Origin: an uncultured bacterium
GTDB taxonomy: Bacteria > Bacillota_I > Bacilli_A > RF39 > UBA660
DNA: 64,000 nucleotides
Direction of reading: 5' to 3'
NCBI GenBank assembly: GCA_949285875.1
Contig: CASDZZ010000002.1
Span: 1,101 to 65,100 of the forward strand
In this document: positions 1-64,000 of the stretch, piece by piece
How positions within the stretch are numbered: position 1 is the first letter of the stretch
How the letters are laid out: every line of letters begins with the position of its first letter
The notes under the pieces: generated by a model
The model's input: only the letters and a program-made list of their open reading frames with translations
Databases searched by the model: none
Told to the model about the DNA's origin: nothing
Position numbers and translations under genes: made by a program

Positions 1-810
1 TAAAAGATAATAGAGTTCTGCTATAAGAAATTTTAGAATTACTTTCTGTACCATATCCAATATAATCGTCCACTAAGAAAAAATGTGCAGATGGATATAA
101 AGTATTTTCTTTATATTCAGGATATTTTGTCGTTAAATACCTTATTATTGCTATCGCTTGAATAGTTTCTTTTTCACTAGTTAAATAAAGTACAAAAGGA
201 TCATAAGCAAAGCTATCAAGAACTCTAGTTTTAAAATAATAATCTATAGATCTCTTATCAAATTCTTTTGCAATATCGACGCAAAATTGTGGTAAAAAAG
301 AATTATCCATACATATATATAACCTATGCTTTGTGCGTGAATTATTAAAGTTTCCCGAAGGATTTAAATCTTCACTAACAAAAGTCGAAAAATCAAAAAT
401 TGGCCAATGACTATTAAGCAAAAGATCACATATAACATAAGGTGCATCAGGATCAAGAGAAAAAAAGTCACTATATGAACTATTAATTACACGTTCTAAT
501 TCATTTTCTAATAATGCTTTCATTTTATTTTCTGTTGCACCATACTTTTTTAAAAATTCTTTTTTTTTGCTAATTGACATTTCATTCTTATTAAAAGCTT
601 TAATTATTTCATCATTTGACATGTTACTTATTTTACTTAAAAATAATTTAGACTTTTCCTTTAGTGTAAACATCAAGTTCATATTCAACGCTTCTTCATT
701 TAATCCATATCTGTTTATATTGAATTGCCTTCGTGAATTTATACCTAATTGTTCCATAATGTAATCATCACGTTCTGGTGGTGATATAAAATTATTTATT
801 TTATTTCCCA
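1..810 (-). CDS. hypothetical protein; ATG at 810, runs off the window start so the 3' part is outside
   Basis: Continuous minus-strand reading frame from 810 to position 1 (MGNKINNFISPPERDDYIMEQLG...). Absent from the ORF track because no stop lies inside the window. A strand-opposite 65-aa ORF (567..764) is ignored. Confidence 0.45.
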
Positions 811-1317
811 TAAAATCTTATACTCTCCTTTTTAATAGCGTTTATACTATCATTTTTTCTAATACTTTGTCAACTTTCAAAACTTCTATTAATTTTAATT
901 TAAAAATACCAAGAGAATGAAACAAAAGTATAAATATCAACAAAAAAACTAATGAAATTAATAATCTATTTACTTTGAAAAAAGTTAAGTTTGAAAACTT
1001 TTTTGAATATTATAAAAAACTACTTCTAATAATTATTCCAAATTCTCTAACTTTTTATAAATAATAAAAAATTCAAAAATTAAGAGATACTTTTGTAACT
1101 TTACTTTTTCAAGAAAAGACACTAGTAAAAAAATAAAATAATAAGATTATATATTTTGTTTTCTAGAAAACCTTAATAGAAAATTATTCATGTTAAAATA
1201 TTAATAATATTACAAACCAGATGAATAATTGCTACAGAGAAAGTTTAATTTATAAAATACTTTTTGAAACCACTCTAAAGAAGTTTAATAAACCATTAAT
1301 AAAAATTTATAAATTAA

Positions 1318-2411
1318 TTAATTTTTCCTATACCCAGATATATTAAGTATAATTCCCATTGATACAAGCGTAATTAATAAACTACTTCCTCCATAGCTAA
1401 AAAACGGAAGCGTAACACCCGTTACCGGGATTAAACCAACTACTACAGCTAAATTAAGTAACGTTTGAAACGTTAATTGAAAGATTATTCCAAAAGTTAG
1501 GAACTTAGAAAATAAATTATAGAAATTTTAATACTTTTTAAAATAATTATTAAAAATAATACCGAAACGGAAATAATTCCTAAGATTCCTAATTCTTCAG
1601 AAATAATTGAAAAAATAAAGTCTGTTTGAGGTTCAGGTAAATAAAAATGTTTTTGTATAGAATTTCCAAAACCCATTCCAAAAAGACCTCCAGGACCTAT
1701 AGCAAATAAAGATTGTATAGATTGAAAACCAGATCCTAACGGATCACTCCAAGGATTTAGAAAAGATACTATTCTAGCTAATCTGTATGGAGCTGCTAAA
1801 ATAAGTAACACTACCCCTACCATACCTACCATTCCAATTTTTATAAAAAATGAAAAATTAACACCAGATACAAATAGCATAGCAACAATTGTCATCACAA
1901 ATATGGTCCCAGTTCCAAAATCAGGTTGGAGCATAATTAAAAAGAATGCAAGCATCGTAATTAGTAAAATTGGAAAAGCACCTTTTTTTACTGACTTCAT
2001 AGTTTTTGGATTTTTGTAAATATATTTACTCGTAAAAATTATAAGTGCTAACTTCATAAATTCACTAGGTTGAATTCCTAGTCCGCCTATACCAAACCAG
2101 CTTCTAGAACCGTTTCTAACCGTACCAATTCCAGGTATTAAGACTAAAATCAAAAGAATAAAGCATGCTAGTAAAATTATATTTGATTTTTCCAAATAAT
2201 ATTTATAAGGTACTTTACTTATAAAAAACATTAGTATTATGCCAATCAAAAAAAATAAGCTTTGCATTATTACATAATGAAATTTATCACCAAATTTATA
2301 TTCCGCCCATATACTAGAGGCCGAATAAATCATTATAATACCATATATTGAAATGATAAAAATAGTTATTATTAATGAAACATCTATCTTTTTCTTTATA
2401 ATATTATCACC
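1318..2411 (-). pseudogene. FtsW/RodA/SpoVE (SEDS) family gene, frameshifted near 1500-1530
   Basis: ORF 1497..2333 carries the SEDS motif PEPQTDFIFSIISEELG and then stops. The missing C-terminal block (GLIPVTGVTLPFFSYGGSSLL...YRKN*) is read in the +1 frame from about 1528 down to 1318. The junction lies at an A4 homopolymer, 1508-1511. The N-terminal extension to 2411 has no ATG. Confidence 0.5.
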
Positions 2412-2484
2412 TACCTAATATAGTTCCTATTTTAAAATATTCAAAATAAATAAAAAAAGAACGTTTAAAGTTCATAGTTAAACA

Positions 2485-2511
2485 TTAAAAAAGAGGCTTT
2501 TTAAGCCTCTT
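2485..2511 (-). terminator. rho-independent terminator after the YjcZ-like peptide gene
   Basis: aagaggctt-ttt-aagcctctt forms a perfect 9-bp stem; a T-run follows on the minus strand. Confidence 0.55.
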
Positions 2512-2638
2512 AGCACATAAATGAGCCAACAATAATAGCAAGTAAAATATATAAAACAATTACTATTAAGTAGCCTTTACCAGATCTGCATCCGCAAGGA
2601 TTTGTGCAGCTGGTAGTTGTAGTTGAACAACATGCCAT
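2510..2638 (-). CDS. small membrane peptide, YjcZ-like sporulation peptide family candidate (42 aa, MACCSTTTTSCTNPCGCRSGKGYLIVIVLYILLAIIVGSFMC)
   Basis: GGAGG lies 10 nt upstream of the ATG. Gly/Cys-rich N-terminus followed by a hydrophobic tail like B. subtilis YjcZ. Not in the ORF track because it is under 60 aa. Confidence 0.5.
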   Translation of the reverse strand: MACCSTTTTSCTNPCGCRSGKGYLIVIVLYILLAIIVGSFMC

Positions 2639-2660
2639 AGTTTACAAACCTCCTTTTTTA

Positions 2661-2744
2661 TTAAACGTAAGCACCTATTATGATTACTAATAAAATGAAT
2701 AATACTAATATAATTCCAGCACCTGAAGCATAATTGTTTCCCAT
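2661..2744 (-). CDS. small membrane peptide, YjcZ-like (27 aa, MGNNYASGAGIILVLFILLVIIIGAYV)
   Basis: GGAGG RBS 6-7 nt upstream. Gly-rich N-terminus plus LVLFILLVIIIG core, as in YjcZ. Arranged in tandem with the 42-aa peptide gene. Confidence 0.5.
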   Translation of the reverse strand: MGNNYASGAGIILVLFILLVIIIGAYV

Positions 2745-2884
2745 AATTCATTCCTCCTTTTTGTCTTTTCAAAGTATTTTATGGTATACATACTAATTGT
2801 GTGAATATGTTTATTAAAAAAGTTGTATTTTCAAGAATATTTTGTTATTATATAAGGGTATAATTAAATTGGAGGCAAGATAAA

Positions 2885-4135
2885 ATGGAAGAAAATAAAA
2901 AAGCTGGAGTAAAAAAAGATAGCAAAACAAAAAAAACTACAGCTACAAAGAAAAACGAGACAAAAAAAGCTGAAAAAGCAAAAAAAGTAAATAGTACGAA
3001 AAATAAAGTTACAAAAAAAGATTCAAAGAAAAAAGAAGAAATAAAAGAAGTTGTTAAAGAAGAAGTTAAAAAAGAAAAATTAGAAGTAAAACCTAAAAAA
3101 GAAAATAAATTAAAAAAATGGTTTGATAACCTTACATTAGAGCAACTTATAATTGGTGGTGTTATTGTAATTGCAATTTTACTAATCATTTTAATAGCAG
3201 TTTCAACAAAGAATACTAAAACTAAAGATGGTGATGATATTGTTATTAAAATAGATGGTAAAACAATAACTGCTGACGATCTTTACAAAGAATTAAAAGC
3301 ACAAAATGGTCAAGTAGTAGCTATAAATATGATTGATGACTATATTTTAGATAAAGAATATAAAACTACTGATGATATGAAAGAATCAGCAGAAGCTACA
3401 ATTGAAACTTATAAAAGTACTTATGGTGATAATTTTCAATCATTTCTAGAATATAATGGTTTAAGAGATGAAAGTGAATTAAAAGAATTACTAATTAAAA
3501 ATACTAAATTAGGAAATGCTACTGATGATTATATAAAAGAGAATCTATCAGAAAAAGAACTTAAAGAATATTATGAAAAAGAAATAGTTGGAGATATTAA
3601 AGCCAGTCACATTCTTATTTCTTTCGATTATGAAGATGATGCTACTGATGAAGAAAAAGAAAAAGCTAAAGAAGAAGCAAAAAAGAAAGCAGAAGAAATT
3701 ATTCAAAAATTAAAAGATGGTGCTAAATTTGCTGATTTAGCTAAAGAATATTCAGAAGATGAAAGTACCAAGAAAAATGGTGGTGACTTAGGTTACTTTA
3801 ATAAAGGAGAAATGGAAGAATCTTTTGAAAAAGCTGCTTATGATTTAAAAGTAAATGAATATACTACTACACCAATTGAAACTTCTTATGGTTATCATGT
3901 TATTTTAAAAACAGAAGAAAAAGAAAAACCAAGTTATGAAAAATCAAAAGATACAATAATTGAAAAATTAATAGAAGAAAAGAAAAATGAAGATTCAACA
4001 ATAAGTGTAAAAGCAATGGCTTCATTAAGAGAAAAATATAACATGGTTATAAAAGATAAGACGGTAAAAAGTGATTATGAAACTTATATAAAAAATGCAA
4101 CAACAACCACTACAACAACTACTTCTAGTAATTAA
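2885..4135 (+). CDS. prsA: parvulin-type peptidyl-prolyl isomerase (foldase PrsA-like), membrane-anchored
   Basis: PpiC/parvulin core (GGDLGYFNKGEMEESFEKAAYDLKVNEYTTTPIETSYGYHVI). One TM helix follows a 75-aa Lys/Glu-rich N-terminus. Poly-Thr C-terminal tail. Confidence 0.75.
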   Translation: MEENKKAGVKKDSKTKKTTATKKNETKKAEKAKKVNSTKNKVTKKDSKKKEEIKEVVKEEVKKEKLEVKPKKENKLKKWFDNLTLEQLIIGGVIVIAILLIILIAVSTKNTKTKDGDDIVIKIDGKTITADDLYKELKAQNGQVVAINMIDDYILDKEYKTTDDMKESAEATIETYKSTYGDNFQSFLEYNGLRDESELKELLIKNTKLGNATDDYIKENLSEKELKEYYEKEIVGDIKASHILISFDYEDDATDEEKEKAKEEAKKKAEEIIQKLKDGAKFADLAKEYSEDESTKKNGGDLGYFNKGEMEESFEKAAYDLKVNEYTTTPIETSYGYHVILKTEEKEKPSYEKSKDTIIEKLIEEKKNEDSTISVKAMASLREKYNMVIKDKTVKSDYETYIKNATTTTTTTTSSN

Positions 4136-4137
4136 AA

Positions 4138-4164
4138 AAAGAGGAAAAAAATTCCTCTTTTTTA
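4138..4164. terminator. bidirectional terminator between prsA and recX
   Basis: agaggaa-aaaaa-ttcctct hairpin flanked by an A-run and a T-run. Confidence 0.6.
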
Positions 4165-4938
4165 AATGTCATATAATTGATTTATTTCTTCTTTCGAATA
4201 ACCCTTTTGATATAATTTCCCGCTTATAAAATATTTTAATTTATCCTTGTCATACTTATTTTTATATTTATTAAATAATTTATCAAAATCTTTTTTTAAT
4301 AAATTATAATCTGTTTTAAAATGATGATTTTCTAAGAGTGACATAACATCTGATTTTTCATAACCAAGATTTAAAAAATAATTTAAAATTTTTGTTTTAA
4401 CTGAAGTTACATTTCCTTTTCTTATTTTCAACTGTTTTTCAAACAAATTATACATCTTTTCTTTTAACATATTATAATCAGTTTCCTCTAATACTTCGTC
4501 TATTATTTCTTTTGAAACTCCTAATTTAATTAAATTATTTTTTATTTTTAAAGGACCTGATGTACTTAAAACCAATTGATCATTTGCATAAGCTTTAGCA
4601 AAATTAAAGTCATTAATATAGTTTTCCCTTTCTAATCTACCTACTACTTCCTTAATTTTTTCTTCGTTAATTCCTTTTTTTATCAAATACTGATCTATTT
4701 CTTTTTTACTTCTTAATCTAATTAAAATATAATTTAAGGCTATAAAATAAGCATTAACAGCATTATTTTGTTCTAATAAAAAATCGATTGATTCTTTTTC
4801 TATCTCTTTTTTTAGTAATAAATTATTATCTATTATTACTTCTTCATAAAGAGTAATATTATTTCCATCATCTAAAAAAATTTTATACTTATTCTTAGAA
4901 ATTTTTTTGAATTTTAGTATTTTCATAAACTCCTCCAT
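4162..4938 (-). CDS. recX: recombination regulator RecX
   Basis: Length and helical-repeat pattern typical of RecX (KYKIFLDDGNNITL..., repeated L/K-rich three-helix units). Confidence 0.6.
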   Translation of the reverse strand: MEEFMKILKFKKISKNKYKIFLDDGNNITLYEEVIIDNNLLLKKEIEKESIDFLLEQNNAVNAYFIALNYILIRLRSKKEIDQYLIKKGINEEKIKEVVGRLERENYINDFNFAKAYANDQLVLSTSGPLKIKNNLIKLGVSKEIIDEVLEETDYNMLKEKMYNLFEKQLKIRKGNVTSVKTKILNYFLNLGYEKSDVMSLLENHHFKTDYNLLKKDFDKLFNKYKNKYDKDKLKYFISGKLYQKGYSKEEINQLYDI

Positions 4939-4955
4939 ACAAAAAAAACATAATA

Positions 4956-5159
4956 CTACTTAACGTGTATTAAGTCTTCCATAACTTCTTCTAAAGCTCT
5001 ACCTATATTTTTTTCACATTTATACTTTGACTCAGGCATTTGATAATGCTTAGTTTCAGTCATTTCCTTAGCTCTTCTAGAAACTATGTGAACTAACAAA
5101 TATTTAGATCCAACTTTAGTTAAAATTTTATCTATAGATGGATAAATCACTAATATCAC
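4956..5159 (-). CDS. rpoZ: DNA-directed RNA polymerase subunit omega
   Basis: YPSIDKILTKVGSKYLLVHIVSRRAKEM matches the RpoZ signature (PSIDxLLxKVDSKYxLVxxAAKRAR). Confidence 0.75.
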   Translation of the reverse strand: MILVIYPSIDKILTKVGSKYLLVHIVSRRAKEMTETKHYQMPESKYKCEKNIGRALEEVMEDLIHVK

Positions 5160-5236
5160 ACTCCCTAATACTAGAATACCACTAATGTAATATAATTATC
5201 AATAGTTTGTACATTATTTTACATTTTTTATAAAAT

Positions 5237-5728
5237 TTAAATAACTTTTTTTAGTTTTTGATCATTCAAAGAATACATTAAAGATTTACATAAAATGTTA
5301 TTATTATTCTCCATAACATCAAGCAACCTTTTATCAAAAGAAGAAATATCTTCTCCTTCTTCTTTTATTTTTTTTCTTAGATTACTAACGTTTTTTAAAA
5401 TAATTCTATTATTAGAACGAATTTTTTTATATAGATTTTCTTCAGTTGGATTTTCTTTCCAATCTCGATAACCAGAGCATAAAGATTTTGCTATTGTTTC
5501 AAATTCCTCACTATTAAATCCACGTTTCAAAAAAGCTTCCTTTATGCTTATTTTTCCTCCAAGTACTTTCAAAATATTTTGAAAACCTAATAAAATTTCT
5601 AACTCAGGATAAAAAACGTCAGCATAATTTAGTTCTTCTCTTTCTTCATCCCCATAACATGTAATTATAACTTTTTCTCTTAAAATTTCTAAAAAATCAT
5701 TACTAACATTTTCCATTATATCCTCCAC
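5237..5728 (-). CDS. hypothetical protein
   Basis: 163-aa ORF with no recognisable motif. It is the first gene of the recombinase island. Confidence 0.5.
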   Translation of the reverse strand: MEDIMENVSNDFLEILREKVIITCYGDEEREELNYADVFYPELEILLGFQNILKVLGGKISIKEAFLKRGFNSEEFETIAKSLCSGYRDWKENPTEENLYKKIRSNNRIILKNVSNLRKKIKEEGEDISSFDKRLLDVMENNNNILCKSLMYSLNDQKLKKVI

Positions 5729-5770
5729 ACTATCAAAATTATATCATAATTTTAATTTAACTAAAAGAAA

Positions 5771-5794
5771 AAAAGTTCCTAAAAGGGAACTTTT
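5771..5794. terminator. terminator hairpin downstream of the SWIM-protein gene
   Basis: aaaagttcc-taaaag-ggaactttt forms a 9-bp stem; T-run on the minus strand. Confidence 0.55.
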
Positions 5795-5945
5795 TTAAAA
5801 CTTGTTACAACAACCAGGATCAACGTTTGTTACTACGTCTTCTTCAGAACAAGTATATTGTGGCGTATATTTATGTTCTATTATATGGTTATTAATAACT
5901 TTGGTGTGAATTGGACAAATATGTCCTTGCCCTTTTTTGATAGAT

Positions 5946-7529
5946 TTAATTTTTAATTGCTTTATTTATTTCATCAAATAACGCTGAACACTTTTGATAA
6001 TCTGAATTTTTTAAATCTATTAAAATTTTTTCTACTAATTCATTACCATTATTCAATTTTGAAATTGCACTTATATATTTTGATGCTTTATTGTAAATAT
6101 CTCTGCTCTTTTCTTGTTTAAGAATATTATAAAATTCATTAATAAAATGATTATATAATTCATCGTTATAGTTATCTTTTAAAATTTCTATATTATCTAA
6201 CAATAAATATCTATAATTACTATCAATTAATAAGTTCCATAACTTTTCTTGTTTTTCATAAAATTTATAAAGCTTAACAAGTAAGAAAATATCTTTAGTT
6301 TTATTTTCTATAATACTAATAATTTTATCTTCAGTTAAATAATACCCTAAAATATTCAAATACTCAATATGTCCCAAACATAAATAACTATACAAATAAT
6401 GATTCGTATTTATATCTTTATTTTCAAAATCAGTAACCCTAACAAACCTATATAATACATCTGGAATATACATTTTATTTCTAAAATGTTTTTTTTCAAT
6501 TAATTTCATAAAAGATTTATATAAATTCATAATATCATTACTATTTTCTACTATATAATCAATATATTGAAAATATTTAGCATTTTTCAACATTAAACTA
6601 GCACACTCTGTTATGGTAAAATCATTTAATAAATGAATGGCTATTAAGACATTTGATTTTGGAACTGTATTTTTAATACTATAATGTTTTAAACTGCCTA
6701 AATAATCTTCTAATATTTTACAAAATTCATAAATTTCTTCACTACTTTTATTTTTTTTATAAAATTGAGCAATCCATCTATAATCAGAATAAACTGATAA
6801 TTTTTCATTTAATAATATTTTATCTATTTGCAATTGTAATGATTCATTTTTATATAGTTCCTCTATTTTTCTTTTTTCTCTAACATTTAATATTTCTTTA
6901 TCAAAATCATTATAATCATAATTATAATAACCAGTTAGATCTTGAACTCTTTTGTTTAATCTATCTAAAAATACAAACTCATCACTATTATTCTGTAAAT
7001 ATTTTTTATAATTCTTTTCTAGATATAAGTCATATGTTCTTTTCTCATTATTTTTAAGTTCTGTTAACAATGTTGATTTTAATTCTTCTATACTCAAATC
7101 ATCAACATATTTTTCTAATACTACATCAAAAAATAACGGTTTTTCAAAATTAAAAGATTTAATATAATCATGATAATAATCTCCATCGTTATAATAACTA
7201 TCATATTCATAGTAGTCGTCTTCGCCATCTTCATCATAATCACTATTTAGCCAGGATTCATAATCATCTACTTCATCAGGAAACAATTCAAAATATAATG
7301 CAGTCATATGCTTACAAGTAATATTTCCATTTGCATGAGGACAATCACAATATGATTTTCTAGGATGTTTTATATCTATCTTTACATAATAAGGATTTTT
7401 TAAACTTCCATCAACATATCCCTCAAATTCATGATCATTTAATTGTTTTACATTACTAACTTTATTATATTTATAATAGTCATAACCTCTACTAACAGAA
7501 GAACTACTTGCACTTGTAAGAATGCTCAT
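5946..7529 (-). CDS. SWIM zinc-finger domain protein with an acidic Tyr/Asp-rich low-complexity segment
   Basis: CDCPHANGNITCKHMTALYF fits the SWIM pattern CxCx(n)CxH. An acidic stretch DYDEDGEDDYYEYDSYYNDGDYYHDY follows. The rest is alpha-helical and K/N-rich. Confidence 0.7.
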   Translation of the reverse strand: MSILTSASSSSVSRGYDYYKYNKVSNVKQLNDHEFEGYVDGSLKNPYYVKIDIKHPRKSYCDCPHANGNITCKHMTALYFELFPDEVDDYESWLNSDYDEDGEDDYYEYDSYYNDGDYYHDYIKSFNFEKPLFFDVVLEKYVDDLSIEELKSTLLTELKNNEKRTYDLYLEKNYKKYLQNNSDEFVFLDRLNKRVQDLTGYYNYDYNDFDKEILNVREKRKIEELYKNESLQLQIDKILLNEKLSVYSDYRWIAQFYKKNKSSEEIYEFCKILEDYLGSLKHYSIKNTVPKSNVLIAIHLLNDFTITECASLMLKNAKYFQYIDYIVENSNDIMNLYKSFMKLIEKKHFRNKMYIPDVLYRFVRVTDFENKDINTNHYLYSYLCLGHIEYLNILGYYLTEDKIISIIENKTKDIFLLVKLYKFYEKQEKLWNLLIDSNYRYLLLDNIEILKDNYNDELYNHFINEFYNILKQEKSRDIYNKASKYISAISKLNNGNELVEKILIDLKNSDYQKCSALFDEINKAIKN

Positions 7530-7563
7530 ACTACCACCTCTTGATATATTATTATATCATACC

Positions 7564-9132
7564 CTAATTAGAATTATTAAAACTAACTTTAATTTTTATA
7601 GTTTTATCTTCAAAGATTTCTATTTTATCAATTAGATTAATTATTAATTCTCGGCTTGGTTCTTTCATAGATAAAAACTTATTAATATATTCATGAATCA
7701 TTTTATTTTTATATTCTTCATGAATAGTATCATCGATCTCATTATTTAACTCGTTATATCTTTTTTGTTTTATATTTAATTCATTTTCTAGTTTTAATTT
7801 TAATCTTTCAAATTGTTCTTCGGTTATCTTTTTATTTAATTTATCAATATAAATAATATCTAAGTTATCATTTATTTGTTTAATATCTTTGGTAAGTATT
7901 TCTAACTCTTTTTTATTATTAAACTTATTATCTTCTGTTAAATTATTTAATACATTATTTTTTATTTCATCTTTATTAAGATAATTTAAACACATATTAA
8001 TTAAAGATTTAATTATCGTTTTCTCTAATTCATCATAATTATTTGAATGAGTTGTACAAAGTTTTTGTTTCATATAAGTTCGATAATAATTACAAACAGT
8101 ATAACATCTATTATCTTTTTTTCTTCTTGCTTGTACTGAAATGCGATGTCCACAATCACCACAATATAAAAGCCCATCTAATAAATGATTTTCTTTCTTT
8201 TCATTTCTTCCCACATTTTTAGGTATTCTTTTTCGCGTTTCATAAAAGGTATCCTTATCAATAATCGCCTCATGGGTATTCTCTACAATTATATAGTCGC
8301 ATACATTATTTTTAATAACTTTTTTAACTTTATAATTAACTTTACTTCTTCTATTTTGAACCATATCTCCTATATACATCCTATTAGTTAAAATATCTCT
8401 TATTGTTTTAGAATGCCACTCTCCATACTTTAAATTATAATTATTTTTCCATTCAAAACTATAATACCCAGCTGGTGTTTTGACTCCTTCATTCGTTAAC
8501 TGTTTTGCTATTTTAAAAAATGATAATCCCTCTAAACACATATCAAAAATTCTTTTAACAACTAATGCTTGTTCTTCATTTATTACCAAATGATTTTTAT
8601 CATTCGGATCTTGATCATATCCAAATGGAGTTCTACCTCCTACCCATTTTCCTTCTTTTTGTTTTGCTCTTAAACTTGATTTAATTTTTTTAGAGATATC
8701 TTTAGCATACATATCATTCATAATTGCCTTGAATGGTGCAATATCATTATTAGAATTATCTAGAAAAGTGTCTATATTATCTGTAACTGCAATATACCTT
8801 ACATTATGCTCTGGAAAATACTTTTCTATTAAATTACCTGTACCAATATAATCTCTTCCTAATCTTGACATATCTTTAGTAATAACCATATTAACTCTAC
8901 CTAATTCAATATCATTTAATAATCTATTGAAATCGGGTCTATCAAAATTAGTTCCACTATATCCATCATCAATATAAATATCATAGACTCTTAAATTATT
9001 TTCTTTAACATATTGAAGTAATAAACTCTTTTGATTTGTAATACTTTCACTTTCTAATGCTTTATCATCATCTTCACGAGATAACCTTATATAAATACCA
9101 ACATTATATATCTTATTTATACTCCCTAACAA
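7564..9132 (-). CDS. large serine recombinase (resolvase/invertase N-domain + recombinase domain + zinc ribbon + coiled coil)
   Basis: GIYIRLSREDDDK...SITNQ catalytic-Ser motif. Downstream Cys cluster CGDCGHR...CYTVCNYYR. C-terminal coiled coil. TTG start with a GGAGG RBS. Confidence 0.85.
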   Translation of the reverse strand: MLGSINKIYNVGIYIRLSREDDDKALESESITNQKSLLLQYVKENNLRVYDIYIDDGYSGTNFDRPDFNRLLNDIELGRVNMVITKDMSRLGRDYIGTGNLIEKYFPEHNVRYIAVTDNIDTFLDNSNNDIAPFKAIMNDMYAKDISKKIKSSLRAKQKEGKWVGGRTPFGYDQDPNDKNHLVINEEQALVVKRIFDMCLEGLSFFKIAKQLTNEGVKTPAGYYSFEWKNNYNLKYGEWHSKTIRDILTNRMYIGDMVQNRRSKVNYKVKKVIKNNVCDYIIVENTHEAIIDKDTFYETRKRIPKNVGRNEKKENHLLDGLLYCGDCGHRISVQARRKKDNRCYTVCNYYRTYMKQKLCTTHSNNYDELEKTIIKSLINMCLNYLNKDEIKNNVLNNLTEDNKFNNKKELEILTKDIKQINDNLDIIYIDKLNKKITEEQFERLKLKLENELNIKQKRYNELNNEIDDTIHEEYKNKMIHEYINKFLSMKEPSRELIINLIDKIEIFEDKTIKIKVSFNNSN

Positions 9133-9302
9133 TTCTTACCTCCTTCTAGAGATAAATAAGTACATGATGATGGTACCTCACAATTTTTATTTTTACAAAT
9201 TGTTTTAATATATTTTTTAAGTTCTTTATTTAAAACATTTATTAAGATATCATTTACATCTTTTTCTTTATTAAAAATAAAATTTATTTTGTACTTATCC
9301 AT
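9123..9302 (-). CDS. small hypothetical protein (59 aa) overlapping the recombinase start by 10 nt
   Basis: GAGGTG RBS 8 nt upstream of the ATG at 9302. Product MDKYKINFIFNKEKDVNDILINVLNKELKKYIKTICKNKNCEVPSSCTYLSLEGGKNC. Under 60 aa, so absent from the ORF track. Confidence 0.4.
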
Positions 9303-9346
9303 AACTCTCGCACCTCACTTAAATTTATGGATAAATAACTAATTTT

Positions 9347-9397
9347 AGTAATACTAAATCGTGTAAATATCACATTACACATTAATTTAGTATTACT
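9347..9397. promoter_or_regulatory. 51-bp imperfect palindrome (operator or att-like site) upstream of the small-ORF/recombinase operon
   Basis: 13-bp perfect inverted repeat agtaatactaaat at 9347-9359 and 9385-9397, enclosing an inner inverted repeat gtgtaa / ttacac (9361-9366 and 9375-9380). On the minus strand it overlaps a TAAAAT -10-like box about 45 nt ahead of the ATG at 9302. Confidence 0.5.
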
Positions 9398-9718
9398 TAT
9401 AGGTATTCACCTCTTTAATAATTATTTTTTAAATTTTCATAAACATCATCTCCTTTCACGATGCATGCTAACTTACTAATCAATTCTTATTAATCAATTC
9501 TTGTCAAATCATATTTTTTTGCTTTAATTATTCTAAATACCATTATTTTTTATTAATTCTACTAAAGCAGGATAAGATGATGACACCACAATATAAAAAA
9601 AGCCCTTATACAATAAGGATTTGTTATGGTGTCATTCTTATTTTATACTTACAAAATTCATCCTACTTCGCAGGTTAATATAAAGGGTAAATTCTTATTT
9701 TATAAGATATTAAAGCAT

Positions 9719-9766
9719 ATAAAAACATCCTATATTTAATAAATTAATTATTTTTGTAGGATGTTT
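9719..9766 (-). terminator. terminator after the Fic gene
   Basis: aacatccta...taggatgtt 9-bp stem followed by a T-run on the minus strand. Confidence 0.5.
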
Positions 9767-9772
9767 AATTTT

Positions 9773-10543
9773 TTAATTGTTTTCTTCAATTTTAAAATCT
9801 AGTAATTCTTCACACATTTTTTCGTATAAATCTTGTTCATGTCTAATAGTATCAATCAAGAACATTTTATCATTTTCGTATTCTTTTAAACCTCTCATAT
9901 AATAAGGTTTATCATCATCTAATACAATAAATGGCATAATGTTATTTCTTAAACATTCTTTAAACATTATAATTCTACCTACACGACCATTTCCATCTCC
10001 AAATGGATGAATTCTTTCAAATCTAAAATGAAAATCAACTATATCTTCTAAAGTAATACTAATTTTAGAATTATATTCATTTAATAATTCTTCTATTTCT
10101 TTTTCAACATCTTCTGGTGCTGTAGTATTAATAACATTAACTACACCTATTATATTAGGAACAATTTTAAATCCACCAACATTATATCTAGGATTTTCTT
10201 CATCACTAGTATTTCTTTTTAAAATCTTATTCATTTCAATTATCATATCTTCAGTTAATGAGTTATCAACGTTATCTAACATATAATCAAATAATTTAAA
10301 ATGATTTTTAGATTCGATTAAATCATCTAATTTAATTAAATCATCACTTTTAGGAACAAATGAAGATGTATCGAATATTGCTTCGGTTTGATCACTTGTT
10401 AATCTACTACCTTCAATTTTATTTGAATTATAAGCAAAATTAACTTGTGAATAATGATATATATTACCTTTAAATTTAGACTCTTTTTGTTTAATTAATT
10501 CATTTTTAATTTTATTTATATCCATATATTCATTTCTCCTCAT
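9773..10543 (-). CDS. Fic/Doc family protein (Fido), class-II-like with an N-terminal inhibitory motif
   Basis: Core Fic motif HPFGDGNGRVGR. N-terminal SNKIEG matches the inhibitory motif (S/T)xxxE(G/N). Confidence 0.85.
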   Translation of the reverse strand: MRRNEYMDINKIKNELIKQKESKFKGNIYHYSQVNFAYNSNKIEGSRLTSDQTEAIFDTSSFVPKSDDLIKLDDLIESKNHFKLFDYMLDNVDNSLTEDMIIEMNKILKRNTSDEENPRYNVGGFKIVPNIIGVVNVINTTAPEDVEKEIEELLNEYNSKISITLEDIVDFHFRFERIHPFGDGNGRVGRIIMFKECLRNNIMPFIVLDDDKPYYMRGLKEYENDKMFLIDTIRHEQDLYEKMCEELLDFKIEENN

Positions 10544-11016
10544 TTTATATTATTTAAACGTTTTAATATTTTATAACTATTTTCTAATCTATCTCTTTCT
10601 GATTTAAAATCTTCCATATCATTAGTTAATATATAACCACCTGTTTCTATAAATTCTTGATTATAATTACTTGCTAAAGAAATCCATTTTTCTGCATCAG
10701 AATGAGATAAGTGCACCATTTCCAGACATTCTAGTTCATCATCATACAAGCCAAACCAATTTTCATCATAAGGTCTATCATCGATATAAATAATATCTCC
10801 AAAGATTGATAGCATTAAATCTTTAAAATTTTTATATGTTAAGCTCTGTTCATCTTTTGAAAAAATGTCTGTTTTATAACCATAATTGCTAAAAAGTTCA
10901 TTCAATTTTGGAACTATTTCATTAATATGATTTTCATTGAATTCTATCATAGAGGTAGTTCCATAATGATAAACGTTAGCTATCATTATTCTAATTATTA
11001 ATTCTATTTCACTCAT
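10540..11016 (-). CDS. hypothetical protein translationally coupled to Fic; possible antitoxin or immunity partner
   Basis: Its stop overlaps the Fic start as ATGA. 158-aa acidic protein with no clear motif. Confidence 0.5.
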   Translation of the reverse strand: MSEIELIIRIMIANVYHYGTTSMIEFNENHINEIVPKLNELFSNYGYKTDIFSKDEQSLTYKNFKDLMLSIFGDIIYIDDRPYDENWFGLYDDELECLEMVHLSHSDAEKWISLASNYNQEFIETGGYILTNDMEDFKSERDRLENSYKILKRLNNIK

Positions 11017-11133
11017 TTATCATCACCTGATTCGATATCTATTAAAATTATACCATATAATAAGACATTTTTTATCAATATGTCTTTCATTTGTACTTAT
11101 TTTCTCTTAATTTATTTAGTCTATCATAAATTA

Positions 11134-11286
11134 TCACACTTGTTCAACAGTATGACAAATATCTCTAGTTACACATTTTTCTATTGTTGGTTCTATAACT
11201 GGATTACAAGGAAATTCTGTTGGACACTTGTTTTCACAGCAGCAGTCATTCATTTGAAAACCGCCAAACTTATTATTAAAAAACAT
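11134..11286 (-). CDS. Cys-rich small protein (50 aa, MFFNNKFGGFQMNDCCCENKCPTEFPCNPVIEPTIEKCVTRDICHTVEQV)
   Basis: GGGGGA RBS 6 nt upstream. Lies directly downstream of ffh with no intervening terminator. The strand-opposite 77-aa ORF 11080..11313 is less plausible. Confidence 0.45.
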   Translation of the reverse strand: MFFNNKFGGFQMNDCCCENKCPTEFPCNPVIEPTIEKCVTRDICHTVEQV

Positions 11287-11358
11287 TTAAAATCCCCCTT
11301 ACCTACTTTATAGTATGAGAATTTTAAATGTTTGAATAGGTTTTCACCTCATAAATAA

Positions 11359-12666
11359 TTAAAAAGGCATTTTAAAATTTCCGTTTTTCATCATCTTCAT
11401 CATTTTCTTCATTTGCTCGAACTGTGTTAAAAGGCGATTAACTTCTTGAACAGTAGTTCCACTTCCACTTGCTATTCTTTGTTTTCTAGAAGCCTTTATT
11501 ATATCAGGGTTTCTTCTTTCTTTAATAGTCATAGAAGAAATAATAGCTTCTAACCTACTAAATTGCTTAGGGTCTATACTTATGTTATTAAGTCCCATTT
11601 TTCTAGCTCCTGGAAGTAACTTTAATAAATTTTCTAATGGTCCTAGCTTCTTAATTTGCTTTAGTTGTGATAAAAAGTCTTCTAAATCAAACTTACCTTG
11701 CTGCATCTTTTTAACGGTAGACATCGCTTCTTTTTCATCAATTACACTTTCTGCTTTTTCAATGATTGACATTATATCTCCGTTACCTAATATTCTAGAT
11801 ACCATTCTTTCTGGATCAAATGAATCTAATCCATCTAATTTTTCACTAGTACCTATAAACTTAATTGGAACACCGGTTAAATGCTTAGCTGATAAAGCAA
11901 CTCCGCCCTTAGTATCACCGTCCATTTTAGTTAAAATAGTACCTGTTAGAGGAAGAGCTTCGTTAAAACCTTTTATAACGTTAATTGCATCTTGACCTAT
12001 CATAGCATCAATAATAAGAATTATTTCGTTAGGATTTACAGATTCTCTTATTTCTTTTAATTCATCCATTAATTTTTCATCTACGTGCAATCTACCTGCC
12101 GTATCAACTAAAATTAAATCATAGCCTTTTTCTTTAGCATAATTAACACCATTTTTAACTATTTCTACCGCGTTTTTTTGACCTTCTTCATATACTTCTA
12201 TATTAAGTTCTTTACCTAAGGTTTTAAGCTGCTCTATTGCTGCAGGGCGGTATACATCAGCCGCTATAAACATAGGCTTTTTGCTTTTTTTCTTCCTAAG
12301 TAAGTTTCCTAACTTTCCTATTGTTGTAGTTTTACCTGAACCTTGAAGACCTACTAACATAACGATAGAAGGATTTTTAGATAAATCTATTTCAGCTTTT
12401 TCGTTACCTAGTAAAGCTAGAAGTTCATCTTTTAATATTTTTAAGAATACTTCACCTGGTTTTAAACTTTTCTTAACTTCTTCTCCTAAAGCTTTTTCTT
12501 TAACTTTGTTAGTAAATTCTTTGACAACTTTATAGTTAACATCAGCTTCTAGTAAAGCAAGTCTTACGTCACGCATTGCATCACTTATATTATCTTCGGT
12601 TATTCTTCCATAACCCTTAATCTTACTTACCGCGTTTTCTAATTTTTCTGTTAAACTTTCAAACAT
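11359..12666 (-). CDS. ffh: signal recognition particle protein Ffh
   Basis: GLQGSGKTTT P-loop, SRP54 N/G domains, Met-rich C-terminus. Confidence 0.95.
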   Translation of the reverse strand: MFESLTEKLENAVSKIKGYGRITEDNISDAMRDVRLALLEADVNYKVVKEFTNKVKEKALGEEVKKSLKPGEVFLKILKDELLALLGNEKAEIDLSKNPSIVMLVGLQGSGKTTTIGKLGNLLRKKKSKKPMFIAADVYRPAAIEQLKTLGKELNIEVYEEGQKNAVEIVKNGVNYAKEKGYDLILVDTAGRLHVDEKLMDELKEIRESVNPNEIILIIDAMIGQDAINVIKGFNEALPLTGTILTKMDGDTKGGVALSAKHLTGVPIKFIGTSEKLDGLDSFDPERMVSRILGNGDIMSIIEKAESVIDEKEAMSTVKKMQQGKFDLEDFLSQLKQIKKLGPLENLLKLLPGARKMGLNNISIDPKQFSRLEAIISSMTIKERRNPDIIKASRKQRIASGSGTTVQEVNRLLTQFEQMKKMMKMMKNGNFKMPF

Positions 12667-12680
12667 ATTATCACCTTTTA

Positions 12681-12977
12681 CTATTCAAATATTTTAAGTA
12701 ATTCTTCTTTTACCTTTGAATCATCAATTTTATTTATTACTTCTTTTAGTTTTTTATCTTTTTCCCAAAGTTTTAGCTTTTCTTCATAAAAAAGAAGCTT
12801 ACTTTCCGTACTTTTTATGTGCTTATGAACTGCATTTCTACTAATTTCATTATTTTCTGCTATTTCTCCTAAAGATAAATTATCAAAGTAATAATCTTCA
12901 AAATATTTCTTATTATCTTCACTTAATAATTCACCATAATAATCAAATAATATAATTAAATAATCCCTATTTTCCAT
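12681..12977 (-). CDS. ylxM: UPF0122 putative helix-turn-helix protein YlxM
   Basis: Conserved position between ftsY and ffh. LSLGEIAE...ISRNAVHKHI helix-turn-helix. Confidence 0.8.
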   Translation of the reverse strand: MENRDYLIILFDYYGELLSEDNKKYFEDYYFDNLSLGEIAENNEISRNAVHKHIKSTESKLLFYEEKLKLWEKDKKLKEVINKIDDSKVKEELLKIFE

Positions 12978-12978
12978 A

Positions 12979-13950
12979 TTACATCATATCCTTAAATAAT
13001 CCATAAATATATTTTTCTATATCAAAAGTTTCTAAGTCTTCCTCTTTTTCTCCTAAACCAATATATCTTACTGGAACACCAACTTCTTCTTTAATAGCTA
13101 GCACGATACCACCTTTAGCGGTTCCGTCTAACTTAGTTAATACTATCCCAGTTAAGTTAGTAATTTCTTTAAAAGCCTTAGCTTGACTTATACCATTTTG
13201 ACCGGTTGTTGCATCAATTACCAAAAACGTTTCGTGAGGTGCTCCTGGAATTATTCTTTCTCCTACTTTATTAATTTTTTCTAGTTCTTTCATTAAATTA
13301 ACCTTATTTTGAAGACGACCTGCGGTATCTATTAAAACCATATCAAAATTTTCTTCCTTAGCTTTTTCTAAACCTTTATAAACAACGCTTGCTGGATCAG
13401 TTGTATTAAAGTCACTTACAACTTCACATCCTATTTTGTCTCCCCAGGTTATTAACTGTTCTACTGCTCCTGCTCTAAAAGTATCAGCTGCAACTAAAAG
13501 AACCTTTTTTCCTTCCTTTTTAAACTTAGAAGCAAGCTTCGCTATGGTAGTCGTTTTACCTACCCCGTTAACACCAACAAATAAAAGTACCGTAGGGCCT
13601 TCCATATTATAATTTATTTTATTTGTTAATATTTCTTCATTAACGTAAATAATAAATAATTCATCTACTATTATTTCCGTTAACATCTTAGGATCAGTTA
13701 TTTTTTCTTTTAACACCCTAACTTGTAATTTATCCATGAACTCCATTACGGTATTAACACCAATATCCGCATTAATTAATAATTCTTCTAATTCCTCAAA
13801 ATAATTATCATTTATCTCTTCGTATTCTTTAGATAAATTAGCTAGCTTATTAACAAAACTTTTTCTTGTTTTAGAAAGACCTTTTTCATAAGTATTAACA
13901 CTTTTATCTTCTTTTTTAAATACATTCTTAAGTTTATCAAATAAACCCAT
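12979..13950 (-). CDS. ftsY: signal recognition particle receptor FtsY (short form)
   Basis: GVNGVGKTTT, DTAGR and TKLDG motifs. Confidence 0.9.
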   Translation of the reverse strand: MGLFDKLKNVFKKEDKSVNTYEKGLSKTRKSFVNKLANLSKEYEEINDNYFEELEELLINADIGVNTVMEFMDKLQVRVLKEKITDPKMLTEIIVDELFIIYVNEEILTNKINYNMEGPTVLLFVGVNGVGKTTTIAKLASKFKKEGKKVLLVAADTFRAGAVEQLITWGDKIGCEVVSDFNTTDPASVVYKGLEKAKEENFDMVLIDTAGRLQNKVNLMKELEKINKVGERIIPGAPHETFLVIDATTGQNGISQAKAFKEITNLTGIVLTKLDGTAKGGIVLAIKEEVGVPVRYIGLGEKEEDLETFDIEKYIYGLFKDMM

Positions 13951-13989
13951 TTAAATCACCCATTTATAATTATACTATAAAAAAAAAAA

Positions 13990-14985
13990 CTAATCTAGTT
14001 TCTTTTTTTTAGCAATATCACTAACTTTTTCTTCAAAGTGATAAGATAATTTTCCTTCTGCTACATTATTTATAAAATTATCAAGTTTTTTTTGATACCC
14101 GTCTAAACTCTTTCTTAGAACAGCATTCAAAAATAAACTTAAATCTTTAAAGCCATGCTCATTTTTTAAACTAACAATTTTATCCATATTTTTATTTTTA
14201 TAAAAAGCTACTAATATTTTACCAATTTCATTATCATTAAGAACATTAAACTGACTATTTTTATCAATGAGTTCATCTAATAAAAAATATTCTTTAGCGT
14301 TTTTTCCTCTTATCATCTTATCTTTAAAAGAATTTTTATAAAAAATAATCTCAAAAAGATCAGTTGGATAAATATATCTTTCTCCGTTTTTAATTACTGC
14401 GTCATTAATTTTTGCTATTTTATCAACAGCTTCCATGCCATAAACATTATATACATTAACAAGCAACAAATAAGCTTCTATATAATATTTAAAACTTTTT
14501 AATTCATTTTCAAACTTTTCAGTAAATAAAAACGTATAAGAAATTTCTTTATATAATTCTTTAAATTCTAATGGTATATCAGCGCATATATAACTTTCAG
14601 GAAAAAAATTACTAATCTTTTCTAAAAGTTTTTTATCTGTCATGAGTTCATCTAAAAATTTATCTTTAGCATATTTAGCTATAACTTCTTTTGGAGCAGA
14701 TTTATTTAAAAACGCACTTGGGCAAATTTTATTAAAAAGAAAGGCTAGATTTTCTTTTAAAACATTTAATTTCTTAGCAAGTTTTAAATAGTCTTCCTTT
14801 TTACTTAACAAATCATTACCATCCATCTTACTAAATTTTATAAATTCTTGTTCTAACATAAAAAAGTCAATAGCTTCTTGGCAAAATTTTATTTCTATTT
14901 TGTCTTTATCTGTAAGTTTTTCTTTACTTTTTAACAAATCCAAATTAGTTACTAAAATTAATTTTATAATATCTTCATAAGTCAT
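13990..14985 (-). CDS. hypothetical protein
   Basis: 331-aa helical ORF with no motif. Confidence 0.5.
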   Translation of the reverse strand: MTYEDIIKLILVTNLDLLKSKEKLTDKDKIEIKFCQEAIDFFMLEQEFIKFSKMDGNDLLSKKEDYLKLAKKLNVLKENLAFLFNKICPSAFLNKSAPKEVIAKYAKDKFLDELMTDKKLLEKISNFFPESYICADIPLEFKELYKEISYTFLFTEKFENELKSFKYYIEAYLLLVNVYNVYGMEAVDKIAKINDAVIKNGERYIYPTDLFEIIFYKNSFKDKMIRGKNAKEYFLLDELIDKNSQFNVLNDNEIGKILVAFYKNKNMDKIVSLKNEHGFKDLSLFLNAVLRKSLDGYQKKLDNFINNVAEGKLSYHFEEKVSDIAKKKKLD

Positions 14986-15109
14986 AAAGTCCCCCTAAAA
15001 TATGCTTCATATTATAACAAACAATAGACAAAAAATCAAAAAAATAGTATAATCTTTTTGTTAATTCTTTTTTAATTGTTAAATTGAAGAAAGGAGAAAT
15101 TAATTTTTA

Positions 15110-16789
15110 ATGAAAATTTTTGAAACAAACCGTGCCGAAACTTTAGTATTTGCTTTAGGGGGATTGGGTGAAGTTGGTAAAAATATGTATGTTATAATGC
15201 ACGGTGATGAAATTATAATTATTGACGCTGGTGTTATGTTCCCTAAAGATGAACTTTTGGGTATAGATTACGTTATACCAGATTTTACTTTTTTAAAAAA
15301 GAATGAAAGCAAAATAAAAGCTTTATTTATAACCCATGGTCATGAAGATCATATTGGAGGAATTGCTTTCTTGTTACAAACAGTAAATATTCCTGTTATT
15401 TATGCACCAAACCAAGCTTGTGGTTTGATTAAAAGAAAGTTAATAGACAGAAATATTAGCTATGACAATTTAAAGGTTTATAATGAAGATACAAAAATTA
15501 AATTCAAACATTTTACCGTTGAATTTTTCTCTACAACACATTCTATTCCTGATTCACACGGAATAATAATAAATACTCCAAACGGAAAAATTGTTGAGAC
15601 TGGTGATTTTAAATTTGATTTGACCCCTATTGGTCCTATGTCAAATATTCATAAAATGTCTGATACTGGAAAATCTGGAGTAAGATTACTTTTAAGTGAA
15701 TCAACAAATGCACTTTCAAAAGGTTTTTCAATGAGTGAATCAAAAGTTGAAGAAGAATTAGGAGAAATATTTGAAAAGAAAAATGGAAGAATAATAATCG
15801 CTACTTTTGCTTCTAATATATATAGATTAAAACATATTGTAGAAACTTGTAAAAAGAATAACAGAAAAATAGCTTTGTTTGGAAGAAGTATGGAAAATAA
15901 TATTGAGATTTCAATTGAAGGTGGATATATAAAAGATGATAAAATATTTGTTTCACCAGAAGTTGCAAATACCTTACCTCCAGAAGAAGTTTGCTTATTA
16001 TGCACAGGGTCCCAAGGAGAACCTTTAGCAGCTCTTTCTAGAATAGCTAATGGTACCCATAAACAAATAAAATTAAGACCTACTGATACCGTAATATTTT
16101 CTTCTAATCCAATTCCTGGTAATAATGCTAGTGTTTCAAAAACTATTAATGCCTTATATTTACAAGGAGTAGAAGTTTTTGTAAACAATTCAGAAAATGA
16201 AATTCATACTTCAGGACATGCTAATGAAGAAGAATTAAAACTAATGATCAGACTTATTGATCCAGAATACTTTATGCCTATTCATGGTGAATATAGAATG
16301 CTTAAGGCTCATACAGATATTGCAATAGATTGTGGTATTCCTAAGGAAAAAACATTTATAATGCAAAATGGTGATGTACTAGCTATGAATAAAAAAGAAA
16401 TTAAAAAAGTTGGCAATATTGGAGCAGATGATGTATATGTTGACGGAAACAGAATTGGTGATATAGGAAATGTAGTCATCCGTGATAGAAAAATCATGGC
16501 AAACGATGGAATTTTAGTTGCAATATGCAATATCAATATGACTTCACATAAATTATTTGGTAAAGTAAATATAACAACAAGAGGATTTATTCTGGTAAAT
16601 GAAAATGAAGAATTATTAAATAAAATAGAAAATATAGCTACAAAAACAATAAATAAAGAATTAGCAAAAAAAGTAGTAAATTATAATGATTTAAAAAGTC
16701 AAATAATAGCAGATTTACTTACTTTCGTATTTGAAGAAACTGGTCGTAGACCTATTATCTTACCAGTAATTTTAGACATAAAAAAATAA
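15110..16789 (+). CDS. rnj: ribonuclease J
   Basis: Metallo-beta-lactamase HGHEDHIGG motif, beta-CASP architecture, 559 aa. Confidence 0.9.
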   Translation: MKIFETNRAETLVFALGGLGEVGKNMYVIMHGDEIIIIDAGVMFPKDELLGIDYVIPDFTFLKKNESKIKALFITHGHEDHIGGIAFLLQTVNIPVIYAPNQACGLIKRKLIDRNISYDNLKVYNEDTKIKFKHFTVEFFSTTHSIPDSHGIIINTPNGKIVETGDFKFDLTPIGPMSNIHKMSDTGKSGVRLLLSESTNALSKGFSMSESKVEEELGEIFEKKNGRIIIATFASNIYRLKHIVETCKKNNRKIALFGRSMENNIEISIEGGYIKDDKIFVSPEVANTLPPEEVCLLCTGSQGEPLAALSRIANGTHKQIKLRPTDTVIFSSNPIPGNNASVSKTINALYLQGVEVFVNNSENEIHTSGHANEEELKLMIRLIDPEYFMPIHGEYRMLKAHTDIAIDCGIPKEKTFIMQNGDVLAMNKKEIKKVGNIGADDVYVDGNRIGDIGNVVIRDRKIMANDGILVAICNINMTSHKLFGKVNITTRGFILVNENEELLNKIENIATKTINKELAKKVVNYNDLKSQIIADLLTFVFEETGRRPIILPVILDIKK

Positions 16790-16812
16790 GCAATTACCGC
16801 TTATTTTTTTAT
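16790..16812. terminator. bidirectional terminator between rnj and the histidine kinase
   Basis: aataagc-aattacc-gcttatt hairpin with flanking A-run and T-run. Confidence 0.45.
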
Positions 16813-18231
16813 TTTTATTATAAAAGTTACTCCATCTTTTTCATTTTTGCAAGAACATATCCCTTCGTGTAAATTTACAATAGCTTTTACAATAGTTAGA
16901 CCAAGTCCGGTACCCTCCTTATTTCTAGCGCTTTTATCTTTATAATAAGAATTAAAAATATTTTCTAGATCTTCCTGTTTTATATTATCTCCAGTATTAT
17001 AAACCTCATAAGTATAATAATTATCCAAAATATAAGATTTAATTTTAATTTCTTTTTTACCTTTTGTAAATTTAATTGCATTTGTCAAAATATTTTCTAT
17101 AACTCTAGAAATTAACTTTCGGTCTCCATTAAGTTCTTGATTTCCAATAAATTCTGTTTTTAAATTAATTTTCTTATCTTGAATTCTAACATTTAATTTT
17201 TTTATTTCAAGTGAAATTAATTCTTCCATATTTATAACTTCTTTATTTAAAACTACATTGCCACTTTCTAATCTAGATAAATCTAAAAACTCATGAACTA
17301 ACTCACTTAACTTATCAGTTTCGTTCAAAATTAATTCAATATTTTCCTTATCTTCATTACTCTTTAAAGATCCCATTAAAAGCTGACTATAACCTGAAAT
17401 TATAGTAAGAGGTGTTTTAAATTCATGTGAGATATTTGCAATAAGTTGTTTTCTTATCTTATCTTGTTTTTCTTTTTCTAATAAATCTTTTTTTAATTGC
17501 TTGTTAGCACTTTCTAAACTTTTAATACTATTTTGTAATTTACTACTCATCTCATTAACATTGCTAAACAAATCTCCTAATTCATCATTGGTTGTTATCT
17601 CAATTTTTTTATTAAAATTCAAATTAGAAATATCTTCAGTAACTAATTTTACTTCGTTTATTTTTTTACTCAAAAACTTCGAAATAAAATAAGAAAGTAA
17701 AATAAATATTAAAAATGAGAAGAAAGACGTCATAAGCAATACTACTATTGCTGTTTTTGCATCCTTCTTTAAAGACTCAATAGAAGAAGAAATAAGTACA
17801 TATTTATTATCAGTTCTTCCTCCTAAATACAAATCATAACCATTTTGTTCATAGCTTTTTAAGGTAATTATTTTCGTTTCATCATTTTCTAAAGAATTAA
17901 GTAACATAATATCATATTTTGTAAATTCGTTATTTAGTTTGTCATTAAAGATAGAATAAATAACATTTAAATCAGCATCATAAATTTTAATTTTAAGTCC
18001 ATTATTATTTGCTTCATAAATTAAATCTATCAATTTGTTTTCATCATAAATATTATTTTTTATAAGTTGATATTCCTTTTTTAACTCTCTTTTTTCTAAA
18101 CCAACATAAATATTATTAATAGATAATTTAACTATAAAAATATTTATAACTATACTTAAAATAGCAAATAAACCTACCATAATAAATATTTTGGTTTTTA
18201 TAGAAATTCTTTTTTTATTTAATAAAGACAT
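16801..18231 (-). CDS. sensor histidine kinase (membrane, HisKA + HATPase_c)
   Basis: H-box ISHEFKTPL; G-box GTGLGLTIVK. Confidence 0.9.
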   Translation of the reverse strand: MSLLNKKRISIKTKIFIMVGLFAILSIVINIFIVKLSINNIYVGLEKRELKKEYQLIKNNIYDENKLIDLIYEANNNGLKIKIYDADLNVIYSIFNDKLNNEFTKYDIMLLNSLENDETKIITLKSYEQNGYDLYLGGRTDNKYVLISSSIESLKKDAKTAIVVLLMTSFFSFLIFILLSYFISKFLSKKINEVKLVTEDISNLNFNKKIEITTNDELGDLFSNVNEMSSKLQNSIKSLESANKQLKKDLLEKEKQDKIRKQLIANISHEFKTPLTIISGYSQLLMGSLKSNEDKENIELILNETDKLSELVHEFLDLSRLESGNVVLNKEVINMEELISLEIKKLNVRIQDKKINLKTEFIGNQELNGDRKLISRVIENILTNAIKFTKGKKEIKIKSYILDNYYTYEVYNTGDNIKQEDLENIFNSYYKDKSARNKEGTGLGLTIVKAIVNLHEGICSCKNEKDGVTFIIKIKK

Positions 18232-18859
18232 AACCTGTACCTGAATAAGTTTTTATATATTTCTTTTCTTCATCTATTTTTTTTCTTATTCTTTTTATAT
18301 TTGTATCAACTACCCTATCATCACCAAAGTAATCTATTCCCCATACTCTATTTAAAATTTGATCACGAGTTAAGACAACATTAGGATTTTCAAAAAAATA
18401 TTCTAATATCAAATATTCTTTTTTAGTTAGTTCAATAACCCTTCCATTTTTCATTACACATCTTTGTTCTGGTAATAACTCAATTGGATTTTCCCTCTCA
18501 AAATAAGTTAACTTTTTGATTCTTAGCATCAAAACTTCTAAATTAAAAGGTTTTGTGATAAAATCGTTAGCACCAACTTCTAAACCTTCTATCTCATCTT
18601 CATCTTGATTTTTAGCTGTTAACATTATGATAGGAACTTTACTAATTTTTCTAATTTCTCTAGTACAAGCTATTCCATCCATTTCTGGCATCATAATATC
18701 CATAATTATTAAGTCAATACTATACTTATGTTTTTCAAATATTTCTAAAGCTTGTTTTCCATTTTCAGCTTCAATACATTTAATATCAAACTTACTTAAA
18801 TATTTATTAATTATTGTTCTTATATTTTTTTCATCTTCTACAATTAATATTTTTAACAT
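18215..18859 (-). CDS. response regulator, OmpR/PhoB family
   Basis: Receiver domain (DLIIMDIMMP) plus winged-helix output (LTKKEYLILEYF). Overlaps the kinase gene by 17 nt. Confidence 0.9.
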   Translation of the reverse strand: MLKILIVEDEKNIRTIINKYLSKFDIKCIEAENGKQALEIFEKHKYSIDLIIMDIMMPEMDGIACTREIRKISKVPIIMLTAKNQDEDEIEGLEVGANDFITKPFNLEVLMLRIKKLTYFERENPIELLPEQRCVMKNGRVIELTKKEYLILEYFFENPNVVLTRDQILNRVWGIDYFGDDRVVDTNIKRIRKKIDEEKKYIKTYSGTGYVFIK

Positions 18860-18918
18860 AAAAACCTCCTATTAATTGTATTGTATTATAACGCTTTGTT
18901 TAAAATGTGTCAAAATAA

Positions 18919-18942
18919 AAGAATAATCTTGTGATTATTCTT
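18919..18942 (-). terminator. pnp terminator overlapping its stop codon
   Basis: aagaataat-cttgtg-attattctt 9-bp stem; T-run on the minus strand. Confidence 0.55.
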
Positions 18943-21115
18943 CCGTTTGTTTTTCCTCTTCTTTTAAGTCCTTAATTTTATCTTTAACTAAAACTTCTTT
19001 TCTAGATAAAGTTAATTTTCCGTTTTTATAACCAGTAGCCTTAACCATAATACTATCTCCTTCAGATACAACATCAGAAGTCTTTGCAACCCTTTTATCA
19101 GAAAGCTGAGATATATGTACTAGTCCTTCACAGCCATCCCAAAGCTCAACAAAGCAACCTAACTCATCAATTACTTTAACTACTTTTCCGTTATAAATTT
19201 TTCCAATTTCTACTTCTTTTACTACACTTTTTATCATGTCTGCTGTCTTATCAATTATATCTTTATCAGAATGATAAATAATTACCCTTCCATCATCTTC
19301 TAAGTCAACTTTAACAGCATTCATATCAGTTACACTATCAACGTTAGAAGCCTCTAAAATAATCTTGGTAATCATTTCTCCGCCTTTTCCAATAACATCC
19401 TTAATTTTATTTGGATCAATCATAAATGTAAGCATTTTAGGAGCATATTTACTAACTTCTTTTCTAGGTTCCTTAATTTGTTTTGCTATTACCTTTAATA
19501 TTTCCATTCTAGCTTTCTTAGCTTGTTCTAAAGCTTCTTTTAATATTTCTTTGGTAATTCCTTTAATTTTAATATCCATTTGAAGTGCACAAATACCATC
19601 TTTAGTTCCAGCCACTTTAAAATCCATATCTCCTAGATGGTCTTCCATACCTTGAATATCAGTTAAAATAGTATAATCATCACCATCAGTAATTAGTCCC
19701 ATAGCAATACCTGCAACAGGAGCTTTAATAGGTACACCAGCTGCCATAAGAGCCATACATCCAGCACAAATAGAAGCTTGCGATGATGAACCATTACTTT
19801 CTAAAATTTCTGATACAACACGAATTGTATAAGGAAACTCTTCTTCAGAAGGAATAACTTGTAATAAAGCTCTTTCACCTAAAGCACCATGACCTATTTC
19901 ACGGCGACCAGGAGCCCCATATCTTCCTGTTTCACCAACTGAGAATTGTGGGAAATTATAATGTAGCATAAATCTTTTTTGATCCTCTGGTGAAAGTCCA
20001 TCTATTATTTGATGTTCTCCTAAAGCACCTAACGTAACCACTGATAAACTTTGTGTTTCACCTCTAGTAAATAATGCAGATCCATGTGTTCTTGGAAGTA
20101 AATCAATATCAGTAGAAAGAGGTCTTATCTCCGTCATTTTTCTTCCATCTGCTCTTTTCTTTTCTTTTACTACGATTCTTCTAAATACCTCATATTCAAC
20201 TTCAGATAGACAAAGTTTTACTTTTGTTAAAAGTTCGTTAAGTTCTTCCTTATCCATTCCTTCATTTTCATACTCAAACTTAGCTACTACATCTTCTTTA
20301 ACTTTATCAATTGCAGCATACTTTTCTAATTTATCTTTAATGCGCATAGCAGTATCTAAAGGTTCTTTAGCAAGAGAATAAATTTCATCTTTAAGTTCTG
20401 GAGTGATTTCAAGAACCTCATATTCCATTTTTTCTTGACCAACTTCTTTAATTATTTTTTCTTCAAATTTAATTAACTCTTTTATAGCCTCGTGACCAAA
20501 CATTAAAGCTTCAAGCATGTCTTCTTCACTTACTTCTTTAGCTCCAGCTTCAACCATGTTAATGGCATCAATTGTTCCGGCTACCGTTAAATCTATATCA
20601 CTTTTTTCAAGTTCTTCAACAGTAGGATTAATTACAAACTCACCATCTACTCTTCCTACCTTAACACCCGCAATTGGGCCATTAAAAGGCACTTTACTAA
20701 TTGAAGTAGCAAGTGATGAACCAAACATTGCGGTAAGTTCTGGTGAGTTATCTGGGTCAACTGATAAAACCGTATTTACAATTTGAACTTCATTTCTAAA
20801 ATCTTCAGGAAATAAAGGTCTCATTGGTCTATCAATCATTCTAGCAGCAAGGGTAGCATTCTCACTAGGTCTTCCTTCCCTTTTTATAAATCCACCAGGT
20901 ATTTTACCTACTGAATATAATTTTTCTTGGTATAAAACCATAAGAGGAAAGAAATCAGATAAAACATTAGCCGTTTTACTAGCTACTACCGTTGAAAGTA
21001 CAACCGTATCACCATATCTAACTAACACGGCACCATGAGCTTGTTTAGCCATCTCACCTATTTCTATAGTTAAGTTTCTTCCTCTAAAATTCATTTCAAA
21101 AATTCTTTTTTCCAT
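18935..21115 (-). CDS. pnp: polynucleotide phosphorylase
   Basis: Two RNase PH domains followed by KH and S1 domains; 726 aa. Confidence 0.95.
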
Positions 21116-21183
21116 ACTCTTCTCCTTAAAATTCTATATAAAAAGACACCCAAAAAAGAGTGCCTACTTTTATTTTTATAAAA

Positions 21184-21450
21184 CTACTTTCTTAATCCTA
21201 AACTCTTAATTAATTCACGATAACGATTAATGTCAGTTTTCTTTAAGTAATTAAGCAAATTACGTCTTTTACCAACCTTCATTAATAATCCTCTTTTAGA
21301 GTGAAAATCATGAATATTTTCTTTTAAATGAGCTGTTAAAATATTTATTTCTTCTGTAAGTACTGCTACCTGAACTTCTGGAGAACCAGTATCTCCTTCG
21401 TGAGTTGCATACTTTTCAATAATAGCTTTTTTAACATCTTTTTTTAACAT
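21184..21450 (-). CDS. rpsO: 30S ribosomal protein S15
   Basis: [29 protein letters not shown]...; AGGAGG RBS. The ORF-track start at 21516 is an upstream in-frame extension. Confidence 0.9.
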
Positions 21451-21551
21451 CTTTATTCCTCCTTTTAAAACTAATACACCTAATTCTGAGTTACAGTCGG
21501 AGTTACTAATAACCAAGAATTGGTAACATAAATACTATACTATTTTTCATT

Positions 21552-22574
21552 CTAATTTGCAATACTTTTTACTAAATTATTTATAGAATCATCAACAAAA
21601 GTAATATTAGAGTCGAATTTTTGAAAGTTTTTGTTTTCTTCATGAACTTCTTTTTTCAGTAATTTTTCAGTAGAAAGTCTTACTTTATCATTTGAAAAAA
21701 TCCCATAGTTATTTTTCATAAAAAACAAGAAAGCTGAATAAGTTCCAAAAAAATATAATATTCTCTCTTTATTTTTTCTTACTAGATAATAATATTTATA
21801 CTGTATATCTAAGGCTTGCTCTAAATTTTTCTCCGCAATTTTGATTTCATTTTTATTAAGAACATCACTAATTAATAAAAGATATAAGTATTTACCACTA
21901 TCATTATTTAAAATTATATCTATATAAATTTGCTTTTCTTCTAAATTAGTACAATTTTTTTCAATTAATTTAAATGCTTTTTTAACATCTTTTTCTACTA
22001 CAACTTTTTTCTTATACCATTTTAAATCTTCCTCATTTACAATAGAAATAAAATCTCCCGTATCTAATTCATTATAAAATTTTAATAATAAACTATCTTT
22101 AATAAATGAGATAATATTACCTTGCGTTTTTTTATAAAATTCAACACATTTATTAATACTACCATTAGTTATTTTAGATTCTATTATTTTTTGCATCAAA
22201 GTATCCCCATAAATTTTATAAAGACTATGTAATTGATCTAAAGTTAATCTTGATAAAATATCCTTATTATACTCTCCTAACCTGGAAATTATTATAAAGA
22301 CCCTATTAATTTCTGCTCTTTCCAAATAAATTAGTAAAACTTTTAACTTATTATGTTCTAAAAACACTTCAAAATCTTTTAAAGAATACCTATCTAACTT
22401 ATTTCCGCATCTGGTATATTTAAAATAATCAAAAATTAAATTATCTAAAAAATATTTACTAAAAAGTAAACTTAAAGAATATTTACTAGCAAAATATTCA
22501 TCTAGTAACTCATATTTTTTACTCTCAGGTATGTTTTTCTTTTTTAACAAAGAAATTATTTTTTTATCTGTCAT
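21552..22574 (-). CDS. hypothetical protein sitting where ribF is normally found
   Basis: 340 aa with no RibF motifs. Lies between truB and rpsO. Confidence 0.5.
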   Translation of the reverse strand: MTDKKIISLLKKKNIPESKKYELLDEYFASKYSLSLLFSKYFLDNLIFDYFKYTRCGNKLDRYSLKDFEVFLEHNKLKVLLIYLERAEINRVFIIISRLGEYNKDILSRLTLDQLHSLYKIYGDTLMQKIIESKITNGSINKCVEFYKKTQGNIISFIKDSLLLKFYNELDTGDFISIVNEEDLKWYKKKVVVEKDVKKAFKLIEKNCTNLEEKQIYIDIILNNDSGKYLYLLLISDVLNKNEIKIAEKNLEQALDIQYKYYYLVRKNKERILYFFGTYSAFLFFMKNNYGIFSNDKVRLSTEKLLKKEVHEENKNFQKFDSNITFVDDSINNLVKSIAN

Positions 22575-22591
22575 TTTTTCCTTTCTTATAA

Positions 22592-23455
22592 CTATATAAA
22601 CATTTTATATGGTTTCATCTTAGTAGAATCTTTTTGATAAGTTTTATATATAGCTATAACTTCATCATTATAAATATATACAATCTCATCAGAATTATAT
22701 TTATTATCTACCAGCCCACCATTTTTTATTATTTTATAATCATTTTCATTTAATTCTATAATTTTCTTTTCTTTTAATACATCTTTTATTGATAATAATT
22801 CAAAATTATTGTTTTCTACATCTTCTAAAGAATAAGCATTTTCTATAGAAAAATTTCCTTGTTTAGTTCTTTTTAATTCACTCATTACACCAATAATATT
22901 AAGTTTATTATTAATATCTCTAATCAAACTTCTTATATAAGTTCCTTTTGAAACGGTTGTCTTAAATTTATACTGACTTTTTTCAAAAGTTAGAAGCTTA
23001 ATATCAAATATATCAACTATCCTGCTTGGTAAAGTAACTTCCACGCCATCTCTAGAATATTCATATAACTTTTTCCCTTTTATCTTAACAGCGCTATAAG
23101 CTGGAACTTCTTGCAAGTATCTTCCTTTAAAAGAATTTAAAGTGTTAATTAGCTTTTCCTTATCCAATACGCATGTTTCTTCTTTCAAAATTTTACCTTC
23201 TATATCTAAAGTATCAGTATAAAGTCCTAACTTAGCAGTTGCTACATATTCTTTTTCTTTAGAAGTTATTAAATCTACCAATTTTGTTGCCTTACCAATA
23301 CATAAAACAAGTACCCCTGTTGCTAAAGGATCTAAAGTACCAGTGTGCCCTACTTTCTTAGTATTTAAAATCTTACTTACTTTATTTACCACATCCCGGC
23401 TCGTAAATCCTTTAGGCTTATTAACAACTAAAATTCCATCCATTTCTTTCACCAA
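22592..23455 (-). CDS. truB: tRNA pseudouridine(55) synthase TruB
   Basis: GILVVNKPKGFTS...GHTGTLDPLATGVL motif. Confidence 0.9.
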   Translation of the reverse strand: MVKEMDGILVVNKPKGFTSRDVVNKVSKILNTKKVGHTGTLDPLATGVLVLCIGKATKLVDLITSKEKEYVATAKLGLYTDTLDIEGKILKEETCVLDKEKLINTLNSFKGRYLQEVPAYSAVKIKGKKLYEYSRDGVEVTLPSRIVDIFDIKLLTFEKSQYKFKTTVSKGTYIRSLIRDINNKLNIIGVMSELKRTKQGNFSIENAYSLEDVENNNFELLSIKDVLKEKKIIELNENDYKIIKNGGLVDNKYNSDEIVYIYNDEVIAIYKTYQKDSTKMKPYKMFI

Positions 23456-23533
23456 CCCTATTTTACCATAACTTAATTATAATATTCAAAAAATACAAAA
23501 ACCTATACAGGTATTTGTATTTTTTATTACTTC

Positions 23534-25372
23534 CTATCTTCTTATATAAGAAATACCTTTAGCAAAATCCAGTCCATCTATTTTTTCGCTATCATAATAT
23601 CTTACTGCATTTTCAATGCTTTCAGGATTATAATTAATAATATCATTATTATATTTTGCAAAGTATTTTTTCATATTTTTCACTTCGTTAAAATATGCAT
23701 TACACTCAGCTTCTGTTAAAGTACCTTTATTACTAGCTTCATCTAAAATTTTTGTAATCTTTGTTGTGATTTCTTCAAGGTTAATACCTAACGCTAAAGC
23801 TTCGAAATATTGGTTTAAAATCATTATAGTTCTTTGCTTATCATCTGTAAGTTCTTCGTCTGAAATCTTCTTTTCTAGACCCTTATACATTTGGTAACTT
23901 ATCTTACCACATAATTTACTATATTTAGAATCTTCTTTTTTAGTTAAGCTTTCTGGTCCTTTTTTATATACTTTATATTTCAATTTATTAAACTTATTTA
24001 AATTCCTATATAAATGAACACCACTTACTATATCTCTTTCTGATAGTATTTTTTGAATCTTTTCTATTTTATCATTTTTACCTTCATCGAAAGCTTTTTC
24101 CAACCTTTTTTTGAAAAACTTCTTACCAAACTTACTATTATAAACCCAAGAAACTGCTTTACCACAAAATTCAACAAATAATTCTTTAACACTCTTAACA
24201 TCTGCTTCATCTTCAACAGCGTTACGATTTTCTTCTTTCATATTATTAAGATTATTTAAAGTTATAATTTTGTTGATTTCACTTGAAAAATTATTCTTTT
24301 CTTCTTCGCTAAGACATGGCAATATACCTTTATATAAATCTAACAAATCACTTAATTTTGCATTGCTAATTTCTTCATCTGAAGACTTCATTAAATTTAA
24401 TGATTTAACAAAATTTATTTTTTTACCAACATAAATTAATCTTTTTTCTAATTCTATTTTAATACTATTATTTTTAATTTTTCTTATATATTCTTCAGCC
24501 AAATCTAAATATCTTTCGTTGCTCTCCATATCAGCTTTATCCAAAGCAATTTTTGCCAAATTTCTATTTTCTTCATCACTTATTTTTTCTTCTTCAATTT
24601 TATACTTTTTGTCTTCTAACTCTTTTTTGATAAGTTTCTTATCATTATTATCATCTAATTCATCAATTAAATCTAAAATTTTAGGTGAATCTTTTTCAAT
24701 ATTTTCTTTAGATAATTTATTTAATAAGTCTTTAGCCTCATTATATAATTTAACTTGATTATAAGTATAAGATAAATCTGCCATTAAATTATCTTTTTCT
24801 TCACCATCTTTTAATTTTACAATTAAATCAGTTATAAAATTAATAGTATTTAAATTTTTATTATTTTTTAATAAATCTAAATAGTAATTAATTTCTTCAA
24901 AGTCATTTTCATTTTTTTTACCATTTTTTTGGAAAATAGCTTTTTTAGTTTTATTTATTACTATTTTTTTACCTTTTTTTCTAGAAACCTTCTTCAAGAT
25001 TACCTTTCTAGAAGCTTCTTTTTCTAACTTAATGACCTTTTCTGAAATTAAAGACATTCCTAAACTTAAGCTTTTAATATCTTCTAAATCAGAATATTCT
25101 TCCACCCTTTTTAATAAATCTTTCACTTCTTCCAAACGGCTATTTTTTATTTCTAAATTTTTTTCTAATTTACGGATTTCATCAAGTAATTCGTGTACTT
25201 TTTCATAATTTTTTGATTCCAAGCTACCATTATACTCTTCCCATAAAATGCGAGTACGTTCATTTCTTTCCTTTACATCATCTTCTATTTTTTTTAATTC
25301 CTCTTTTAAATAATTAGAAATTTCTAAAAAGTTTTTTTTGTATGATTCTAAAATCATCTTTTCTAAATTCAT
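23534..25372 (-). CDS. hypothetical coiled-coil protein (612 aa)
   Basis: Long K/E-rich heptad-like sequence with no TM helix and no enzymatic motif. Confidence 0.5.
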   Translation of the reverse strand: MNLEKMILESYKKNFLEISNYLKEELKKIEDDVKERNERTRILWEEYNGSLESKNYEKVHELLDEIRKLEKNLEIKNSRLEEVKDLLKRVEEYSDLEDIKSLSLGMSLISEKVIKLEKEASRKVILKKVSRKKGKKIVINKTKKAIFQKNGKKNENDFEEINYYLDLLKNNKNLNTINFITDLIVKLKDGEEKDNLMADLSYTYNQVKLYNEAKDLLNKLSKENIEKDSPKILDLIDELDDNNDKKLIKKELEDKKYKIEEEKISDEENRNLAKIALDKADMESNERYLDLAEEYIRKIKNNSIKIELEKRLIYVGKKINFVKSLNLMKSSDEEISNAKLSDLLDLYKGILPCLSEEEKNNFSSEINKIITLNNLNNMKEENRNAVEDEADVKSVKELFVEFCGKAVSWVYNSKFGKKFFKKRLEKAFDEGKNDKIEKIQKILSERDIVSGVHLYRNLNKFNKLKYKVYKKGPESLTKKEDSKYSKLCGKISYQMYKGLEKKISDEELTDDKQRTIMILNQYFEALALGINLEEITTKITKILDEASNKGTLTEAECNAYFNEVKNMKKYFAKYNNDIINYNPESIENAVRYYDSEKIDGLDFAKGISYIRR

Positions 25373-25473
25373 AATAAACTCCCCCTCGAATTAATGCCTC
25401 ATATACTATCACATAAGTAAACAAAAGTCAACACCCTAAAAATAAAGAAAAACTTGAAAAATCAAGTTTTCTG

Positions 25474-26832
25474 CTAACTTATAAATTTAAAAACCACATA
25501 TCCTAAAACAGCTATAACTAGTAATATAAAAGATAATATAATTACGCTTATTTTTCCGCTTTTTTTGTTATTTTGCTCTTCTTCAGAGTCATTATAAATT
25601 TCATTTAAATACTTTTCATAGGCTTCTGTAAGATAATATCGTTCGCTTCCGTTAAAAATATATTCATAGTATGCTTTGAAGCTTACTGGTAGCTTATTCT
25701 TATTTTTTATATAAATTTTTTGCACCTCATTAAACGTTGCTTTTTTATTTATTTTAGTATTAGTAAGAAGCTGCAAAATTGCTATTGAAAAAGCATATAA
25801 ATCAGTTTTTTCAGAAACCACCTTATTTAAAGGATCTTGATATTTCAAAGGCACATCAGAGTTGATAACATTATTTTTTATAACAAAAGAATCACAATTT
25901 ATTAGCTTAACTTTACCATCCTTATCAAAGAATATATTATCCAGACTCAAGTCACACATAAATACATGTTTTTTATGAAGTTTCTTCATAACTTCTTCAA
26001 TAGCCTTTATTTTATCTATCTTCTCCTCAAAACTGTATATTTTATTATTAATACTCAAAGGTTCTCCTTCTGGCAAGTAATCCATTATGTAACCAACAAA
26101 AACCCCATCATAATATACTAAATTTTTGGGCTTAACGATTTCTTCTATATCTAAAGTTTTAATATATTTTAAAGTTTCTTCCCTATCTTTTATATATATA
26201 AATGAAGGCGAAGTAAACATTTTTAAAATTTTACCATCCTTAGTTAAATATACGCTTCCTGAAGAACTAGCCGCTAACTTTTTTACTATCTTTAAACTTC
26301 TATAATCTAAAGCATCTTTAGGAAAACTTCTAAATTTATCAAATAATTTTCTTTTAGTTATCAATCCCGCAACATTAGCATTTAATAAAATTCCTTCTTC
26401 ATTCATACCTATTTCATAAAAACCAAAAGCTTGATAAGTTCCTATGTTATTATTTTCACTTTCTTTAATAGTAACTAAGACATTTCTAGTACCAACTTCT
26501 CCAGCTATGTAAACTACTCCTTCTATTAATAAAAGTTCTGCATTTTGATTTTTATATTTATCAGATATATACATATTTTTAATTTCTACTTGAGAAATGT
26601 TATTACCACTTTTAAATTCAAAAATTGCATAACCCTCTACTTTTTTATCTATTAAAATGACTATTGTCATTTTATTTTTAAAATATTCTGGAACAATATA
26701 ATTATCTAAATCTATTAAACACTCTTTTTTTAGAGACTCATTAGAGAATGTATCAACAATATCTGCAAAAATATCAAAATCTGTTTCTAAAACTTCTAAG
26801 CTAATATTTCCTTTTTTGATTAAATTTACCAT
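25474..26832 (-). CDS. GNAT-like N-domain fused to a Hanks-type protein-kinase-like domain, with a C-terminal TM anchor
   Basis: Kinase subdomain-like motifs LKMF (Lys), HKKHVFMCDLSLDNIFF (HxDLxxxN), INCDSF (DFG-like) and TDLYAFSIAIL. Hydrophobic C-terminus ISVIILSFILLVIAVLGYVVF. Confidence 0.55.
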   Translation of the reverse strand: MVNLIKKGNISLEVLETDFDIFADIVDTFSNESLKKECLIDLDNYIVPEYFKNKMTIVILIDKKVEGYAIFEFKSGNNISQVEIKNMYISDKYKNQNAELLLIEGVVYIAGEVGTRNVLVTIKESENNNIGTYQAFGFYEIGMNEEGILLNANVAGLITKRKLFDKFRSFPKDALDYRSLKIVKKLAASSSGSVYLTKDGKILKMFTSPSFIYIKDREETLKYIKTLDIEEIVKPKNLVYYDGVFVGYIMDYLPEGEPLSINNKIYSFEEKIDKIKAIEEVMKKLHKKHVFMCDLSLDNIFFDKDGKVKLINCDSFVIKNNVINSDVPLKYQDPLNKVVSEKTDLYAFSIAILQLLTNTKINKKATFNEVQKIYIKNKNKLPVSFKAYYEYIFNGSERYYLTEAYEKYLNEIYNDSEEEQNNKKSGKISVIILSFILLVIAVLGYVVFKFIS

Positions 26833-26953
26833 TTTACCACCCTCTACTATAATTCTAGATATAATTATACAATTTTTTTTAACATTTTTCTACATAAATT
26901 ATATATTTTTTTAACAAATTAAAACTACTAATAGTTGTCTATAAGTAGTTTAA

Positions 26954-27304
26954 TTATTTTTCTTTATCTTCTTTTATTTTTGTTATTATATTTTCTATTT
27001 TACTTCCATAAGAAATAGATTCATCATATTTAAATCTTAAATCAGGTATTTTTCTTATTTCTAACTTTCTTTTTGCAAGTTCTGTTTTAATAAAACCCTT
27101 AGCTTGATTTAAATCGTGCAGGCATTTATCTTTGTTTTTTTCATCAAAAACAGTACAATAAACTTGTGCTAAAGATAAATCCGTATCAACTTTTACGGCA
27201 GTTAAAGTTACAAACCTAATATCCTTATCATACACTTCATTAGCTAAAATATCACTTATTTCTCTTAATAATAAATTGCCTATTCTTTCTGTTTTTACGC
27301 TCAT
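26954..27304 (-). CDS. rbfA: ribosome-binding factor A
   Basis: RIGNLLLREISDIL...FVTLTAVKVDTDLSLAQVY. Confidence 0.85.
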   Translation of the reverse strand: MSVKTERIGNLLLREISDILANEVYDKDIRFVTLTAVKVDTDLSLAQVYCTVFDEKNKDKCLHDLNQAKGFIKTELAKRKLEIRKIPDLRFKYDESISYGSKIENIITKIKEDKEK

Positions 27305-27318
27305 AAATTAAATACCTC

Positions 27319-28554
27319 CTAATTATATATTGGAAATTTACTAGTTATCTTTAAAACTTTTTCCTTAAGTTCCATTAATTTTTCTTCATTATCATTGTTT
27401 CTTAAAGCTTCGTCTATGATACTTGAAATTAAAACAAAATTTTCTTCTTTTAACCCTCTGGTAGTCATAGCAGGAGAACCTATTCTAATTCCACTTGCCT
27501 TCATTGGAGACTCAGTTTCGTTTGGAATAGTGTTTTTATTAACCGTTATGTTTATTTTATCTAAAACACTCTCAGCATCTTTTCCTGTTATACCATAAGA
27601 TGCTTTTACATCAACTAAAATTAAATGGTTATCAGTACCATTAGATATTATTCTAACATCTTTTTTTAAAAAATAATCACACATTGCCTTTATGTTTTTT
27701 AAAACTTGCTCTTGATATTCTTTAAACTCTGGTTTTAAAGCCTCATAAAAGCACTGGGATTTAGCTGCTATAACATGCATTAAAGGTCCGCCCTGAATTC
27801 CAGGGAAAACCGTTTTATTTATTTTCTTAATTATTTCTTCACTGTTAGTTAAAATAACGCCTCCTCTTGGACCTCTTAACGTTTTATGAGTGGTTGAAGT
27901 AACAACGTCAGCGTAAGGTACTGGTGAAGGATGAAGACCTGTTGCAACAAGACCTGCTATATGAGCCATATCAACCATAAGGTATGCTCCCACCATATCA
28001 GCTATCTCTCTAAATTTCTTAAAATCTATTATTCTTGAATAAGCTGATGCTCCGGCTATAATCATTTTCGGTTTTTCTTTTATAGCAAGTTCTTTCACTT
28101 CATCATAATCTATAAAGCCATCATCATTTACTTTATAAGAAATGATTTCATAATCACTTCCTGAAAAGCTAAGTGGGTGTCCATGAGTTAGGTGTCCACC
28201 ACTTGATAAATCCATTCCTAACACTTTATCACCATGATTAAGTAGGGCTCTATAAACTGCCATGTTAGCACTAGAACCTGAATGCGGCTGAACGTTAGAA
28301 TATTTACAATTATATAATTTTTGTAAATATTCATTAGCTATATTTTCAAAAACATCAATATACTCACAGCCACCATAGTATCTCTTTGAAGAATAACCTT
28401 CAGCATATTTATTAGTTAAAATACTACCTTGTAACTCTAAAACATCTTTTGAGACATAATTTTCTGATGCAATAAGTTCAATATTTTCTTCTTGTCTTTT
28501 CTTTTCTAAACTTAGAGCTTCTTTTAATCTAATATCCATCAAAATCGCCTCCAT
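27319..28554 (-). CDS. glyA: serine hydroxymethyltransferase
   Basis: LIASENY motif and the PLP lysine in [14 protein letters not shown]. Confidence 0.95.
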
Positions 28555-28610
28555 GTATAATATTATACACTAAAAAAAAGTATAAGAATAGTACTTATAC
28601 TTTTTATTTA

Positions 28611-30752
28611 TTATCTTTTTATTTCAACTAACTCATAAGCTTCAATAACATCATTTTCTTTAATATCTTGGTATTTTTCCAAAGTAATACCACATTCAAA
28701 ACCAGCTTTAACTTCTTTAGCTTGGTCCTTTTCTCTTTGAATAGAGTTAATCTTCCCATCGTATATTACAACACCATCTCTTATTACCCTTGCGTTAGCA
28801 TTTGATTTAATTATTCCATCTAATACGTAGCACCCAGCAATGTTACCAATTTTAGAAAATTTATATATTTTTCTTATTTCAGCAGAACCAAGTACTTTTT
28901 CCTCATACTCTGGATCCAAAACACCTTTCATTGCTGCTTCCATTTCTTCAACTACTTTATATATTATGTTATGAAGTCTTACATCAACACCATATTCTTT
29001 TGCAATATCTAAAATTTTGTTCGTAGGTCTTACGTTAAATCCTATTATAATTGCACTAGAAGCATTAGCTAAAACTATATCACTTTCAGTTATTGTTCCA
29101 ACACCACTTCTTATGATGTTCAACTTACAACCTTCTACTTCTATTTTAGATAGTGTATTTTTAACAGCTTCTTCACTACCTTTAACATCAGTTTTTAAAA
29201 CTATATTTATCTCTTTTAAACCTTCTGATATTTTTCCAAATAAATCATCCAAACTCATTGCACTAGCTAATGTATTAGCTTTTAGTTTAGCAGTTTCGCT
29301 TCTTTGTTCTGCAACACTGTGAGCTTGTTTTTCTGATTCAAAAGCCATAAACCTATCTCCAGCCGTTGGAACACCTGATATACCAGTTATCTCTACCGGA
29401 GTAGAAGGAAGTGCTTCTACAACCTCTTCACCTAAATCATTTTTTAAGGTTCTAACCTTTCCAAAGTATTCTCCAACAACTACTGGATCACCCAAACGTA
29501 AAGTACCATTTTGAATTAATAAAGTAACAACCGAACCAACGTTTTTATCAAGTTTTGATTCTATAACCGTACCCATAGCATATCTTTTTGGATTAGCTTT
29601 TAACTCTTCCATTTCTGCTATAAATAATAAGCTTTTTAATAATTCATCTATACCTTCATGAGTTTTAGCGGAAATATTAACAAATAAAGTATCTCCACCC
29701 CAAGAATCTGGTGTTAAACCATTTTCACTCATTTCACGTTTAACTCTTTCAGGATCAGCACCTGGTTTATCCATTTTATTAACAGCTACAATAATAGGAA
29801 CTTTAGCTGCTTTAGCATGATCAATAGCTTCTATTGTTTGAGGTTTAACTCCATCATCCGCTGCAACAATTATTATAACAACGTCGGTAATGCTAGCTCC
29901 TCTAGCTCTCATCTCAGTAAAAGCAGCATGTCCTGGAGTATCAATAAACGTTATTTTTTTACCTTCATATTTAACTTGATATGCTCCTATATGTTGTGTT
30001 ATACCACCATGCTCTGTTTCTACAACACTACTTTTTCTTATTGCATCTAAAAGAGAAGTTTTACCATGGTCCACATGCCCCATTATAGTAACAACAGGAG
30101 GTCTTTCTTCTAAATCTTTTTCGTCATCTTTTACCTCAAACATTTCAAAATTAGAAATATCTGCAGTTTCTTCCTTTTTTAAAGTTTTATTATATTCTAA
30201 GGCAATTACAGAAGCATCATCAAAACTTATGCTAGCATTCATATTAGCCATTATTCCTAGTTCCATAAGTTTTTTTAATATTTCTCCTACTGATTTTTCT
30301 AATGCTGTAGCTAACTCTTTAATTGACATTCCTTCTTTATACAAAACTACGTTTTTATCAGCCTCGTTATTAGAAACTAGTTTTTCTTTATGCTTATACA
30401 TAGCTTTTTTAGCATCTTTAATATCTTTTTGTTTACTCTTGTTCTTTTTCTTCTTAGAAACATCATTATTTTTATTATATATAGTATCCTTTTTATCTAT
30501 CAAAGAATCTACTACTTCATCATAATAATCATCTTCGTCCATTTTTTTGATAATTTCTTCATCAGCTGCTTCGGACATTTCCGCACTTTCTTCATTTGCT
30601 TCATTTTCTAAAGCATTATCTAATTCAACAATCATATCATCATTTAACATATCTTCTTCTGTAGTCACATTAAATCCTAACAATTCACATTTCTTTAAAA
30701 TCTCCTCTACAGTTTTATTAACGTCCAAAGCATACTCTAAAACACTCATCAT
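28611..30752 (-). CDS. infB: translation initiation factor IF-2
   Basis: GHVDHGKTSLLD and DTPGH motifs; 713 aa. Confidence 0.95.
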   Translation of the reverse strand: MMSVLEYALDVNKTVEEILKKCELLGFNVTTEEDMLNDDMIVELDNALENEANEESAEMSEAADEEIIKKMDEDDYYDEVVDSLIDKKDTIYNKNNDVSKKKKNKSKQKDIKDAKKAMYKHKEKLVSNNEADKNVVLYKEGMSIKELATALEKSVGEILKKLMELGIMANMNASISFDDASVIALEYNKTLKKEETADISNFEMFEVKDDEKDLEERPPVVTIMGHVDHGKTSLLDAIRKSSVVETEHGGITQHIGAYQVKYEGKKITFIDTPGHAAFTEMRARGASITDVVIIIVAADDGVKPQTIEAIDHAKAAKVPIIVAVNKMDKPGADPERVKREMSENGLTPDSWGGDTLFVNISAKTHEGIDELLKSLLFIAEMEELKANPKRYAMGTVIESKLDKNVGSVVTLLIQNGTLRLGDPVVVGEYFGKVRTLKNDLGEEVVEALPSTPVEITGISGVPTAGDRFMAFESEKQAHSVAEQRSETAKLKANTLASAMSLDDLFGKISEGLKEINIVLKTDVKGSEEAVKNTLSKIEVEGCKLNIIRSGVGTITESDIVLANASSAIIIGFNVRPTNKILDIAKEYGVDVRLHNIIYKVVEEMEAAMKGVLDPEYEEKVLGSAEIRKIYKFSKIGNIAGCYVLDGIIKSNANARVIRDGVVIYDGKINSIQREKDQAKEVKAGFECGITLEKYQDIKENDVIEAYELVEIKR

Positions 30753-30769
30753 AATGCCTCACCTCTTTC

Positions 30770-31039
30770 TTAACTATTTTTTATAATTTCCTCTAAATCC
30801 AAATAAATTTTTTCAGGAATCAAAACTTCTAAATATCTTTCCAAAGCTTTTGTTTTCCTTGCAGTTTCAACAACATCTAAGCTTTTTTTTACGTAAGCTC
30901 CTCTACCATTTTGTTTTCCTGTTAAATCTATAAAAACGTTTCCTAGGTTGTCCCTTACTACTCTAATTAATTCCTTTTTTGGCAATTTTTCTTTCGTTAC
31001 AACACAAGTTCTCATTGGAATTTTTTTTGGTTTTAACAT
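30770..31039 (-). CDS. ylxR: YlxR/RnpM family RNA-binding protein (DUF448)
   Basis: PMRTCVVTKEKLPKKELIRVV...GRGAYV. True start is probably the M at 31039; the ORF-track start at 31078 overlaps nusA. Confidence 0.75.
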   Translation of the reverse strand: MLKPKKIPMRTCVVTKEKLPKKELIRVVRDNLGNVFIDLTGKQNGRGAYVKKSLDVVETARKTKALERYLEVLIPEKIYLDLEEIIKNS

Positions 31040-31052
31040 TATTTCACCTCTT

Positions 31053-32138
31053 TTAACTAATTGCATTAGTAAGATCAATATTTTCTTCTTTTACTTGTTC
31101 TTCTGTTTTAACATCGATTTTATAATGAGTCAAACGCGCTGCTAACCTAACATTTTGACCTTTTTTACCAATAGCTAAAGATAAATTATCTCCGTTAGCT
31201 ATCGCTAAAGCTTCATTTTTCTTTTGATCCAATATATATACTTTAACTTCTTTAGCAGGCGATAAAGCATTTTTTATAAAAGTTATAGGATCTTTATCAT
31301 ATTTAACAACATCTATTTTTTCTCCACCAAGTTCATTTGTTATACGATTTATTCTAGAACCTTTTTCTCCAATGCAAGCCCCGATAGCATCAACATTAGA
31401 ATTTTCAGAGTAAACAGCAATTTTACTTCTAGAACCTGCATCCCTAGCTACGCTATAAAGAATTACGGTACCATCGTTAAGTTCTGGAATTTCATTTTCA
31501 AGTAGTCTTTTTACAAATCCGTAATGAGCCCTAGAAAGTAAAATCAAAGGACTTTTACCAGAATCATCTATCTTTGAAACATATACTTTAACTGAACTAC
31601 CCATCTTTAAATTTTCGCCTTTAATAAGTTCACTTTTTGGCAAAATTCCGTGCATTCTACCTAAATCCACATAATAATTTTGAGCATCTTCTCTTGATAA
31701 AGTACCTATTAACAATTCCCCTTCTTTATCAGCAAATTCAGCCATAATACTTTGTCTTTCTGCTTCCCTTACTTTTTGGGTTAAAATCTGCTTAGCTGCC
31801 ATTGTAGCAACCCTACCAAAATTTTTTAAAACAACTTCATTTTCTATAGTTTCTCCTACTTTAATATTTGGTACTATTTTTTTAGCATCTTCTAGCAAGA
31901 TTTGAACATCTTCATAATTTTCTTCTTCTTCATCATACTCTTCAACTACTCTTTGATAAGCATAACCCTTAATTTCCCCTGTTTTTTTATTCAAATCAAT
32001 TCTTATATTAGTAAGACCAGTATCTTTAGCATAAGCCTTTTCTAAAGCTGTTGTCATTCCCTCAAAAATAATTTCTTCACTAATTTCTTTTTCTTCACAA
32101 ATTGCCTTTAAAGCCTTTATAAATTCTTTTCCATTCAT
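31053..32138 (-). CDS. nusA: transcription termination/antitermination factor NusA
   Basis: N-terminal domain followed by S1 and two KH domains. Confidence 0.95.
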   Translation of the reverse strand: MNGKEFIKALKAICEEKEISEEIIFEGMTTALEKAYAKDTGLTNIRIDLNKKTGEIKGYAYQRVVEEYDEEEENYEDVQILLEDAKKIVPNIKVGETIENEVVLKNFGRVATMAAKQILTQKVREAERQSIMAEFADKEGELLIGTLSREDAQNYYVDLGRMHGILPKSELIKGENLKMGSSVKVYVSKIDDSGKSPLILLSRAHYGFVKRLLENEIPELNDGTVILYSVARDAGSRSKIAVYSENSNVDAIGACIGEKGSRINRITNELGGEKIDVVKYDKDPITFIKNALSPAKEVKVYILDQKKNEALAIANGDNLSLAIGKKGQNVRLAARLTHYKIDVKTEEQVKEENIDLTNAIS

Positions 32139-32139
32139 T

Positions 32140-32400
32140 TTATCTATCTCCTTTTTCTACCGAACATACATCTAATACATAAGGTTCTTCAAATTCATCC
32201 TCTATTTTATCAATTAAGGGATTTATAATATCAGTAGCTTCTACGCAAGTATCCACATCGACAAATGGTTCCTTATCAATTTCTATTCTTAAAAAATACA
32301 TACTACCTTCTTTAACATATTCAACATTACATAGTTTAATGTTTTTTTCTTTTAAAGGTTCTTTAATTAAAGCTTTTACCTTTTCTTCCAAAATTACCAC
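32140..32400 (-). CDS. rimP: ribosome maturation factor RimP, short form with the N-terminal domain only (86 aa)
   Basis: Position immediately upstream of nusA and N-domain similarity. The ORF terminates 1 nt before the nusA ATG. Confidence 0.6.
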   Translation of the reverse strand: MVILEEKVKALIKEPLKEKNIKLCNVEYVKEGSMYFLRIEIDKEPFVDVDTCVEATDIINPLIDKIEDEFEEPYVLDVCSVEKGDR

Positions 32401-32582
32401 TCCTTAATTATAAAGAGCAGGACATCTTGTCCTACTCTTTGTTGCTAAACACATTATATCATATTTAGTTTATATTTCAACACTTTTTACATATTTAAAC
32501 AAAATGTTTTTATGTTTTTTTACTAAATTCTTAATTTTATGATTAATTTTTGATATAATCTAAAATATACGGAGGTTAAAAA

Positions 32583-33308
32583 ATGAGTGATGATATTTTT
32601 AAAAATATATATAATAAATTAGTTAAACATAAAATTCATAAGTATTATAAATTCATAATGGTTATAATCCTTTACTTCCTTTATCAAACTAATTTTATTC
32701 TTTTATTATTAGATTCCTTTGGACTTAAAATTAATAGCATAAAAAAATCAGTTAGAATGCCAATTTTTATGTTAAATGACCTAATATATATAATAATTTT
32801 AATAATTATGTTCAAAAAAGAAATAAAAAAAGGAATAAAAGACTTAAAGCACAATTTTTCAAAAAGAGTTGTTTTATCCCTTAACTGCTGGATTGTAGGA
32901 AGTTTAATTATGTCTATTTCTTCCTTACTAATTTCAATTTTTCTAAAACAAAATTTATCTGGAAATGAAAGTGCAATAAGGCAAAGTATTCAAATGGCAC
33001 CAATTTATATGCTTTTTACTTGTTCTATTGTAGCTCCCATTTTTGAAGAAATGGTATTTAGAAGAGCCCTTTATGGATTAATAAAAAATAAGTGGATATT
33101 TATTATAGCTAGTGGTGTTACATTTGGTCTTTTACATGTTATTGGAACATTTAATAATATTACTGATTTTTTATATGTAATACCTTATGGCGCTATGGGA
33201 TTTGCTTTTGCCTATCTTCTTAATAAAACAGATAATATTGTTCTGCCAATTTCAGTACATATGTTACACAATACTATATTAGTTATAGCTCAAATAATAG
33301 GGAGATAG
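32583..33308 (+). CDS. CPBP-family intramembrane metalloprotease (CAAX protease/Abi)
   Basis: EEMVFRRAL and FGLLHV motifs in a multi-TM protein. Confidence 0.8.
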   Translation: MSDDIFKNIYNKLVKHKIHKYYKFIMVIILYFLYQTNFILLLLDSFGLKINSIKKSVRMPIFMLNDLIYIIILIIMFKKEIKKGIKDLKHNFSKRVVLSLNCWIVGSLIMSISSLLISIFLKQNLSGNESAIRQSIQMAPIYMLFTCSIVAPIFEEMVFRRALYGLIKNKWIFIIASGVTFGLLHVIGTFNNITDFLYVIPYGAMGFAFAYLLNKTDNIVLPISVHMLHNTILVIAQIIGR

Positions 33309-33314
33309 TTTAAT

Positions 33315-34148
33315 ATGAAAAAAAACAAAAATGAAAAAACAGAAAAAAAGAAGAAAACAAGACTAAAATGGCAGTTTAAACTAATTATTTTTTTAATATT
33401 TATAGTATTTTATATGTTTTTTGTTGGAACAAAAGGAATTTTTATAAAAGAATTTAATATTAAAACAAATAAAATAGATGATAAAATGGGTAGCTTAAAA
33501 ATATTACAATTTTCCGATTTACATTATGGGTCATCAATAAATAAAATTTCTAACATAGATAATTTAGTAAAAAAAATAAATAGTACGAAACCAGATATTG
33601 TTATTTTTACTGGAGATTTAATAAAAAATGAATTTAACTTAGAAAATAGTGAAAAAGAAAATTTAATAAAGAGCTTGAGCAAAATTAATGCTCAACTAGG
33701 TAAATTTTATATAAACGGAGAAGACGATAATAATACTTCTGAATCAATTTTAAATTTATCGGGTTTTATAAATTTAGAAAATGGAGCGCAAATAATATAT
33801 AAAAATTCAACAAGGCCAATTCTTTTAATTGATGAAAAAAATAGTGAAACTTACTTTGACAATAATAACACTATCCCAGAATTTAAAATTTTAGCCTTAC
33901 ATAATCCAGATGATTTTTCCAAATTTACAAAAGTGAACTTTGATCTAGCTGTAGCAGGTCATACGCATAATGGTCAGATTAACATTCCAAAAGTAAAAGA
34001 CTTATTCATTAAAAGTAAGTTTAAAAGTACTTATCAAAAAGTAAATAACACAGAATTATTTGTAAATCCTGGTTTAGGTACAAATAAAATTAATGCAAGA
34101 TTATTTAATCATCCAACCATTTACTTATACAGAATAAATAAAATTTAA
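33315..34148 (+). CDS. membrane-anchored metallophosphoesterase (YkuE-like)
   Basis: Metal-binding motifs DLHYG, GDL, NPDD and GHTHNG; N-terminal TM helix. Confidence 0.8.
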   Translation: MKKNKNEKTEKKKKTRLKWQFKLIIFLIFIVFYMFFVGTKGIFIKEFNIKTNKIDDKMGSLKILQFSDLHYGSSINKISNIDNLVKKINSTKPDIVIFTGDLIKNEFNLENSEKENLIKSLSKINAQLGKFYINGEDDNNTSESILNLSGFINLENGAQIIYKNSTRPILLIDEKNSETYFDNNNTIPEFKILALHNPDDFSKFTKVNFDLAVAGHTHNGQINIPKVKDLFIKSKFKSTYQKVNNTELFVNPGLGTNKINARLFNHPTIYLYRINKI

Positions 34149-34186
34149 AAAACGCCAAAGACTCATGTTTTTGGCGCTTTTTTGTT

Positions 34187-35389
34187 TTAGTTTTCCTCTA
34201 ATGGCAATATTAAATGAACTTGCGTACCTTTTCCTTCATTTGATTCATAACACAAACTACCATTATGCTTTTCAACAATTTCTTTTGAAAGGCAAACTCC
34301 TAATCCGGTACCATTACTTTTAGTTGTAAAAAACGGAGTTCCAATCTTTTCCATAGTTTCTTTATCCATTCCTATGCCATCATCTTTTATAATTATCTCT
34401 ACTTTATTTTTTAATATATTGGTGTTTAATTCAATAACTCCTTTTTCACCTACTGCTTCTTTGGCATTTTTTATAATATTTATTAGAACTTGTTTAATTC
34501 TATTATAATCTGCCAATATATAAGTTTCTTTAGAATCTATATTATAAATAAAATTTATATTATTTTTTAAAATCATTTTAGCTTCATCACACACATCATC
34601 TAACAAAGAATTTAATTCAATTTTGTTTTTTTCAATATTTATTTTAGATATATCAGAAAAATCTTTAAGTAAAAGAAGCGTTCTATCTATTTCTTGATCA
34701 ATTATTCCTACGTATTTAGAAGCTTTACTTGGGTTTCTAATATCAAACATGTCTAGATAACCTTTACATACTGCTAAAGGATTTTTTATTTCATGAGTTA
34801 TTTTAAATAGCGATTCATATAATTTTTTTTCTCTTGTAATTTCTTCTAAAGAATAAAACATTTCTAAAATTTTTTTCATTTTTAAATCAAAATTTCGTAC
34901 AAAGATAAAAATTATATACATAACTATAAAGCTTCCCAAAATATAAAACAAATTATCAGAAAAAAGTAAACTTTGATTAAAAAATAAAACGTAAATCAAA
35001 AATAACATAGTTTTAGTACAAGCAAAAATATTTTCTAACTTTAGTTTTGTTTTATAATACAGAATAAGGATTACAAAAGTTTCCATAAAAAACAAAATAT
35101 TATTTATTAAATAAAAATCTTTAAAAACAAAAAAAGCAAAAAAGCTTAATAATAAATAAGGAACGAGTCTTTTTTTTAGAATTGCTACAAATAAAGGTAA
35201 ATTTATTAAAAATATTGTTAATAAATTTAAATTTCCAAATCTAACAAACAAATAGAAACTAGAATATATTGCCAGATCCAAAAAAATATTTTTTTCTCTT
35301 TCATACGTACTCTTACAAAAAAACAAATAAATTAAATAACAAACAAATGGAAACAATAAAAATATTAAGTTTGATAAAATAAAAATCAT
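34187..35389 (-). CDS. orphan membrane sensor histidine kinase, candidate sporulation kinase
   Basis: N-terminal multi-TM domain. H-box ITHEIKNPL. GTGLGVCLSKEIVEKHNG. No adjacent response regulator. Confidence 0.8.
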   Translation of the reverse strand: MIFILSNLIFLLFPFVCYLIYLFFCKSTYEREKNIFLDLAIYSSFYLFVRFGNLNLLTIFLINLPLFVAILKKRLVPYLLLSFFAFFVFKDFYLINNILFFMETFVILILYYKTKLKLENIFACTKTMLFLIYVLFFNQSLLFSDNLFYILGSFIVMYIIFIFVRNFDLKMKKILEMFYSLEEITREKKLYESLFKITHEIKNPLAVCKGYLDMFDIRNPSKASKYVGIIDQEIDRTLLLLKDFSDISKINIEKNKIELNSLLDDVCDEAKMILKNNINFIYNIDSKETYILADYNRIKQVLINIIKNAKEAVGEKGVIELNTNILKNKVEIIIKDDGIGMDKETMEKIGTPFFTTKSNGTGLGVCLSKEIVEKHNGSLCYESNEGKGTQVHLILPLEEN

Positions 35390-35477
35390 ATAGAATCTCC
35401 TTTCTTAACTTTATTCTATATGATTTCAAACTCGTTTTTTGTCGAATTTTGTATAAAAATAACAAAATTTGTAATTT

Positions 35478-35792
35478 TTACTCCTCATTAAGTTGCTCAA
35501 TATATTTTTTTAACTTCTTTGCATCTTCTTGAAAAATTATTTTTATGGTATTATCAATTTCCACAATACCTCTAGCCCCTAACTTTTGGATTCCTTCTTT
35601 ATTAACTTTAGAAACATCTTTTAAAGTTACCTTAAATCTAGAGACACTAACTTCCATATTAGTTATATTTTTTATTCCTCCTAAATATTCAACCAACTTA
35701 TTAGCTTCATATTTAAAATTAGGATTATTAGCTTTAATAATGATTAAAGCTATTAAAATTAAAACAACTATAATAATTAAATATTTTAACAT
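35478..35792 (-). CDS. PTS EIIB-like domain protein with an N-terminal TM helix and the phospho-Cys replaced by Ser
   Basis: LGGIKNITNMEVSVSRFKVTLKD aligns to the EIIB consensus LGGKENI..hCaTRLRvt.kD, with Ser in the Cys position. Confidence 0.6.
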   Translation of the reverse strand: MLKYLIIIVVLILIALIIIKANNPNFKYEANKLVEYLGGIKNITNMEVSVSRFKVTLKDVSKVNKEGIQKLGARGIVEIDNTIKIIFQEDAKKLKKYIEQLNEE

Positions 35793-35943
35793 ACCATCAC
35801 CTTATTTAGCATTATACAATAAGTATAATAAAATTGCAAGCAAAGAAAAATTAAGAACTTTCAATTATGCAGGCTTTTAAAATGGTACTATTTACCACCT
35901 TTTGAATAAGCTAATAGTGAAAAAGATAGAAAGGGTGAATTTT

Positions 35944-36351
35944 ATGTGTGATAATTCAAATACAAACTCTAAATGTAATTGCATAGCTGAAATACTAAAA
36001 GTAATAAATATTCTACAAAGCGAAGTATGTCCAGGAAATTCTTGTTTAGAAACTTGTACAAGAGCTTATTTTGGAACAAGTTCTTCTGTAGATTTCAACA
36101 CAAGACCTGTAACTCTATATACTTGCAATAATGGTGCTCTAGCAATGCCTATATCTAACTCTCCTACTGAAAGGACAACGTCTAACATTTTCAGGGTTGA
36201 AAAAGTAGATGGTTGTTGCGCTACTCTAAGAGTTTTAGTATATAATCAAGAAACCTCTACATACACTTCTACAAATTCATTTTTCACAATAAATACAGAT
36301 TGTTGTTGTGCAATAAAATGTTTAGGCGATACCTACGTAGAAGGTGTTTAA
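35944..36351 (+). CDS. CotY/CotZ-family spore coat (exosporium-type) Cys-rich protein
   Basis: FRVEKVDGCCATLRVLV and DCCCAIKCLG resemble the CotZ/CotY motifs FRVERVHGSCATL and CFCAINCL. GAAAGGGTG RBS ahead of the ATG at 35944; the ORF-track start at 35902 is an extension. Confidence 0.7.
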   Translation: MCDNSNTNSKCNCIAEILKVINILQSEVCPGNSCLETCTRAYFGTSSSVDFNTRPVTLYTCNNGALAMPISNSPTERTTSNIFRVEKVDGCCATLRVLVYNQETSTYTSTNSFFTINTDCCCAIKCLGDTYVEGV

Positions 36352-36354
36352 AAA

Positions 36355-36385
36355 TTAAAAAGACCACTGTGGTCTTTTTAATTTA
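36355..36385. terminator. bidirectional terminator
   Basis: aaagaccactgtggtcttt palindrome with A-run and T-run flanks. Confidence 0.6.
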
Positions 36386-36698
36386 TATCTAATATTTCAT
36401 CAATAGATATTCTCTCATTATCAAGTGTAATTAATTCATTATTTTTAAAACCAACTATCTTTTTAGTCTTATTTTCTCCATTTTTGAACATAATAATAAC
36501 ATCAGCTTGATAAATATAATCAGGTCTTGTAAAAATTAAATTAATTTTTCTAAGAAGCGTTGCTCTATCCACTTTAACTGGTTTTTCTTTTTTAGAATTA
36601 TCCACTTTATCGTTAGACGCTAAATAAAAATCTTTTTGAACTTTTGACTTTAAATTATTTATTTTATTTTTATATATTTCTGGGAACTTTTCTCTCAT
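36378..36698 (-). CDS. hypothetical protein, possibly YolD-like
   Basis: 106-aa ORF with weak resemblance to YolD-like proteins. Confidence 0.4.
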   Translation of the reverse strand: MREKFPEIYKNKINNLKSKVQKDFYLASNDKVDNSKKEKPVKVDRATLLRKINLIFTRPDYIYQADVIIMFKNGENKTKKIVGFKNNELITLDNERISIDEILDIN

Positions 36699-36751
36699 AT
36701 AACCCTCCTACCAAAATATATGAAAAAAAAGAAAATTAATTCCATTAGGAG

Positions 36752-37870
36752 ATGATTACTATAACTAATAAACCATATACTAAAATTAAAACAATTATAA
36801 TAACAATTATGTTGCTTTTTTTAGGCATAAGCATTTTTAGCATTAGTAGTACTTGTAACTTTCCTTCTGGAAATCAAATAATAATTAAGCAAATTATGTG
36901 GTATGTAATAGGATTCATAATAATTTTTATATCAGCAAAAATAAACTTAAACTTTCTTATAAAATATTCAGTTTATTTTTATATCGTTGGAAATATATTA
37001 CTTCTTTTACTATTATTTTTTGGAAAAGAAATAAATGGGGCTAAGTGCTGGTTTTTAATTCCAGGTATAGGTACGTTTCAGCCAAGTGAATTTATGAAAT
37101 TGTTTTTAATTCTTCTAAATGCAAAAATTATCATAGAATTTCAAAATAATAATAAAACAAAAAAATCAAAAGACATTATATTATTCTTAATTATATTATT
37201 TTTAACAGCTATTCCTAGTTTTTTAACTTTTTTGGAACCAGATACGGGCATGGTAATTATTTATTTTATAATTTCTATGGTAATGTTATTTATAAGTGGT
37301 ATAAAAAAAAGAATATTTGTTTACTTTGCTATAATTATTATTTTACTTTTAGGAGCTTTTTTTTACTTATATTTTAATTTTGAAAACTTATTCATAGATT
37401 TATTTGGAACTTCTTTTTTCTATAGAATTGATAGATTATTAGACTGGTCAAATAAAGATGGCATGCAGCTTACAAATGCATTAACAGCTATTAAAGCAGC
37501 AGGTATATACGGTTTTGGATTTAAAAAAACCCCTATTTATATACCAGAAGCTCATACCGACTTTATTTTTTCTGTATATGCTAGTAACACTGGTTTTTTA
37601 GGGGCAATATTTTTGATTTCAATCATTATTATTTTTAATTTCACGATATTTTTACTTATAAATAAAAGTACATGTAGAAAGTATAAGTTAATAGCTTTCG
37701 GTTTTTTAGCTGTTTTAATCTACCAACAAATTCAAAATATTGGTATGAATATAGGTCTATTACCAATCACAGGAATAACACTTCCTTTTATAAGTTATGG
37801 TGGTTCTTCAACTTTAAGTTATATGCTAGGAATAGCTTTTATTTTAAACTATAAAAAAAATCTCCATTAG
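36752..37870 (+). CDS. FtsW/RodA/SpoVE family peptidoglycan polymerase (intact paralog)
   Basis: PEAHTDFIFSVYA and GLLPITGITLPFISYGGSS motifs; about 10 TM helices. The RBS abuts the ATG, so the true start is uncertain. Confidence 0.8.
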   Translation: MITITNKPYTKIKTIIITIMLLFLGISIFSISSTCNFPSGNQIIIKQIMWYVIGFIIIFISAKINLNFLIKYSVYFYIVGNILLLLLLFFGKEINGAKCWFLIPGIGTFQPSEFMKLFLILLNAKIIIEFQNNNKTKKSKDIILFLIILFLTAIPSFLTFLEPDTGMVIIYFIISMVMLFISGIKKRIFVYFAIIIILLLGAFFYLYFNFENLFIDLFGTSFFYRIDRLLDWSNKDGMQLTNALTAIKAAGIYGFGFKKTPIYIPEAHTDFIFSVYASNTGFLGAIFLISIIIIFNFTIFLLINKSTCRKYKLIAFGFLAVLIYQQIQNIGMNIGLLPITGITLPFISYGGSSTLSYMLGIAFILNYKKNLH

Positions 37871-37888
37871 GAGATTTAATATACAATT

Positions 37889-37965
37889 TGGTGACGCGTA
37901 TGGGATTTGAACCCATGAATGCCGCCGTGAAAGGGCGGTGTGTTAAACCACTTCACCAACGCGCC
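37889..37965 (-). tRNA. tRNA-Glu (anticodon TTC)
   Basis: Cloverleaf read from the reverse complement; anticodon loop CTTTCAC; encoded CCA. Confidence 0.85.
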
Positions 37966-37985
37966 AGTTTTCATAAACAAATAAA

Positions 37986-38063
<78 letters not shown>

Positions 38064-38096
38064 TTTGAGAGCTCATCTAAAACTGACTATTAAAAA

Positions 38097-38173
38097 TGGT
38101 GGAGCTTAGGGGATTCGAACCCCTGACCTTCTCGGTGCAAGCGAGACGCTCTAGCCAGCTGAGCTAAAGCCCC
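38097..38173 (-). tRNA. tRNA-Ala (anticodon TGC)
   Basis: Reverse complement GGGGCTTTAGCTCAGCTGG...CTTGCAC...CCA. Confidence 0.9.
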
Positions 38174-38293
38174 ATAATTTGTTCAACAAACAAATGCATA
38201 TTAATGATATCAAAAAGGAAAAAAAAAATCAATACCTATTTTAAACTTTTTAATAATTAATTAAAAAAATAGTGATTTTTAAAGCAAAAAGTT

Positions 38294-38620
38294 TTAATTT
38301 ACTTTTTGCTTTAAAAGTTTAACTTCACTTTCTATTAAAATTTCAAGTTCTGTATCACTAACTTTTAAATTTTTAAGAGCTAGCCACTCTTTTGTTTTTT
38401 CTAAAACAGTTTTCTTCTTTTCCTCACAAGTTAACTCGCCTTTTGTTTGCTCTACGTATAAAACAGTCTTCTGAACAATTTCCTTTTTCATTTTTTCTTC
38501 AACGCTAGTTTGATATATTCTTTTTATTTGTACTCCAAGATACCCTAACAAAGCCGTAATAGTAGCTATTAAAACTTGGATTAAACTATTTAAAATATTA
38601 GAAATAATATCACCCTTCCA
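38294..38620 (-). CDS. small membrane protein, holin-like (BhlA/UviB-type architecture); start codon uncertain
   Basis: The frame is open upstream of the annotated TTG start. It adds one TM segment (ISNILNSLIQVLIATITALLGYLG) followed by a K/E-rich helical tail. There is no in-frame ATG. Confidence 0.3.
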   Translation of the reverse strand, partial: WKGDIISNILNSLIQVLIATITALLGYLGVQIKRIYQTSVEEKMKKEIVQKTVLYVEQTKGELTCEEKKKTVLEKTKEWLALKNLKVSDTELEILIESEVKLLKQKVN

Positions 38621-38707
38621 AAACTCCCTTAATAAATAAGATGCATCTTCAATATATATTATGGAATTTTAAAAAAAATGACATTAAAAATATAATAAAC
38701 AAAAATA

Positions 38708-38784
<77 letters not shown>

Positions 38785-38790
38785 AACAAA

Positions 38791-38867
38791 TGGCGCTCAC
38801 GAAAAGAATCGAACTTTTGACCTTTACCTTCGGAGGGTAACGCTCTATCCTACTGAGCTACGTGAGC
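38791..38867 (-). tRNA. tRNA-Arg (anticodon CCG)
   Basis: Reverse complement GCTCACGTAGCTCAGTAGG...CTCCGAA loop...CCA. Confidence 0.8.
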
Positions 38868-38875
38868 AAAAAAGA

Positions 38876-39634
38876 TCATTTAAGATCTAATTCAATTCCT
38901 ATAGGGCAATGATCACTACCATATACATTACTATAAATTTCACTATTATTAACATTTCCAATTATATCATTAGAAACTAAAAAATAATCTATTCTCCAAC
39001 CTACGTTTTTTTCTCTTGCTTTACCCATGTAACTCCACCAAGTATAAGCATCTTTCTTATCTTTATTAAAATATCTAAAAGTATCAATAAAACCACTTTG
39101 CAATAATTTAGAAAATTTATCTCTTTCTTCATAAGTAAATCCAGCATTTCCTATGTTAGCTTTTGCATTTTTTATATCATTTTCAGTATGCGCTACATTA
39201 AAATCCCCACAAATAACTACTGGCTTATTCTTTTCTAACTTTTTCAAATAAGATTTTAGTTCTTCTTCCCAAGTCATTCTGTAATCTAATCTAGATAAAT
39301 CTCGTTTAACGTTTGGTACGTATTGATTTACTAAATAAAATTCTTTAAATTCAAGGGTAATAACCCTACCTTCTTGATCATGCTCTTCCACACCAATACC
39401 ATAATTTACATTAAGAGGTTTTTCTTTACTATAAATAAGAGTACCTGAATAACCTTTTTTCTTTGCAGGATTCAAATAGCAATAATAATTTTTGGGATTA
39501 AAGTCTATTTGATGTAATTCAGCTTTAACCTCTTGTAAACAAAAAATATCTGCGTTGATTTCATTAAAGAAATCTTTAAAACCTTTCTTTAAACAAGCTC
39601 TAAAACCTGCTACGTTCCAAGATATTATTTTCAT
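38876..39634 (-). CDS. xth: exodeoxyribonuclease III (AP endonuclease)
   Basis: MKIISWNVAGFRA... and GSDHCPI C-terminal motif. Confidence 0.9.
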   Translation of the reverse strand: MKIISWNVAGFRACLKKGFKDFFNEINADIFCLQEVKAELHQIDFNPKNYYCYLNPAKKKGYSGTLIYSKEKPLNVNYGIGVEEHDQEGRVITLEFKEFYLVNQYVPNVKRDLSRLDYRMTWEEELKSYLKKLEKNKPVVICGDFNVAHTENDIKNAKANIGNAGFTYEERDKFSKLLQSGFIDTFRYFNKDKKDAYTWWSYMGKAREKNVGWRIDYFLVSNDIIGNVNNSEIYSNVYGSDHCPIGIELDLK

Positions 39635-39636
39635 GC

Positions 39637-40134
39637 CTATTTTCTCCTTTTATTTATATAACAGTCGCTTTCCTTAGTAAAGACCACTTTACCACAAAAA
39701 TTTCTGGCTTCGTATTCTTCTTCGTCACAAACAAACCCACAAGATTCTGCAGAAATAAGACTAACTTTATTACTAGGATCTATATCTAGTTTTACACACT
39801 TAATGTTATGATTAGTAAATAAGTAATCACAAATCTCATTCGTTATCCTTTTACCTAATTTCCTGCCCCTATACTCTTTTAGAACAGATACTTCTAAAAA
39901 AACCTCATCATTATGTACAGAAGATAAATAAGCATATCCGACTGGAATATCTTTATCTAAAACAACATAAGCACTTTGAAAGGTAAAATTATCATTATAC
40001 ATAGAAGATTCTAATCTTTCTGTAATAGAATTAATAAACCTTGATTTTGATTCATTTTTAAAAGAATTTTTTAAATCAGCATAACGAGGTTCATATCTAC
40101 AAAGACTTATGGTATCAAGTTTAATAGCATTCAT
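39637..40134 (-). CDS. GNAT family N-acetyltransferase
   Basis: LKEYRGRKLGKRI motif A. Start MNAIKLD with an AGGTGG RBS; the ORF-track start at 40185 is an extension. Confidence 0.7.
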   Translation of the reverse strand: MNAIKLDTISLCRYEPRYADLKNSFKNESKSRFINSITERLESSMYNDNFTFQSAYVVLDKDIPVGYAYLSSVHNDEVFLEVSVLKEYRGRKLGKRITNEICDYLFTNHNIKCVKLDIDPSNKVSLISAESCGFVCDEEEYEARNFCGKVVFTKESDCYINKRRK

Positions 40135-40213
40135 AAAAAACCACCTAGTATTATTATAACATACAAAAATAAAAAAACTATTCACAAAATGAATAGTAAC
40201 TCTTCAAAAAAAA

Positions 40214-40290
40214 TGGTCGGGAAGACAGGATTTGAACCTGCAACCTCTTGGTCCCAAACCAAGCGCACTGCCAAATTGTGCTACTTCCCG
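40214..40290 (-). tRNA. tRNA-Pro (anticodon TGG)
   Basis: Reverse complement CGGGAAGTAGC...TTTGGGA loop...CCA. Confidence 0.85.
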
Positions 40291-40345
40291 AAAGCAATAT
40301 GATTATATCATAATAAATAAATTAAAGTCAATACTTATTTTAAAG

Positions 40346-40422
40346 TGGCGCGCCCGAAGAGATTCGAACTCCTGACCCCTTGGTTCGTAGCCAAGTGCTC
40401 TATCCAGCTGAGCTACGGGCGC
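40346..40422 (-). tRNA. tRNA-Arg (anticodon ACG)
   Basis: Reverse complement GCGCCCGTAGCTCAGCTGGATAGAGC...CTACGAA...CCA. Confidence 0.85.
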
Positions 40423-40510
40423 AATTTGTCATACGACGTGGTTAATTATACCACTTTAAAATACTTTTTTCAATACTATTATATGAAATAATTTAATTCA
40501 TGACAATAAA

Positions 40511-41104
40511 TTAATCTTTATATACTACTTTATTTTCTTTAAGTACAGGAATTTCTTTAATAAGCTTTTCATAACCTTTTTTAAAATCATCCATTTCAAT
40601 CATTATCGTTTTAATATTTTTATTTTTTAGTTCTTTTCCCAATTTTAAATAAGTTTCTTGTTGATTTACACTATTTTCCAAACTAAAAGATTGATACTGA
40701 TGATGTACACGTTTTAATCTTGTAGCATATTCTTTTGTATCCTTTAGATATAAAATAACAAAATAAATATTATAATCTAAATCGCCTAACTTCTTAACTA
40801 ATCTTTCATAAACATCATCAAAATTATATTCTTTATATCCCAATTTACAATATACTTGTTCAGTAAAAAAGGTTCTGTCAAAAATCAAATTAAGATTAGT
40901 TTCTTCTAAAGATTCCATGTAGTTTATTAAACCCAAATACATAGTTTTATTTTTTTCTTTTCCAGTCTCTGTCTTATCTTTTATACCTGAAAGTCTATAT
41001 AAATTAGTCGTAGGTAAATTTTCTCTTAAAAAATTAGCCATTGTACTTTTACCTACTCCTTGTGGTCCCTCTATAATAATTATGTTGCCTCGTTCTTTTT
41101 TCAT
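40511..41104 (-). CDS. P-loop kinase, deoxynucleoside/nucleotide kinase-like
   Basis: GPQGVGKST Walker A and an FDRTFF (DRS-like) motif; 197 aa. Confidence 0.5.
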   Translation of the reverse strand: MKKERGNIIIIEGPQGVGKSTMANFLRENLPTTNLYRLSGIKDKTETGKEKNKTMYLGLINYMESLEETNLNLIFDRTFFTEQVYCKLGYKEYNFDDVYERLVKKLGDLDYNIYFVILYLKDTKEYATRLKRVHHQYQSFSLENSVNQQETYLKLGKELKNKNIKTIMIEMDDFKKGYEKLIKEIPVLKENKVVYKD

Positions 41105-41242
41105 TTTCTACCTCCTATTTTATTTTATTATAACACAAGTTGATAACTTACTTATATACTTTAATTTAATTCTGTAATAAAATAAAAAATCAACCATTTC
41201 TGATTGATTATATTAAAAGTTCTTAATGAACAATTTTCCAAG

Positions 41243-41319
41243 TGGTGGCTCCGGGCAGAATCGAACTGCCGACACAGGGATTTTCAGTCCCTTGCTCTAC
41301 CGACTGAGCTACAGAGCCA
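41243..41319 (-). tRNA. tRNA-Phe (anticodon GAA)
   Basis: Reverse complement TGGCTCTGTAGCTCAGTCGGTAGAGC...CTGAAAA...CCA. Confidence 0.9.
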
Positions 41320-41330
41320 TATAAAAAAAA

Positions 41331-41407
41331 TGGCGGTTCCGACGAGATTTGAACCCGCGATCTTCTGCGTGACAGGCAGACGTGTTAACCCCTACACCAC
41401 GGAACCG
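41331..41407 (-). tRNA. tRNA-Asp (anticodon GTC)
   Basis: Reverse complement CGGTTCCGTGGTGTAGGGGTTAACAC...CTGTCAC...CCA. Confidence 0.85.
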
Positions 41408-41491
41408 TAAAACTTTATTCAAAGCTCTTTAAGTATACTAAAAAAAGTATATATTTGTCAATAGAGATTATAATATTTTTTTATTTTTTAA

Positions 41492-42316
41492 CTATTTAGA
41501 TAATTTAAAAGAAATAAAGAAACTAAAAAACATAAAAATAATACCATAAAAAAGTTCTGAACCTAAAAATATTTTAGGTATTAAAGCAGGTATAGAGCCT
41601 ATTACAAATCCTATAATAATACTATATACAAGTCTAAAATTATTTTTTAACAATTTATTAATTAACTTTAATAAGAAAATAATGCCACTTATAAGTCCCA
41701 TTACAAATGGAATTAACTTTAATACATCACCTAAACAAATAGAAAAAGGACTTGAAATAATATATAAAACATATTCATACATTCCTATTATAATTAATAA
41801 AAAAGAGCCACTTATACCAGGAATTACTTTTCCTATAGAATATATTATTCCCGCTAAAAAAAGCTTTAAAATATTTATGAATAGAGAATTTGAAGCACTA
41901 TCTAAATCTACACTATAAATATTTTCTGATATATACCACATAAGCAAAGAAACGAAGAAAGTGATTATTAATATTTTCCAATTTGCACCCTTACCTGTAT
42001 TTTTTTTAATTTCTTTAAATAGAAATGGTACACCACCCAAAATAAATCCTACAAATGATAATTTAGTTATTACTTCATGTTTTAAATACAAAAACATCAT
42101 AATCTTACTAAACCAAACTGCCCCAGTTATTATTCCTAATCCTAAAACAAATAAGAATATAAAGTTTTTCTTAAAGTTTTTAAATAAGTTTGTAAGGGAA
42201 TAAATCATTTTTTCATATACGTTAAAAATAACGGCTATAACCCCCCCACTTACGCCTGGAATAATCATTGCAGTTCCTATTAATATACCAACTAAAAAAA
42301 GATATAAAAAAGACAT
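41492..42316 (-). CDS. DUF368-family polytopic membrane protein (putative undecaprenyl-phosphate translocase PopT-like)
   Basis: Twofold internal repeat with IPGVSGG and IPGISGS motifs resembling the DUF368 PGxSRSG motif. Confidence 0.5.
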   Translation of the reverse strand: MSFLYLFLVGILIGTAMIIPGVSGGVIAVIFNVYEKMIYSLTNLFKNFKKNFIFLFVLGLGIITGAVWFSKIMMFLYLKHEVITKLSFVGFILGGVPFLFKEIKKNTGKGANWKILIITFFVSLLMWYISENIYSVDLDSASNSLFINILKLFLAGIIYSIGKVIPGISGSFLLIIIGMYEYVLYIISSPFSICLGDVLKLIPFVMGLISGIIFLLKLINKLLKNNFRLVYSIIIGFVIGSIPALIPKIFLGSELFYGIIFMFFSFFISFKLSK

Positions 42317-42353
42317 ATAATCACCAATTAACTATATGTCTTTTTATATCTTT

Positions 42354-43418
42354 TTATTCTATTGTTAAACTTTGAGAATCAGGTTGTATTTGAATAAATG
42401 TATTTCCATCATTTACAATTAGTTTTTCACCTGTAGCCTTAACTTTATATACTGTTTTAGATGACCTAGAACTCTTTTCCCAAGTAATAGGAACAGCATA
42501 TCCTTCGGAAATAAAATAACCTTCTCCACTTCCTATGTTATTTAAACCTTGTCTTCCTCCAGAATATCCATCATTTAACGTATAATTATGAACTTTATAA
42601 GTTATTATATTTTTTGCTGTATACTGAAGACCTGTCACATAATCTTTATGTTCAATGTTATTCTGATATCTTTTATATAATTTAGTTGTAGGATCATAAG
42701 AATAACTAGTTAAGTGACTAGTTGAATAAGGTATTCTTACTGTATTAGCAGGAATAGCTCCTTCATAATTTGCTAAATCTAAAGGTTTTACTTGATAAGA
42801 TAATAATAAACCTTTTTCTGTAGTAGTTTTATAACCCCTTTTGCCTGCTGCTTCTTTTAATTTTTGAATAGAAGTATAAGCTCTATGTTCTTTAGCTATT
42901 TTCCTTAAAGAATTATCCCAAGTAAAAGCACTACTATTATCTGCATTTATTACATTTACTCCCAACTTTTTTATATCGCTTTGTGCTTGCGGACTCCAAC
43001 CAATATGAGCATATATAGCATCATTTTCTAAAGCATAGTCTAAAAAGTAATGTCTAGAACTCCTAACAGAAGCTATTCTTGCAGTATCTTTATCTTTGAA
43101 TAAAGCCATCATTCTGGTAATTCCACCTTCTACTATCATTTCATAAGTAATATAAGCATCTTGCAATCCTGCTTGATATCCCCAAACAGCTTTATTGTTA
43201 TTAATCATTACTGCATAAGGCCTACTATTAGAATTTAAATCAACTATTTTGAGTTTTTCTTCAGGCTTGGTTGTTTTTTTTGTAGTATTATTTTTATTTT
43301 CAACCTTTTTTGGTGAATCATTTTTTAGAAAAAACAAAGTAAGACCAAGAGCAGAAATAATTACAACTAAGACTACAATTAAAATTATTTTTACTTCCTT
43401 TTTTTTATTTAACTTCAT
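42354..43418 (-). CDS. DUF3048 (YerB-like) secreted or membrane-anchored protein
   Basis: N-terminal TM helix; PYAVMINN...GLQDAYITYEMIVEGGITRMMALF matches the DUF3048 core. Confidence 0.55.
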   Translation of the reverse strand: MKLNKKKEVKIILIVVLVVIISALGLTLFFLKNDSPKKVENKNNTTKKTTKPEEKLKIVDLNSNSRPYAVMINNNKAVWGYQAGLQDAYITYEMIVEGGITRMMALFKDKDTARIASVRSSRHYFLDYALENDAIYAHIGWSPQAQSDIKKLGVNVINADNSSAFTWDNSLRKIAKEHRAYTSIQKLKEAAGKRGYKTTTEKGLLLSYQVKPLDLANYEGAIPANTVRIPYSTSHLTSYSYDPTTKLYKRYQNNIEHKDYVTGLQYTAKNIITYKVHNYTLNDGYSGGRQGLNNIGSGEGYFISEGYAVPITWEKSSRSSKTVYKVKATGEKLIVNDGNTFIQIQPDSQSLTIE

Positions 43419-43489
43419 AAAATCAACTCCTACTCTACAACTTAATTATACAATTATTTTTATAATTAAACAATTAAATTATATGCTAT

Positions 43490-44728
43490 TTACTTATTTA
43501 AAATTCCGTAAGAAACAATTAAAGCGCTGTTAAAAGCCCAAGATAAGTTGTATCCACCGCATTTTCCGTCAACATCTAAAATCTCGCCTGTAGCATATAA
43601 TCCTTTACATTTTTTAGACTCTAAATTATCTGTAAACTCTTCTAAATTAGCTCCTCCAGAAGTTACCTGTGCCATTTCAAAATCACCTGTATTTTCTATA
43701 TCAAAATACATATTGTGTAAATTAAAAGATAAAGCTTCTAATTCGTTTTGTGATAACATTTTTATTTTCTTACCATATACTTTAAGCTCTTTAGCTACCG
43801 CTATCGCTAACTTATTATTTATAATGCATGACAAAGCATCCTCACTAGTATAGCCAGAAAAACTTTTTAAGTAATTTTCTAACTCCAACTCGCTATACTG
43901 AGAAACTAAGTTAATAATTATTTTTACATTTTTTTGTTCTTTTAAATATTTAGCAACATTTCTAGACAAATTAAAAATACTAATTCCTGATAAAGAGTCT
44001 TTAGTAAATTGTACTTGTCCTTCCTCGCTTTCTGTAATCCAGCCGTCAACACTTAAGCTTACAATAGCCTCTGCTCTAACACCAGCTAAATCTTTTATAT
44101 ACTTATAATTAGTTTTAAGACTAGTTAAAGAAGGATATAAATCAGTTATACCATGACCAAAACGTTTTAATATTTCATATCCACTTCCGGTAGAACCAGT
44201 TTTATGATAAGTTTTTCCACCAGTTGCAATTACAACTTTTTTACTTTTTAATTCATCATTTATTATGAATAAATCATCATTTTTTACTATTTTTAAAACA
44301 TCATAGTCATACTTTATATTAACATTATAATATTCTAAAGCTCTTTCAAAAGATTTACAAACGCTTAAAGCCTGCATTGAATAAGGATATATTCTATCTT
44401 CTTCTTTCCTAGTTAAAATACCAAACTTATTTAAAATTTCAAAATAATTTTCATTATCATCTGTATTATCTAAAACGTTTAAAAAATCATAATTATCAAT
44501 TTCTAAAATATTTTTAAATCTTTCTAAACTAGAATTACTATTATAGTTAGATAAATCATTATTAATATTTCCTAAATTACATCTACCATTTCCTGTGATA
44601 AGTAATTTTTTTCCTATTTTATTATTTTTTTCTAAAAGAAGAATCTTTAAATTAGGGTTATTATATTTTAAATTAAGCGCACAAAAACAACCAGAAGCTC
44701 CCGCTCCAATTATAATTACATCATACAT
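43490..44728 (-). CDS. HI0933-like NAD(FAD)-utilising flavoprotein
   Basis: DVIIIGAGASG Rossmann motif and GNGRCN motif. Confidence 0.8.
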   Translation of the reverse strand: MYDVIIIGAGASGCFCALNLKYNNPNLKILLLEKNNKIGKKLLITGNGRCNLGNINNDLSNYNSNSSLERFKNILEIDNYDFLNVLDNTDDNENYFEILNKFGILTRKEEDRIYPYSMQALSVCKSFERALEYYNVNIKYDYDVLKIVKNDDLFIINDELKSKKVVIATGGKTYHKTGSTGSGYEILKRFGHGITDLYPSLTSLKTNYKYIKDLAGVRAEAIVSLSVDGWITESEEGQVQFTKDSLSGISIFNLSRNVAKYLKEQKNVKIIINLVSQYSELELENYLKSFSGYTSEDALSCIINNKLAIAVAKELKVYGKKIKMLSQNELEALSFNLHNMYFDIENTGDFEMAQVTSGGANLEEFTDNLESKKCKGLYATGEILDVDGKCGGYNLSWAFNSALIVSYGILNK

Positions 44729-44778
44729 AACAAAGCACCTCTCTTAATTTATATGATAACAAAAAAACTAGATTTAAT

Positions 44779-45417
44779 CTAGTTTATCTCATAAAAGACC
44801 GTATGGGGTTGACCGCAAATTGGACATATAAAATCTTCTGGAAGACTTTCTCCTTCATACACGTAACCACACACACTACATTTAAATCTTTTCTTTGTAG
44901 TTTTTTCTTGCACTAATTCATCTTTTTGATAAGTTGGGGCGTTTTTAGGCGAAGTTCCCTTTAATTTTTCATGATAAAACTTATAAGTCATCGGGCTTTC
45001 CGAAGTATAATCACCTGCTTTAATAGCTTCTCCTAAAAATATCGTATGAGTAGCTGTTTCTATCTTATCTATTACTTTGCACGTAATATATCCGCAGGAA
45101 TCTTTTATTACGGGAATGTTTTCGATTTCTTCAAACAAAATATTTTTAAATTTATCTGTATTACGGCTTGATTTAAAGCCAAACTCTCCAATTATTTTAG
45201 GATCAGTGCTTTCTTTTAAAATCGATACCCCAAAATATCCTGACTTTTTAATGCATTCATTTGTATAATTATCATGATTAATACTAATAGCGATAGTTAC
45301 CGGCTCTGATGTCACCTGAATTATGCTGTTAGCAATACATCCTACTTTCTTATCTTCGGTTTTAGTAGTTACTACATAAACCCCATAGCTTAAATTTCTA
45401 AGTACTTTCTTATCCAT
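44779..45417 (-). CDS. flavin reductase-like domain fused to rubredoxin (high-molecular-weight rubredoxin)
   Basis: N-terminal split-barrel flavin-reductase domain; C-terminal CSVCGY...CPICG rubredoxin. Confidence 0.8.
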   Translation of the reverse strand: MDKKVLRNLSYGVYVVTTKTEDKKVGCIANSIIQVTSEPVTIAISINHDNYTNECIKKSGYFGVSILKESTDPKIIGEFGFKSSRNTDKFKNILFEEIENIPVIKDSCGYITCKVIDKIETATHTIFLGEAIKAGDYTSESPMTYKFYHEKLKGTSPKNAPTYQKDELVQEKTTKKRFKCSVCGYVYEGESLPEDFICPICGQPHTVFYEIN

Positions 45418-45419
45418 AA

Positions 45420-46163
45420 TTAACTCCTTGCTGCACCATCTACCGATAAGATAGCACCAGTTATATAACTTGCCATATCACTTGCTAAAAATAAAAATGC
45501 ATTTGCAATATCTTCTGGTTTTCCAATCCTACCAAGAGGTACCGTTTTAATAAGTGGTTCAATAATTTCCTTTGGAACGTTTTTCATCATATCAGTATAT
45601 ATAATTCCAGGCGCTACTGCGTTTACCCTTATATTATCTTTACCAAGTTCTCTAGCTAGTGACTTAGTAAGACCATTAACCGCAAATTTACTTGTAGGAT
45701 AACCACAGCCGGATGGTTGTCCATATATACTTACCATCGAACTCGTATTTAATATTACTCCTCCATTATTTTCTTTCATAATTGGAGCAACTACTTTAGA
45801 AGTATTAAAAATAGCAGTAACATTAATATCCATAATCTTTTTAAAATCTTCTAATTTGTAATCATATAAACTATCTCTTGCACTTATTCCAGCATTATTA
45901 ACTAATATATCTATTTTTCCATATTTATCTTTAATCTGATTAAAAGTTTCTTCTACTTCCTCTTGACTTGTTAAATCAGGCCAAAAACCTGCAACGTCAT
46001 AATCGTTGTTTATCTTTTTTAGTTCATCTAACGCTTTTTTTACTGATTCTTCTTTAGAACCAAAAAGTATAACCGTAGCATTATTTTCCAAAAATTTCTT
46101 AACGGTTTCAAAACCTATTCCCCTTGTTCCACCTGTTATAACAGCTGTTTTTCCTTGCAACAT
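45420..46163 (-). CDS. SDR-family oxidoreductase (FabG-like)
   Basis: TGGTRGIG, NNAG and YxxxK (YPTSK) motifs. Confidence 0.85.
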   Translation of the reverse strand: MLQGKTAVITGGTRGIGFETVKKFLENNATVILFGSKEESVKKALDELKKINNDYDVAGFWPDLTSQEEVEETFNQIKDKYGKIDILVNNAGISARDSLYDYKLEDFKKIMDINVTAIFNTSKVVAPIMKENNGGVILNTSSMVSIYGQPSGCGYPTSKFAVNGLTKSLARELGKDNIRVNAVAPGIIYTDMMKNVPKEIIEPLIKTVPLGRIGKPEDIANAFLFLASDMASYITGAILSVDGAARS

Positions 46164-46263
46164 AAAATAACCTCCTTATAGCTTATATTACTAGTTTATT
46201 ATAAAATTCTTTTTAATTCAAGCTAACTTTTCAATCAAAAAAAGAAAAGCTTAATCACTTTCC

Positions 46264-47688
46264 TTATTTACCATATTTTAAAAGCTCTTCTTTTAACATT
46301 TCCATTGTTTTAGCAGGATTTGCTTTACCACGAGTTTTCTTCATTACTTGTCCAACAAAGAAGTCAATCATTCTAGCTTTTTCAGGATTATAACTTCTAG
46401 CTTGCTCATCATTTTCTTTTAAAACTTCCATAACAACATCATGAATAGCAGCATCATCAGTTATTTGCATCATACCTTTTTCTTTAACAATTACATTTGG
46501 TTCTTTTCCAGATTCTATCATACATTCAAATACTTCTTTAGCTTGTTTTGAAGATATTGTTTTAGCATCTACTAAATGAATTAATTCTTTTATCATAATT
46601 GGCTTAACAGGGACATCCTCTATTTTTATTTCATTTTCATTTAAATATCCCATAAGCATACCAGTAACCCAGTTGCAAGCTTTTTTTGCATCAGCACCTA
46701 AATCAACACAAGCTTGAAAGAAGTCAGAATTTTCTTTTACCTTTACTAAAACTTCAGAATCATACTTAGAAAGACCATATTCTTCCATGTATTTTTTTAC
46801 CCTATCTAACTGAAGCATAGGAATTGTTTTTCTTATATCTTCAAGCATTTCTTCAGTAACTTCTGTTGGAGCGATATTAGGCTCGATAAAGTACTTATAA
46901 TCAACTGCGTCTACCTTACTTCTCATGTGGAAAGTTTCCCCAGTTTCATCATCTAACCTTCTTGTTTCTTGTTCAACTACACCACCATTTTGAAGTATTT
47001 CTGTTTGTCTTTCAATTTCAAAATCAATTGCTCGTCCAACGTTATAAAATGAATTAATATTTTTAATTTCTACTTTGCTACCTAACTTATCAGAATCAGA
47101 AAGCGATACGTTAACATCGCATCTCATTTGTCCTCTATCACTTCTAGCTTCTGAAACTCCGCAGTAAACAATTAAAGAACGATATGTCTCTAAAAAAGTT
47201 AAAGCTTCTTCTTTAGAATGTAAACAAGGTTCTGTAACTGTTTCTAATAATGGAATACCACTACGATTATAATCAATTAGTGAATAAGTATCATAGTGAT
47301 CTAGTGATGCTGTATCTTCTTCTAGGTGAGTATCATGGATGAAAACCCTTTTTATTTCACCATTGACATCAATATCTACATAACCATTAATACCAACAGG
47401 TTTTGTCATTTGAGTTATTTGATATCCTTTTGGTAAATCTGGATAATAATAGTTTTTACGGTCAAAAATTATCTCATCAGGAGTTTTACAATTCATAGCC
47501 ATAGACACTTTTAAAGCTCTCTTAACAGCTTCTTCGTTAGCTACTGGAAGAATTCCAGGAAAACCTAAATCTTGATAAGCTACATTACTATTAGGAGCTT
47601 CTGTATAACCATTCATAGCAGGAGAAAAAACTTTTGAATTTGATTCAAGTTCGCAGTGAACTTCAAGTCCGATTGTTACTTTATACAT
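46264..47688 (-). CDS. gatB: Asp-tRNA(Asn)/Glu-tRNA(Gln) amidotransferase subunit B
   Basis: Sequence characteristic of GatB (KVTIGLEVHCEL...). Confidence 0.95.
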   Translation of the reverse strand: MYKVTIGLEVHCELESNSKVFSPAMNGYTEAPNSNVAYQDLGFPGILPVANEEAVKRALKVSMAMNCKTPDEIIFDRKNYYYPDLPKGYQITQMTKPVGINGYVDIDVNGEIKRVFIHDTHLEEDTASLDHYDTYSLIDYNRSGIPLLETVTEPCLHSKEEALTFLETYRSLIVYCGVSEARSDRGQMRCDVNVSLSDSDKLGSKVEIKNINSFYNVGRAIDFEIERQTEILQNGGVVEQETRRLDDETGETFHMRSKVDAVDYKYFIEPNIAPTEVTEEMLEDIRKTIPMLQLDRVKKYMEEYGLSKYDSEVLVKVKENSDFFQACVDLGADAKKACNWVTGMLMGYLNENEIKIEDVPVKPIMIKELIHLVDAKTISSKQAKEVFECMIESGKEPNVIVKEKGMMQITDDAAIHDVVMEVLKENDEQARSYNPEKARMIDFFVGQVMKKTRGKANPAKTMEMLKEELLKYGK

Positions 47689-47689
47689 A

Positions 47690-49129
47690 TTATTTTTCCT
47701 CCTTTACTGATAATGGTTCAAAACCTATTTTTTCCTCTAATTTTTTAGCAATATTAAATACTAAATCATCTGTCATTATAGGTCCTGTTATATTAATTGC
47801 AACTGGCATATTATCTATTAAACCTGAAGGTATTGTAATTGAAGGAAAACCTCCAAAGTTTCCAATTGCTAAATGATTTTCTAAGAGTAAGTATTTATCT
47901 GACAAGCGGTCAAGCTCCTCATCAAATTTAGGTGCAATAGAACCAGCATTGGGCATTATACATCCATCATATGTTTTAAATAAATCGTTCATTTTATCAA
48001 CGATTAATCTTCTTATTCTTTGAGCATTAAAGAATAATTTTTCTTGATTTTCTTTTTGAAGAATAAATGAGCCAATAACAAATCTTCTTCTAATAAGTTC
48101 AGAAAAACCCTCTGTTCTAGTGTTTATCATAACCTCGTCTGGAGTTCTTCCTTCTTTTCTATTTCCAAAAGGAATACCAGTTAAGTTAGAGTTATTGCTA
48201 GTTGCTTCAGCGCAAGATATTGCCATGTAAGAAGGATATATTCCTCTTAATATGTTTTCATCAATACTTTCTTCTTTAACTTCAATTCCTAATTCTTTTG
48301 CATAATCTAGTACTTTTAAGAAATTATCATAATATTCTTTATCATCTTTTAATTTATCTACAATTTCTTTTATATAAAATAGTTTTTTTTCTGATACATC
48401 ATTATTTAAACTATCAACTAAATTAATATTTGATGAATCAAATGAAGTCATATCTTTTTCATCAATACCTTTAATATTGTCAATTACGTATGCAGCATCT
48501 TCTACTGTTTTAGCAAAACAACCAACATGATCTAGGGAAGATGCAAATGCAAATAATCCCCATCTTGATACTAATCCATAAGTTGGTTTATATCCCACTA
48601 TTCCGCCATATCCGGCTGGTTTACGAATAGAATCTCCAGTATCTGAACCAAGTGCATATGGAACAATACCGCGAGCTACAGCTGATGCAGAACCGGCTGA
48701 TGAACCTCCTATTTGTCTTGTAGGGTCCCAAGGATTTCTAACTATACCAGTGTGACCTGTTGTACCAGTTCCGCCCATTGCAAGTTCATCTAATACAGTT
48801 TTACCTATCATAACCATACCAGCATTTTTTAACTTGCTTACTGCTGTTGCATCAAATACTGGAACATAATCTGAAAGGATGTTAGATGATGCTGTAGTAA
48901 GTATATCTTTAGTTGAAAAATTATCTTTAATAGCACATGGTATTCCTGATAAAACGTTATCAGTAACCTCTTCATCTTTAGCATCATCTAAAATAGTAAC
49001 AAAGCTATTTAATTCTTCTTGATATTCATGAGCTCTTTTTAATGATTCTTCAGTTAGTTCTTTACTAGTTACTTTTCCTTCTTTTAGGGCTTCATGTATT
49101 TCTTTTAAACTTTTATCTAAATAACTCAT
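47690..49129 (-). CDS. gatA: amidotransferase subunit A (amidase family)
   Basis: GGSSAGSASAVA amidase signature. Confidence 0.95.
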   Translation of the reverse strand: MSYLDKSLKEIHEALKEGKVTSKELTEESLKRAHEYQEELNSFVTILDDAKDEEVTDNVLSGIPCAIKDNFSTKDILTTASSNILSDYVPVFDATAVSKLKNAGMVMIGKTVLDELAMGGTGTTGHTGIVRNPWDPTRQIGGSSAGSASAVARGIVPYALGSDTGDSIRKPAGYGGIVGYKPTYGLVSRWGLFAFASSLDHVGCFAKTVEDAAYVIDNIKGIDEKDMTSFDSSNINLVDSLNNDVSEKKLFYIKEIVDKLKDDKEYYDNFLKVLDYAKELGIEVKEESIDENILRGIYPSYMAISCAEATSNNSNLTGIPFGNRKEGRTPDEVMINTRTEGFSELIRRRFVIGSFILQKENQEKLFFNAQRIRRLIVDKMNDLFKTYDGCIMPNAGSIAPKFDEELDRLSDKYLLLENHLAIGNFGGFPSITIPSGLIDNMPVAINITGPIMTDDLVFNIAKKLEEKIGFEPLSVKEEK

Positions 49130-49434
49130 TAAGACTCACCTCCAACTACTTTTGGCACTTTGACTTCATCATAAACTGTTTCATGTGCATTTCTTACCGC
49201 ATCTTCGGTAGAAAGTGTAGATGTTGCTACATCTTTTCTTAACTTAACATCTTTATTCTTAAAAGGAAAAGTCATCGGTTTTACATTTTCTATTCCTTCA
49301 ATTTGACCTATTAAGTCCATGTGTTTCAAGATTGTTTCAAACTCTTTTTCAAAAGAATCAAACTCTTCATCTTTCATTTTAAACATTAATTTTAGAGCAT
49401 AGTCTTGAATGTTTTCTCTTGTAATTTTTTGCAT
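49129..49434 (-). CDS. gatC: amidotransferase subunit C
   Basis: Size and position; overlaps gatA by 1 nt. Confidence 0.85.
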   Translation of the reverse strand: MQKITRENIQDYALKLMFKMKDEEFDSFEKEFETILKHMDLIGQIEGIENVKPMTFPFKNKDVKLRKDVATSTLSTEDAVRNAHETVYDEVKVPKVVGGES

Positions 49435-49444
49435 TTTTTTCCTC

Positions 49445-51187
49445 CTATCTTAACTTAATATGAGTTTCTCTTAATTGTAATTCAGTAACCTCGTTTGGAG
49501 TACCAGTAAGTACGTCTTCTCCATTTTGATTTAATGGGAATGCAACTGTTTCTCTTACGTTATCTTCTTCACAGATCATCATAAGTGATCTATCGATTCC
49601 AAGTGCCATACCAACGTGTGGTGGGCAACCATATTTAAATGCTGTGTATAAAGCACTAAATTTCTTTTTAATATCTTCTTCAGTATAACCTGCAAGTTCA
49701 AAAGCTTTTAAAAGTACTTCAGGTCTATTATTTCTAACCGCACCTGATACTAATTCTACACCATTACAAACAACATCAAATTGATCTGCATAAATAGATA
49801 ATGGATCTTCGTTTTCTAGTGCTTCCATTCCTCCTCTTGGCATACTAAATGGGTTATGCATAAAATCTAACTTACCAGTTATTTCACTTATTTCATACAT
49901 AGGCATATCTGTTATAAAACAAAATTCAAATAAATTATGATCCATTAAATCTAATTTACGACCTAACTCAGTTCTAATTAAACCAGCATTTCTTGTTACA
50001 ACGTCTTTTCTTTTATCTGCAATAAAGAATAATACGCTGCCTACTTTTAAGTTTGCCTTATCAAATAAAGCCTTTCTATCTTCTTCTGTTAAAAATTTAT
50101 CTATAGGTCCTTTAAGAGTTTTATCTTCCATCACGCTAATATATCCAATACCTGGCATATCGATTGATTTAGCATAGTCAACTACTTCATTAAACCAGCT
50201 ATTTGGTTTAGAAGCAATGTCATCCACTTTAATAGCACGAACAATAGAACCTCTAAATGGTTTAAATTCTGACTCTGTAAATACTTCACTAATGTCAATT
50301 ATTTCAAGTGGATTTCTTAAATCAGGTTTATCAGTACCATATTTAAGCATCGCTTCATTATAAGGAATTCTTCTAAAGTGACCTTCTGTTACGTTTCTTT
50401 TTCCGAATTCTTTAAAGAATGCAGGAAATACTCTTTCAGCAACTTCCATTATATCTTCTTGGTCTGCAAAAGCCATTTCCATATCTAATTGATAAAATTC
50501 ACCAACAAGTCTATCAGCTCTTCCGTCTTCATCCCTAAAACAAGGTGCAAGTTGAAAATATCTATCAAACCCTGATGCCATTAGAAGTTGTTTAAATTGT
50601 TGTGGTGCTTGTGGAAGGGCATAAAATTTTCCTTTATGTTTTCTTGAAGGAATTATAAAATCTCTAGCTCCTTCTGGTGATGATGAAGTAATAATTGGGG
50701 TAGTAACTTCTAAAAAACCCAATTTTTTCATCTGATTTCTTAAAAAGTCAAAAGCTCTTGATCTTAAAACAATGTTTTCATGTACTTTAGGGTTTCTTAA
50801 ATCCAAGAACCTATATTTTAACCTAACATCCTCTGATACCTTCTTAGATTCATCAACTTCAAAAGGTAATATTTTAGCTGTGTCTGATAGTAGTTCAAGA
50901 GATTCAATAACTACTTCTATTTCACCTGTAGTTAGTTTTTTATTTATAGTTTCTTCGTCCCTTTTAACTACTTTTCCTGTAACTTTGATAACAGTTTCTT
51001 TGCTTACCCCTTTAAGCATTGAATCATCATGAACCACTATTTGAGTAGTTCCATAGTGATCTCTTAAGTCAACAAACATAACACCACCATGGTCTCTTAT
51101 TGTTGAAACAAAACCAGATAAAGTAACTTCTTTATCTAAATCTTTTAAAGTTAATTCTCCGCATGTATTTGTTCTGTATTTATTCAT
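49445..51187 (-). CDS. aspS: aspartyl-tRNA synthetase, probably non-discriminating
   Basis: Class II motifs FRDE and GLDR; 580 aa. Confidence 0.95.
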   Translation of the reverse strand: MNKYRTNTCGELTLKDLDKEVTLSGFVSTIRDHGGVMFVDLRDHYGTTQIVVHDDSMLKGVSKETVIKVTGKVVKRDEETINKKLTTGEIEVVIESLELLSDTAKILPFEVDESKKVSEDVRLKYRFLDLRNPKVHENIVLRSRAFDFLRNQMKKLGFLEVTTPIITSSSPEGARDFIIPSRKHKGKFYALPQAPQQFKQLLMASGFDRYFQLAPCFRDEDGRADRLVGEFYQLDMEMAFADQEDIMEVAERVFPAFFKEFGKRNVTEGHFRRIPYNEAMLKYGTDKPDLRNPLEIIDISEVFTESEFKPFRGSIVRAIKVDDIASKPNSWFNEVVDYAKSIDMPGIGYISVMEDKTLKGPIDKFLTEEDRKALFDKANLKVGSVLFFIADKRKDVVTRNAGLIRTELGRKLDLMDHNLFEFCFITDMPMYEISEITGKLDFMHNPFSMPRGGMEALENEDPLSIYADQFDVVCNGVELVSGAVRNNRPEVLLKAFELAGYTEEDIKKKFSALYTAFKYGCPPHVGMALGIDRSLMMICEEDNVRETVAFPLNQNGEDVLTGTPNEVTELQLRETHIKLR

Positions 51188-51189
51188 TT

Positions 51190-51480
51190 ATATCATTCCT
51201 TTCTTAATTTAATAAAAAAACAGTTATCCATCCCAAAGGGACGAATAACTGTAAATATCCGTGGTACCACCCAGTTTACTATTTATAAAAATAGTCACTT
51301 TAAGATACTTTAACGTGTTATCTTCCGTCTTAGCCTACTCATTATTTTTCGGTAAGAAGCTCCAAGGTGTTCTTTCATTAAATCCTTCTTGCCAGCATTT
51401 CACCACCACCAGCTCTCTTTAAAGAGTAATTTAATTACTTTTCCTTTTCAACGCAATAAACAATTATGTTTAAATTATAT
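51190..51480 (-). promoter_or_regulatory. T-box riboswitch leader upstream of aspS-gatCAB
   Basis: On the minus strand the T-box sequence AAACTGGGTGGTACCACGG sits just ahead of a terminator hairpin (cagttattcgtccc / gggatggataactg) and a T7 run. A stem I-like region with AGAGAG lies upstream. Confidence 0.8.
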
Positions 51481-51547
51481 CACATTTTTTTTATTTTATA
51501 ACAAAAATATATAAAAAAAACAACTTTTTTGTTGTTTTATTAACAAA

Positions 51548-51623
51548 TGGCGCTTCAAGTAGGACTCGAACCTACGACCTGCCGGTTAACAGCCGGATGC
51601 TCTACCAACTGAGCTATTGAAGC
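51548..51623 (-). tRNA. tRNA-Asn (anticodon GTT), copy 1
   Basis: Reverse complement GCTTCAATAGCTCAGTTGGTAGAGC...CTGTTAA...CCA. Confidence 0.85.
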
Positions 51624-51629
51624 AAATAA

Positions 51630-51705
51630 TGGCGCTTCAAGTAGGACTCGAACCTACGACCTGCCGGTTAACAGCCGGATGCTCTACCGACTGAGCTATT
51701 GAAGC
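51630..51705 (-). tRNA. tRNA-Asn (anticodon GTT), copy 2
   Basis: Differs from copy 1 by a single nucleotide. Confidence 0.85.
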
Positions 51706-51838
51706 ACTCATTTGTATTTGATAAACAAAATACAAATCAATTATATAGTTATTATATAACTTTGTCAATAATTTTATTCAAATGTTTACTTATTTTTTTA
51801 AATATGTTAAAATAACTTTCACAAAAAAGGGGTGAAAA

Positions 51839-52576
51839 TTGATGGAAACTATTAATTTTAATGATTTAACTTTTTTAGATGATAATTGTGTTACTCCAAG
51901 AGGTTCTTTTGGAAAAGTAAGAAAATGTCTCTTTGAAGGAAAAACTTATGCTTATAAAGATTTTTTTAATCCTTTTTTCTTAACAGGAAAAAAGAAAAAA
52001 ATAGAGGCTCTAAGTAGTTTAGCTAATGACTTTTTATTGACCCCTAAATATTTAGTTAAAAAGAAAAGTGGAAAAATAACTTATTTAACTGATTTTTGTG
52101 AAGGAAAAAATATAGATACAATTTCTAACTTAGATTTAAAAAGTAAAATCAACTACCTAAAAACAGCAAAAAAGCATATTCAAGAAATGCATGAATTAGG
52201 TATTATACACGCTGATTTAATTGGTACTAATATGATGGTCTTTCAAAATAAGGTATATATAATTGATTTTGATAATAGTTCATACAAAAATTTTAAAATA
52301 AAAATAAAAGATACTAATGATTTTTCAAGAAAATTTATAGAAACTTATGGAATTGTTAAAGAAGTAGATACTTTTATTTTCAATCTACTTACGTATTCGA
52401 TTATAAATGATTCGCACTTTTATTTAGTGAGAAGAGATATAGCAAATGGTAATTTTGGAGTCTTCTGTGACGATAGTGAAGCCCAAAAAATTTGTAAAAG
52501 CTTCTTTTTAGATGATAGATTCCCAAATGAAGATTATTTAATAGATACTTTAGATGAATCTAAATTTATTCGTTAG
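51839..52576 (+). CDS. small protein-kinase-like protein (245 aa)
   Basis: GSFGKV Gly-loop, AYK Lys, HADLIGTNMMV and IIDFD motifs. Confidence 0.6.
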   Translation: MMETINFNDLTFLDDNCVTPRGSFGKVRKCLFEGKTYAYKDFFNPFFLTGKKKKIEALSSLANDFLLTPKYLVKKKSGKITYLTDFCEGKNIDTISNLDLKSKINYLKTAKKHIQEMHELGIIHADLIGTNMMVFQNKVYIIDFDNSSYKNFKIKIKDTNDFSRKFIETYGIVKEVDTFIFNLLTYSIINDSHFYLVRRDIANGNFGVFCDDSEAQKICKSFFLDDRFPNEDYLIDTLDESKFIR

Positions 52577-54050
52577 ATTCATCTATTTTTATATTATAAA
52601 CACTTGGCCCCTTTATAGAGTTACCATCTATATCAAATCTTGAACCATGGCATGGACAATCCCAAGTTTTATCTATGGTATTAAAAGTTAAAAAGCATTT
52701 TAAGTGAGGGCACACATTTGAAACAATATGTTCTTTACCTATATCGTCATAATAAATACCTACTCTTTTTTTGTTTTTATAAGTAACAAAAACTTTATTT
52801 TTATACCAAGAAGGATTTTTCTTTATTAAATTAAATGAAAAAGACTTTAAGCTCGCACATAAAGTATTAACAAAAATACTTTTTATTTTTTTTAACTTGA
52901 GCTTTCTAGTTGGTTTAAAGATTTCTTCGTACTTATTTTTTTTATTATTTATCATATCAGAAATTATTTTTCCTGCCAACGTTCCATTTGTCATGCCCCA
53001 AGTATTATAACCAGTAGCTATAAAAATATCAGGGAATAAAGAAGTAATTTTTCCTATTAAAGGTAAATAATCATGGGTTAAAACATCCATATTAGACCAT
53101 GCATAATTAGGATTTTTGCTAGTCAACTTCTTAATATTATTAATACAATCTTGATAATTTTTTGCATAATTAATTTTGTCCCCTACTCTAGATGAATTAG
53201 ATAAAAGAATAAAAAAATTATCAGCAGTATACCTAAAAGATAACGTTGGGTAATTACTAGTTATACCATTTATATTTTTTTTGTCTTTAATTTTTGCTGC
53301 AGTAATATAAGACTTTTCTACATAAGATTTTAAAGGAAATAAACCAGGGATTGTAAAAAAAGGATAGTTACAAGCAAGTACTATTTTTTTTGTTTTGACA
53401 TAGTAATCATTTACTTTAACAATATATTTATCATTTTCAAATTTAATTTTATAGGCTTTGCTATTTTCTAAAGTTGTTATGTTTTTACTTTTTTTGATTT
53501 TATCTAAAAGTCCATACAGATACTTTACTGGATTAAAAACATATGTGTCTTTTACCGATAACATATTAAGTTTTTTTATTTTATTAAAACTTTTTTCTTC
53601 AGAATAAACTTTTGCTCCAAAATTTTTTAAAATTTCTTTTTCCAATTCAATTTTTTCTACCTCTTTAGGGTCGTTTGTAAAAGTAATTGACGTACTTTTT
53701 TCAAAATCACAGCTTATATTATTTTCCTTTATATTTTTCTTGATAATTTTAATCGCTTCTTTTTGAGATTCATAATATAATTTTGCGGTTTGAAAATCAT
53801 ATATATTTATTATTCTTTGATAGTTTAACTCTTGCAAATAAGTTATTTTACCTGTTGTTTTTGCAGTTGTATTATTAAATAATGAATTACCATCTATTAG
53901 CAAAACCTTATGCTTAGAATTTACTAAATTATAGGCTGTAGTAATTCCTGTTATACCAGCCCCTATTATTAGTATATCAGTTTCTAAATTTTCTTCTATT
54001 TTTTCAAAATTACTTTTTCTTATGTAATTTTGCCATAAACTTTTTTTCAT
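52566..54050 (-). CDS. FAD-dependent oxidoreductase with a C-terminal Rieske [2Fe-2S] domain
   Basis: ILIIGAGITG FAD motif; CPHLKC...CPCHGS Rieske motif. Confidence 0.8.
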   Translation of the reverse strand: MKKSLWQNYIRKSNFEKIEENLETDILIIGAGITGITTAYNLVNSKHKVLLIDGNSLFNNTTAKTTGKITYLQELNYQRIINIYDFQTAKLYYESQKEAIKIIKKNIKENNISCDFEKSTSITFTNDPKEVEKIELEKEILKNFGAKVYSEEKSFNKIKKLNMLSVKDTYVFNPVKYLYGLLDKIKKSKNITTLENSKAYKIKFENDKYIVKVNDYYVKTKKIVLACNYPFFTIPGLFPLKSYVEKSYITAAKIKDKKNINGITSNYPTLSFRYTADNFFILLSNSSRVGDKINYAKNYQDCINNIKKLTSKNPNYAWSNMDVLTHDYLPLIGKITSLFPDIFIATGYNTWGMTNGTLAGKIISDMINNKKNKYEEIFKPTRKLKLKKIKSIFVNTLCASLKSFSFNLIKKNPSWYKNKVFVTYKNKKRVGIYYDDIGKEHIVSNVCPHLKCFLTFNTIDKTWDCPCHGSRFDIDGNSIKGPSVYNIKIDESNE

Positions 54051-54168
54051 CTAGTATCACCAATATTATTATTGGTGATAAGGTTAACTTATATACAAAA
54101 AAAAGCACCTATTAAATAGATGTTTTATTTTAACTACTAGTTTATTAGATAGAAAAAAATGAATCAAG

Positions 54169-54420
54169 TTAATTATTTTCTATTATTTTTTTTGCATATG
54201 AACAATCGGAGACTAAGGTTTTCTTATTCTTTTCCGCATTTTTCATAACACTTTCTACCATTTTTAGCGCTATCTTTTGTCCTTTATAATCTTCTTTAAC
54301 CTCAGTATGAACTATATTCCAATTTTCTTTATTTTCAACAAAAACACATTCTCCTATTTTTTTACTATCATCATAAGCAACAGATTTATTATTTTCTTTA
54401 TCAAATACTATACTAATCAC
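54169..54420 (-). CDS. small GNAT-like (YjdJ-type) acetyltransferase-domain protein
   Basis: WNIVHTEVKEDYKGQKIALKMVE resembles the YjdJ/Acetyltransf_CG core. Confidence 0.55.
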   Translation of the reverse strand: MISIVFDKENNKSVAYDDSKKIGECVFVENKENWNIVHTEVKEDYKGQKIALKMVESVMKNAEKNKKTLVSDCSYAKKIIENN

Positions 54421-54507
54421 AGTATCACCTCAGTTCAAATCAAATTTAATAGCTAATTTTTCACATACATAAATAAAAAAAGCCCAAGTTGGACTCTTGA
54501 TTTTTCT

Positions 54508-54584
<77 letters not shown>

Positions 54585-54597
54585 ATGTAAATTTAAA

Positions 54598-54690
54598 TGG
54601 CGGAGGAAGAGGGATTCGAACCCCCGCGCCGGTTACCCGACCTCCCGGTTTTCAAGACCGGTCCCTTCAGCCAGACTTGGGTATTCCTCC
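54598..54690 (-). tRNA. tRNA-Ser (anticodon TGA)
   Basis: 93 nt with a long variable arm; loop CTTGAAA. Confidence 0.85.
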
Positions 54691-54786
54691 TTATACATAA
54701 TTATTATATGTAACTTTTCAAAACATATAACAACTAAATAACAATAGAATTATATCACAGGTATTTTTTATTTGTCAACCTATAAA

Positions 54787-54812
54787 TTAAAAAACAAGCA
54801 CCACATCGTGCT
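54787..54812 (-). terminator. terminator after the thioredoxin-like gene
   Basis: aacaagcac-cacatc-gtgcttgtt 9-bp stem; T-run on the minus strand. Confidence 0.55.
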
Positions 54813-54922
54813 TGTTAATGAATTTATATTCCGCCAGTCACTCAGTTAATTAAAAATTTCTTTAATTACCTTTAAACCAGCTCCATAATATTCACTCTCC
54901 ATTCAAAATATTTTTATCTATA

Positions 54923-55150
54923 TTAACAATTGACAAATTGATTCATAAATTTTGTTATTTCCCTAGCTGTTAAAACTTTACCCTCACTAACTAAATTATC
55001 GTTAATTACTAAACCGGGAATGTTTTTGACAGCTTTATTTTTTTCTTCTAGTTCTATTTCTACAGAACCCTCATAAGATTCTATAGCCCTTTCTACCATT
55101 TTTCTTAATTTTATTCCATTACTACAATTAAATCCTATAATTTTTATCTT
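54923..55150 (-). CDS. thioredoxin-fold protein related to the 'redox-active disulfide protein 2' family, with a degenerate CxxC (CSNG) and no canonical start
   Basis: (K)IKIIGFNCSNGIKLRKMVERAIE...NIPGLVINDNLVSEGKVLTAREI resembles the family consensus MKIQVLGSGCPKCKK...TPALVIDGEV. The only ATG (55099) lies after the CxxC-equivalent region. Confidence 0.4.
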   Translation of the reverse strand, partial: KIKIIGFNCSNGIKLRKMVERAIESYEGSVEIELEEKNKAVKNIPGLVINDNLVSEGKVLTAREITKFMNQFVNC

Positions 55151-55160
55151 CGTATAATAC

Positions 55161-55186
55161 TCACCTCACTTTCTATCTTAAGTATA
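55161..55186. repeat. 26-bp direct repeat, copy A (tcacctcactttctatcttaagtata)
   Basis: Copy B at 55287-55312 matches 23 of 26 nt. Both lie in the leader of the thioredoxin-like gene. Confidence 0.7.
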
Positions 55187-55286
55187 AAATTAAAATATTA
55201 AATTATTGTGTATTTTTTATTAAAGTTTATTAAAAATATAAAGAGTTAGAAAATTATAAATTTTAGTTGTTTTATATTAGAAGAAA

Positions 55287-55312
55287 TTCACCTCACTTTC
55301 TACTTCAAGTAT
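55287..55312. repeat. 26-bp direct repeat, copy B (tcacctcactttctacttcaagtata)
   Basis: Paired with copy A. Confidence 0.7.
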
Positions 55313-55460
55313 ACCTTTAATATATAAAAAAATTATGTGATTTATATTAAGTATTATTAAGAAATGTGTAATTTTTTTATCAAAAAAACCAACCTTTTGG
55401 TCAGTCTTTTTTTAACATCATCTCAAAAACCAATTAAACTAAATATTATTTATAAATTTA

Positions 55461-55862
55461 CTAGCATAATTCTTTTATTTCTTCTACATAAGCATATTTT
55501 TTATCTTTAAATTTTTTTAAATTCTCATATTTATCTTTTGCAAAATCCGATACGCAAGTTATTCTTTTATCACCTTCAGTTGTACTAACTAAAGGTATCG
55601 CATTTCTTTTCTTAGTTTCAAAAGAAATATAAAATCCTTGGGGCTCTTTATCTTGACCTACCAGTTTACTAGCCTCTTTAAATTTCTCCCAAGATAAAAA
55701 ATTAGATTCAAAAACATGGCAAATATCTTTTTCTTCTTTCGTGTATAAATTTTCCAATAAAATAAGTTTTCTTTCAAAAGCCAATTTTACCATTTCAGAA
55801 ATATATTTCATAACAAATTTATCTTTATTGCCTTGCAATTCCATAGCATAATTATAAACCAT
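55461..55862 (-). CDS. hypothetical protein
   Basis: 133-aa ORF. A terminator-like hairpin (accaaccttttggt followed by T7) lies at about 55385-55410. Confidence 0.5.
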   Translation of the reverse strand: MVYNYAMELQGNKDKFVMKYISEMVKLAFERKLILLENLYTKEEKDICHVFESNFLSWEKFKEASKLVGQDKEPQGFYISFETKKRNAIPLVSTTEGDKRITCVSDFAKDKYENLKKFKDKKYAYVEEIKELC

Positions 55863-55874
55863 ACCAACAAATTT

Positions 55875-56471
55875 TTACGCTATCTTTATGTTTTTAAAAC
55901 CTATTTCAGGATTATCTTCTTCATTCTTCAAAATAACCATATCATCATAAACTTCTTTAATCTGATCTAATGAATGAGTATGAAGCCAAATATAACTAGT
56001 ATGTAATATACCATCTAATCTATCAGTGCAAAGCTTTAGTGATTTATTCTCCAAAATATGATAATTAGAACAATCCATAAAATCATTTAAAGTTAGTCTA
56101 TCTTCTTTTAGATAATTTAATAATTCTCCATCTTTTTCTATCATATTAATGATACTTTTTTCTGAGGATTCTTGATTAGTATAATCACCAAATACATAGT
56201 CTATGCAATGTGCAAAACAAGGAGTACCAACATCATGTAACAAAGCTGCAATAGTTTCTTTTTTGTCATGAGTAAAATGCCAAGTCATATGTGCTACTAC
56301 TAAGCTGTGATCAAACCTAGTATATAAAAATAGCGGACTATAAAGCTTTGTATAATCAACACCACAAAACTGTGCTATACATTTTAATCTATTTAAAGTC
56401 TTAGTATTTAAATATTTGTCTATAAAATAAGGATAATCTTTATCTATAAATAAATTAATATATTGATCCAT
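55875..56471 (-). CDS. HD-domain phosphohydrolase
   Basis: H...HD motif in HSLVVAHM...ALLHDVG. Confidence 0.7.
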   Translation of the reverse strand: MDQYINLFIDKDYPYFIDKYLNTKTLNRLKCIAQFCGVDYTKLYSPLFLYTRFDHSLVVAHMTWHFTHDKKETIAALLHDVGTPCFAHCIDYVFGDYTNQESSEKSIINMIEKDGELLNYLKEDRLTLNDFMDCSNYHILENKSLKLCTDRLDGILHTSYIWLHTHSLDQIKEVYDDMVILKNEEDNPEIGFKNIKIA

Positions 56472-56577
56472 TTTATCATCACCTTTATTAATTATAGCAA
56501 TTTTGCTATATTAAAAAATAGGCATTGTAAAATTTAGTACAAAAAAAGACTTTAAGATAAGCCTTTTTATTTTAAAG

Positions 56578-56667
56578 TGGTGCCCGAGGCCGGACTTGAA
56601 CCGGCACGAGGGTTAAATCTCGCAGGATTTTAAGTCCTGTGCGTCTACCTGTTCCGCCACTCGGGCA
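56578..56667 (-). tRNA. tRNA-Leu (anticodon TAA)
   Basis: Long variable arm; loop CTTAAAA. Confidence 0.85.
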
Positions 56668-56668
56668 A

Positions 56669-56744
56669 TGGTGTCCTGTATGCGACTCGAACGCATGACC
56701 CTTTGATTAAAAGTCAAATGCTCTACCTACTGAGCTAACAGGAC
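56669..56744 (-). tRNA. tRNA-Lys (anticodon TTT)
   Basis: Reverse complement GTCCTGTTAGCTCAGTAGGTAGAGC...CTTTTAA...CCA. Confidence 0.85.
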
Positions 56745-56759
56745 ATATAATATAAAATT

Positions 56760-56835
56760 TGGTTGCCTCGGCAAGATTCGAACTTGCGCATGTCAGAGTC
56801 AAAGTCTGATGCCTTACCACTTGGCGACGAGGCAA
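56760..56835 (-). tRNA. tRNA-Gln (anticodon TTG)
   Basis: Loop CTTTGAC. Confidence 0.8.
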
Positions 56836-56841
56836 TCTAAG

Positions 56842-56925
56842 TGGTGGGGAGAGGTGGATTCGAACCACCGAACCCTAAGGAACAGATTTACAGTCTGCCG
56901 CGTTTAGCCACTTCGCTATCTCCCC
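56842..56925 (-). tRNA. tRNA-Tyr (anticodon GTA)
   Basis: 84 nt with a long variable arm; loop CTGTAAA. Confidence 0.85.
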
Positions 56926-56928
56926 AAG

Positions 56929-57005
<77 letters not shown>

Positions 57006-57007
57006 AA

Positions 57008-57084
57008 TGGTGGACGCTATAGGACTCGAACCTATGACCCCCTGCTTGTAAGGCAGGTGCTCTAACCAACTGAGCTAAGCATCC
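57008..57084 (-). tRNA. tRNA-Val (anticodon TAC)
   Basis: Reverse complement GGATGCTTAGCTCAGTTGGTTAGAGC...CTTACAA...CCA. Confidence 0.85.
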
Positions 57085-57145
57085 AAAACATACTAAGGAA
57101 CGTATATAAATATAACAATATTTTTAAATATTGTCAAGTACGTTT

Positions 57146-57505
57146 TTAAGATTTTTTGTTAATCTCGTTCATTTTTTTCTCAACCCATCCTGGTAATGCA
57201 TTTTTAAGTAAATAAAAACCAAAAACTGTTTCTTTTATTTTCTTTTTTCTAGGAGAATTAAAACCCTCATTTACATTTTTCGCGGATAATTTTAGTTGAT
57301 TATTAGCTTTTGAAATATCAAGTATTTTAACATTTATTTCTTCACCTAAAGTAAAATAATCTGTAATATCTTCAACAAATTTTTCACTTATCTCAGAAAT
57401 ATGAATCAAACCACTATATTCTTCATCTAAAGATGCAAAAGCACCATATTTTTCAATAGAAGTTATTTTGGCCCTAACAATGTCACCTTCCTTATATTTT
57501 TTCAT
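57146..57505 (-). CDS. S1 RNA-binding domain protein (YugI/GSP13-like)
   Basis: GDIVRAKITSIEKYGAFASL...GLIHISEIS S1 fold. Confidence 0.8.
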   Translation of the reverse strand: MKKYKEGDIVRAKITSIEKYGAFASLDEEYSGLIHISEISEKFVEDITDYFTLGEEINVKILDISKANNQLKLSAKNVNEGFNSPRKKKIKETVFGFYLLKNALPGWVEKKMNEINKKS

Positions 57506-57604
57506 AGATATAATACACCTCGAAGTTAATTATAACACATTCTTATTTTTTTGGAAACTTTACTTAATTCTTAAAGTTTTGTATAATTAAAACGGTGATT
57601 ACAG

Positions 57605-57832
57605 ATGAAAGATATAGATAAAAGGATTATTGAAATTATAGAAAGAATTAAACCTTATTTAAACCAAGATGGTGGAGATGTTGAATTTGTAAAATTTGAA
57701 GAAGGAATTGTTTATGTTAAATTAAAAGGAGCATGCGCTGGGTGTATGTTTGCAGATTTAACCATTCAAAATACAATTGAAGAACTTCTTATATCAGAGA
57801 TTCCAGAAGTTATAAAAGTAGAAAAGATTTAA
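57605..57832 (+). CDS. NifU-like (Nfu-type) Fe-S cluster carrier domain protein
   Basis: DGGDVEFVKFEEGIVYVKLKGACAGC is the Nfu C-terminal domain with CxxC. Confidence 0.85.
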   Translation: MKDIDKRIIEIIERIKPYLNQDGGDVEFVKFEEGIVYVKLKGACAGCMFADLTIQNTIEELLISEIPEVIKVEKI

Positions 57833-57843
57833 ATAAATTTTTA

Positions 57844-58770
57844 TTAAAATCTTTTTTTTATTAACCAATCTAATTGTGGAATATACCTTCCGTAAATTTT
57901 AGATAAAAACAGATGAACATTGCACAAAAATTCCTCATATTTTTCAGCCTTTATTATTATTTTTTCTATTATGTTTTCATCTAAATTTTTGTTTATTATA
58001 TCGTCATATAAATCAAAAAAGCAAGAAGGATACAAAAGTCTTCCATAAAATAACAAAGCTTCTTTATAACTTATATAATTATTAGCAAAAAATTCTTCTA
58101 CTAAGTTAAAGGAATCTTCTCCTGAAAAAAAAACCGATTTTATGTATTCACTTGTATCTCTTATTCTAAAATCACAAACGAAATTAAGTGGGTGGTACAA
58201 ATCGTATAAACTATCTTCTTTTTTTATTCTTTTATGACAAATACATTTAATTGCAATTTCATCTAGTTTAAAAACATTTCTAACATATGAAATAGCATTT
58301 TCAGCAAGTCCTATATAATAATTTATAAAATTACATAAATTAGGATATTTTTTTCCAATCTCTCCTACTTGTGATTCAAAAAAATCATTTTTTATTTCCC
58401 AAAGTTTCACCCAATTAAAACGTTCTAAAGTTTTGTTGCAATTAAAATCTATGGTACCATTATTAATATAACAAATATCAGATAATTTTATGCAAGCTTT
58501 TGGATTAATAAAAACTTCTAATAATATGTAAGGGACTTCCTTAACATATGTAATAATATTTTTTTCATTATTAAGTATTATTTCATGAACTAAAATATTT
58601 TTGCTTATCATCTTTCTATTTATTTCATAGAGACTATAAATATCATTTAATGGTCTATAAACAGGTTCAAAAACATACTTATTATCTAAGTAATTAAAAG
58701 TATATTTATTATCTTTATAACTTATTTCTTCTGGATGAAGATTGTAATAATAACTAAGTATGTTTTTCAT
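57844..58770 (-). CDS. hypothetical protein, possibly a CotS/YutH-type spore-coat kinase-fold protein
   Basis: AGGAGG RBS 7 nt ahead of the ATG at 58770. Cys/His-rich, about 308 aa. Adjacent to a NifU-like gene, as yutH and yutI are neighbours in Bacillus. No definitive motif. Confidence 0.35.
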   Translation of the reverse strand: MKNILSYYYNLHPEEISYKDNKYTFNYLDNKYVFEPVYRPLNDIYSLYEINRKMISKNILVHEIILNNEKNIITYVKEVPYILLEVFINPKACIKLSDICYINNGTIDFNCNKTLERFNWVKLWEIKNDFFESQVGEIGKKYPNLCNFINYYIGLAENAISYVRNVFKLDEIAIKCICHKRIKKEDSLYDLYHPLNFVCDFRIRDTSEYIKSVFFSGEDSFNLVEEFFANNYISYKEALLFYGRLLYPSCFFDLYDDIINKNLDENIIEKIIIKAEKYEEFLCNVHLFLSKIYGRYIPQLDWLIKKRF

Positions 58771-58820
58771 AAATAACCTCCTATTAAATAAGTATGTTAT
58801 TAAAGTAAAAAAAAGAAGCA

Positions 58821-60374
58821 TTATTTTGCTTCTTCCACGGCTCTTGTTTCCCTTATAACAGTAACTTTTATGGTTCCAGGATACTGCATTTCTTTTTCTA
58901 TTTTATCTTTGATATCCCTAGCGGTCTTATAGCTTCCTATATCATCTACTTTTTCAGGTTCTACAATTACCCTTAATTCTCTTCCAGCTTGCATAGCATA
59001 AGCCTTTTCAACGCCGTCAAAATTCTTTGCAATACTTTCTAATTGTTCTAACCTTTTTACATAATTTTCTAAAGAATCATTTCTTGCGCCAGGTCTTGCT
59101 GCTGATAAAGCATCTGCCACTGCAACTAATACTGCTATAACAGAACTAGGTTCTTTATCTCCATGGTGTGATTCTATAGAATTTATAACGATATCATCTT
59201 CACCATACTTTTTAGCTAAATCCGAACCTATTTCAACATGGCTTCCTTCAACTTCAAAATCAATAGCCTTTCCTATATCATGAAGAAGTCCGGCTCTTTT
59301 AGCTAAAGCAACATTTTCACCAAGTTCAGCTGCCATAATACCACACAAATGAGCTACTTCCTTAGAATGCTGCAACGCATTTTGACCATAACTAGTTCTA
59401 AAATTTAACTTACCTAAAATAGTAACCAATTCAGGATCAAGCTTAGTTATACCTAACTCGAACATAGCTTCTTCACCATATTCTCTGATCTTAACGTTTA
59501 AATCTTTACAAGTTTTATCATATAATTCTTCTATTCTAGAAGGATGTATCCTTCCATCTTTAATTAAAGTTTCTATAGTTTGTCTAGCTATTTCTCTTCT
59601 TAAAGGATCAAAACTAGATAAAACTATGGCTTCTGGAGTATCATCTATTATTAAATCAACACCAGTTACAGCTTCTATTGTTCTTATATTTCTTCCTTCT
59701 CTTCCAATTATTCTTCCCTTCATTTCATCATTAGGTAAAGTAACAACAGAAACCGTTTGTTCATTTGTTACATCAGATGCATATTTCTGCATTGCCATAA
59801 CAAGCATATTTTTTGCTTTCTTATCAACTTCTATTTTAGCTTCAGCTTCTTTTTCTTTAATGTACGCTGAAATTTCTGCACTCATAGAGTTTTCTACTTC
59901 CCTCATGATTGCATCTTTAGCTTGTTTTTTAGAAAAACCTGATATTTTTTCTAACTTTTCTATTTGTTCTTTAATAACATTTTCTGCTTTTTCTTCTAAT
60001 TTTTGAATTTCTTTTTGTCTTTGAATAATCCCATTTTCTTTTTCATCAAGCATTTGCTCCCTATTTTGAAGTAATGCATCTCTTCTGTCAATACTTCCCT
60101 CTCTTTGTAGTAAACGCTCTTCATTTTCTTTTATTTCTTTTTTCTTTTCTTTTATTTCTTTATCTGTTTCAACTTTTAATTTATAACTTTCTTCTTTGGC
60201 TTCAAGCATAGCATCACGTTTAGCTTTTTCAGCCTCTTTCTTTGCTTTTTCTATTATATTTAAAGCTGTATTTTCTTCGCTTTTTTTCTTAAAAATCATC
60301 GCAACAGATGCTATTATTGCCCCAACAAATAATCCAATTATTAGAAGTAAAACAGGAACTATAACACTTCCCAT
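58821..60374 (-). CDS. rny: ribonuclease Y
   Basis: N-terminal TM helix, coiled coil, KH domain (GREGRNIR) and HD domain (LLHDIGK). Confidence 0.95.
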
Positions 60375-60519
60375 TTTAATTCCTCCTTATTTTTGTATAA
60401 CAAATATACACCTCTATTGTAAAATTTATCTAATTTAAAGTCAAGTTAAAGCAAAATAAAAAAAGAATAGTTAACATTTATTTAACCACTCATTTTATTT
60501 ATGATTTGTATAATAATTT

Positions 60520-61584
60520 TTAAAAGATTTTTTCAAGTAATTTAGAAAACCAATTTTTTTCTTTAAAATTACCATTATCTTCCTTTATGCTAATAAATAA
60601 TTTTTCTTCATGAATAGTTTTATTACCTAACTTTATTATTGCCTTACCTACTTCTTCATTATTTTTATAATCATCTTTTTCTTTAATTTCATAATCTATA
60701 TTAATTAAATCTTCTTCATCTTTAGTTACAGGATAAAAATAATCATCTAAAGCATAGATATTTTTATTTGGTAAATTCATTTTATCCTTATCAAATACTT
60801 TTACCATTTCGTAATTATTAAATCCATATTCATATAAATCTTTATGATTGCTAAAATCATTACCATCATTTAAAGTTACAACAATAAGATTCATTTTATC
60901 TTTTGTAGCTGAAGTAACTAATGTTCTATTAGCTTTTTCAGTATATCCAGTCTTTCCTGCTGTTGTATATTCATACGTGTATAATAGTTTATTTTTATTT
61001 GACCAAACATATGTTTTTTCTCCTGTTTTTACGGTATGTTTCTTACAACCAGATATTTTTTTAAAGACAGATAAACTATTTGCATATCTCATTAAAAGAG
61101 CCATATCATACGCGGTTGAATAGTTTTCATTTTTTTCATCTAAACCATGTGGATTTGAAAAAACTGTATTTTCCATTCCTATTTTCTTAGCTTTTTCGTT
61201 CATTTTATTAACAAATTTTTCTTCTCCACCTAAATACTCTGCTATCATTAATGCAGCATCATTTCCGCTTTGCATCAAAAGACCATATACCATATCTTCA
61301 AGCTTCATTTTTTCTCCTATACTTAAATAAATTGCAGATCCGTAAGCCTCTAATACTTTATCAGTTACAGTTACAACTTTATTCATCTTTCCAGATTCAA
61401 TTGCTATTACAGCGGTCATGATTTTGGTTGTTGACGCAATAAGCATTTTTTTATTTGCATTTTTAGATACTAAAATTCTTTTAGTATCTTCTTCCATTAA
61501 AATAGCTGATTCCCCCAGATTATAAGCTTCTATTTTTAAAGGAATAATAAGCATTAAAATAAATATTAAAAATATTTTTTTCAT
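60520..61584 (-). CDS. D-alanyl-D-alanine carboxypeptidase (PBP5/DacB-type)
   Basis: ASTTK (SxxK), SGN and KTG motifs; signal peptide. Confidence 0.9.
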   Translation of the reverse strand: MKKIFLIFILMLIIPLKIEAYNLGESAILMEEDTKRILVSKNANKKMLIASTTKIMTAVIAIESGKMNKVVTVTDKVLEAYGSAIYLSIGEKMKLEDMVYGLLMQSGNDAALMIAEYLGGEEKFVNKMNEKAKKIGMENTVFSNPHGLDEKNENYSTAYDMALLMRYANSLSVFKKISGCKKHTVKTGEKTYVWSNKNKLLYTYEYTTAGKTGYTEKANRTLVTSATKDKMNLIVVTLNDGNDFSNHKDLYEYGFNNYEMVKVFDKDKMNLPNKNIYALDDYFYPVTKDEEDLINIDYEIKEKDDYKNNEEVGKAIIKLGNKTIHEEKLFISIKEDNGNFKEKNWFSKLLEKIF

Positions 61585-61637
61585 TTATACCACCTATATA
61601 AATGTATGAAAAAAAGACTTTAAATATTAAAAGTCCT

Positions 61638-63497
61638 TTACTTTGATAGCATTTCGCAAACCAAATTACTTAATTCCGTAGGGTTTTCTACTGGTAATCC
61701 TTCTATAATTCTAGCTTCATTATACAAAATTTTTGTGTATTTTTTCAAAGTTTCTTTATCATTTTCAAATAAATCTTTTAACTTCTTAGCTATTTCATGA
61801 TTCTCATTTATTTCTAATACTAATTTAGCATTAACATGTTCATCAGTTGGCATTGCATTAATTACTTTTTGCATTTCAACTGTTACTTCTCCCTCACTAG
61901 TTAAACATAAAGGATGTTTTTTTAACTTATTAGTAAATTTTATATTTGATACTTCCTCTCCTAATTCTTTTTTCATAAGATCAAACATTTCTTTACTTTC
62001 TTCATTCTTTTTATTAAGTTCTTTCTTTTCATCTTCACTTGATAAATCAAAATCATTAGTAGCTATATTTACAAACTTTTTATCATTATATTTATCTAAC
62101 ATTTTAAGCACAAATTCATCTACATAATCCGTTAGGTACAAAATTTCTTTATTTTTATCCTTTAAACTTTCTACTTGTGGCATCATATCTATTTTACTTA
62201 TAGTTTCTCCGCAAGCATAATAAATTGTATCCTCCTTTTCATCCATTCTTGATACATATTCTTTTAAAGTTACGTTCTTTTTTTCTTTAGATGAATAGAA
62301 AATTACTAAGTCTTTTAAATCATCTTTTTTAGCACCGAAATTATCATATACTCCATATTTTATATTAACGCCAAATGTTTTAAAAAAGACTTCATACTTA
62401 TCTCTTTCTTTTTCAAGCATTTCTGCTAACTCTTTTAATATTTTCTTTTCAATATTTTTTGCGATAATTTTTAGTTGCCTATTTTGCTGAAGCATTTCTC
62501 TTGAGATATTAAGAGATAAATCAGGAGAATCAACTACACCTTTTACAAAATTTAAATAATCTGGAAGTAAGTCAGAACACTTTTCCATAATTAAAACGCC
62601 ATTAGAATATAATTGTAATCCTTTTTCATAATCTTTATTGTAAAAATCATAAGGAGGATTAGCTGGAATAAACATAAGGGCATCATAACTAATTAAACCT
62701 TCCGCCTTAGTATGTATTACCTTTAAAGGTTTTGCATAATCAAAGAATTTTTCTTGATAGAAATTATAGTAGTCCTCTTCTTTTATTTTTTTCTTATCCT
62801 TTTTCCATAAAGGAATCATATTATTTATTGCATCAGTTTCACTTACCTTTTTTGTTTTCTCATCTAAAACATCCATTTTTATTGGATAAGTTACATAGTC
62901 AGAATATTTTTTTATAAGAGATTTTATTTTAAATTCTTCCAAATACTCATCATAATTTTCATCTTTTTCATTTTCTTTTATATATAAAGTGATTGTTGTA
63001 CCAATATCATCCTTATCTATTTTAGAAATTTCATAACCATCAGCTCCCGAAGACTCCCATTTATAAGCTTCTTCTTCACCAGCTTTTTTACTTTCTACAA
63101 CTACTTTATTACTAACCATAAAAGCAGAATAAAAACCAACTCCAAATTGACCTATAATATTAACTTTGTCCTTCTTTTCCAAAGCTTCTTTAAAATCTAA
63201 AGAACCACTTTTTGCAATCGTACCTAAATTTGTAGATAATTCTTCCTTATCCATACCAATACCATTATCTTTTATAGTAAGAGTTCTTCTTTCTTTATCT
63301 ATACTTATCTTTATTTGCAATTTTTTTCTATCTACTTTTAATGACTTATCTGTTAAGGACTTATAAGATAATTTATCAAGTGCATCATTAGCATTTGAAA
63401 TTAACTCCCTTAAAAAAATTTCTTTATTAGTATAAATTGAATTAATCATCAAATCAAGCAGTTTTTTTGACTCTGCCTTAAATTGTTTTTTTGCCAT
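61638..63497 (-). CDS. htpG: molecular chaperone HtpG (Hsp90)
   Basis: EIFLRELISNANDALDKL and GQFGVGFYS motifs. Start MAKKQFKAE with a GGGAGA RBS. Confidence 0.95.
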   Translation of the reverse strand: MAKKQFKAESKKLLDLMINSIYTNKEIFLRELISNANDALDKLSYKSLTDKSLKVDRKKLQIKISIDKERRTLTIKDNGIGMDKEELSTNLGTIAKSGSLDFKEALEKKDKVNIIGQFGVGFYSAFMVSNKVVVESKKAGEEEAYKWESSGADGYEISKIDKDDIGTTITLYIKENEKDENYDEYLEEFKIKSLIKKYSDYVTYPIKMDVLDEKTKKVSETDAINNMIPLWKKDKKKIKEEDYYNFYQEKFFDYAKPLKVIHTKAEGLISYDALMFIPANPPYDFYNKDYEKGLQLYSNGVLIMEKCSDLLPDYLNFVKGVVDSPDLSLNISREMLQQNRQLKIIAKNIEKKILKELAEMLEKERDKYEVFFKTFGVNIKYGVYDNFGAKKDDLKDLVIFYSSKEKKNVTLKEYVSRMDEKEDTIYYACGETISKIDMMPQVESLKDKNKEILYLTDYVDEFVLKMLDKYNDKKFVNIATNDFDLSSEDEKKELNKKNEESKEMFDLMKKELGEEVSNIKFTNKLKKHPLCLTSEGEVTVEMQKVINAMPTDEHVNAKLVLEINENHEIAKKLKDLFENDKETLKKYTKILYNEARIIEGLPVENPTELSNLVCEMLSK

Positions 63498-63606
63498 AAT
63501 TATCATCTCCCATTTTGTATAACTTAATTATATTATTAATTATTAGCACTGTCAAACTTTAAGTGCTAATAAAATAAAAAAAGTTAAGCACATAACGTTC
63601 TTAACC

Positions 63607-64000
63607 TTAATATAGTCCATGTAATTTAGCAATGTCATCATTAGTTAACTGATTAACTTTCCACATGCCATTTTCTTTAGTCAAAAATAAATCTATTGTA
63701 TGAGTAGTAGTTTCTGTTACCTCTTTCATTTTATCTATTTTAAATGCCATGTACTTGCTATCTGAAAAGTTACCATTTTCATCATTAAATTTTTCAGGAT
63801 TGTTTTTTAGTTCTTCTTCAGCTTTAATTATAGCACTACGATAATTTAAAACCGTAAGTTCAATAGTAGCCGTAGCTTCATTTTCTTCTTCTTTAATATC
63901 TTTTATAACATATGCTAATTGTTCATACTGTTTATACATTAAATTTTCATATTCTTCTTTTTGAGTATCATCTAACTTTTGACCTTCAATAGTGTCTTTA
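63607..64000 (-). CDS. hypothetical protein; the frame stays open upstream of the annotated ATG to the window end
   Basis: ORF-track 63607..63939, but the reading frame remains open to 64000 (…KDTIEGQKLDDTQKEEYENL-MYKQ…). Confidence 0.45.
   Translation of the reverse strand, partial: KDTIEGQKLDDTQKEEYENLMYKQYEQLAYVIKDIKEEENEATATIELTVLNYRSAIIKAEEELKNNPEKFNDENGNFSDSKYMAFKIDKMKEVTETTTHTIDLFLTKENGMWKVNQLTNDDIAKLHGLY

What the first reader, a model, noticed from the sequence alone, without database searches (positions are those of the whole stretch)
5237..11330. Recombinase island replaces the usual ffh-downstream ribosomal operon
In Bacillus and Clostridium-type genomes ffh is followed by rpsP-(ylqCD)-rimM-trmD-rplS. 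Here ffh is instead followed, on the same strand, by a Cys-rich 50-aa peptide, an unknown 158-aa protein coupled to a Fic gene, a small ORF, a large serine recombinase, a SWIM zinc-finger protein and a 163-aa unknown, before the core genes rpoZ and recX resume. This architecture looks like an integrated element or a sporulation-excised intervening element. The cargo of Fic, SWIM protein and Cys-rich peptide does not match a system I can name, so this is the best candidate in the window for a novel accessory module.
Basis: partly seen in the sequence, partly recalled or inferred. Interest (0 to 1): 0.7.

Follow-up and report, generated by a model that had tools for sequence, protein, structure and literature searches.

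The report
Mobile recombinase element splitting spore-coat gene
A 5.2-kb mobile element carrying a large serine recombinase sits precisely inside a small CotD-like spore-coat gene just after ffh, and it belongs to a widespread, previously undescribed family of miniature elements that split this same codon in dozens of uncultured gut Bacilli species.

Summary
The 'Cys-rich 50-aa peptide' (11286..11134, minus strand) is the 5' half of a CotD-like spore-coat gene. Its 3' half lies at 5923..5795. Between them sits a 5,219-bp element (5922..11140) carrying p158, Fic, a 58-aa ORF, a large serine recombinase (LSR) and a SWIM protein.

Joining the halves at a shared CA gives an in-frame 90-aa ORF. It passes Pfam's CotD threshold and aligns end to end with intact homologs. 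The 163-aa ORF is flanking host DNA.

Relatives without any recombinase have ffh, intact cotD-like gene, unknown ORF(s), rpoZ, recX. So nothing 'replaced' a ribosomal operon.

At least 57 other species-level genomes carry related elements (2.8-11.3 kb) at the same codon, with conserved att arms. Of 20 in-silico rejoined ORFs, 8 exist as exact natural proteins. One same-species pair of empty and occupied sites shows a clean 3-kb insertion.

LSR divergence does not track host Ffh divergence, so the family moves horizontally.

Sporulation-timed excision is inferred from sigmaK/E-type promoter boxes and intact gene halves. It is not shown. I class it as a new variant of the skin/gin class of gene-intervening elements.

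The parts
11141..11286 (-). 5' half of the split CotD-like spore-coat gene (codons 1-48 plus the CA of the His-49 codon). In the integrated state it reads on into the element and stops at 11134, which gives the '50-aa peptide'.
   Evidence: It aligns with residues 1-48 of intact homologs. The element's P' arm supplies TGA TAA two codons after the junction.
11309..11317 (-). CATACTATA box about 31 nt upstream of the cotD-like ATG. It matches the sigmaK -10 consensus CATAnnnTA.
   Evidence: the motif sits at the same position in 49 of 58 distinct upstream regions, for split and intact genes alike. The consensus is taken from B. subtilis knowledge, so sigma-factor dependence is inferred.
11119..11165 (-). 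attL. Host B arm (...CATACTGTTGAA), CA core at 11142..11141, then the element P' arm AGTGTGATAATTTATGATAGAC (11140..11119).
   Evidence: the same P' arm abuts the same codon in 57 loci; same-species comparison of an empty and an occupied site.
5922..11140 (-). The intervening element, 5,219 bp counting one copy of the CA core. All its genes are co-oriented with the split gene.
11047..11055 (-). TGGTATAAT, an extended -10-like box upstream of p158-Fic. It is a candidate vegetative promoter.
   Evidence: repeat D20. Read from the sequence only.
10540..11016 (-). p158, a variable cargo gene in slot 1. Its stop overlaps the Fic start. Function unknown.
   Evidence: no significant family; present in only 3 of 34 elements.
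9773..10543 (-). Fic protein with the active-site motif HPFGDGNGRVGR and an N-terminal SNKIEG inhibitory-type motif. It is part of the conserved core of the element family.
   Evidence: PF02661. (PADLOC candidate PDC-S04, 1.4e-100). (C. difficile Fic 4x2e, 1.4e-31); 84-96% identical in the elements where it was detected, and present in 25 of 34 fully delimited elements.
9721..9764 (-). Terminator-like hairpin after Fic: ACATCCTA ... TAGGATGT followed by TTTTT.
   Evidence: Read. The tool's scan missed it because the loop exceeds 8 nt.
9347..9397 (-). The outer stem of 13 bp is invariant. The inner stem of 7 bp shows GC-to-GU changes. It is not an att site.
9311..9355 (-). Invariant block TAGTATTACTAAAA-N7-TTTATCCATAAATTTAAGTGAGGTG just upstream of the 58-aa ORF. 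It contains a CATA-type -10 box (9329..9321) of the sigmaE/sigmaK kind.
   Evidence: invariant in 57 sequences while its surroundings vary. Promoter identity is inferred.
9126..9302 (-). 58-aa ORF translationally coupled to the recombinase. It is the candidate recombination directionality or accessory factor.
   Evidence: present upstream of every family LSR, including the 56%-identical ones; dN/dS 0.21-0.24; a small family with 59 representatives. No Pfam, PHROG or PADLOC hit.
7564..9132 (-). Large serine recombinase, 522 aa.
   Evidence: three Pfam domains. (phrog_95 integrase, 1e-111). (TnpX catalytic domain, 8.6e-27); hundreds of relatives.
5946..7529 (-). SWIM zinc-finger plus alpha-solenoid protein. 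It is a variable cargo gene in slot 2. Function unknown.
   Evidence: model with pLDDT 86; no significant PDB fold match; present in 5 of 34 elements.
5900..5944 (-). attR. Element P arm TCTATCAAAAAAGGGCAAGGA (starts 2 nt after the SWIM stop), CA core at 5923..5922, then the host B' arm TATTTGTCCAATTCAC...
   Evidence: the same arm at the same codon in 47 loci..
5795..5923 (-). 3' half of the CotD-like gene (His-49 to Phe-90 plus the stop codon).
   Evidence: 0 of 45 distinct 3' halves carry a stop.
5769..5796 (-). Intrinsic terminator of the cotD-like gene.

Best explanation
The region is a 5.2-kb non-phage integrative element inserted by its own large serine recombinase into codon His-49 of a 90-aa CotD-like spore-coat gene that natively follows ffh in this lineage.

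Shown:
- The element runs from 11140 to 5922.
- Recombination at the shared CA dinucleotide between attL and attR would remove it as a circle. That would restore an intact, in-frame gene.
- The same event has happened at the same codon in many species.
- The element family moves horizontally between hosts.

Inferred (most likely mechanism):
- The target gene is a late mother-cell gene of the sigmaK type.
- The 58-aa ORF and the LSR are transcribed from their own conserved CATA-type (sigmaE/K-like) promoter. A terminator and a hairpin insulate them from the vegetatively expressed p158-Fic genes.
- During sporulation the LSR excises the element only from the terminally differentiating mother-cell chromosome, probably helped by the 58-aa protein acting as directionality factor. 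The coat gene can then be expressed, while the spore keeps the element.
- Fic is core. SWIM and p158 are swappable cargo. They ride along as payload, possibly for defence or addiction.
For: Gene split and rejoining:
- Intact homologs (43 proteins of 80-96 aa) align across both halves.
- The junction rebuilds the invariant His codon in frame.
- The rejoined 90-aa ORF scores 23.7 bits against Pfam CotD (threshold 22). Neither half passes alone.

Synteny:
- Element-free relatives with Ffh 88-89% identical have ffh, intact cotD-like gene, unknown ORF(s), rpoZ, recX.

Family-wide precision:
- The P' arm abuts the same CA in 57 loci and the P arm in 47 loci.
- The outer motifs TCTATCA and TGATAGA lie 30 bp apart, centred on the CA.
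- An intact P-CA-P' junction exists in the tandem array of L051.
- All 35 loci with both junctions rejoin in frame.
- 8 of 20 rejoined ORFs exist as exact natural proteins.
- L099 (empty) and L016 (occupied) are one species. Their flanks are 99.6% and 96.2% identical, with a 3-nt ACA overlap and a 3,045-bp insert.

Mobility:
- There is no correlation between Ffh and LSR distances (r = -0.06, Mantel p about 0.68).
- One LSR lineage occurs in at least 25 host groups. One host group carries six LSR lineages.

Sporulation link:
- A CATAnnnTA box sits at a fixed position upstream of the gene in 49 of 58 distinct upstream regions.
- A CotZ-family gene lies in the window.
- An invariant CATA-type block lies upstream of the 58-aa ORF and LSR.
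- The 3' halves are intact, with dN/dS 0.22 and no stops in 45.
- The 58-aa ORF is conserved, coupled to the LSR and under purifying selection.

Precedents:
- gin, skin, SPbeta and yin are all excised in sporulation by an LSR plus a small directionality factor (PMC5595907, PMC5499854, PMC5025042, PMC10747680).
Against: - No direct evidence of excision. No free attP junction turned up in IMG/VR or JGI metagenome contigs.
- The window's own rejoined protein is absent from 15 billion proteins.
- For the one species checked, empty and occupied alleles were seen in different samples. That fits plain strain polymorphism equally well.
- The promoter assignments rest on consensus matching only. The -10 of the LSR operon is CATAAATTT (8 of 9 for sigmaK, 6 of 8 for sigmaE). 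It lies so close to the ribosome-binding site that the leader would be very short.
- The LSR catalytic domain is closest to TnpX. TnpX is naturally bidirectional and needs no directionality factor (PMC2475636).
- A factor translationally coupled to its recombinase would make integration hard to explain.
- Intact gene halves could simply reflect recent insertions.
- The CotD match is only just above threshold.
Confidence: 0.55

Rival explanations
1. It is the same integrated LSR element, but with no developmental programme. It is a selfish, horizontally moving mini-island that uses a conserved but dispensable coat gene as a landing pad. Carriers simply lack the coat protein. Excision is rare and stochastic, or tied to transfer. 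The LSR may act alone in both directions, as TnpX and TndX do.
For: - The LSR catalytic domain is nearest to TnpX, and TnpX/TndX need no accessory factor (PMC2475636).
- There is strong horizontal spread and turnover.
- Empty and occupied alleles occur in different samples of one species.
- No attP circles are assembled anywhere.
- The tandem array in L051 implies promiscuous recombination between non-canonical site pairs.
Against: - None of 45 distinct 3' halves and none of 35 rejoined ORFs shows a stop or frameshift.
- The sigmaK-type box of the target gene is kept in split alleles.
- An invariant non-sigma70, CATA-type block precedes the recombinase operon.
- Every characterised LSR element inside a sporulation gene has turned out to be excised during sporulation (PMC5595907, PMC10747680).
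Confidence: 0.35
2. It is an ancient, domesticated, vertically inherited intervening element like skin. It would no longer be mobile and would be kept only as a developmental switch.
For: - It sits at the same codon in many species.
- It has no phage or conjugation genes.
Against: - LSR and Fic are more conserved than Ffh between hosts. The LSR is the less diverged protein in 70% of genome pairs.
- Ffh and LSR distances are uncorrelated.
- The window's closest relatives by Ffh have empty sites, or a 67%-identical LSR lineage in L078.
- Presence and absence vary within species.
Confidence: 0.04
3. One reading: a recombinase island of seven cargo genes (Cys-rich peptide, p158, Fic, small ORF, LSR, SWIM, p163) that displaced the rpsP-rimM-trmD-rplS operon downstream of ffh, bounded near 5237 and 11330.
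For: - The gene order in the window is as described.
- In Bacillus, ffh is followed by rpsP (general knowledge).
Against: - Element-free relatives have ffh, cotD-like gene, unknown ORF(s), rpoZ, recX.
- The junctions lie inside the cotD-like gene.
- The peptide is a gene half.
- p163 is flanking host DNA.
Confidence: 0.02

Closest known systems
gin element of Bacillus cereus ATCC10987 (gerE-intervening, GirC + GirX; PMC5595907)
   Same: Both are non-phage elements that split a very small mother-cell sporulation gene (gerE is 225 bp; here the gene is 273 bp). Both rely on a large serine recombinase. Both have a short shared core at the junctions and an imperfect inverted repeat in the element site. 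Both carry a tiny ORF with no recognisable motif as partner or candidate partner (GirX is 42 aa; here 58 aa).
   Different: - gin is 28.6 kb with three recombinases. This family is 2.8-11.3 kb with one.
- The target is a structural coat gene, not a regulator.
- The core here is 2-3 bp (CA/ACA), against 9 bp in gin.
- The small ORF is translationally coupled to the LSR.
- Fic is a core gene.
- The family is spread over dozens of species by horizontal transfer.
- Excision has not been shown experimentally.
skin (sigK; SpoIVCA) and skinCd (CD1231 + CD1234), SPbeta (spsM; SprA + SprB), vfbin, vrin, yin (yabG)
   Same: An LSR-bearing element lies inside a mother-cell sporulation gene, and precise excision rebuilds the ORF. 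In those systems timing is set by sigmaE/K-dependent expression of the recombinase or its directionality factor (PMC4191935, PMC5499854, PMC5025042, PMC10747680).
   Different: This element has no phage genes. Its LSR is at most 35% identical to any LSR in 50,697 phage records. Its host is an uncultured gut Bacilli clade of about 24% GC.
Tn4451/Tn5397-type serine-recombinase transposons (TnpX, TndX)
   Same: These are small non-phage elements moved by a large serine recombinase through a circular intermediate. The catalytic domain here is most similar to TnpX among solved structures (8.6e-27).
   Different: No relaxase or mobilisation gene and no resistance gene were found in the window's element. 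The element is strictly specific for one codon in one gene, whereas those transposons use many GA-centred targets (recalled from memory). The crossover dinucleotide here is CA.
SCC-type cassettes (CcrA/B/C)
   Same: NCBIfam's best full-length LSR models are CcrC and CcrB (2e-32 and 8e-31, far below their cut-offs). Both kinds have modular cargo around a recombinase core. Tandem or composite arrays occur in both (L051).
   Different: SCC elements insert at the 3' end of rlmH without inactivating it. Here the gene is split in the middle. The Ccr equivalog thresholds (900 bits) are not approached.

Membership tests
Sporulation gene-intervening element (skin / SPbeta / gin class) | An exogenous element interrupts the coding sequence of a sporulation gene | tested here: met
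   - The halves lie at 11286..11141 and 5923..5795.
- Intact homologs span both halves.
- The rejoined ORF is above the Pfam CotD threshold.
- A same-species empty site exists in a related host.
Sporulation gene-intervening element (skin / SPbeta / gin class) | The element encodes the site-specific (serine) recombinase that acts on its own ends | tested here: inconclusive
   An LSR is present with all three domains. The att arms are conserved alongside the LSR in 47-57 loci. Activity on these sites was not tested.
Sporulation gene-intervening element (skin / SPbeta / gin class) | Precise excision restores an intact, in-frame gene | tested here: met
   Tested in silico only. 35 of 35 loci rejoin in frame. 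8 of 20 rejoined ORFs are identical to natural proteins.
Sporulation gene-intervening element (skin / SPbeta / gin class) | Excision is developmentally timed and confined to the mother cell | not testable with these tools
   Only indirect evidence: a CATAnnnTA box upstream of the target gene and a CATA-type block upstream of the LSR operon.
Sporulation gene-intervening element (skin / SPbeta / gin class) | A recombination directionality factor is encoded in the element | tested here: inconclusive
   The 58-aa ORF is always linked to the LSR and is under purifying selection. It has no homology to known factors, and no interaction test was possible.
Large serine recombinase | Resolvase catalytic domain + Recombinase domain + zinc beta-ribbon | tested here: met
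   PF00239 6.5e-24, PF07508 1.8e-23, PF13408 1.2e-09, all above their thresholds.
CotD inner spore coat protein family (PF11122) | Score above the Pfam gathering threshold | tested here: met
   The rejoined 90-aa ORF scores 23.7 bits against a cut-off of 22 (E 7e-5). 28 of 35 family members hit the model. The margin is small. The halves alone give no hit and 16.1 bits.
Fic/DOC family (AMP-transferase type) | Fic domain with the HxFx(D/E)GNGRxxR motif | tested here: met
   PF02661 at 56.7 bits. The motif HPFGDGNGRVGR and an N-terminal SNKIEG inhibitory-type motif are visible in the sequence. The nearest structure is C. difficile Fic. Enzymatic activity was not tested.
Prophage or prophage remnant | Phage structural, packaging or lysis genes | tested here: not met
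   PHROGs hits only for the integrase and for Fic families of unknown function. No close match in 50,697 phage records.
Tn4451/Tn5397-type LSR transposon | A mobilisation or conjugation function, and many GA-centred targets | tested here: not met
   No Mob or relaxase domain in any of the element's ORFs. The family uses a single target codon with a CA core in 57 loci.
SWIM zinc finger (PF04434) | CxCxnCxH zinc-finger domain above the Pfam threshold | tested here: inconclusive
   13.6 bits against a cut-off of 19.6. The motif C61-x-C63 ... C72-x-H74 is invariant in 26 homologs. Two homologs carry a precomputed PF04434 hit.
Known anti-phage defence system (PADLOC) | Match to a validated system | tested here: not met
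   Only candidate families match: Fic to PDC-S04 (1.4e-100) and the SWIM N-terminus to PDC-S62 (3e-9). These are unvalidated candidates.

The most novel reading that the evidence does not exclude
A previously undescribed, broad-host-range family of miniature elements (as small as 2.8 kb) with a Fic, small-ORF and LSR core has specialised on one invariant codon of a spore-coat gene. Its excision is wired to the mother cell. The element is therefore shed only from the disposable genome, and every spore inherits it. It also shuttles swappable toxin and defence cargo (Fic, MazEF, NERD, SWIM) between gut spore-formers. The conserved 58-aa protein would be a new family of recombination directionality factor, translationally coupled to its recombinase.
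Probability: 0.35. Interest if true: 0.72.

Novelty: new variant of a known kind. Interest (0 to 1): 0.6.

Why it matters
Gene-intervening elements in sporulation genes are known from a handful of cultured Bacillus and Clostridium strains. Almost all are large prophage remnants.

This case adds several things:
- a new target, a structural coat gene;
- a new host clade of uncultured gut Bacilli with about 24% GC;
- by far the smallest architecture seen so far;
- comparative evidence that such elements can be actively mobile across species while staying faithful to one codon.

The comparative data give exact attB, attP, attL and attR sequences, plus a compact LSR and a candidate partner protein. 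These can be tested directly in vitro or in B. subtilis, and they could serve as a new site-specific integration tool.

The case also shows that a 'small Cys-rich peptide' annotated next to a recombinase can be half of a real gene. That matters for annotating metagenome-assembled genomes.

Tried and rejected
1. A 9-bp direct repeat, ATATTTGTC (11162..11154 and 5922..5914), as the att core. Joining there gave an 83-aa ORF that lacked seven conserved residues and scored below the CotD threshold. The repeat is internal to the gene (ICH / ICP).

No boundary repeats were found. The palindrome is a regulatory hairpin with no compensatory pair changes.

3. Free circular or attP junctions. Two IUPAC patterns gave 0 hits in IMG/VR and in JGI metagenomes. 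Only the tandem array in L051 matched.

4. An empty-site allele of the window's own species. It was not found by exact Ffh look-up or by exact protein look-up.

5. Rfam on 4900-11500: nothing.

6. The sigma70 promoter scan was at chance level, 62 found against 61.4 expected.

7. Phage and plasmid records: no LSR above 36% identity.

8. SWIM protein function. There was no PDB sequence hit. The model is good, but no fold match had an E-value below 0.02. The afdb50 library was unavailable.

9. p158: only chance-level ZorC hits.

10. A vertical-inheritance, skin-like model, rejected by the Mantel test and by the lineage-versus-host table.

11. Co-occurrence of intact and split alleles in one sample. 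It was not seen in the 10 + 10 samples listed for one species.

Full report
**What is in the window.**

On the minus strand the order is:
- ftsY, ylxM, ffh (12666..11359)
- a 50-aa Cys-rich ORF (11286..11134)
- a 158-aa ORF (11016..10540) whose stop overlaps the start of a Fic gene
- Fic (10543..9773)
- a 470-bp spacer
- a 58-aa ORF (9302..9126) overlapping the start of a 522-aa large serine recombinase
- the LSR (9132..7564)
- a 527-aa SWIM-motif protein (7529..5946)
- a 217-bp 'intergenic' stretch
- a 163-aa ORF (5728..5237)
- rpoZ and recX

GC content is about 19-30% throughout, with no compositional step at the block.

**The Cys-rich 'peptide' is half a gene.**

Translating the 217-bp stretch below the SWIM gene gives ...HICPIHTKVINNHIIEHKYTPQYTCSEEDVVTNVDPGCCNKF*, followed by a strong terminator at 5796..5769.

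My first guess at the junction was a 9-bp repeat, ATATTTGTC. It was wrong. A search with that join found 43 uninterrupted proteins of 80-96 aa. Their alignment showed seven conserved residues missing.

DNA comparison with intact genes of relatives puts the break elsewhere:
- attL: ...CTGTTGAACA|AGTGTGATAA..., with the CA at 11142..11141.
- attR: ...GGCAAGGACA|TATTTGTCC..., with the CA at 5923..5922.

The two junctions share only ACA. Joining at the CA rebuilds the invariant His codon and gives a 90-aa ORF:

MFFNNKFGGFQMNDCCCENKCPTEFPCNPVIEPTIEKCVTRDICHTVEHICPIHTKVINNHIIEHKYTPQYTCSEEDVVTNVDPGCCNKF

This ORF scores 23.7 bits against Pfam Spore-coat_CotD, where the gathering threshold is 22. Of 35 family members, 28 hit the same model. 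The 5' half alone hits nothing, and the 3' half alone scores 16.1 bits.

The element is therefore 5922..11140, which is 5,219 bp. The 163-aa ORF lies outside it. It is weakly homologous to the 159-aa ORF at the equivalent position in an element-free relative.

**Native synteny.**

Contigs from relatives whose Ffh is 88-89% identical to the window's (L005, L007-L009) carry this order: RNase J(-), an unknown ORF, ftsY, ylxM, ffh, an intact cotD-like gene of 91-92 aa, unknown ORF(s), rpoZ, recX, a rotamase(-), and a small 46-aa ORF. This is the window's order with no recombinase.

L001 and L010 (Ffh 86-87%) also have an intact gene directly after ffh. The L001 contig ends just after the gene, and L010 has a different downstream neighbourhood.

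So ffh is not followed by rpsP in this lineage, and nothing was 'replaced'. It is met for the replacement idea. The same observation also proves that the block is an insertion.

**A large family at one codon.**

- The LSR has more than 120 cluster representatives at 83-90% identity.
- A scan of one genome per species found 575 stretches that encode relatives of it.
- The best 80 loci are gut MAGs labelled Bacilli, Tenericutes, Mollicutes or Erysipelotrichaceae, from goat, rabbit, mouse and human.
- In these loci the cotD-like 3' half lies downstream of nearly every LSR that is at least 58% identical.
- I located attR in 47 loci. The P arm is (A/G)TCTATCAAAAAAGGGCAAGGACA, abutting T(G/A)TnTG(T/C)CC, which encodes His-Ile/Val-Cys-Pro.
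- I located attL in 57 loci. The host arm ...CATGAAGTnCCnCA abuts AGTGTGATAATTTATGATAGAC.
- The junction is always the CA of the same His codon.
- The outer motifs TCTATCA and TGATAGA are inverted and 30 bp apart, with the CA exactly at the centre. That is the geometry expected for a serine-recombinase attP with a central crossover dinucleotide.
- L051 holds two elements in tandem, separated by an intact P-CA-P' junction. This shows the two arms joined in nature.

**Precision of the predicted excision product.**

- All 35 loci with both junctions rejoin in frame to complete ORFs of 75-150 aa.
- Exact-sequence look-ups found 8 of 20 of these in-silico ORFs as real full-length proteins in public assemblies.
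- For the L016/L017 species the empty-site allele is common (1,816 index blocks). L099 aligns to L016 at 99.6% on the left and 96.2% on the right, with a 3-nt (ACA) overlap and a 3,045-bp insert.
- In the L072 species, intact and split alleles both follow the same ffh. They were found in different samples.
- The window's own rejoined protein is not in the collection.

**Architecture.**

Across 34 fully delimited elements the order is:
- slot 1, variable
- Fic (25 of 34)
- the small ORF
- the LSR (34 of 34)
- slot 2, variable

Nearly all genes are co-oriented with the split gene. The smallest elements, at 2.8-3.2 kb, are just Fic + small ORF + LSR (L023, L044, L057).

Slot 2 holds one of three things: a NERD nuclease with a zinc ribbon (8 elements), MazE + PemK (6-7), or the SWIM protein (5). 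Other cargo includes GNAT, ASCH, PHP, an MA-type peptidase, a P-type ATPase and DUF2207.

In the window, p158 fills slot 1 and SWIM fills slot 2.

**The proteins.**

*Fic.* It has the active-site motif HPFGDGNGRVGR and an N-terminal SNKIEG inhibitory-type motif. It matches the PADLOC candidate PDC-S04 (1.4e-100). Its nearest solved structure is C. difficile Fic.

*SWIM protein.* It models well (pLDDT 86) as a SWIM beta/zinc domain, an acidic disordered linker and an all-alpha solenoid. It has no significant PDB fold match.

*LSR.* It carries the three canonical domains. Its nearest solved catalytic domain is TnpX. It has no relative above 36% identity in phage or plasmid records.

*Phage content.* No phage structural genes are present.

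*The 58-aa ORF.*
- It precedes every LSR of the family, including the 56%-identical ones that are not in cotD.
- It has a conserved N-terminal 38 residues with dN/dS 0.21-0.24.
- It belongs to a small unannotated family with 59 representatives among 1.84 billion proteins.
- Its last codons carry the GGAGG ribosome-binding site of the LSR.

**Horizontal movement.**

Genomes whose LSR is 80-97% identical to the window's have Ffh only 63-73% identical. The window's nearest hosts by Ffh are either empty or, in L078, carry an LSR only 67% identical.

Over 42 genomes, Ffh and LSR distances are uncorrelated (r = -0.06, Mantel p about 0.68). The LSR is the less diverged protein in 70% of pairs.

One LSR lineage (at least 85% identity) occupies at least 25 host groups. 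One host group (Ffh at least 88% identical) carries six LSR lineages.

The family is therefore mobile, and the site turns over. How a 3-5 kb element with no transfer genes moves between cells is unknown.

**Link to sporulation (inferred).**

- The window encodes a CotZ-family coat protein.
- The split gene has CATACTATA (11317..11309) about 31 nt upstream of its ATG. A CATAnnnTA box, the sigmaK -10 consensus known from B. subtilis, sits at that position in 49 of 58 distinct upstream regions, split or intact.
- After Fic there is a terminator-like hairpin (9764..9721).
It has an invariant 13-bp outer stem and a 7-bp inner stem with one-sided GC-to-GU changes. There are no compensatory changes, and the left arm is missing in several elements.
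- Then comes a block that is invariant in 57 sequences: TAGTATTACTAAAA-N7-TTTATCCATAAATTTAAGTGAGGTG-ATG. It contains a CATA-type -10 box. TACTAAA-N14-CATAAATT matches 6 of 7 and 6 of 8 positions of the sigmaE consensus. CATAAATTT matches 8 of 9 positions of the sigmaK consensus.
- By contrast, p158-Fic is preceded by an extended -10 box, TGGTATAAT (11055..11047).
- The generic sigma70 scan is uninformative, with 62 hits against 61.4 expected.
- None of 45 distinct 3' halves has a stop, and their dN/dS is 0.22.

**Mechanism and its rivals.**

The best-supported reading has three steps:
1. The LSR integrated the element at the CA of His-49.
2. During sporulation the orf58-LSR operon is switched on in the mother cell.
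3. attL x attR recombination removes the element as a circle and restores the coat gene, while the forespore chromosome keeps the element.

This is what happens with gin (GirC + 42-aa GirX), skin, SPbeta (SprA + SprB), skinCd and yin (PMC5595907, PMC5499854, PMC5025042, PMC10747680).

The integration, the borders, the reversibility in sequence terms and the mobility are shown. The timing, the cell type and the role of the 58-aa protein are inferred.

The main rival is that the element is simply a selfish island in a dispensable gene, moved in both directions by a TnpX-like LSR acting alone (PMC2475636), so that carriers lack the coat protein. Three observations favour this rival:
- no attP circles were found;
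- intact and split alleles were seen only in different samples;
- a directionality factor coupled to its recombinase is an awkward design.

I put the developmental model at about 0.55 and this rival at about 0.35. That the region is an LSR element splitting a CotD-like gene I hold at above 0.95.

**Novelty.**

The literature held here lists sigK, spsM, spoVFB, spoVR, gerE and yabG as interrupted sporulation genes. cotD is mentioned in none of the papers these searches returned or that I read. This is a new target and a new host clade. The architecture is much smaller and modular, with a Fic core, and there is comparative evidence for cross-species mobility. The principle is known, so I class it as a new variant of a known kind.

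Noticed in passing
L051:202-8400 (attP-type junction at L051:3384-3430): Two related elements sit in tandem in one cotD-like gene. The first has an LSR 72% identical to the window's and a SWIM-like gene end. The second has Fic, the small ORF and an LSR. They are separated by an intact P-CA-P' junction. This implies recombination between non-canonical site pairs (attP x attR), or stacking of elements.
   Followed up: partly
L091-L097 (e.g. L094:3494-10566): LSRs about 56% identical to the window's keep the same small upstream ORF (MVKYKVNLKFKD...) but are not next to a cotD-like gene. By eye, L094 carries DNA methyltransferase and restriction-like genes upstream. The insertion site of this sister group was not determined. 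It might be another gene.
   Followed up: partly
window 11130-11158 (minus strand): The attL junction creates a sigma70-like promoter, TTGTCA-17-GATAAT with an upstream TG. The -35 comes from the host gene and the extended -10 comes from the conserved P' arm, reading into the element. It could be chance, or a junction-dependent promoter as reported for Tn4451 circles (recalled from memory).
   Followed up: no
window about 9400-9510 (minus strand): Upstream of the conserved hairpin, many elements share a TTGAC(A/T)-N17-TAnCAT promoter-like site, a ribosome-binding site and a mini-ORF (MMFMKI* in the window, up to 14 aa elsewhere). The layout resembles a leader-peptide attenuator in front of orf58-LSR. 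The window also has a local duplication, aagaattgatta(a/g)taag.
   Followed up: no
window 2510-2638 (minus) and 35902-36351 (plus): There is a 42-aa Cys-rich membrane-anchored ORF (MACCSTTTTSCTNPCGC...). ORFs of 46-47 aa lie at the equivalent position in relatives (L005, L007); their sequences were not compared. There is also a CotZ-family spore-coat gene (Pfam 1e-13). Both suggest a spore-forming host.
   Followed up: partly
window 4162-5159; L102:1-3351: Core gene order around ffh is unusual across this clade. rpoZ is followed by recX; whether gmk lies nearby was not checked. In the L072 species, trmD lies just downstream of the cotD-like gene on the opposite strand. The clade seems to have a rearranged, possibly reduced genome of about 24% GC.
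   Followed up: no
window 5737-5745 and 11047-11055 (minus strand): Near-identical extended -10 boxes, TGATATAAT and TGGTATAAT, within a 19-nt repeat (89% identical). One precedes the host 163-aa ORF and the other the element's p158.
   Followed up: no
L010:4933-5907: ftsY is called as two ORFs (118 + 120 aa) in L010 but is intact in the near-identical L011 and L012. This is probably an assembly frameshift.
   Followed up: no

What the first reader, a model, noticed from the sequence alone, without database searches (positions are those of the whole stretch)
9347..9397. 51-bp nested palindrome upstream of the small-ORF/serine-recombinase operon
A perfect 13-bp inverted repeat (agtaatactaaat / atttagtattact) encloses a second inverted repeat (gtgtaa / ttacac). 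It lies about 45 bp upstream of the operon start and overlaps a -10-like TAAAAT. Large serine recombinases act on 40-50 bp imperfectly dyad-symmetric att sites. The site could instead be an autoregulatory operator.
Basis: seen in the sequence. Interest (0 to 1): 0.6.

Follow-up and report, generated by a model that had tools for sequence, protein, structure and literature searches.

The report
Conserved hairpin upstream of recombinase operon
The palindrome is real and strongly conserved, but it is not the recombinase's DNA target: it is a hairpin-forming control element in the promoter/leader of a small-protein plus serine-recombinase operon, carried by a 5.2-kb mobile element that splits a spore-coat gene.

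Summary
The 13-bp perfect inverted repeat (9347-9359 / 9385-9397, 25-nt spacer, inner GTGTAA/TTACAC) exists as described. Alone it is not beyond chance (about 0.7 expected per window). However, both arms are perfect in 27 related loci, while the spacer, the linker and third codon positions drift.

It is not an att site. The recombinase element (about 5923-11140) interrupts a CotD-like spore-coat gene. Its real junctions share a CA core and conserved, unrelated arms (TCTATCA...TGATAGA). An intact gene (empty site) exists in a relative.

The palindrome lies inside the element, in the regulatory region of the operon (58-aa candidate directionality factor, then recombinase; minus strand). Relatives carry a sigma-A-like promoter, a short upstream ORF ending at the base of the palindrome, the palindrome (20-bp hairpin), and a second covarying hairpin that buries the 58-aa ORF's start codon.

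The six changes inside the distal arm all keep G·U pairing. Arm spacing varies (12-25 nt between arms). A divergent clade has a different sequence that folds the same way. The proximal arm never changes and survives where the distal arm is lost; it sits a fixed 14 nt from a CATA-type -10 box.

Best reading: a leader-RNA hairpin folding back on the operon's core promoter region. A DNA operator remains a serious rival.

The parts
9385..9397 (-). Distal (5') arm of the palindrome/hairpin HP1, AGTAATACTAAAT in operon orientation. In relatives it contains the stop codon (TAA, 9395..9393) of the upstream short ORF.
   Evidence: Six changes at internal arm positions in relatives all keep G·U or U·G pairing.
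9360..9384 (-). 25-nt spacer. The inner stem GTGTAA (9380..9375) pairs with TTACAC (9366..9361), with an 8-nt loop and a 3-nt bulge on the 5' side.
   Evidence: Fold. The spacer varies between species but stays self-complementary.
9347..9359 (-). Promoter-proximal (3') arm, ATTTAGTATTACT. It is invariant in all close relatives and retained where the distal arm is lost. It overlaps a candidate -35 region (TACTAAA, 9350..9344).
   Evidence: A fixed 14-nt distance to the CATA box was read from the sequences.
9322..9329 (-). Candidate mother-cell-type -10 box CATAAATT (proposed promoter P2), overlapping the 5' arm of hairpin HP2.
   Evidence: An invariant block TTTATCCATAA follows a 7-nt linker that varies in sequence but not in length. 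[quoted passage not shown] Assigning this box as a promoter is inference.
9295..9334 (-). Hairpin HP2: 5' arm TTATCCATAA (9334..9325), Shine-Dalgarno GTGAGGTG (9318..9311) in the loop, and 3' arm TTATGGATAA (9304..9295) holding the ATG of the 58-aa ORF.
   Evidence: There are compensatory changes between clades (ATC/GAT versus AAC/GTT; AA/TT versus AGA/TCT) and in L046.
9126..9302 (-). 58-aa ORF, conserved family (MDKYKINxIx..INDILIxVLxKEL), candidate recombination directionality factor. It overlaps the recombinase start by 7 nt.
7564..9132 (-). Large serine recombinase (522 aa).
9429..9449 (-). Upstream short ORF (SD AAAGGAG, then ATGATGTTTATG). In this window it is cut to 6 codons by an AAA-to-TAA change. 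In relatives it has 11-18 codons and ends at the base of HP1.
9444..9463 (-). Hairpin HP0 (CATCGT / ATGATG) around the short ORF's SD and start codons.
9465..9507 (-). Sigma-A-like promoter P1: TTGACA (9507..9502) and TAGCAT (9470..9465). In this window a 14-nt tandem duplication (9474-9501) makes the spacing 31 nt instead of 17.
   Evidence: (D5). Both clades of relatives have TTGAC(A/T)-17/18-TA(T/G/A)CAT.
11114..11142 (-). attL: crossover CA (11142-11141) plus the element-side arm AGTGTGATAATTTATGATAGACTAAAT.
5922..5946 (-). attR: element-side arm AATCTATCAAAAAAGGGCAAGGA plus the crossover CA (5923-5922).
   Evidence: An intact attP is seen in L034.
11134..11286 (-). N-terminal half of the split CotD-like gene (50-aa ORF). 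A sigma-K-type -10, CATACTATA, lies at 11317..11309.
5798..5921 (-). C-terminal half of the split CotD-like gene (..ICPIHTKVINNH..GCCNKF, then stop), followed by a terminator at 5796..5768.

Best explanation
The palindrome is a conserved cis-regulatory hairpin (HP1) in the control region of the operon that encodes a 58-aa candidate directionality factor and a large serine recombinase. The operon belongs to a 5.2-kb integrative element that splits a CotD-like spore-coat gene.

Shown: the context, the true att sites, the conservation, the folding and the pattern of substitutions.

Inferred mechanism:
1. The promoter-proximal arm (9347-9359) belongs to the operon's core promoter region. A -35-like TACTAAA sits 14 nt from a CATA-type -10 box typical of mother-cell sigma factors. 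That -10 box lies in the 5' arm of a second hairpin (HP2), which buries the start codon of the 58-aa ORF.
2. Transcripts that start at this inner promoter lack HP1 and the 5' arm of HP2, so they can be translated.
3. Transcripts that start further upstream come from a conserved sigma-A-like promoter followed by a short ORF, or from read-through. They contain the distal arm, fold into the 20-bp HP1 and into HP2, and keep the directionality factor untranslated, while the recombinase, with its own ribosome-binding site, can still be made.
4. HP1 thus masks the AU-rich stretch in front of HP2 and ends the zone opened by ribosomes translating the short ORF, whose stop codon lies at the base of HP1.
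5. The outcome would be excision only when the inner promoter fires, before the sigma-K-type promoter of the reconstituted coat gene is used.
For: Not an att site:
- The junctions, the CA core, the conserved P and P' arms, an intact attP in L034 and an empty attB in L081/L082 are all identified.

Conservation above background:
- Arm identity is 0.96 and 1.00, against 0.60-0.77 for the linker, the spacer and third codon positions.

Hairpin rather than two fixed half-sites:
- The distance between the arms is 25 nt in most loci, 24 in L014 and 22 in L051.
- In L217 the hairpin is only an 8-bp stem with a 12-nt loop.
- The spacer is self-complementary in every lineage, although its sequence differs.
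- A clade with only 56% recombinase identity has an 18-20-bp hairpin of different inner sequence at the same place. One outer pair is changed on both sides (C-G to U-A), and another column shows C-G, U·G and U-A.

RNA level, sense strand:
- In the 13-bp helix 99.7% of cells are paired, and all six changes at internal arm positions are A-to-G or C-to-U on the 5' arm, giving G·U or U·G. By my own estimate the chance of 6 out of 6 is about 0.0006-0.014 for transition/transversion ratios of 2-10.
- The sense strand folds better than the antisense strand in 37 of 49 distinct sequences.
- The 181-nt leader folds to -44.2 kcal/mol against -25.3 +/- 3.3 for shuffles, z = -5.8.

RNA-logic neighbours:
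- HP2 has compensatory changes that track a coding change in codon 2. It keeps the AUG paired (P unpaired about 0) while the SD stays exposed (0.7-0.95) in all 36 leaders modelled.
- A short ORF of 11-18 codons ends at the base of HP1 in 39 of the 41 leaders listed that carry it (those starting MM/MI/MY/MF); the window and L078 are the exceptions.

Extra DNA-level constraint on the proximal arm:
- It shows no substitution in 26 distinct sequences.
- It is retained in loci that have lost the upstream promoter, the short ORF and the distal arm, and that have a terminator immediately upstream (L010, L035, L036, L038, L039, L063).
- It lies at a constant distance from TTTATCCATAA across a linker of variable sequence.

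Same design nearby:
- The CotD-like gene itself has a CATAnnATA -10 in 28 species, together with species-specific hairpins that pair an upstream segment with its SD and start codon.

Precedent:
- In Clostridium difficile skin, the recombinase is constitutive while a small directionality factor is sigma-E dependent. Inverted repeats around the recombinase start site were noted there but not explained (PMC5025042).
Against: - No transcript data exist: neither promoter nor any RNA end is mapped, and the sigma-E/K assignment rests on a short AT-rich consensus.
- Within the close clade there is no pair changed on both sides in HP1, and the shuffle control is uninformative.
- In the inner stem, and in one sub-clade of the divergent group, A·C mismatches are about as common as G·U, and the antisense strand folds better in 12 of 49 sequences.
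- The sequences share recent ancestry: the element is 81-95% identical between hosts whose ffh genes are 67-76% identical. Counts of species therefore overstate independence.
- Blocking the 5' arm in silico does not open HP2, so no simple switch links HP1 to translation of the 58-aa ORF. The precise role of HP1 in the RNA remains a guess.
- In this window the upstream promoter spacing (31 nt) and the short ORF (nonsense codon) look damaged, yet the palindrome is intact.
- No sporulation gene other than the CotD-like gene was recognised in the window.
Confidence: 0.5

Rival explanations
1. DNA operator. A host or element regulator, for example a sporulation transcription factor, binds the two arms on duplex DNA. 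Each arm is itself a small palindrome (AGTA-N-TACT; the proximal one extends to TTTAGTA-T-TACTAAA). The bound protein would repress or activate the adjacent promoter, and the distal arm would be an auxiliary site.
For: - Arm sequence is conserved far beyond what pairing requires, and the proximal arm never varies.
- The proximal arm is kept without its partner and overlaps the probable -35 region.
- Each arm has internal dyad symmetry (read from the sequence; one search also finds the self-match at 9343-9355).
- Self-complementarity of the spacer could be a by-product of template-switch 'correction' of quasi-palindromes. The L033 spacer is an exact inversion of the common spacer, which shows that such events happen here.
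- A·C mismatches occur in the inner stem.
Against: - The arm-to-arm distance is not fixed: 25, 24 or 22 nt, and 12 nt in L217.
- The divergent clade keeps the fold but changes the half-site geometry (GTA-N4-TAC versus GTA-N1-TAC).
- All six changes inside the distal arm are G·U-compatible on one strand only, which a duplex-binding protein would not impose.
- No DNA-binding domain is found in the adjacent 58-aa product.
Confidence: 0.27
2. Recombination site: an attP-, attB- or pseudo-att site, or a target for inversion, used by the large serine recombinase.
For: - Its size (51 bp) and dyad symmetry resemble attP sites, and it lies next to the recombinase gene.
- The L033 spacer is inverted relative to its relatives.
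Against: - The true attL and attR are identified at the ends of the element. They share a CA core and have conserved arms (TCTATCA..GGAC|A..TGATAGA) unrelated to AGTAATACTAAAT, and an intact attP and attB are seen in relatives.
- The palindrome is internal to the element.
- Its odd length puts the dyad on a base.
- There is no second copy in the window beyond chance: 19 matches with up to 2 mismatches against 13.6 expected.
- Homology between loci does not break at the palindrome.
- A 25-bp segment is too short for enzyme-mediated inversion.
Confidence: 0.03
3. Transcription terminator or insulator for transcripts coming from upstream (Fic gene, or the upstream promoter plus short ORF as a self-contained small transcription unit).
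For: - It forms a stable 20-bp hairpin of -19.2 kcal/mol.
- It lies between an upstream promoter/short ORF and the operon.
Against: - The stem is AT-rich and is followed by AAAAUUAG rather than a U-tract, and the terminator scan reports no site at the palindrome.
- The Fic gene has its own canonical terminator at 9766..9723.
- Typical terminators in this window are GC-cored with T-runs, for example 5796..5768.
Confidence: 0.05
4. No function of its own: a quasi-palindrome kept perfect by replication template switching and shared because the element spread recently between species.
For: - The element is much more similar between hosts than the housekeeping flanks are.
- A single 13-bp inverted repeat is expected by chance about 0.7 times per window.
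- The spacer inversion in L033 points to template switching.
Against: - The arms are 0.96-1.00 identical while adjacent non-coding columns and third codon positions are 0.60-0.77 identical in the same sequences.
- A hairpin sits at the same position in a clade whose recombinase is only 56% identical.
- The substitution pattern is directional.
Confidence: 0.08

Closest known systems
Sporulation-gene intervening elements with a large serine recombinase and a small directionality factor: skin (sigK), SPbeta (spsM) and gin (gerE) (PMC5025042, PMC4191935, PMC5499854, PMC5595907)
   Same: - A large serine recombinase element interrupts a gene expressed late in the mother cell.
- The joined reading frame is precise, and an intact gene exists in relatives.
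- A small protein with no recognisable motif is encoded with the recombinase (GirX 42 aa, CD1234 72 aa, here 58 aa).
- The element is small and carries no phage genes, like gin.
- In skin of C. difficile, unexplained inverted repeats flank the recombinase start site.
   Different: - The target is a CotD-like coat gene.
- The small ORF lies directly upstream of the recombinase and overlaps it in one operon.
- A conserved structured leader (short ORF plus three hairpins) precedes the operon.
- Excision during sporulation, and sporulation of the hosts (uncultured gut Bacilli known only from metagenome bins), are not shown.
- The palindrome itself has no described counterpart.
Fold-back inhibition of read-through transcripts in insertion sequences (IS10/IS50 type; from my own knowledge, not checked in the library)
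   Same: An inverted repeat buries the start codon only in transcripts that begin upstream, because the element's own promoter lies inside or next to the 5' arm. The design matches HP2, and also the hairpin around the CotD-like gene's promoter.
   Different: This applies to HP2 rather than to the palindrome HP1, whose 3' arm carries no start codon or SD. The promoter position here is inferred, not mapped.
Leader-peptide translational attenuators (ermC, cat-86 type; from my own knowledge)
   Same: A short leader ORF overlaps the 5' arm of a hairpin, upstream of a second hairpin that occludes the start of the regulated gene.
   Different: The defining alternative pairing (segment 2 with segment 3) is absent. 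Blocking the 5' arm does not free the start codon in any of 36 leaders. No resistance gene is involved, and the leader ORF is dispensable in many relatives and broken in this window.
attP/attB sites of large serine recombinases
   Same: 40-50 bp in size, imperfect dyad symmetry, adjacent to the recombinase gene.
   Different: See the membership test: the palindrome is not at a junction, has the wrong symmetry (odd length), has no partner site, and has no similarity to the family's own att arms.

Membership tests
Large serine recombinase att site | Lies at the recombination junction: element boundary, or attP on the excised form. | tested here: not met
   The junctions are at 11142/11141 and 5923/5922. 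The palindrome is internal, and homology between loci continues on both sides of it.
Large serine recombinase att site | Dyad symmetry about a central 2-bp crossover (even length). | tested here: not met
   13+25+13 = 51 bp, so the dyad falls on base 9372, and the spacer length varies (22-25 nt). The real attP is symmetric exactly about C|A: TCTATCA-N30-TGATAGA.
Large serine recombinase att site | A cognate partner site, or shared half-site sequence with the known att arms. | tested here: not met
   No second copy in the window beyond chance. The arms are unrelated to TCTATCAAAAAAGGGCAAGGAC and AGTGTGATAATTTATGATAGAC.
Dimeric-repressor operator | Conserved dyad half-sites. | tested here: met
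   Arm identity is 0.96-1.00 across 26 distinct relatives.
Dimeric-repressor operator | Fixed half-site spacing. | tested here: not met
   There are 25, 24, 22 and 12 nt between the arms in different loci. Core geometry differs in the divergent clade.
Dimeric-repressor operator | A cognate DNA-binding protein, with binding shown. | not testable with these tools
   The 58-aa product has no Pfam or NCBIfam hit and models as one helix (pLDDT 65).
Cis-regulatory leader RNA hairpin | Base pairing maintained through substitutions (wobble or compensatory), strand-specific. | tested here: inconclusive
   In the outer helix 6 of 6 internal changes are G·U type, and there are one or two compensatory pairs between clades. 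No double change occurs within the close clade, and the inner stem shows A·C as often as G·U.
Cis-regulatory leader RNA hairpin | Located in a transcribed 5' leader. | not testable with these tools
   A conserved TTGAC(A/T)-17/18-TATCAT lies about 110 nt upstream in both clades, but no transcript data are available. In this window the spacing is 31 nt.
Leader-peptide attenuator (erm/cat type) | Leader ORF overlapping the 5' arm. | tested here: met
   An 11-18-codon ORF ends at the base of HP1 in 39 of the 41 leaders listed that carry it. In the window it is truncated by a nonsense codon.
Leader-peptide attenuator (erm/cat type) | Alternative pairing that frees the RBS or start codon when the 5' arm is occupied. 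| tested here: not met
   Constrained folding of 36 leaders leaves the AUG paired in all but marginal cases.
Intrinsic terminator | G+C-rich stem followed directly by a U-tract. | tested here: not met
   The stem is AT-rich and followed by AAAAUUAG, and the terminator scan reports no site at the palindrome.
Known RNA family (Rfam 15) | Match to a curated covariance model. | tested here: not met
   Only two chance-level snoRNA matches at E about 3.
Sporulation-gene intervening element (context of the palindrome) | A recombinase element splits a sporulation gene, and the frame is restored on precise excision. | tested here: met
   The two halves join in frame at CA to give a 90-aa protein collinear with intact 80-96-aa homologues. 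All 15 aligned members hit PF11122 (CotD) at E up to 0.01, best 2.4e-6, though the window's joined protein scores below Pfam's cut-off. An intact gene lies downstream of ffh in L081/L082. A sigma-K-type -10 is present in 28 species.
Sporulation-gene intervening element (context of the palindrome) | Excision occurs in the mother cell during sporulation. | not testable with these tools
   The hosts are uncultured, and no other sporulation gene was recognised in the window.

The most novel reading that the evidence does not exclude
The palindrome is the central hairpin of a previously undescribed, conserved cis-regulatory leader: sigma-A promoter, short ORF, three hairpins, and a nested mother-cell promoter. 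This leader would let one operon deliver recombinase alone from long transcripts, for integration, and recombinase plus directionality factor from short transcripts, for excision. It would thereby set the direction of recombination through the choice of transcript start. The leader serves a family of mobile elements that occupy a CotD-like coat gene in hundreds of uncultured gut Bacilli species.
Probability: 0.3. Interest if true: 0.65.

Novelty: new variant of a known kind. Interest (0 to 1): 0.5.

Why it matters
Large serine recombinases are strictly directional. What decides integration versus excision is when the small directionality factor is made. In the few studied sporulation elements this is done with separate genes and promoters. 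Here both genes sit in one operon behind a conserved, structured leader.

If the hairpins gate translation of the factor according to where the transcript starts, that would be a compact and portable way to control recombination direction. It would also be a new candidate RNA motif. The work further identifies a new, very widespread target gene (CotD-like) and well-defined attP and attB sequences for an uncharacterised recombinase clade, which is useful for genome-engineering toolkits.

For the scan itself, the result shows that a palindrome next to a recombinase gene should not be assumed to be its att site.

Tried and rejected
1. My first guess for the crossover was the 9-bp repeat ATATTTGTC present at both junctions. 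It was wrong. Alignment with intact homologues showed 7 missing residues and moved the crossover to the CA core; the 9-mer reflects a repeated ICH/ICP peptide motif.
2. An apparent similarity between the palindrome spacer (AATGTGTAA..GATATTT) and the host side of junction A was dropped for the same reason.
3. erm-type attenuation was tested by constrained folding and is not supported.
4. A second ORF reading through HP1 and HP2 in the divergent clade was considered. Its frame is not conserved in the close clade, and an open frame of that length is expected by chance about 5% of the time per frame, so it was rejected as evidence.
5. SpoIIID-like boxes (KRTAACARK, PMC5025042) were compared by eye with the spacer, with no convincing match.
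6. Sigma-70 promoter at TAAAAT: it is not conserved and no site is reported there.
7. Rfam, at two thresholds, gave nothing.
8. Phage collection: no DNA match to the leader, and recombinase relatives are at most 35% identical. Viral contigs: no match to the proximal arm plus HP2 pattern.
9. The metagenome scan with AAGGAGATGATGTTTATG was too generic. Most of its more than 120 hits were unrelated; only 17 carried real leaders (12 new distinct sequences), all from the divergent clade.
10. The structure prediction of the 58-aa protein was low-confidence and uninformative.
11. Motif and family searches for other sporulation genes in the window found only a weak YutH-like hit.
12. Extra look-ups of contigs encoding the small protein added only four distinct new leader sequences.
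Full report
**1. The observation**

The sequence and the repeat finder (pair I22) confirm a perfect 13-bp inverted repeat: AGTAATACTAAAT at 9347-9359 and ATTTAGTATTACT at 9385-9397, separated by 25 nt. The inner repeat is gtgtaa (9361-9366) and ttacac (9375-9380). Its centre is 1.5 bp from the outer centre, so the palindrome is nested but asymmetric.

The adjacent genes are on the minus strand: a 58-aa ORF (9302..9126) overlapping a 522-aa large serine recombinase (9132..7564), which carries Resolvase, Recombinase and Zn_ribbon_recom domains. From here on I describe everything in operon orientation. In that orientation 9385-9397 is the distal (5') arm and 9347-9359 the promoter-proximal (3') arm.

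In this 27% G+C window a perfect 13-bp inverted repeat with a gap of 40 or less is expected 0.65-0.8 times by chance. The palindrome alone proves nothing.

**2. Conservation**

A scan of one genome per species found at least 575 relatives of the recombinase, and the best 80 were kept. All come from uncultured gut Bacilli, 'Tenericutes' or Erysipelotrichaceae bins.
- In 27 of 71 loci with enough upstream sequence, both arms are perfect at the same position while the spacer differs.
- Among 26 distinct close relatives, mean pairwise identity is 1.00 for the proximal arm and 0.96 for the distal arm. It is 0.74 for the spacer, 0.60 for the 7-nt linker downstream and 0.77 for third codon positions of the 58-aa ORF.

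The arms are therefore under constraint. One caution applies. The element is 81-95% identical between hosts whose ffh genes are only 67-76% identical, and the host with the most similar flanks (L061) has a recombinase only 67% identical. The element has evidently moved between species, so the loci are not as independent as the species count suggests.

**3. What the recombinase really acts on**

Downstream of ffh there is a 50-aa ORF (11286..11134). On the far side of the recombinase lies an unannotated frame reading ..ICPIHTKVINNH..GCCNKF, then a stop and a terminator. Intact homologues of 80-96 aa exist. The alignment shows that the two halves join at ..DICHTVE|HICPIHT.., and all 15 aligned members hit Pfam CotD.

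A relative carries the intact gene directly downstream of ffh, which is the empty site. My first guess at the crossover, a shared ATATTTGTC, was wrong and was corrected by that alignment.

The junctions are:
- ..GTTGAACA|AGTGTGATAATTTATGATAGAC.. with CA at 11142-11141;
- ..TCTATCAAAAAAGGGCAAGGACA|TATTTGTCC.. with CA at 5923-5922.

About 50 species share the element-side arms, while the host side varies with the coat-gene codons. L034 contains an intact attP between two tandem elements. The reconstructed attP is symmetric exactly about C|A (TCTATCA-N30-TGATAGA).

The element is thus about 5.2 kb (5923-11140). In transcription order it carries a 158-aa ORF, a Fic protein with its own terminator (9766..9723), the leader discussed here, the 58-aa ORF, the recombinase and a 527-aa SWIM-like protein. 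The palindrome is internal, shares nothing with the att arms, has no second copy in the window beyond chance and has an odd length. The att-site reading is rejected.

**4. Anatomy of the region around the palindrome**

Relatives from two clades (recombinase 82-95% and about 56% identical) share the same order of features:
- TTGAC(A/T)-17/18-TA(T/G/A)CAT, a sigma-A-like promoter (P1);
- a small hairpin, HP0, around AAAGGAG and ATGATG;
- a short ORF of 11-18 codons whose stop lies at the base of the palindrome, in 39 of the 41 leaders that carry it;
- the palindrome, HP1;
- a linker;
- a second hairpin, HP2, whose loop holds the Shine-Dalgarno sequence and whose 3' arm holds the ATG of the 58-aa ORF.

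The window's 181-nt leader folds into exactly these three hairpins at -44.2 kcal/mol, against -25.3 +/- 3.3 for shuffles (z = -5.8).

HP2 is well supported as a structure. Between clades the second codon changes from GAT to GTT and the opposite arm changes from ATC to AAC. The bases before the ATG change from TT to TCT, with AA changing to AGA opposite. L046 has a C-to-T change matched by G-to-A. In all 36 leaders modelled the AUG is paired (P unpaired about 0) while the SD is exposed.

In this particular window the upstream module looks damaged. A 14-nt tandem duplication (9474-9501) stretches the promoter spacing to 31 nt, and an AAA-to-TAA change truncates the short ORF. The 95%-identical L001 has neither lesion.

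**5. Hairpin or pair of protein sites?**

Several observations favour a hairpin.
- The distance between the arms is not fixed: 25 nt in most loci, 24 in L014 and 22 in L051. L217 has only an 8-bp stem with a 12-nt loop.
- The spacer is self-complementary in every lineage although its sequence differs. The result is a stem of about 20 bp with a 3-nt bulge.
- The divergent clade has a different inner sequence that folds into 18-20 bp at the same place. One outer pair is changed on both sides (C-G to U-A), and one column shows C-G, U·G and U-A.

The substitution pattern points to RNA on the sense strand. In the 13-bp helix 99.7% of cells pair, and all six changes at internal arm positions are A-to-G or C-to-U in the 5' arm, giving G·U or U·G. 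By my estimate this happens by chance with probability 0.0006-0.014, depending on the transition bias. The sense strand folds better than the antisense strand in 37 of 49 distinct sequences.

There is counter-evidence.
- No double change occurs within the close clade.
- The inner stem shows A·C about as often as G·U.
- One sub-clade folds better as antisense.
- L033 carries the exact inversion of the common spacer. This shows that template switching can reshape the palindrome without selection for RNA.

**6. The proximal arm is more than a pairing partner**

The proximal arm has no substitution at all in 26 distinct sequences, not even the wobble-compatible ones. It is also retained, as TA(A/T)TACTAAAA, in loci that have lost P1, the short ORF and the distal arm, and that have a terminator immediately upstream (L010, L035, L036, L038, L039). 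The minimal element L063 also retains it; there attL lies only about 95 nt from the ORF. Those loci still need a promoter, and it must lie in the roughly 60 nt that remain.

The proximal block and the invariant TTTATCCATAA are separated by a linker of constant length and free sequence, which is the signature of a bipartite promoter. Read as TACTAAA-14 nt-CATAAATT, it resembles mother-cell promoters. CATA-type -10 boxes are shared by sigma-E and sigma-K, with ATA or AC at -35 (PMC3789822). The 14-nt spacing rule is from my memory of the Bacillus subtilis consensus.

The -10 box falls in the 5' arm of HP2. Transcripts starting there would therefore lack that arm and be translatable.

The same design is visible at the coat gene itself. 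In 28 species it has a CATAnnATA box, with species-specific upstream segments that pair with its SD and start codon. In this window that hairpin is another perfect 13-bp repeat (11281-11293 / 11321-11333).

**7. Proposed mechanism (inferred)**

The inner promoter fires in the mother cell and yields a short mRNA from which both the 58-aa protein and the recombinase are made. The 58-aa protein is a candidate directionality factor, like GirX or CD1234 (PMC5595907, PMC5025042). The element then excises, and the coat gene is rebuilt before its sigma-K-type promoter is used.

Longer transcripts, from P1 or from read-through, fold into HP1 and HP2. HP2 blocks the factor's start codon. HP1 pairs the AU-rich stretch in front of HP2 and bounds the region opened by ribosomes finishing the short ORF. 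The recombinase, with its own GGAGG site, could still be made, which would serve integration.

Constrained folding shows that HP1 is not an erm-like switch, so its exact contribution remains the weakest step. The repeated loss or damage of the upstream module (L035, L039, L217, this window) fits an accessory role.

**8. Comparison with what is known**

The context is a new member of the sporulation-gene intervening elements (skin, SPbeta, gin), with a new target gene. HP2 and the coat-gene hairpin work like fold-back inhibition in insertion sequences.

The palindrome itself matches no Rfam family, no phage or viral sequence, and none of the families tested in the membership table. Inverted repeats around the recombinase start site in C. 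difficile skin were drawn but not explained (PMC5025042). They may be the nearest published analogue.

**9. Verdict**

My confidence in each reading:
- leader-RNA hairpin folding back on the core promoter region: about 0.5;
- duplex-DNA operator: about 0.27;
- terminator, recombination site or neutral quasi-palindrome: the remainder.

Interest is moderate. This is a new variant of known kinds of control, attached to a widespread and previously undescribed element family.

Noticed in passing
window 5922-11142: A 5.2-kb large-serine-recombinase element splits a CotD-like spore-coat gene between ffh and rpoZ. It has a CA crossover core and conserved attL/attR arms, and relatives carry an intact gene. 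Related elements occur in at least 575 species-level genomes of uncultured gut Bacilli.
   Followed up: yes
window 11281-11293 / 11321-11333: A second perfect 13-bp inverted repeat surrounds the coat gene's sigma-K-type -10 (CATACTATA, in the loop) and its SD and ATG (3' arm). Twenty-eight species have species-specific, covarying versions. It looks like fold-back silencing of read-through from ffh.
   Followed up: partly
window 9474-9501 and 9429-9431: A 14-nt tandem duplication stretches the upstream promoter spacing from 17 to 31 nt, and an AAA-to-TAA change truncates the short upstream ORF. Both lesions are absent from the 95%-identical L001.
   Followed up: yes
L033, about 60 nt upstream of its small ORF (7831): The 25-nt spacer of the palindrome is the exact reverse complement of the spacer common in relatives (L008 type). 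This is an inversion between the arms, probably by template switching.
   Followed up: partly
L034 around 3399: An intact attP (P arm-CA-P' arm) lies between two tandem copies of the element.
   Followed up: partly
window 9525-9686; L076 2036-2158; L077 7282-7441: A non-coding segment is 80-85% identical in loci whose other sequence is about 68-70% identical. It holds a nested repeat (ATGACACCA..TGGTGTCAT) around a terminator-like hairpin on the minus strand, and a possible 38-codon ORF on the plus strand (9627-9743). It has no Rfam match.
   Followed up: no
window 5946-7529, 9773-10543, 10540-11016: The element's cargo comprises a 527-aa protein with a SWIM-like CxC..CxH motif and no family hit, a Fic-domain protein, and an overlapping 158-aa ORF upstream of it. 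This may be a toxin/antitoxin or defence pair. The cargo differs between loci (mosaic).
   Followed up: no
loci L001-L080 compared with window 7548-12676: Recombinase-region DNA is 81-95% identical between genomes whose ffh is 67-76% identical, and the closest host flank (L061) has a distant recombinase. This indicates horizontal spread and module exchange.
   Followed up: partly

Follow-up and report, generated by a model that had tools for sequence, protein, structure and literature searches.

In class I Fic pairs, such as FicT-FicA and VbhT-VbhA, the (S/T)xxxE(G/N) helix is brought by the protein encoded upstream, and the Fic protein itself lacks it. In CdFic of C. difficile the inhibitory glutamate is located N-terminally, as it is in BtFic and FICD (PMC6408439). 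Two further Fic models come from the study of defence systems: SoFic, a validated system with a different and larger Fic protein than the one described here, and PDC-S04, a computational phage-defence candidate only, whose role in defence is unproven and which showed no defence activity in one native-host test (bioRxiv 10.1101/2024.12.20.629700). As for the mobile DNA in which such genes may travel, gerE of B. cereus is interrupted by gin, a non-phage element that needs two proteins, the small factor GirX and a serine recombinase, GirC (PMC5595907).

The window analysed in this work is a 64,000-nucleotide stretch from an uncultured bacterium (GCA_949285875.1, CASDZZ010000002.1:1101-65100), and the genes, att sites and expression signals given below with coordinates lie on its minus strand. 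Two adjacent genes at 9773-11016 had been read as a self-inhibited (class II-like) Fic protein, translationally coupled to an antitoxin- or immunity-like partner. Taken as a whole, we consider it likely that this locus is instead a class II Fic cassette sitting behind an orphan cargo gene, on an element that splits a cotD-type gene, with the Fic gene expressed by read-through.

The comparison with the described systems goes as follows. As in FicT-FicA and VbhT-VbhA, a small ORF lies directly upstream of the Fic gene; here, however, it is the Fic protein which bears the motif, the family of the upstream protein does not, and the upstream gene is interchangeable. The likeness to CdFic (PDB 4X2C, 4X2D and 4X2E) is closer: both are single-domain proteins of similar size (about 235-250 aa), with an identical SNKIEGS on the N-terminal side and a canonical HxFx(D/E)GNGRxxR loop, although their identity is only moderate and the genomic setting differs, the gene in the window being cargo of a serine-recombinase element. 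With PDC-S04 it shares a single-gene architecture, and it is found on a mobile island near other defence-type genes. For the element as such, gin in gerE is the nearest described analogue: like elements of the gin/skin type, the element in the window is small and non-phage, has a large serine recombinase with a small accessory gene, and sits inside a short gene of sporulation type whose frame would be restored by precise excision. It differs from them in its target (a CotD-family gene of uncultured low-GC gut Bacilli) and in carrying Fic and a variable cargo.

The Fic gene, its class and its start

Both predicted ORFs are present, one of 256 aa at 9773..10543 (Fic) and one of 158 aa at 10540..11016 (hereafter, the partner). 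The first matches the Pfam family Fic (PF02661) with 56.7 bits, where 24 are required (E 4.5e-15), and its catalytic motif of the form HxFx(D/E)GNGRxxR, HPFGDGNGRVGR, occupies residues 179-190, where it aligns to the catalytic loop of CdFic. CdFic (PDB 4X2E) is also its best solved relative, with E 1.4e-31 over about 210 residues. The proposed inhibitory motif SNKIEG, which fits (S/T)xxxE(G/N), is found at residues 40-45, N-terminal to the Fic core, and SNKIEGS is matched at every residue by the inhibitory motif of 4X2E; in the S31A/E35A mutant of CdFic (4X2C), ANKIAG stands at this position. Given this exact alignment and the N-terminal inhibitory glutamate of CdFic, the sequence supports the original placement of the protein with the class II-like, self-inhibited type. 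The window's Fic is a newly described relative of a well-known, CdFic-like kind of class II protein.

The PADLOC model of PDC-S04 (PDLC04836) matches Fic over nearly its full length (residues 9-248, E 1.4e-100), and PHROG 11900 matches it with E 7e-41. An identity with SoFic was rejected, as the NCBIfam SoFic model reaches 30.4 of the 550 bits that it requires, and that of PADLOC gives an E of 3.9e-20, a much poorer match than PDC-S04. Fic has more than 7,430 homologues at E <1e-10, and in the best 120 homologue clusters identity to it never falls below 83%.

The coupling between the two genes had been deduced from an ATGA in which the TGA of the partner overlaps the ATG of the 256-aa Fic frame. 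The overlap is there, but the ATG within it is probably not the start of Fic. In an alignment of the 48 nt upstream of Fic, the start ATG GAT ATA is common to all 20 related loci, with a GGAG or GAGG 7-10 nt before it in each of them, and corresponds in the window to M7 of the 256-aa ORF (10525..10523), 18 nt downstream of the ATG in ATGA. In the closest partner-bearing relatives a TTG replaces the upstream ATG, the partner's stop codon is TAA, and this stop lies 23-24 nt before the Fic start. Among the related loci compared, the ATGA overlap occurs in the window only, because the window's partner is three codons longer than those of its relatives; translational coupling through it is accordingly a quirk of this one sequence. 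Since ATG GAT ATA and GGAG are kept in 20/20 loci, the window's Fic should start at M7, and the most likely arrangement is a 14-nt spacer, holding a Shine-Dalgarno sequence, followed by a Fic protein of 250 aa, a length that matches most close homologues (245-253 aa). The Shine-Dalgarno sequence, GGAGA at 10535..10539, begins right after the TGA of the partner and is kept in all related Fic loci.

An alternative genetic code, in which TGA is read as Trp and the partner's stop would be abolished, was considered and rejected: TGA terminates 5 of the 49 long ORFs, table 11 leaves the conserved genes intact, and the partners of the relatives end in TAA. A search of the region for structured RNA with Rfam, to E 1, returned one chance snoRNA match only.

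A recombinase element inside a CotD-family gene

The pair had been placed inside a recombinase island, which proved correct, and this island is the more noteworthy part of the locus. It is a large-serine-recombinase element of 5.2 kb (about 5922-11143), inserted between ffh and rpoZ into a CotD-family gene, which it splits in two. In minus-strand order it holds attL, the partner, Fic, about 470 nt with no ORF, a 58-aa gene, the recombinase, a 527-aa SWIM-like gene and attR, the partner-Fic pair being the cargo of the attL end.

The attL site spans 11120..11143: ACA at 11143..11141 marks its crossover region, and GTGATAATTTATGATAGA at 11137..11120 is the arm on the element side. The attR site spans 5922..5943, its arm on the element side being CTATCAAAAAAGGGCA (5943..5928) and its crossover region being marked by ACA (5924..5922). 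TCTATCA in the arm of attR is the reverse complement of TGATAGA in that of attL. Every complete copy of the element on the recovered contigs is bounded by both arms, copies which end at a contig edge show one arm only, and the right-hand arm of locus L025 has diverged. The interrupted gene is left with a 5′ fragment of 50 codons at 11134..11286 and a 3′ fragment at about 5795..5938, and its product is small and rich in Cys and His. Joined at the shared ACA, the fragments give an in-frame ORF of 90 aa, which matches Pfam Spore-coat_CotD with 23.7 bits against a cut-off of 22, and intact homologues (in L032 and L039) have the predicted junction codons, EVPHVCPIHT. Precise excision would thus restore the 90-aa reading frame, with a predicted attB junction of ...CATACTGTTGAACATATTTGTCCAATTCAC... 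left in the chromosome and a predicted attP junction of ...CTATCAAAAAAGGGCAAGGACAAGTGTGATAATTTATGATAGA... in the excised circle.

The recombinase itself (522 aa, 7564..9132) has Resolvase, Recombinase and Zn_ribbon_recom domains. Its start is overlapped by the 3′ end of the gene for the 58-aa protein (9126..9302), which is found beside the recombinase in relatives too, at 56-93% identity, and by this position would be a candidate recombination directionality factor. At the right end, the cargo is a 527-aa protein (5946..7529) with a SWIM-like N-terminus, matched there by the PADLOC model PDC-S62 (E 3e-9) and present in L030 at 81% identity. The end slots of other copies hold NERD, Bro-N, PHP or SIR2 genes, and the smallest element, the 3.4-kb L012, is reduced to the partner, Fic, the 58-aa gene and the recombinase.

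The flanks are syntenic between copies, with ffh on one side and rpoZ and a RecX-like gene on the other. Between L012 and the window, identity is 69% for ffh, 61% for rpoZ and 62% for the partner, against 85% for the recombinase and 88% for Fic. The higher values of the latter two compared to the flanks fit a backbone of Fic and recombinase which has spread horizontally; across hosts, Fic is 85-95% identical whereas ffh is 69-73% identical. These hosts are uncultured low-GC gut Bacilli; one of their five MAG records is labelled 'Tenericutes'.

The partner and the gene slot upstream of Fic

The partner is a real, well-folded and conserved protein of a narrow orphan family. Twenty-seven homologues were found among 5.8 billion clusters, a very small number beside the more than 7,430 of Fic, and a profile search of 1.84 billion cluster representatives gave 17 matches, a few of them full-length relatives with 24-31% identity. 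The structure model is confident (pLDDT 85) and predicts an alpha/beta protein, with no match in Foldseek; the PDB, searched by sequence and by profile, gave nothing, and Pfam, NCBIfam, PHROGs and PADLOC nothing significant, the candidates for a known family being sub-threshold noise (e.g., ZorC at E 0.006, and XFP_N). The protein is absent from IMG/VR, INPHARED and PLSDB, so it was not taken for a phage or plasmid gene, and comparison with the other genes of its slot by hhalign gave probabilities of remote homology below 1%.

The suggestion of an immunity protein is not supported. From the pattern FG…D…W…G…HLSHSD…EF, the HLSHSD shows no conservation across the family, whose invariant or near-invariant core is F..FG.YD...FIE.GSY. 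A SUKH/SMI1 relationship found no support either: none of the 20 members examined has a Pfam match to SMI1_KNR4 or any SUKH family to E 5, and Foldseek gave no fold match with the predicted model. An antitoxin of FicA/VbhA type was rejected as well, for (S/T)xxxE(G/N) is not conserved among 22 family members, two of which have chance matches at non-aligned positions. The protein is acidic (pI 4.5), as had been noted, but this is uninformative because Fic itself has a pI of 4.76, and a role as DNA mimic or anti-restriction protein read from the acidity was set aside for the same reason.

Whether the two genes belong together was asked of other genomes from both sides. A scan of metagenome contigs seeded with Fic gave 80 loci, in which the partner was sought by tblastn with the window's protein and three diverged relatives as queries: it occurs in none of the 80, even at Fic identities of 84-93%. 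When the upstream neighbours of every Fic were grouped, at a Fic identity of at least 70%, the gene directly 5′ of Fic fell into 22 unrelated clusters, many at gaps of 1-30 nt, and the cluster of the partner consists of the window and of loci retrieved with the partner as query only. These neighbours include an ASCH/transglutaminase-like protein (L004 and L030, gap 1 nt), a Peptidase_MA protein (L027, 3 nt), a serine recombinase (L036, L038 and L040, 20-21 nt), a 136-aa orphan (L029, L041 and L044, 20-30 nt), HAD (L035, 24 nt), Exo_endo_phos (L025, 26 nt), GNAT (30 nt in L031 and 133 nt in L061), DUF4186 (L032, 34 nt) and a P-type ATPase (L016-L024, 95-96 nt). More distant Fic relatives, of 47% identity, are found 35 nt behind rep on 3.5-kb plasmids of H. 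pylori and, on a Campylobacter plasmid, overlapping the stop codon of a HipA-domain gene.

The exchange is seen between close relatives of the element too. L030 has the recombinase closest to that of the window (96% identity) and, in the slot of the partner, GNAT and ASCH genes instead. L025, with a Fic 92% identical and the same 58-aa gene and recombinase, has another gene in this place, and in L004 a 302-aa gene lies between partner and Fic. In a neighbour-joining tree of Fic proteins, built without bootstrap, partner-bearing and partner-free loci are interleaved. Conversely, relatives of the partner occur with no Fic in five or six other contexts: in L008 and L013, where Fic, recombinase and att arms are all missing and an intact cotD-family gene follows after about 70 nt, in L014 and L015 between mscL and uvrB, and further in L106-L108.

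With 22 swappable neighbours, the tight upstream spacing becomes a property of the Fic cassette, not evidence for a specific partner. Partner and Fic lack co-occurrence, and the pair on which the original prediction was built is largely not conserved elsewhere; a clear unrelated fold or function was not found for the partner, since it remains an orphan. On the sequences compared, the partner would be, as part of the joint reading which we hold to be likely, an orphan cargo gene (10540..11016) in a variable slot between attL and Fic, and not a dedicated regulator of the latter.

Three other interpretations have to be weighed against this one. The partner may be tied functionally to the neighbouring CotD-family gene, as a spore or envelope factor or a regulator, its link to Fic being positional only. 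The layout of L008 and L013, together with that of the window, where 117 nt separate the partner from the cotD 5′ fragment before it, makes for adjacency to cotD in both arrangements, and a simple rearrangement turning the former into a partner inside attL was sought and none found. On the other hand, the mscL/uvrB loci and L106-L108 have no cotD nearby, the partner sits inside the att boundaries and would therefore leave with the element, and neither its sequence nor its fold gives a clue to a spore function, for which reasons we regard this interpretation as unlikely.

Improbable to a like degree is that the partner is an independent accessory gene which aids the element or its host, for instance in defence or against it. 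The genes found at both ends of the element, which are of defence-island type (NERD, Bro-N, SIR2, SWIM/PDC-S62-like, Exo_endo_phos, and GNAT with ASCH), would agree with such a role, as would the partner's own promoter-like site, but it has no match in PADLOC, PHROGs or the phage, plasmid and viral-contig collections, and members of its family are also found in housekeeping contexts. This interpretation is, moreover, compatible with that of an orphan cargo gene, and differs from it only by giving the partner a role.

That the partner is a dedicated, trans-acting regulator of Fic (whether as antitoxin, immunity protein, activator or sensor) forming a two-gene module with it is what the gene order had suggested, and the tight linkage on one strand, with a spacer of 14-24 nt and probably a single transcript, still speaks for it, as does the conservation of a well-folded protein. 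The partner-Fic order is also kept in at least three sub-lineages of the element, at partner identities of 62-78%, and in the minimal L012, because of which a lineage-specific functional link keeps a small probability. But the pairs observed all come from a single lineage of mobile elements, and common descent accounts for their co-occurrence; the partner bears neither a FicA-type motif nor a SUKH/SMI1 signal, it is missing from the Fic-seeded loci, and relatives of it occur without Fic. As more than 20 unrelated genes take its place at equally close range, the partner is unlikely to be a dedicated antitoxin, nor would Fic need any acting in trans, as it has an inhibitory SNKIEG helix of its own and the cassette is found behind unrelated genes. 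Overall, we judge a dedicated regulator quite improbable. Very improbable, finally, is the idea that in this sub-lineage the partner, with its fold lacking detectable relatives, is a trans-acting modulator of the self-inhibited Fic (it could sense a trigger and activate Fic by pushing the inhibitory glutamate aside, or it could imitate the Fic target), the various upstream genes being alternative input modules for one conserved effector.

Proposed expression and significance of the cassette

Under the reading as Fic cassette and orphan cargo, the two genes would form one transcription unit (9773-11016) starting at an extended -10 promoter-like site, TGGTATAAT, at 11047..11055, about 30 nt before the ATG of the partner. 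Sites resembling TGnTATAAT also precede the partner homologues of L012, L008 and L013. The site in the window is a reading of the sequence, and is not among the matches of a promoter consensus scan, whose matches are no commoner than in shuffled sequence, the DNA being very AT-rich; we infer from its form and position that it is the promoter of the unit. At the other end, directly 3′ of the Fic stop, lies a terminator-like hairpin of 10 bp with a T-run (9723..9766; dG -11.8 kcal/mol, z -3.05), where a transcript through both genes would end.

The 14-nt spacer is too short for a promoter, so Fic would be read from the partner's transcript: the partner gene would give the promoter, read-through would express Fic, and its translation would proceed from the ATG at 10525 by means of the GGAG beside the partner's stop. 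More generally, such a Fic could be described as a promoter-less cassette with a ribosome-binding site of its own, which places itself 1-30 nt behind many unrelated genes while keeping 70-95% identity. Once made, the protein would be kept inactive by the glutamate of SNKIEG until some cue relieves the inhibition and allows it to AMPylate a cellular or phage target, and the ensuing growth arrest might benefit the element, either by phage defence (as the candidate PDC-S04 would have it) or by its own maintenance. The layout of the genes, their families, the limits of the element and the missing co-occurrence of partner and Fic are shown by the sequences; the use of promoter and terminator, the enzymatic activity of Fic and its biological role are things that we infer. 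Fics of this kind are often found on minimal mobile carriers (e.g., the recombinase element, phage satellites and plasmids of 3.5 kb), which suggests, without proof, that they help to maintain the element or to defend against phage.

A class II Fic protein which nevertheless kept an antitoxin-like partner would have challenged the classification of Fic proteins, and this challenge is dropped, as the evidence shows no such partner being kept. What the window offers instead is one instance of a CdFic-like Fic cassette which is highly mobile and depends for its transcription on whichever gene lies upstream. The partner, for its part, represents a narrow family of orphan proteins; its structure is predicted with confidence, and no relative of it could be detected. 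Around both are serine-recombinase elements of 3.4-5.2 kb, with defined att sites, a CotD-family target and defence-type cargo, in uncultured gut Bacilli; these cotD-splitting elements could supply new pairs of recombinase and att sites, and extend the known range of gene-intervening elements.

The element and the gene it interrupts

The recombinase island corresponds to a discrete element of 5.2 kb (window 5922-11143) that encodes a large serine recombinase and has conserved att arms, attR at 5922-5943 and attL at 11120-11143. It interrupts a CotD-family gene, the 5′ half of which lies at 11134-11286 and the 3′ half at 5795-5938; judging from the sequence of the two halves, precise excision of the element would regain a 90-aa ORF of this family. 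Related copies of the element, of 3.4 kb and larger, occupy the same ffh/rpoZ site in several uncultured gut Bacilli.

At the right end, the element carries as cargo the gene of a 527-aa protein (5946-7529, minus strand). The N-terminus of this protein is SWIM-like, and its first ~80 residues are matched by the PADLOC candidate PDC-S62 (E 3e-9). The protein is shared at 81% identity with L030, the locus with a recombinase 96% identical to that of the window, and a more distant version of it occurs in the related locus L063 (44%). A small gene at 9126-9302 (minus strand), encoding a 58-aa Cys-containing protein without any family match, overlaps with its end the start of the recombinase gene by 7 nt, and is kept beside the recombinase in all elements of the window's sub-type at 56-93% identity. 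By position, its product is a candidate recombination directionality factor. Between this gene and Fic there is a gap of ~470 nt (9303-9772) in which no ORF reaches 50 aa and Rfam gives no match at E up to 1. The relatives L009 and L010 have a comparable gap. The recombinase operon may have its control region within this stretch.

Other arrangements at the cotD site and of the att arms

A different type of element occupies the same cotD site in the related loci L016-L024 (e.g., L016 342-5895), where the cotD 5′ half is followed by a 506-aa recombinase with only 55% identity to that of the window, a P-type cation ATPase, Fic (86-87% identity) and, 22 nt past the latter, the cotD 3′ half. This type is found in dozens of human-gut assemblies.

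Two further loci, L008 (1816-2642) and L013 (1555-2399), hold an intact cotD-family gene ~70 nt downstream of a homologue of the 158-aa 'partner' encoded upstream of Fic (58-62% identity). Fic, the recombinase and the att arms are all absent there, and this gene order cannot be derived from the window's arrangement through simple excision or inversion. L013 has two copies of the 3′ part of cotD (2274-2399 and 4149-4286; 100% amino-acid identity), with Bro-N and NERD genes between them; the locus has no recombinase. Ahead of the second copy stand the 'KKGQGH' codons that are typical of attR.

In locus L028, both att arms bound a 1.8-kb segment (5691-7470) containing only an ASCH fragment, Fic and a 113-aa ORF, with neither recombinase nor cotD flanks; its left flank looks like a degenerate P arm, which makes the junction attP-like. 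Possible readings of the segment are a non-autonomous derivative and a nested or tandem insertion.

Probable spread of Fic and the element backbone

Relatives of Fic at 47% identity are the sole cargo of 3.5-kb H. pylori plasmids, 35 nt past rep (pHPO100, L109 2801-3520), and the relative on a C. helveticus plasmid (L110 3001-3744) overlaps a HipA-domain gene at the latter's stop codon.

In a comparison of the window with the related loci L001-L012, the housekeeping genes at the flanks (ffh, 69-73% identity; rpoZ, ~61-64%) are far less conserved between lineages than Fic (85-95%) and the recombinase (84-93%). This points to the element backbone having recently spread by horizontal transfer. 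The Fic subfamily itself is a typical cargo of minimal mobile elements.
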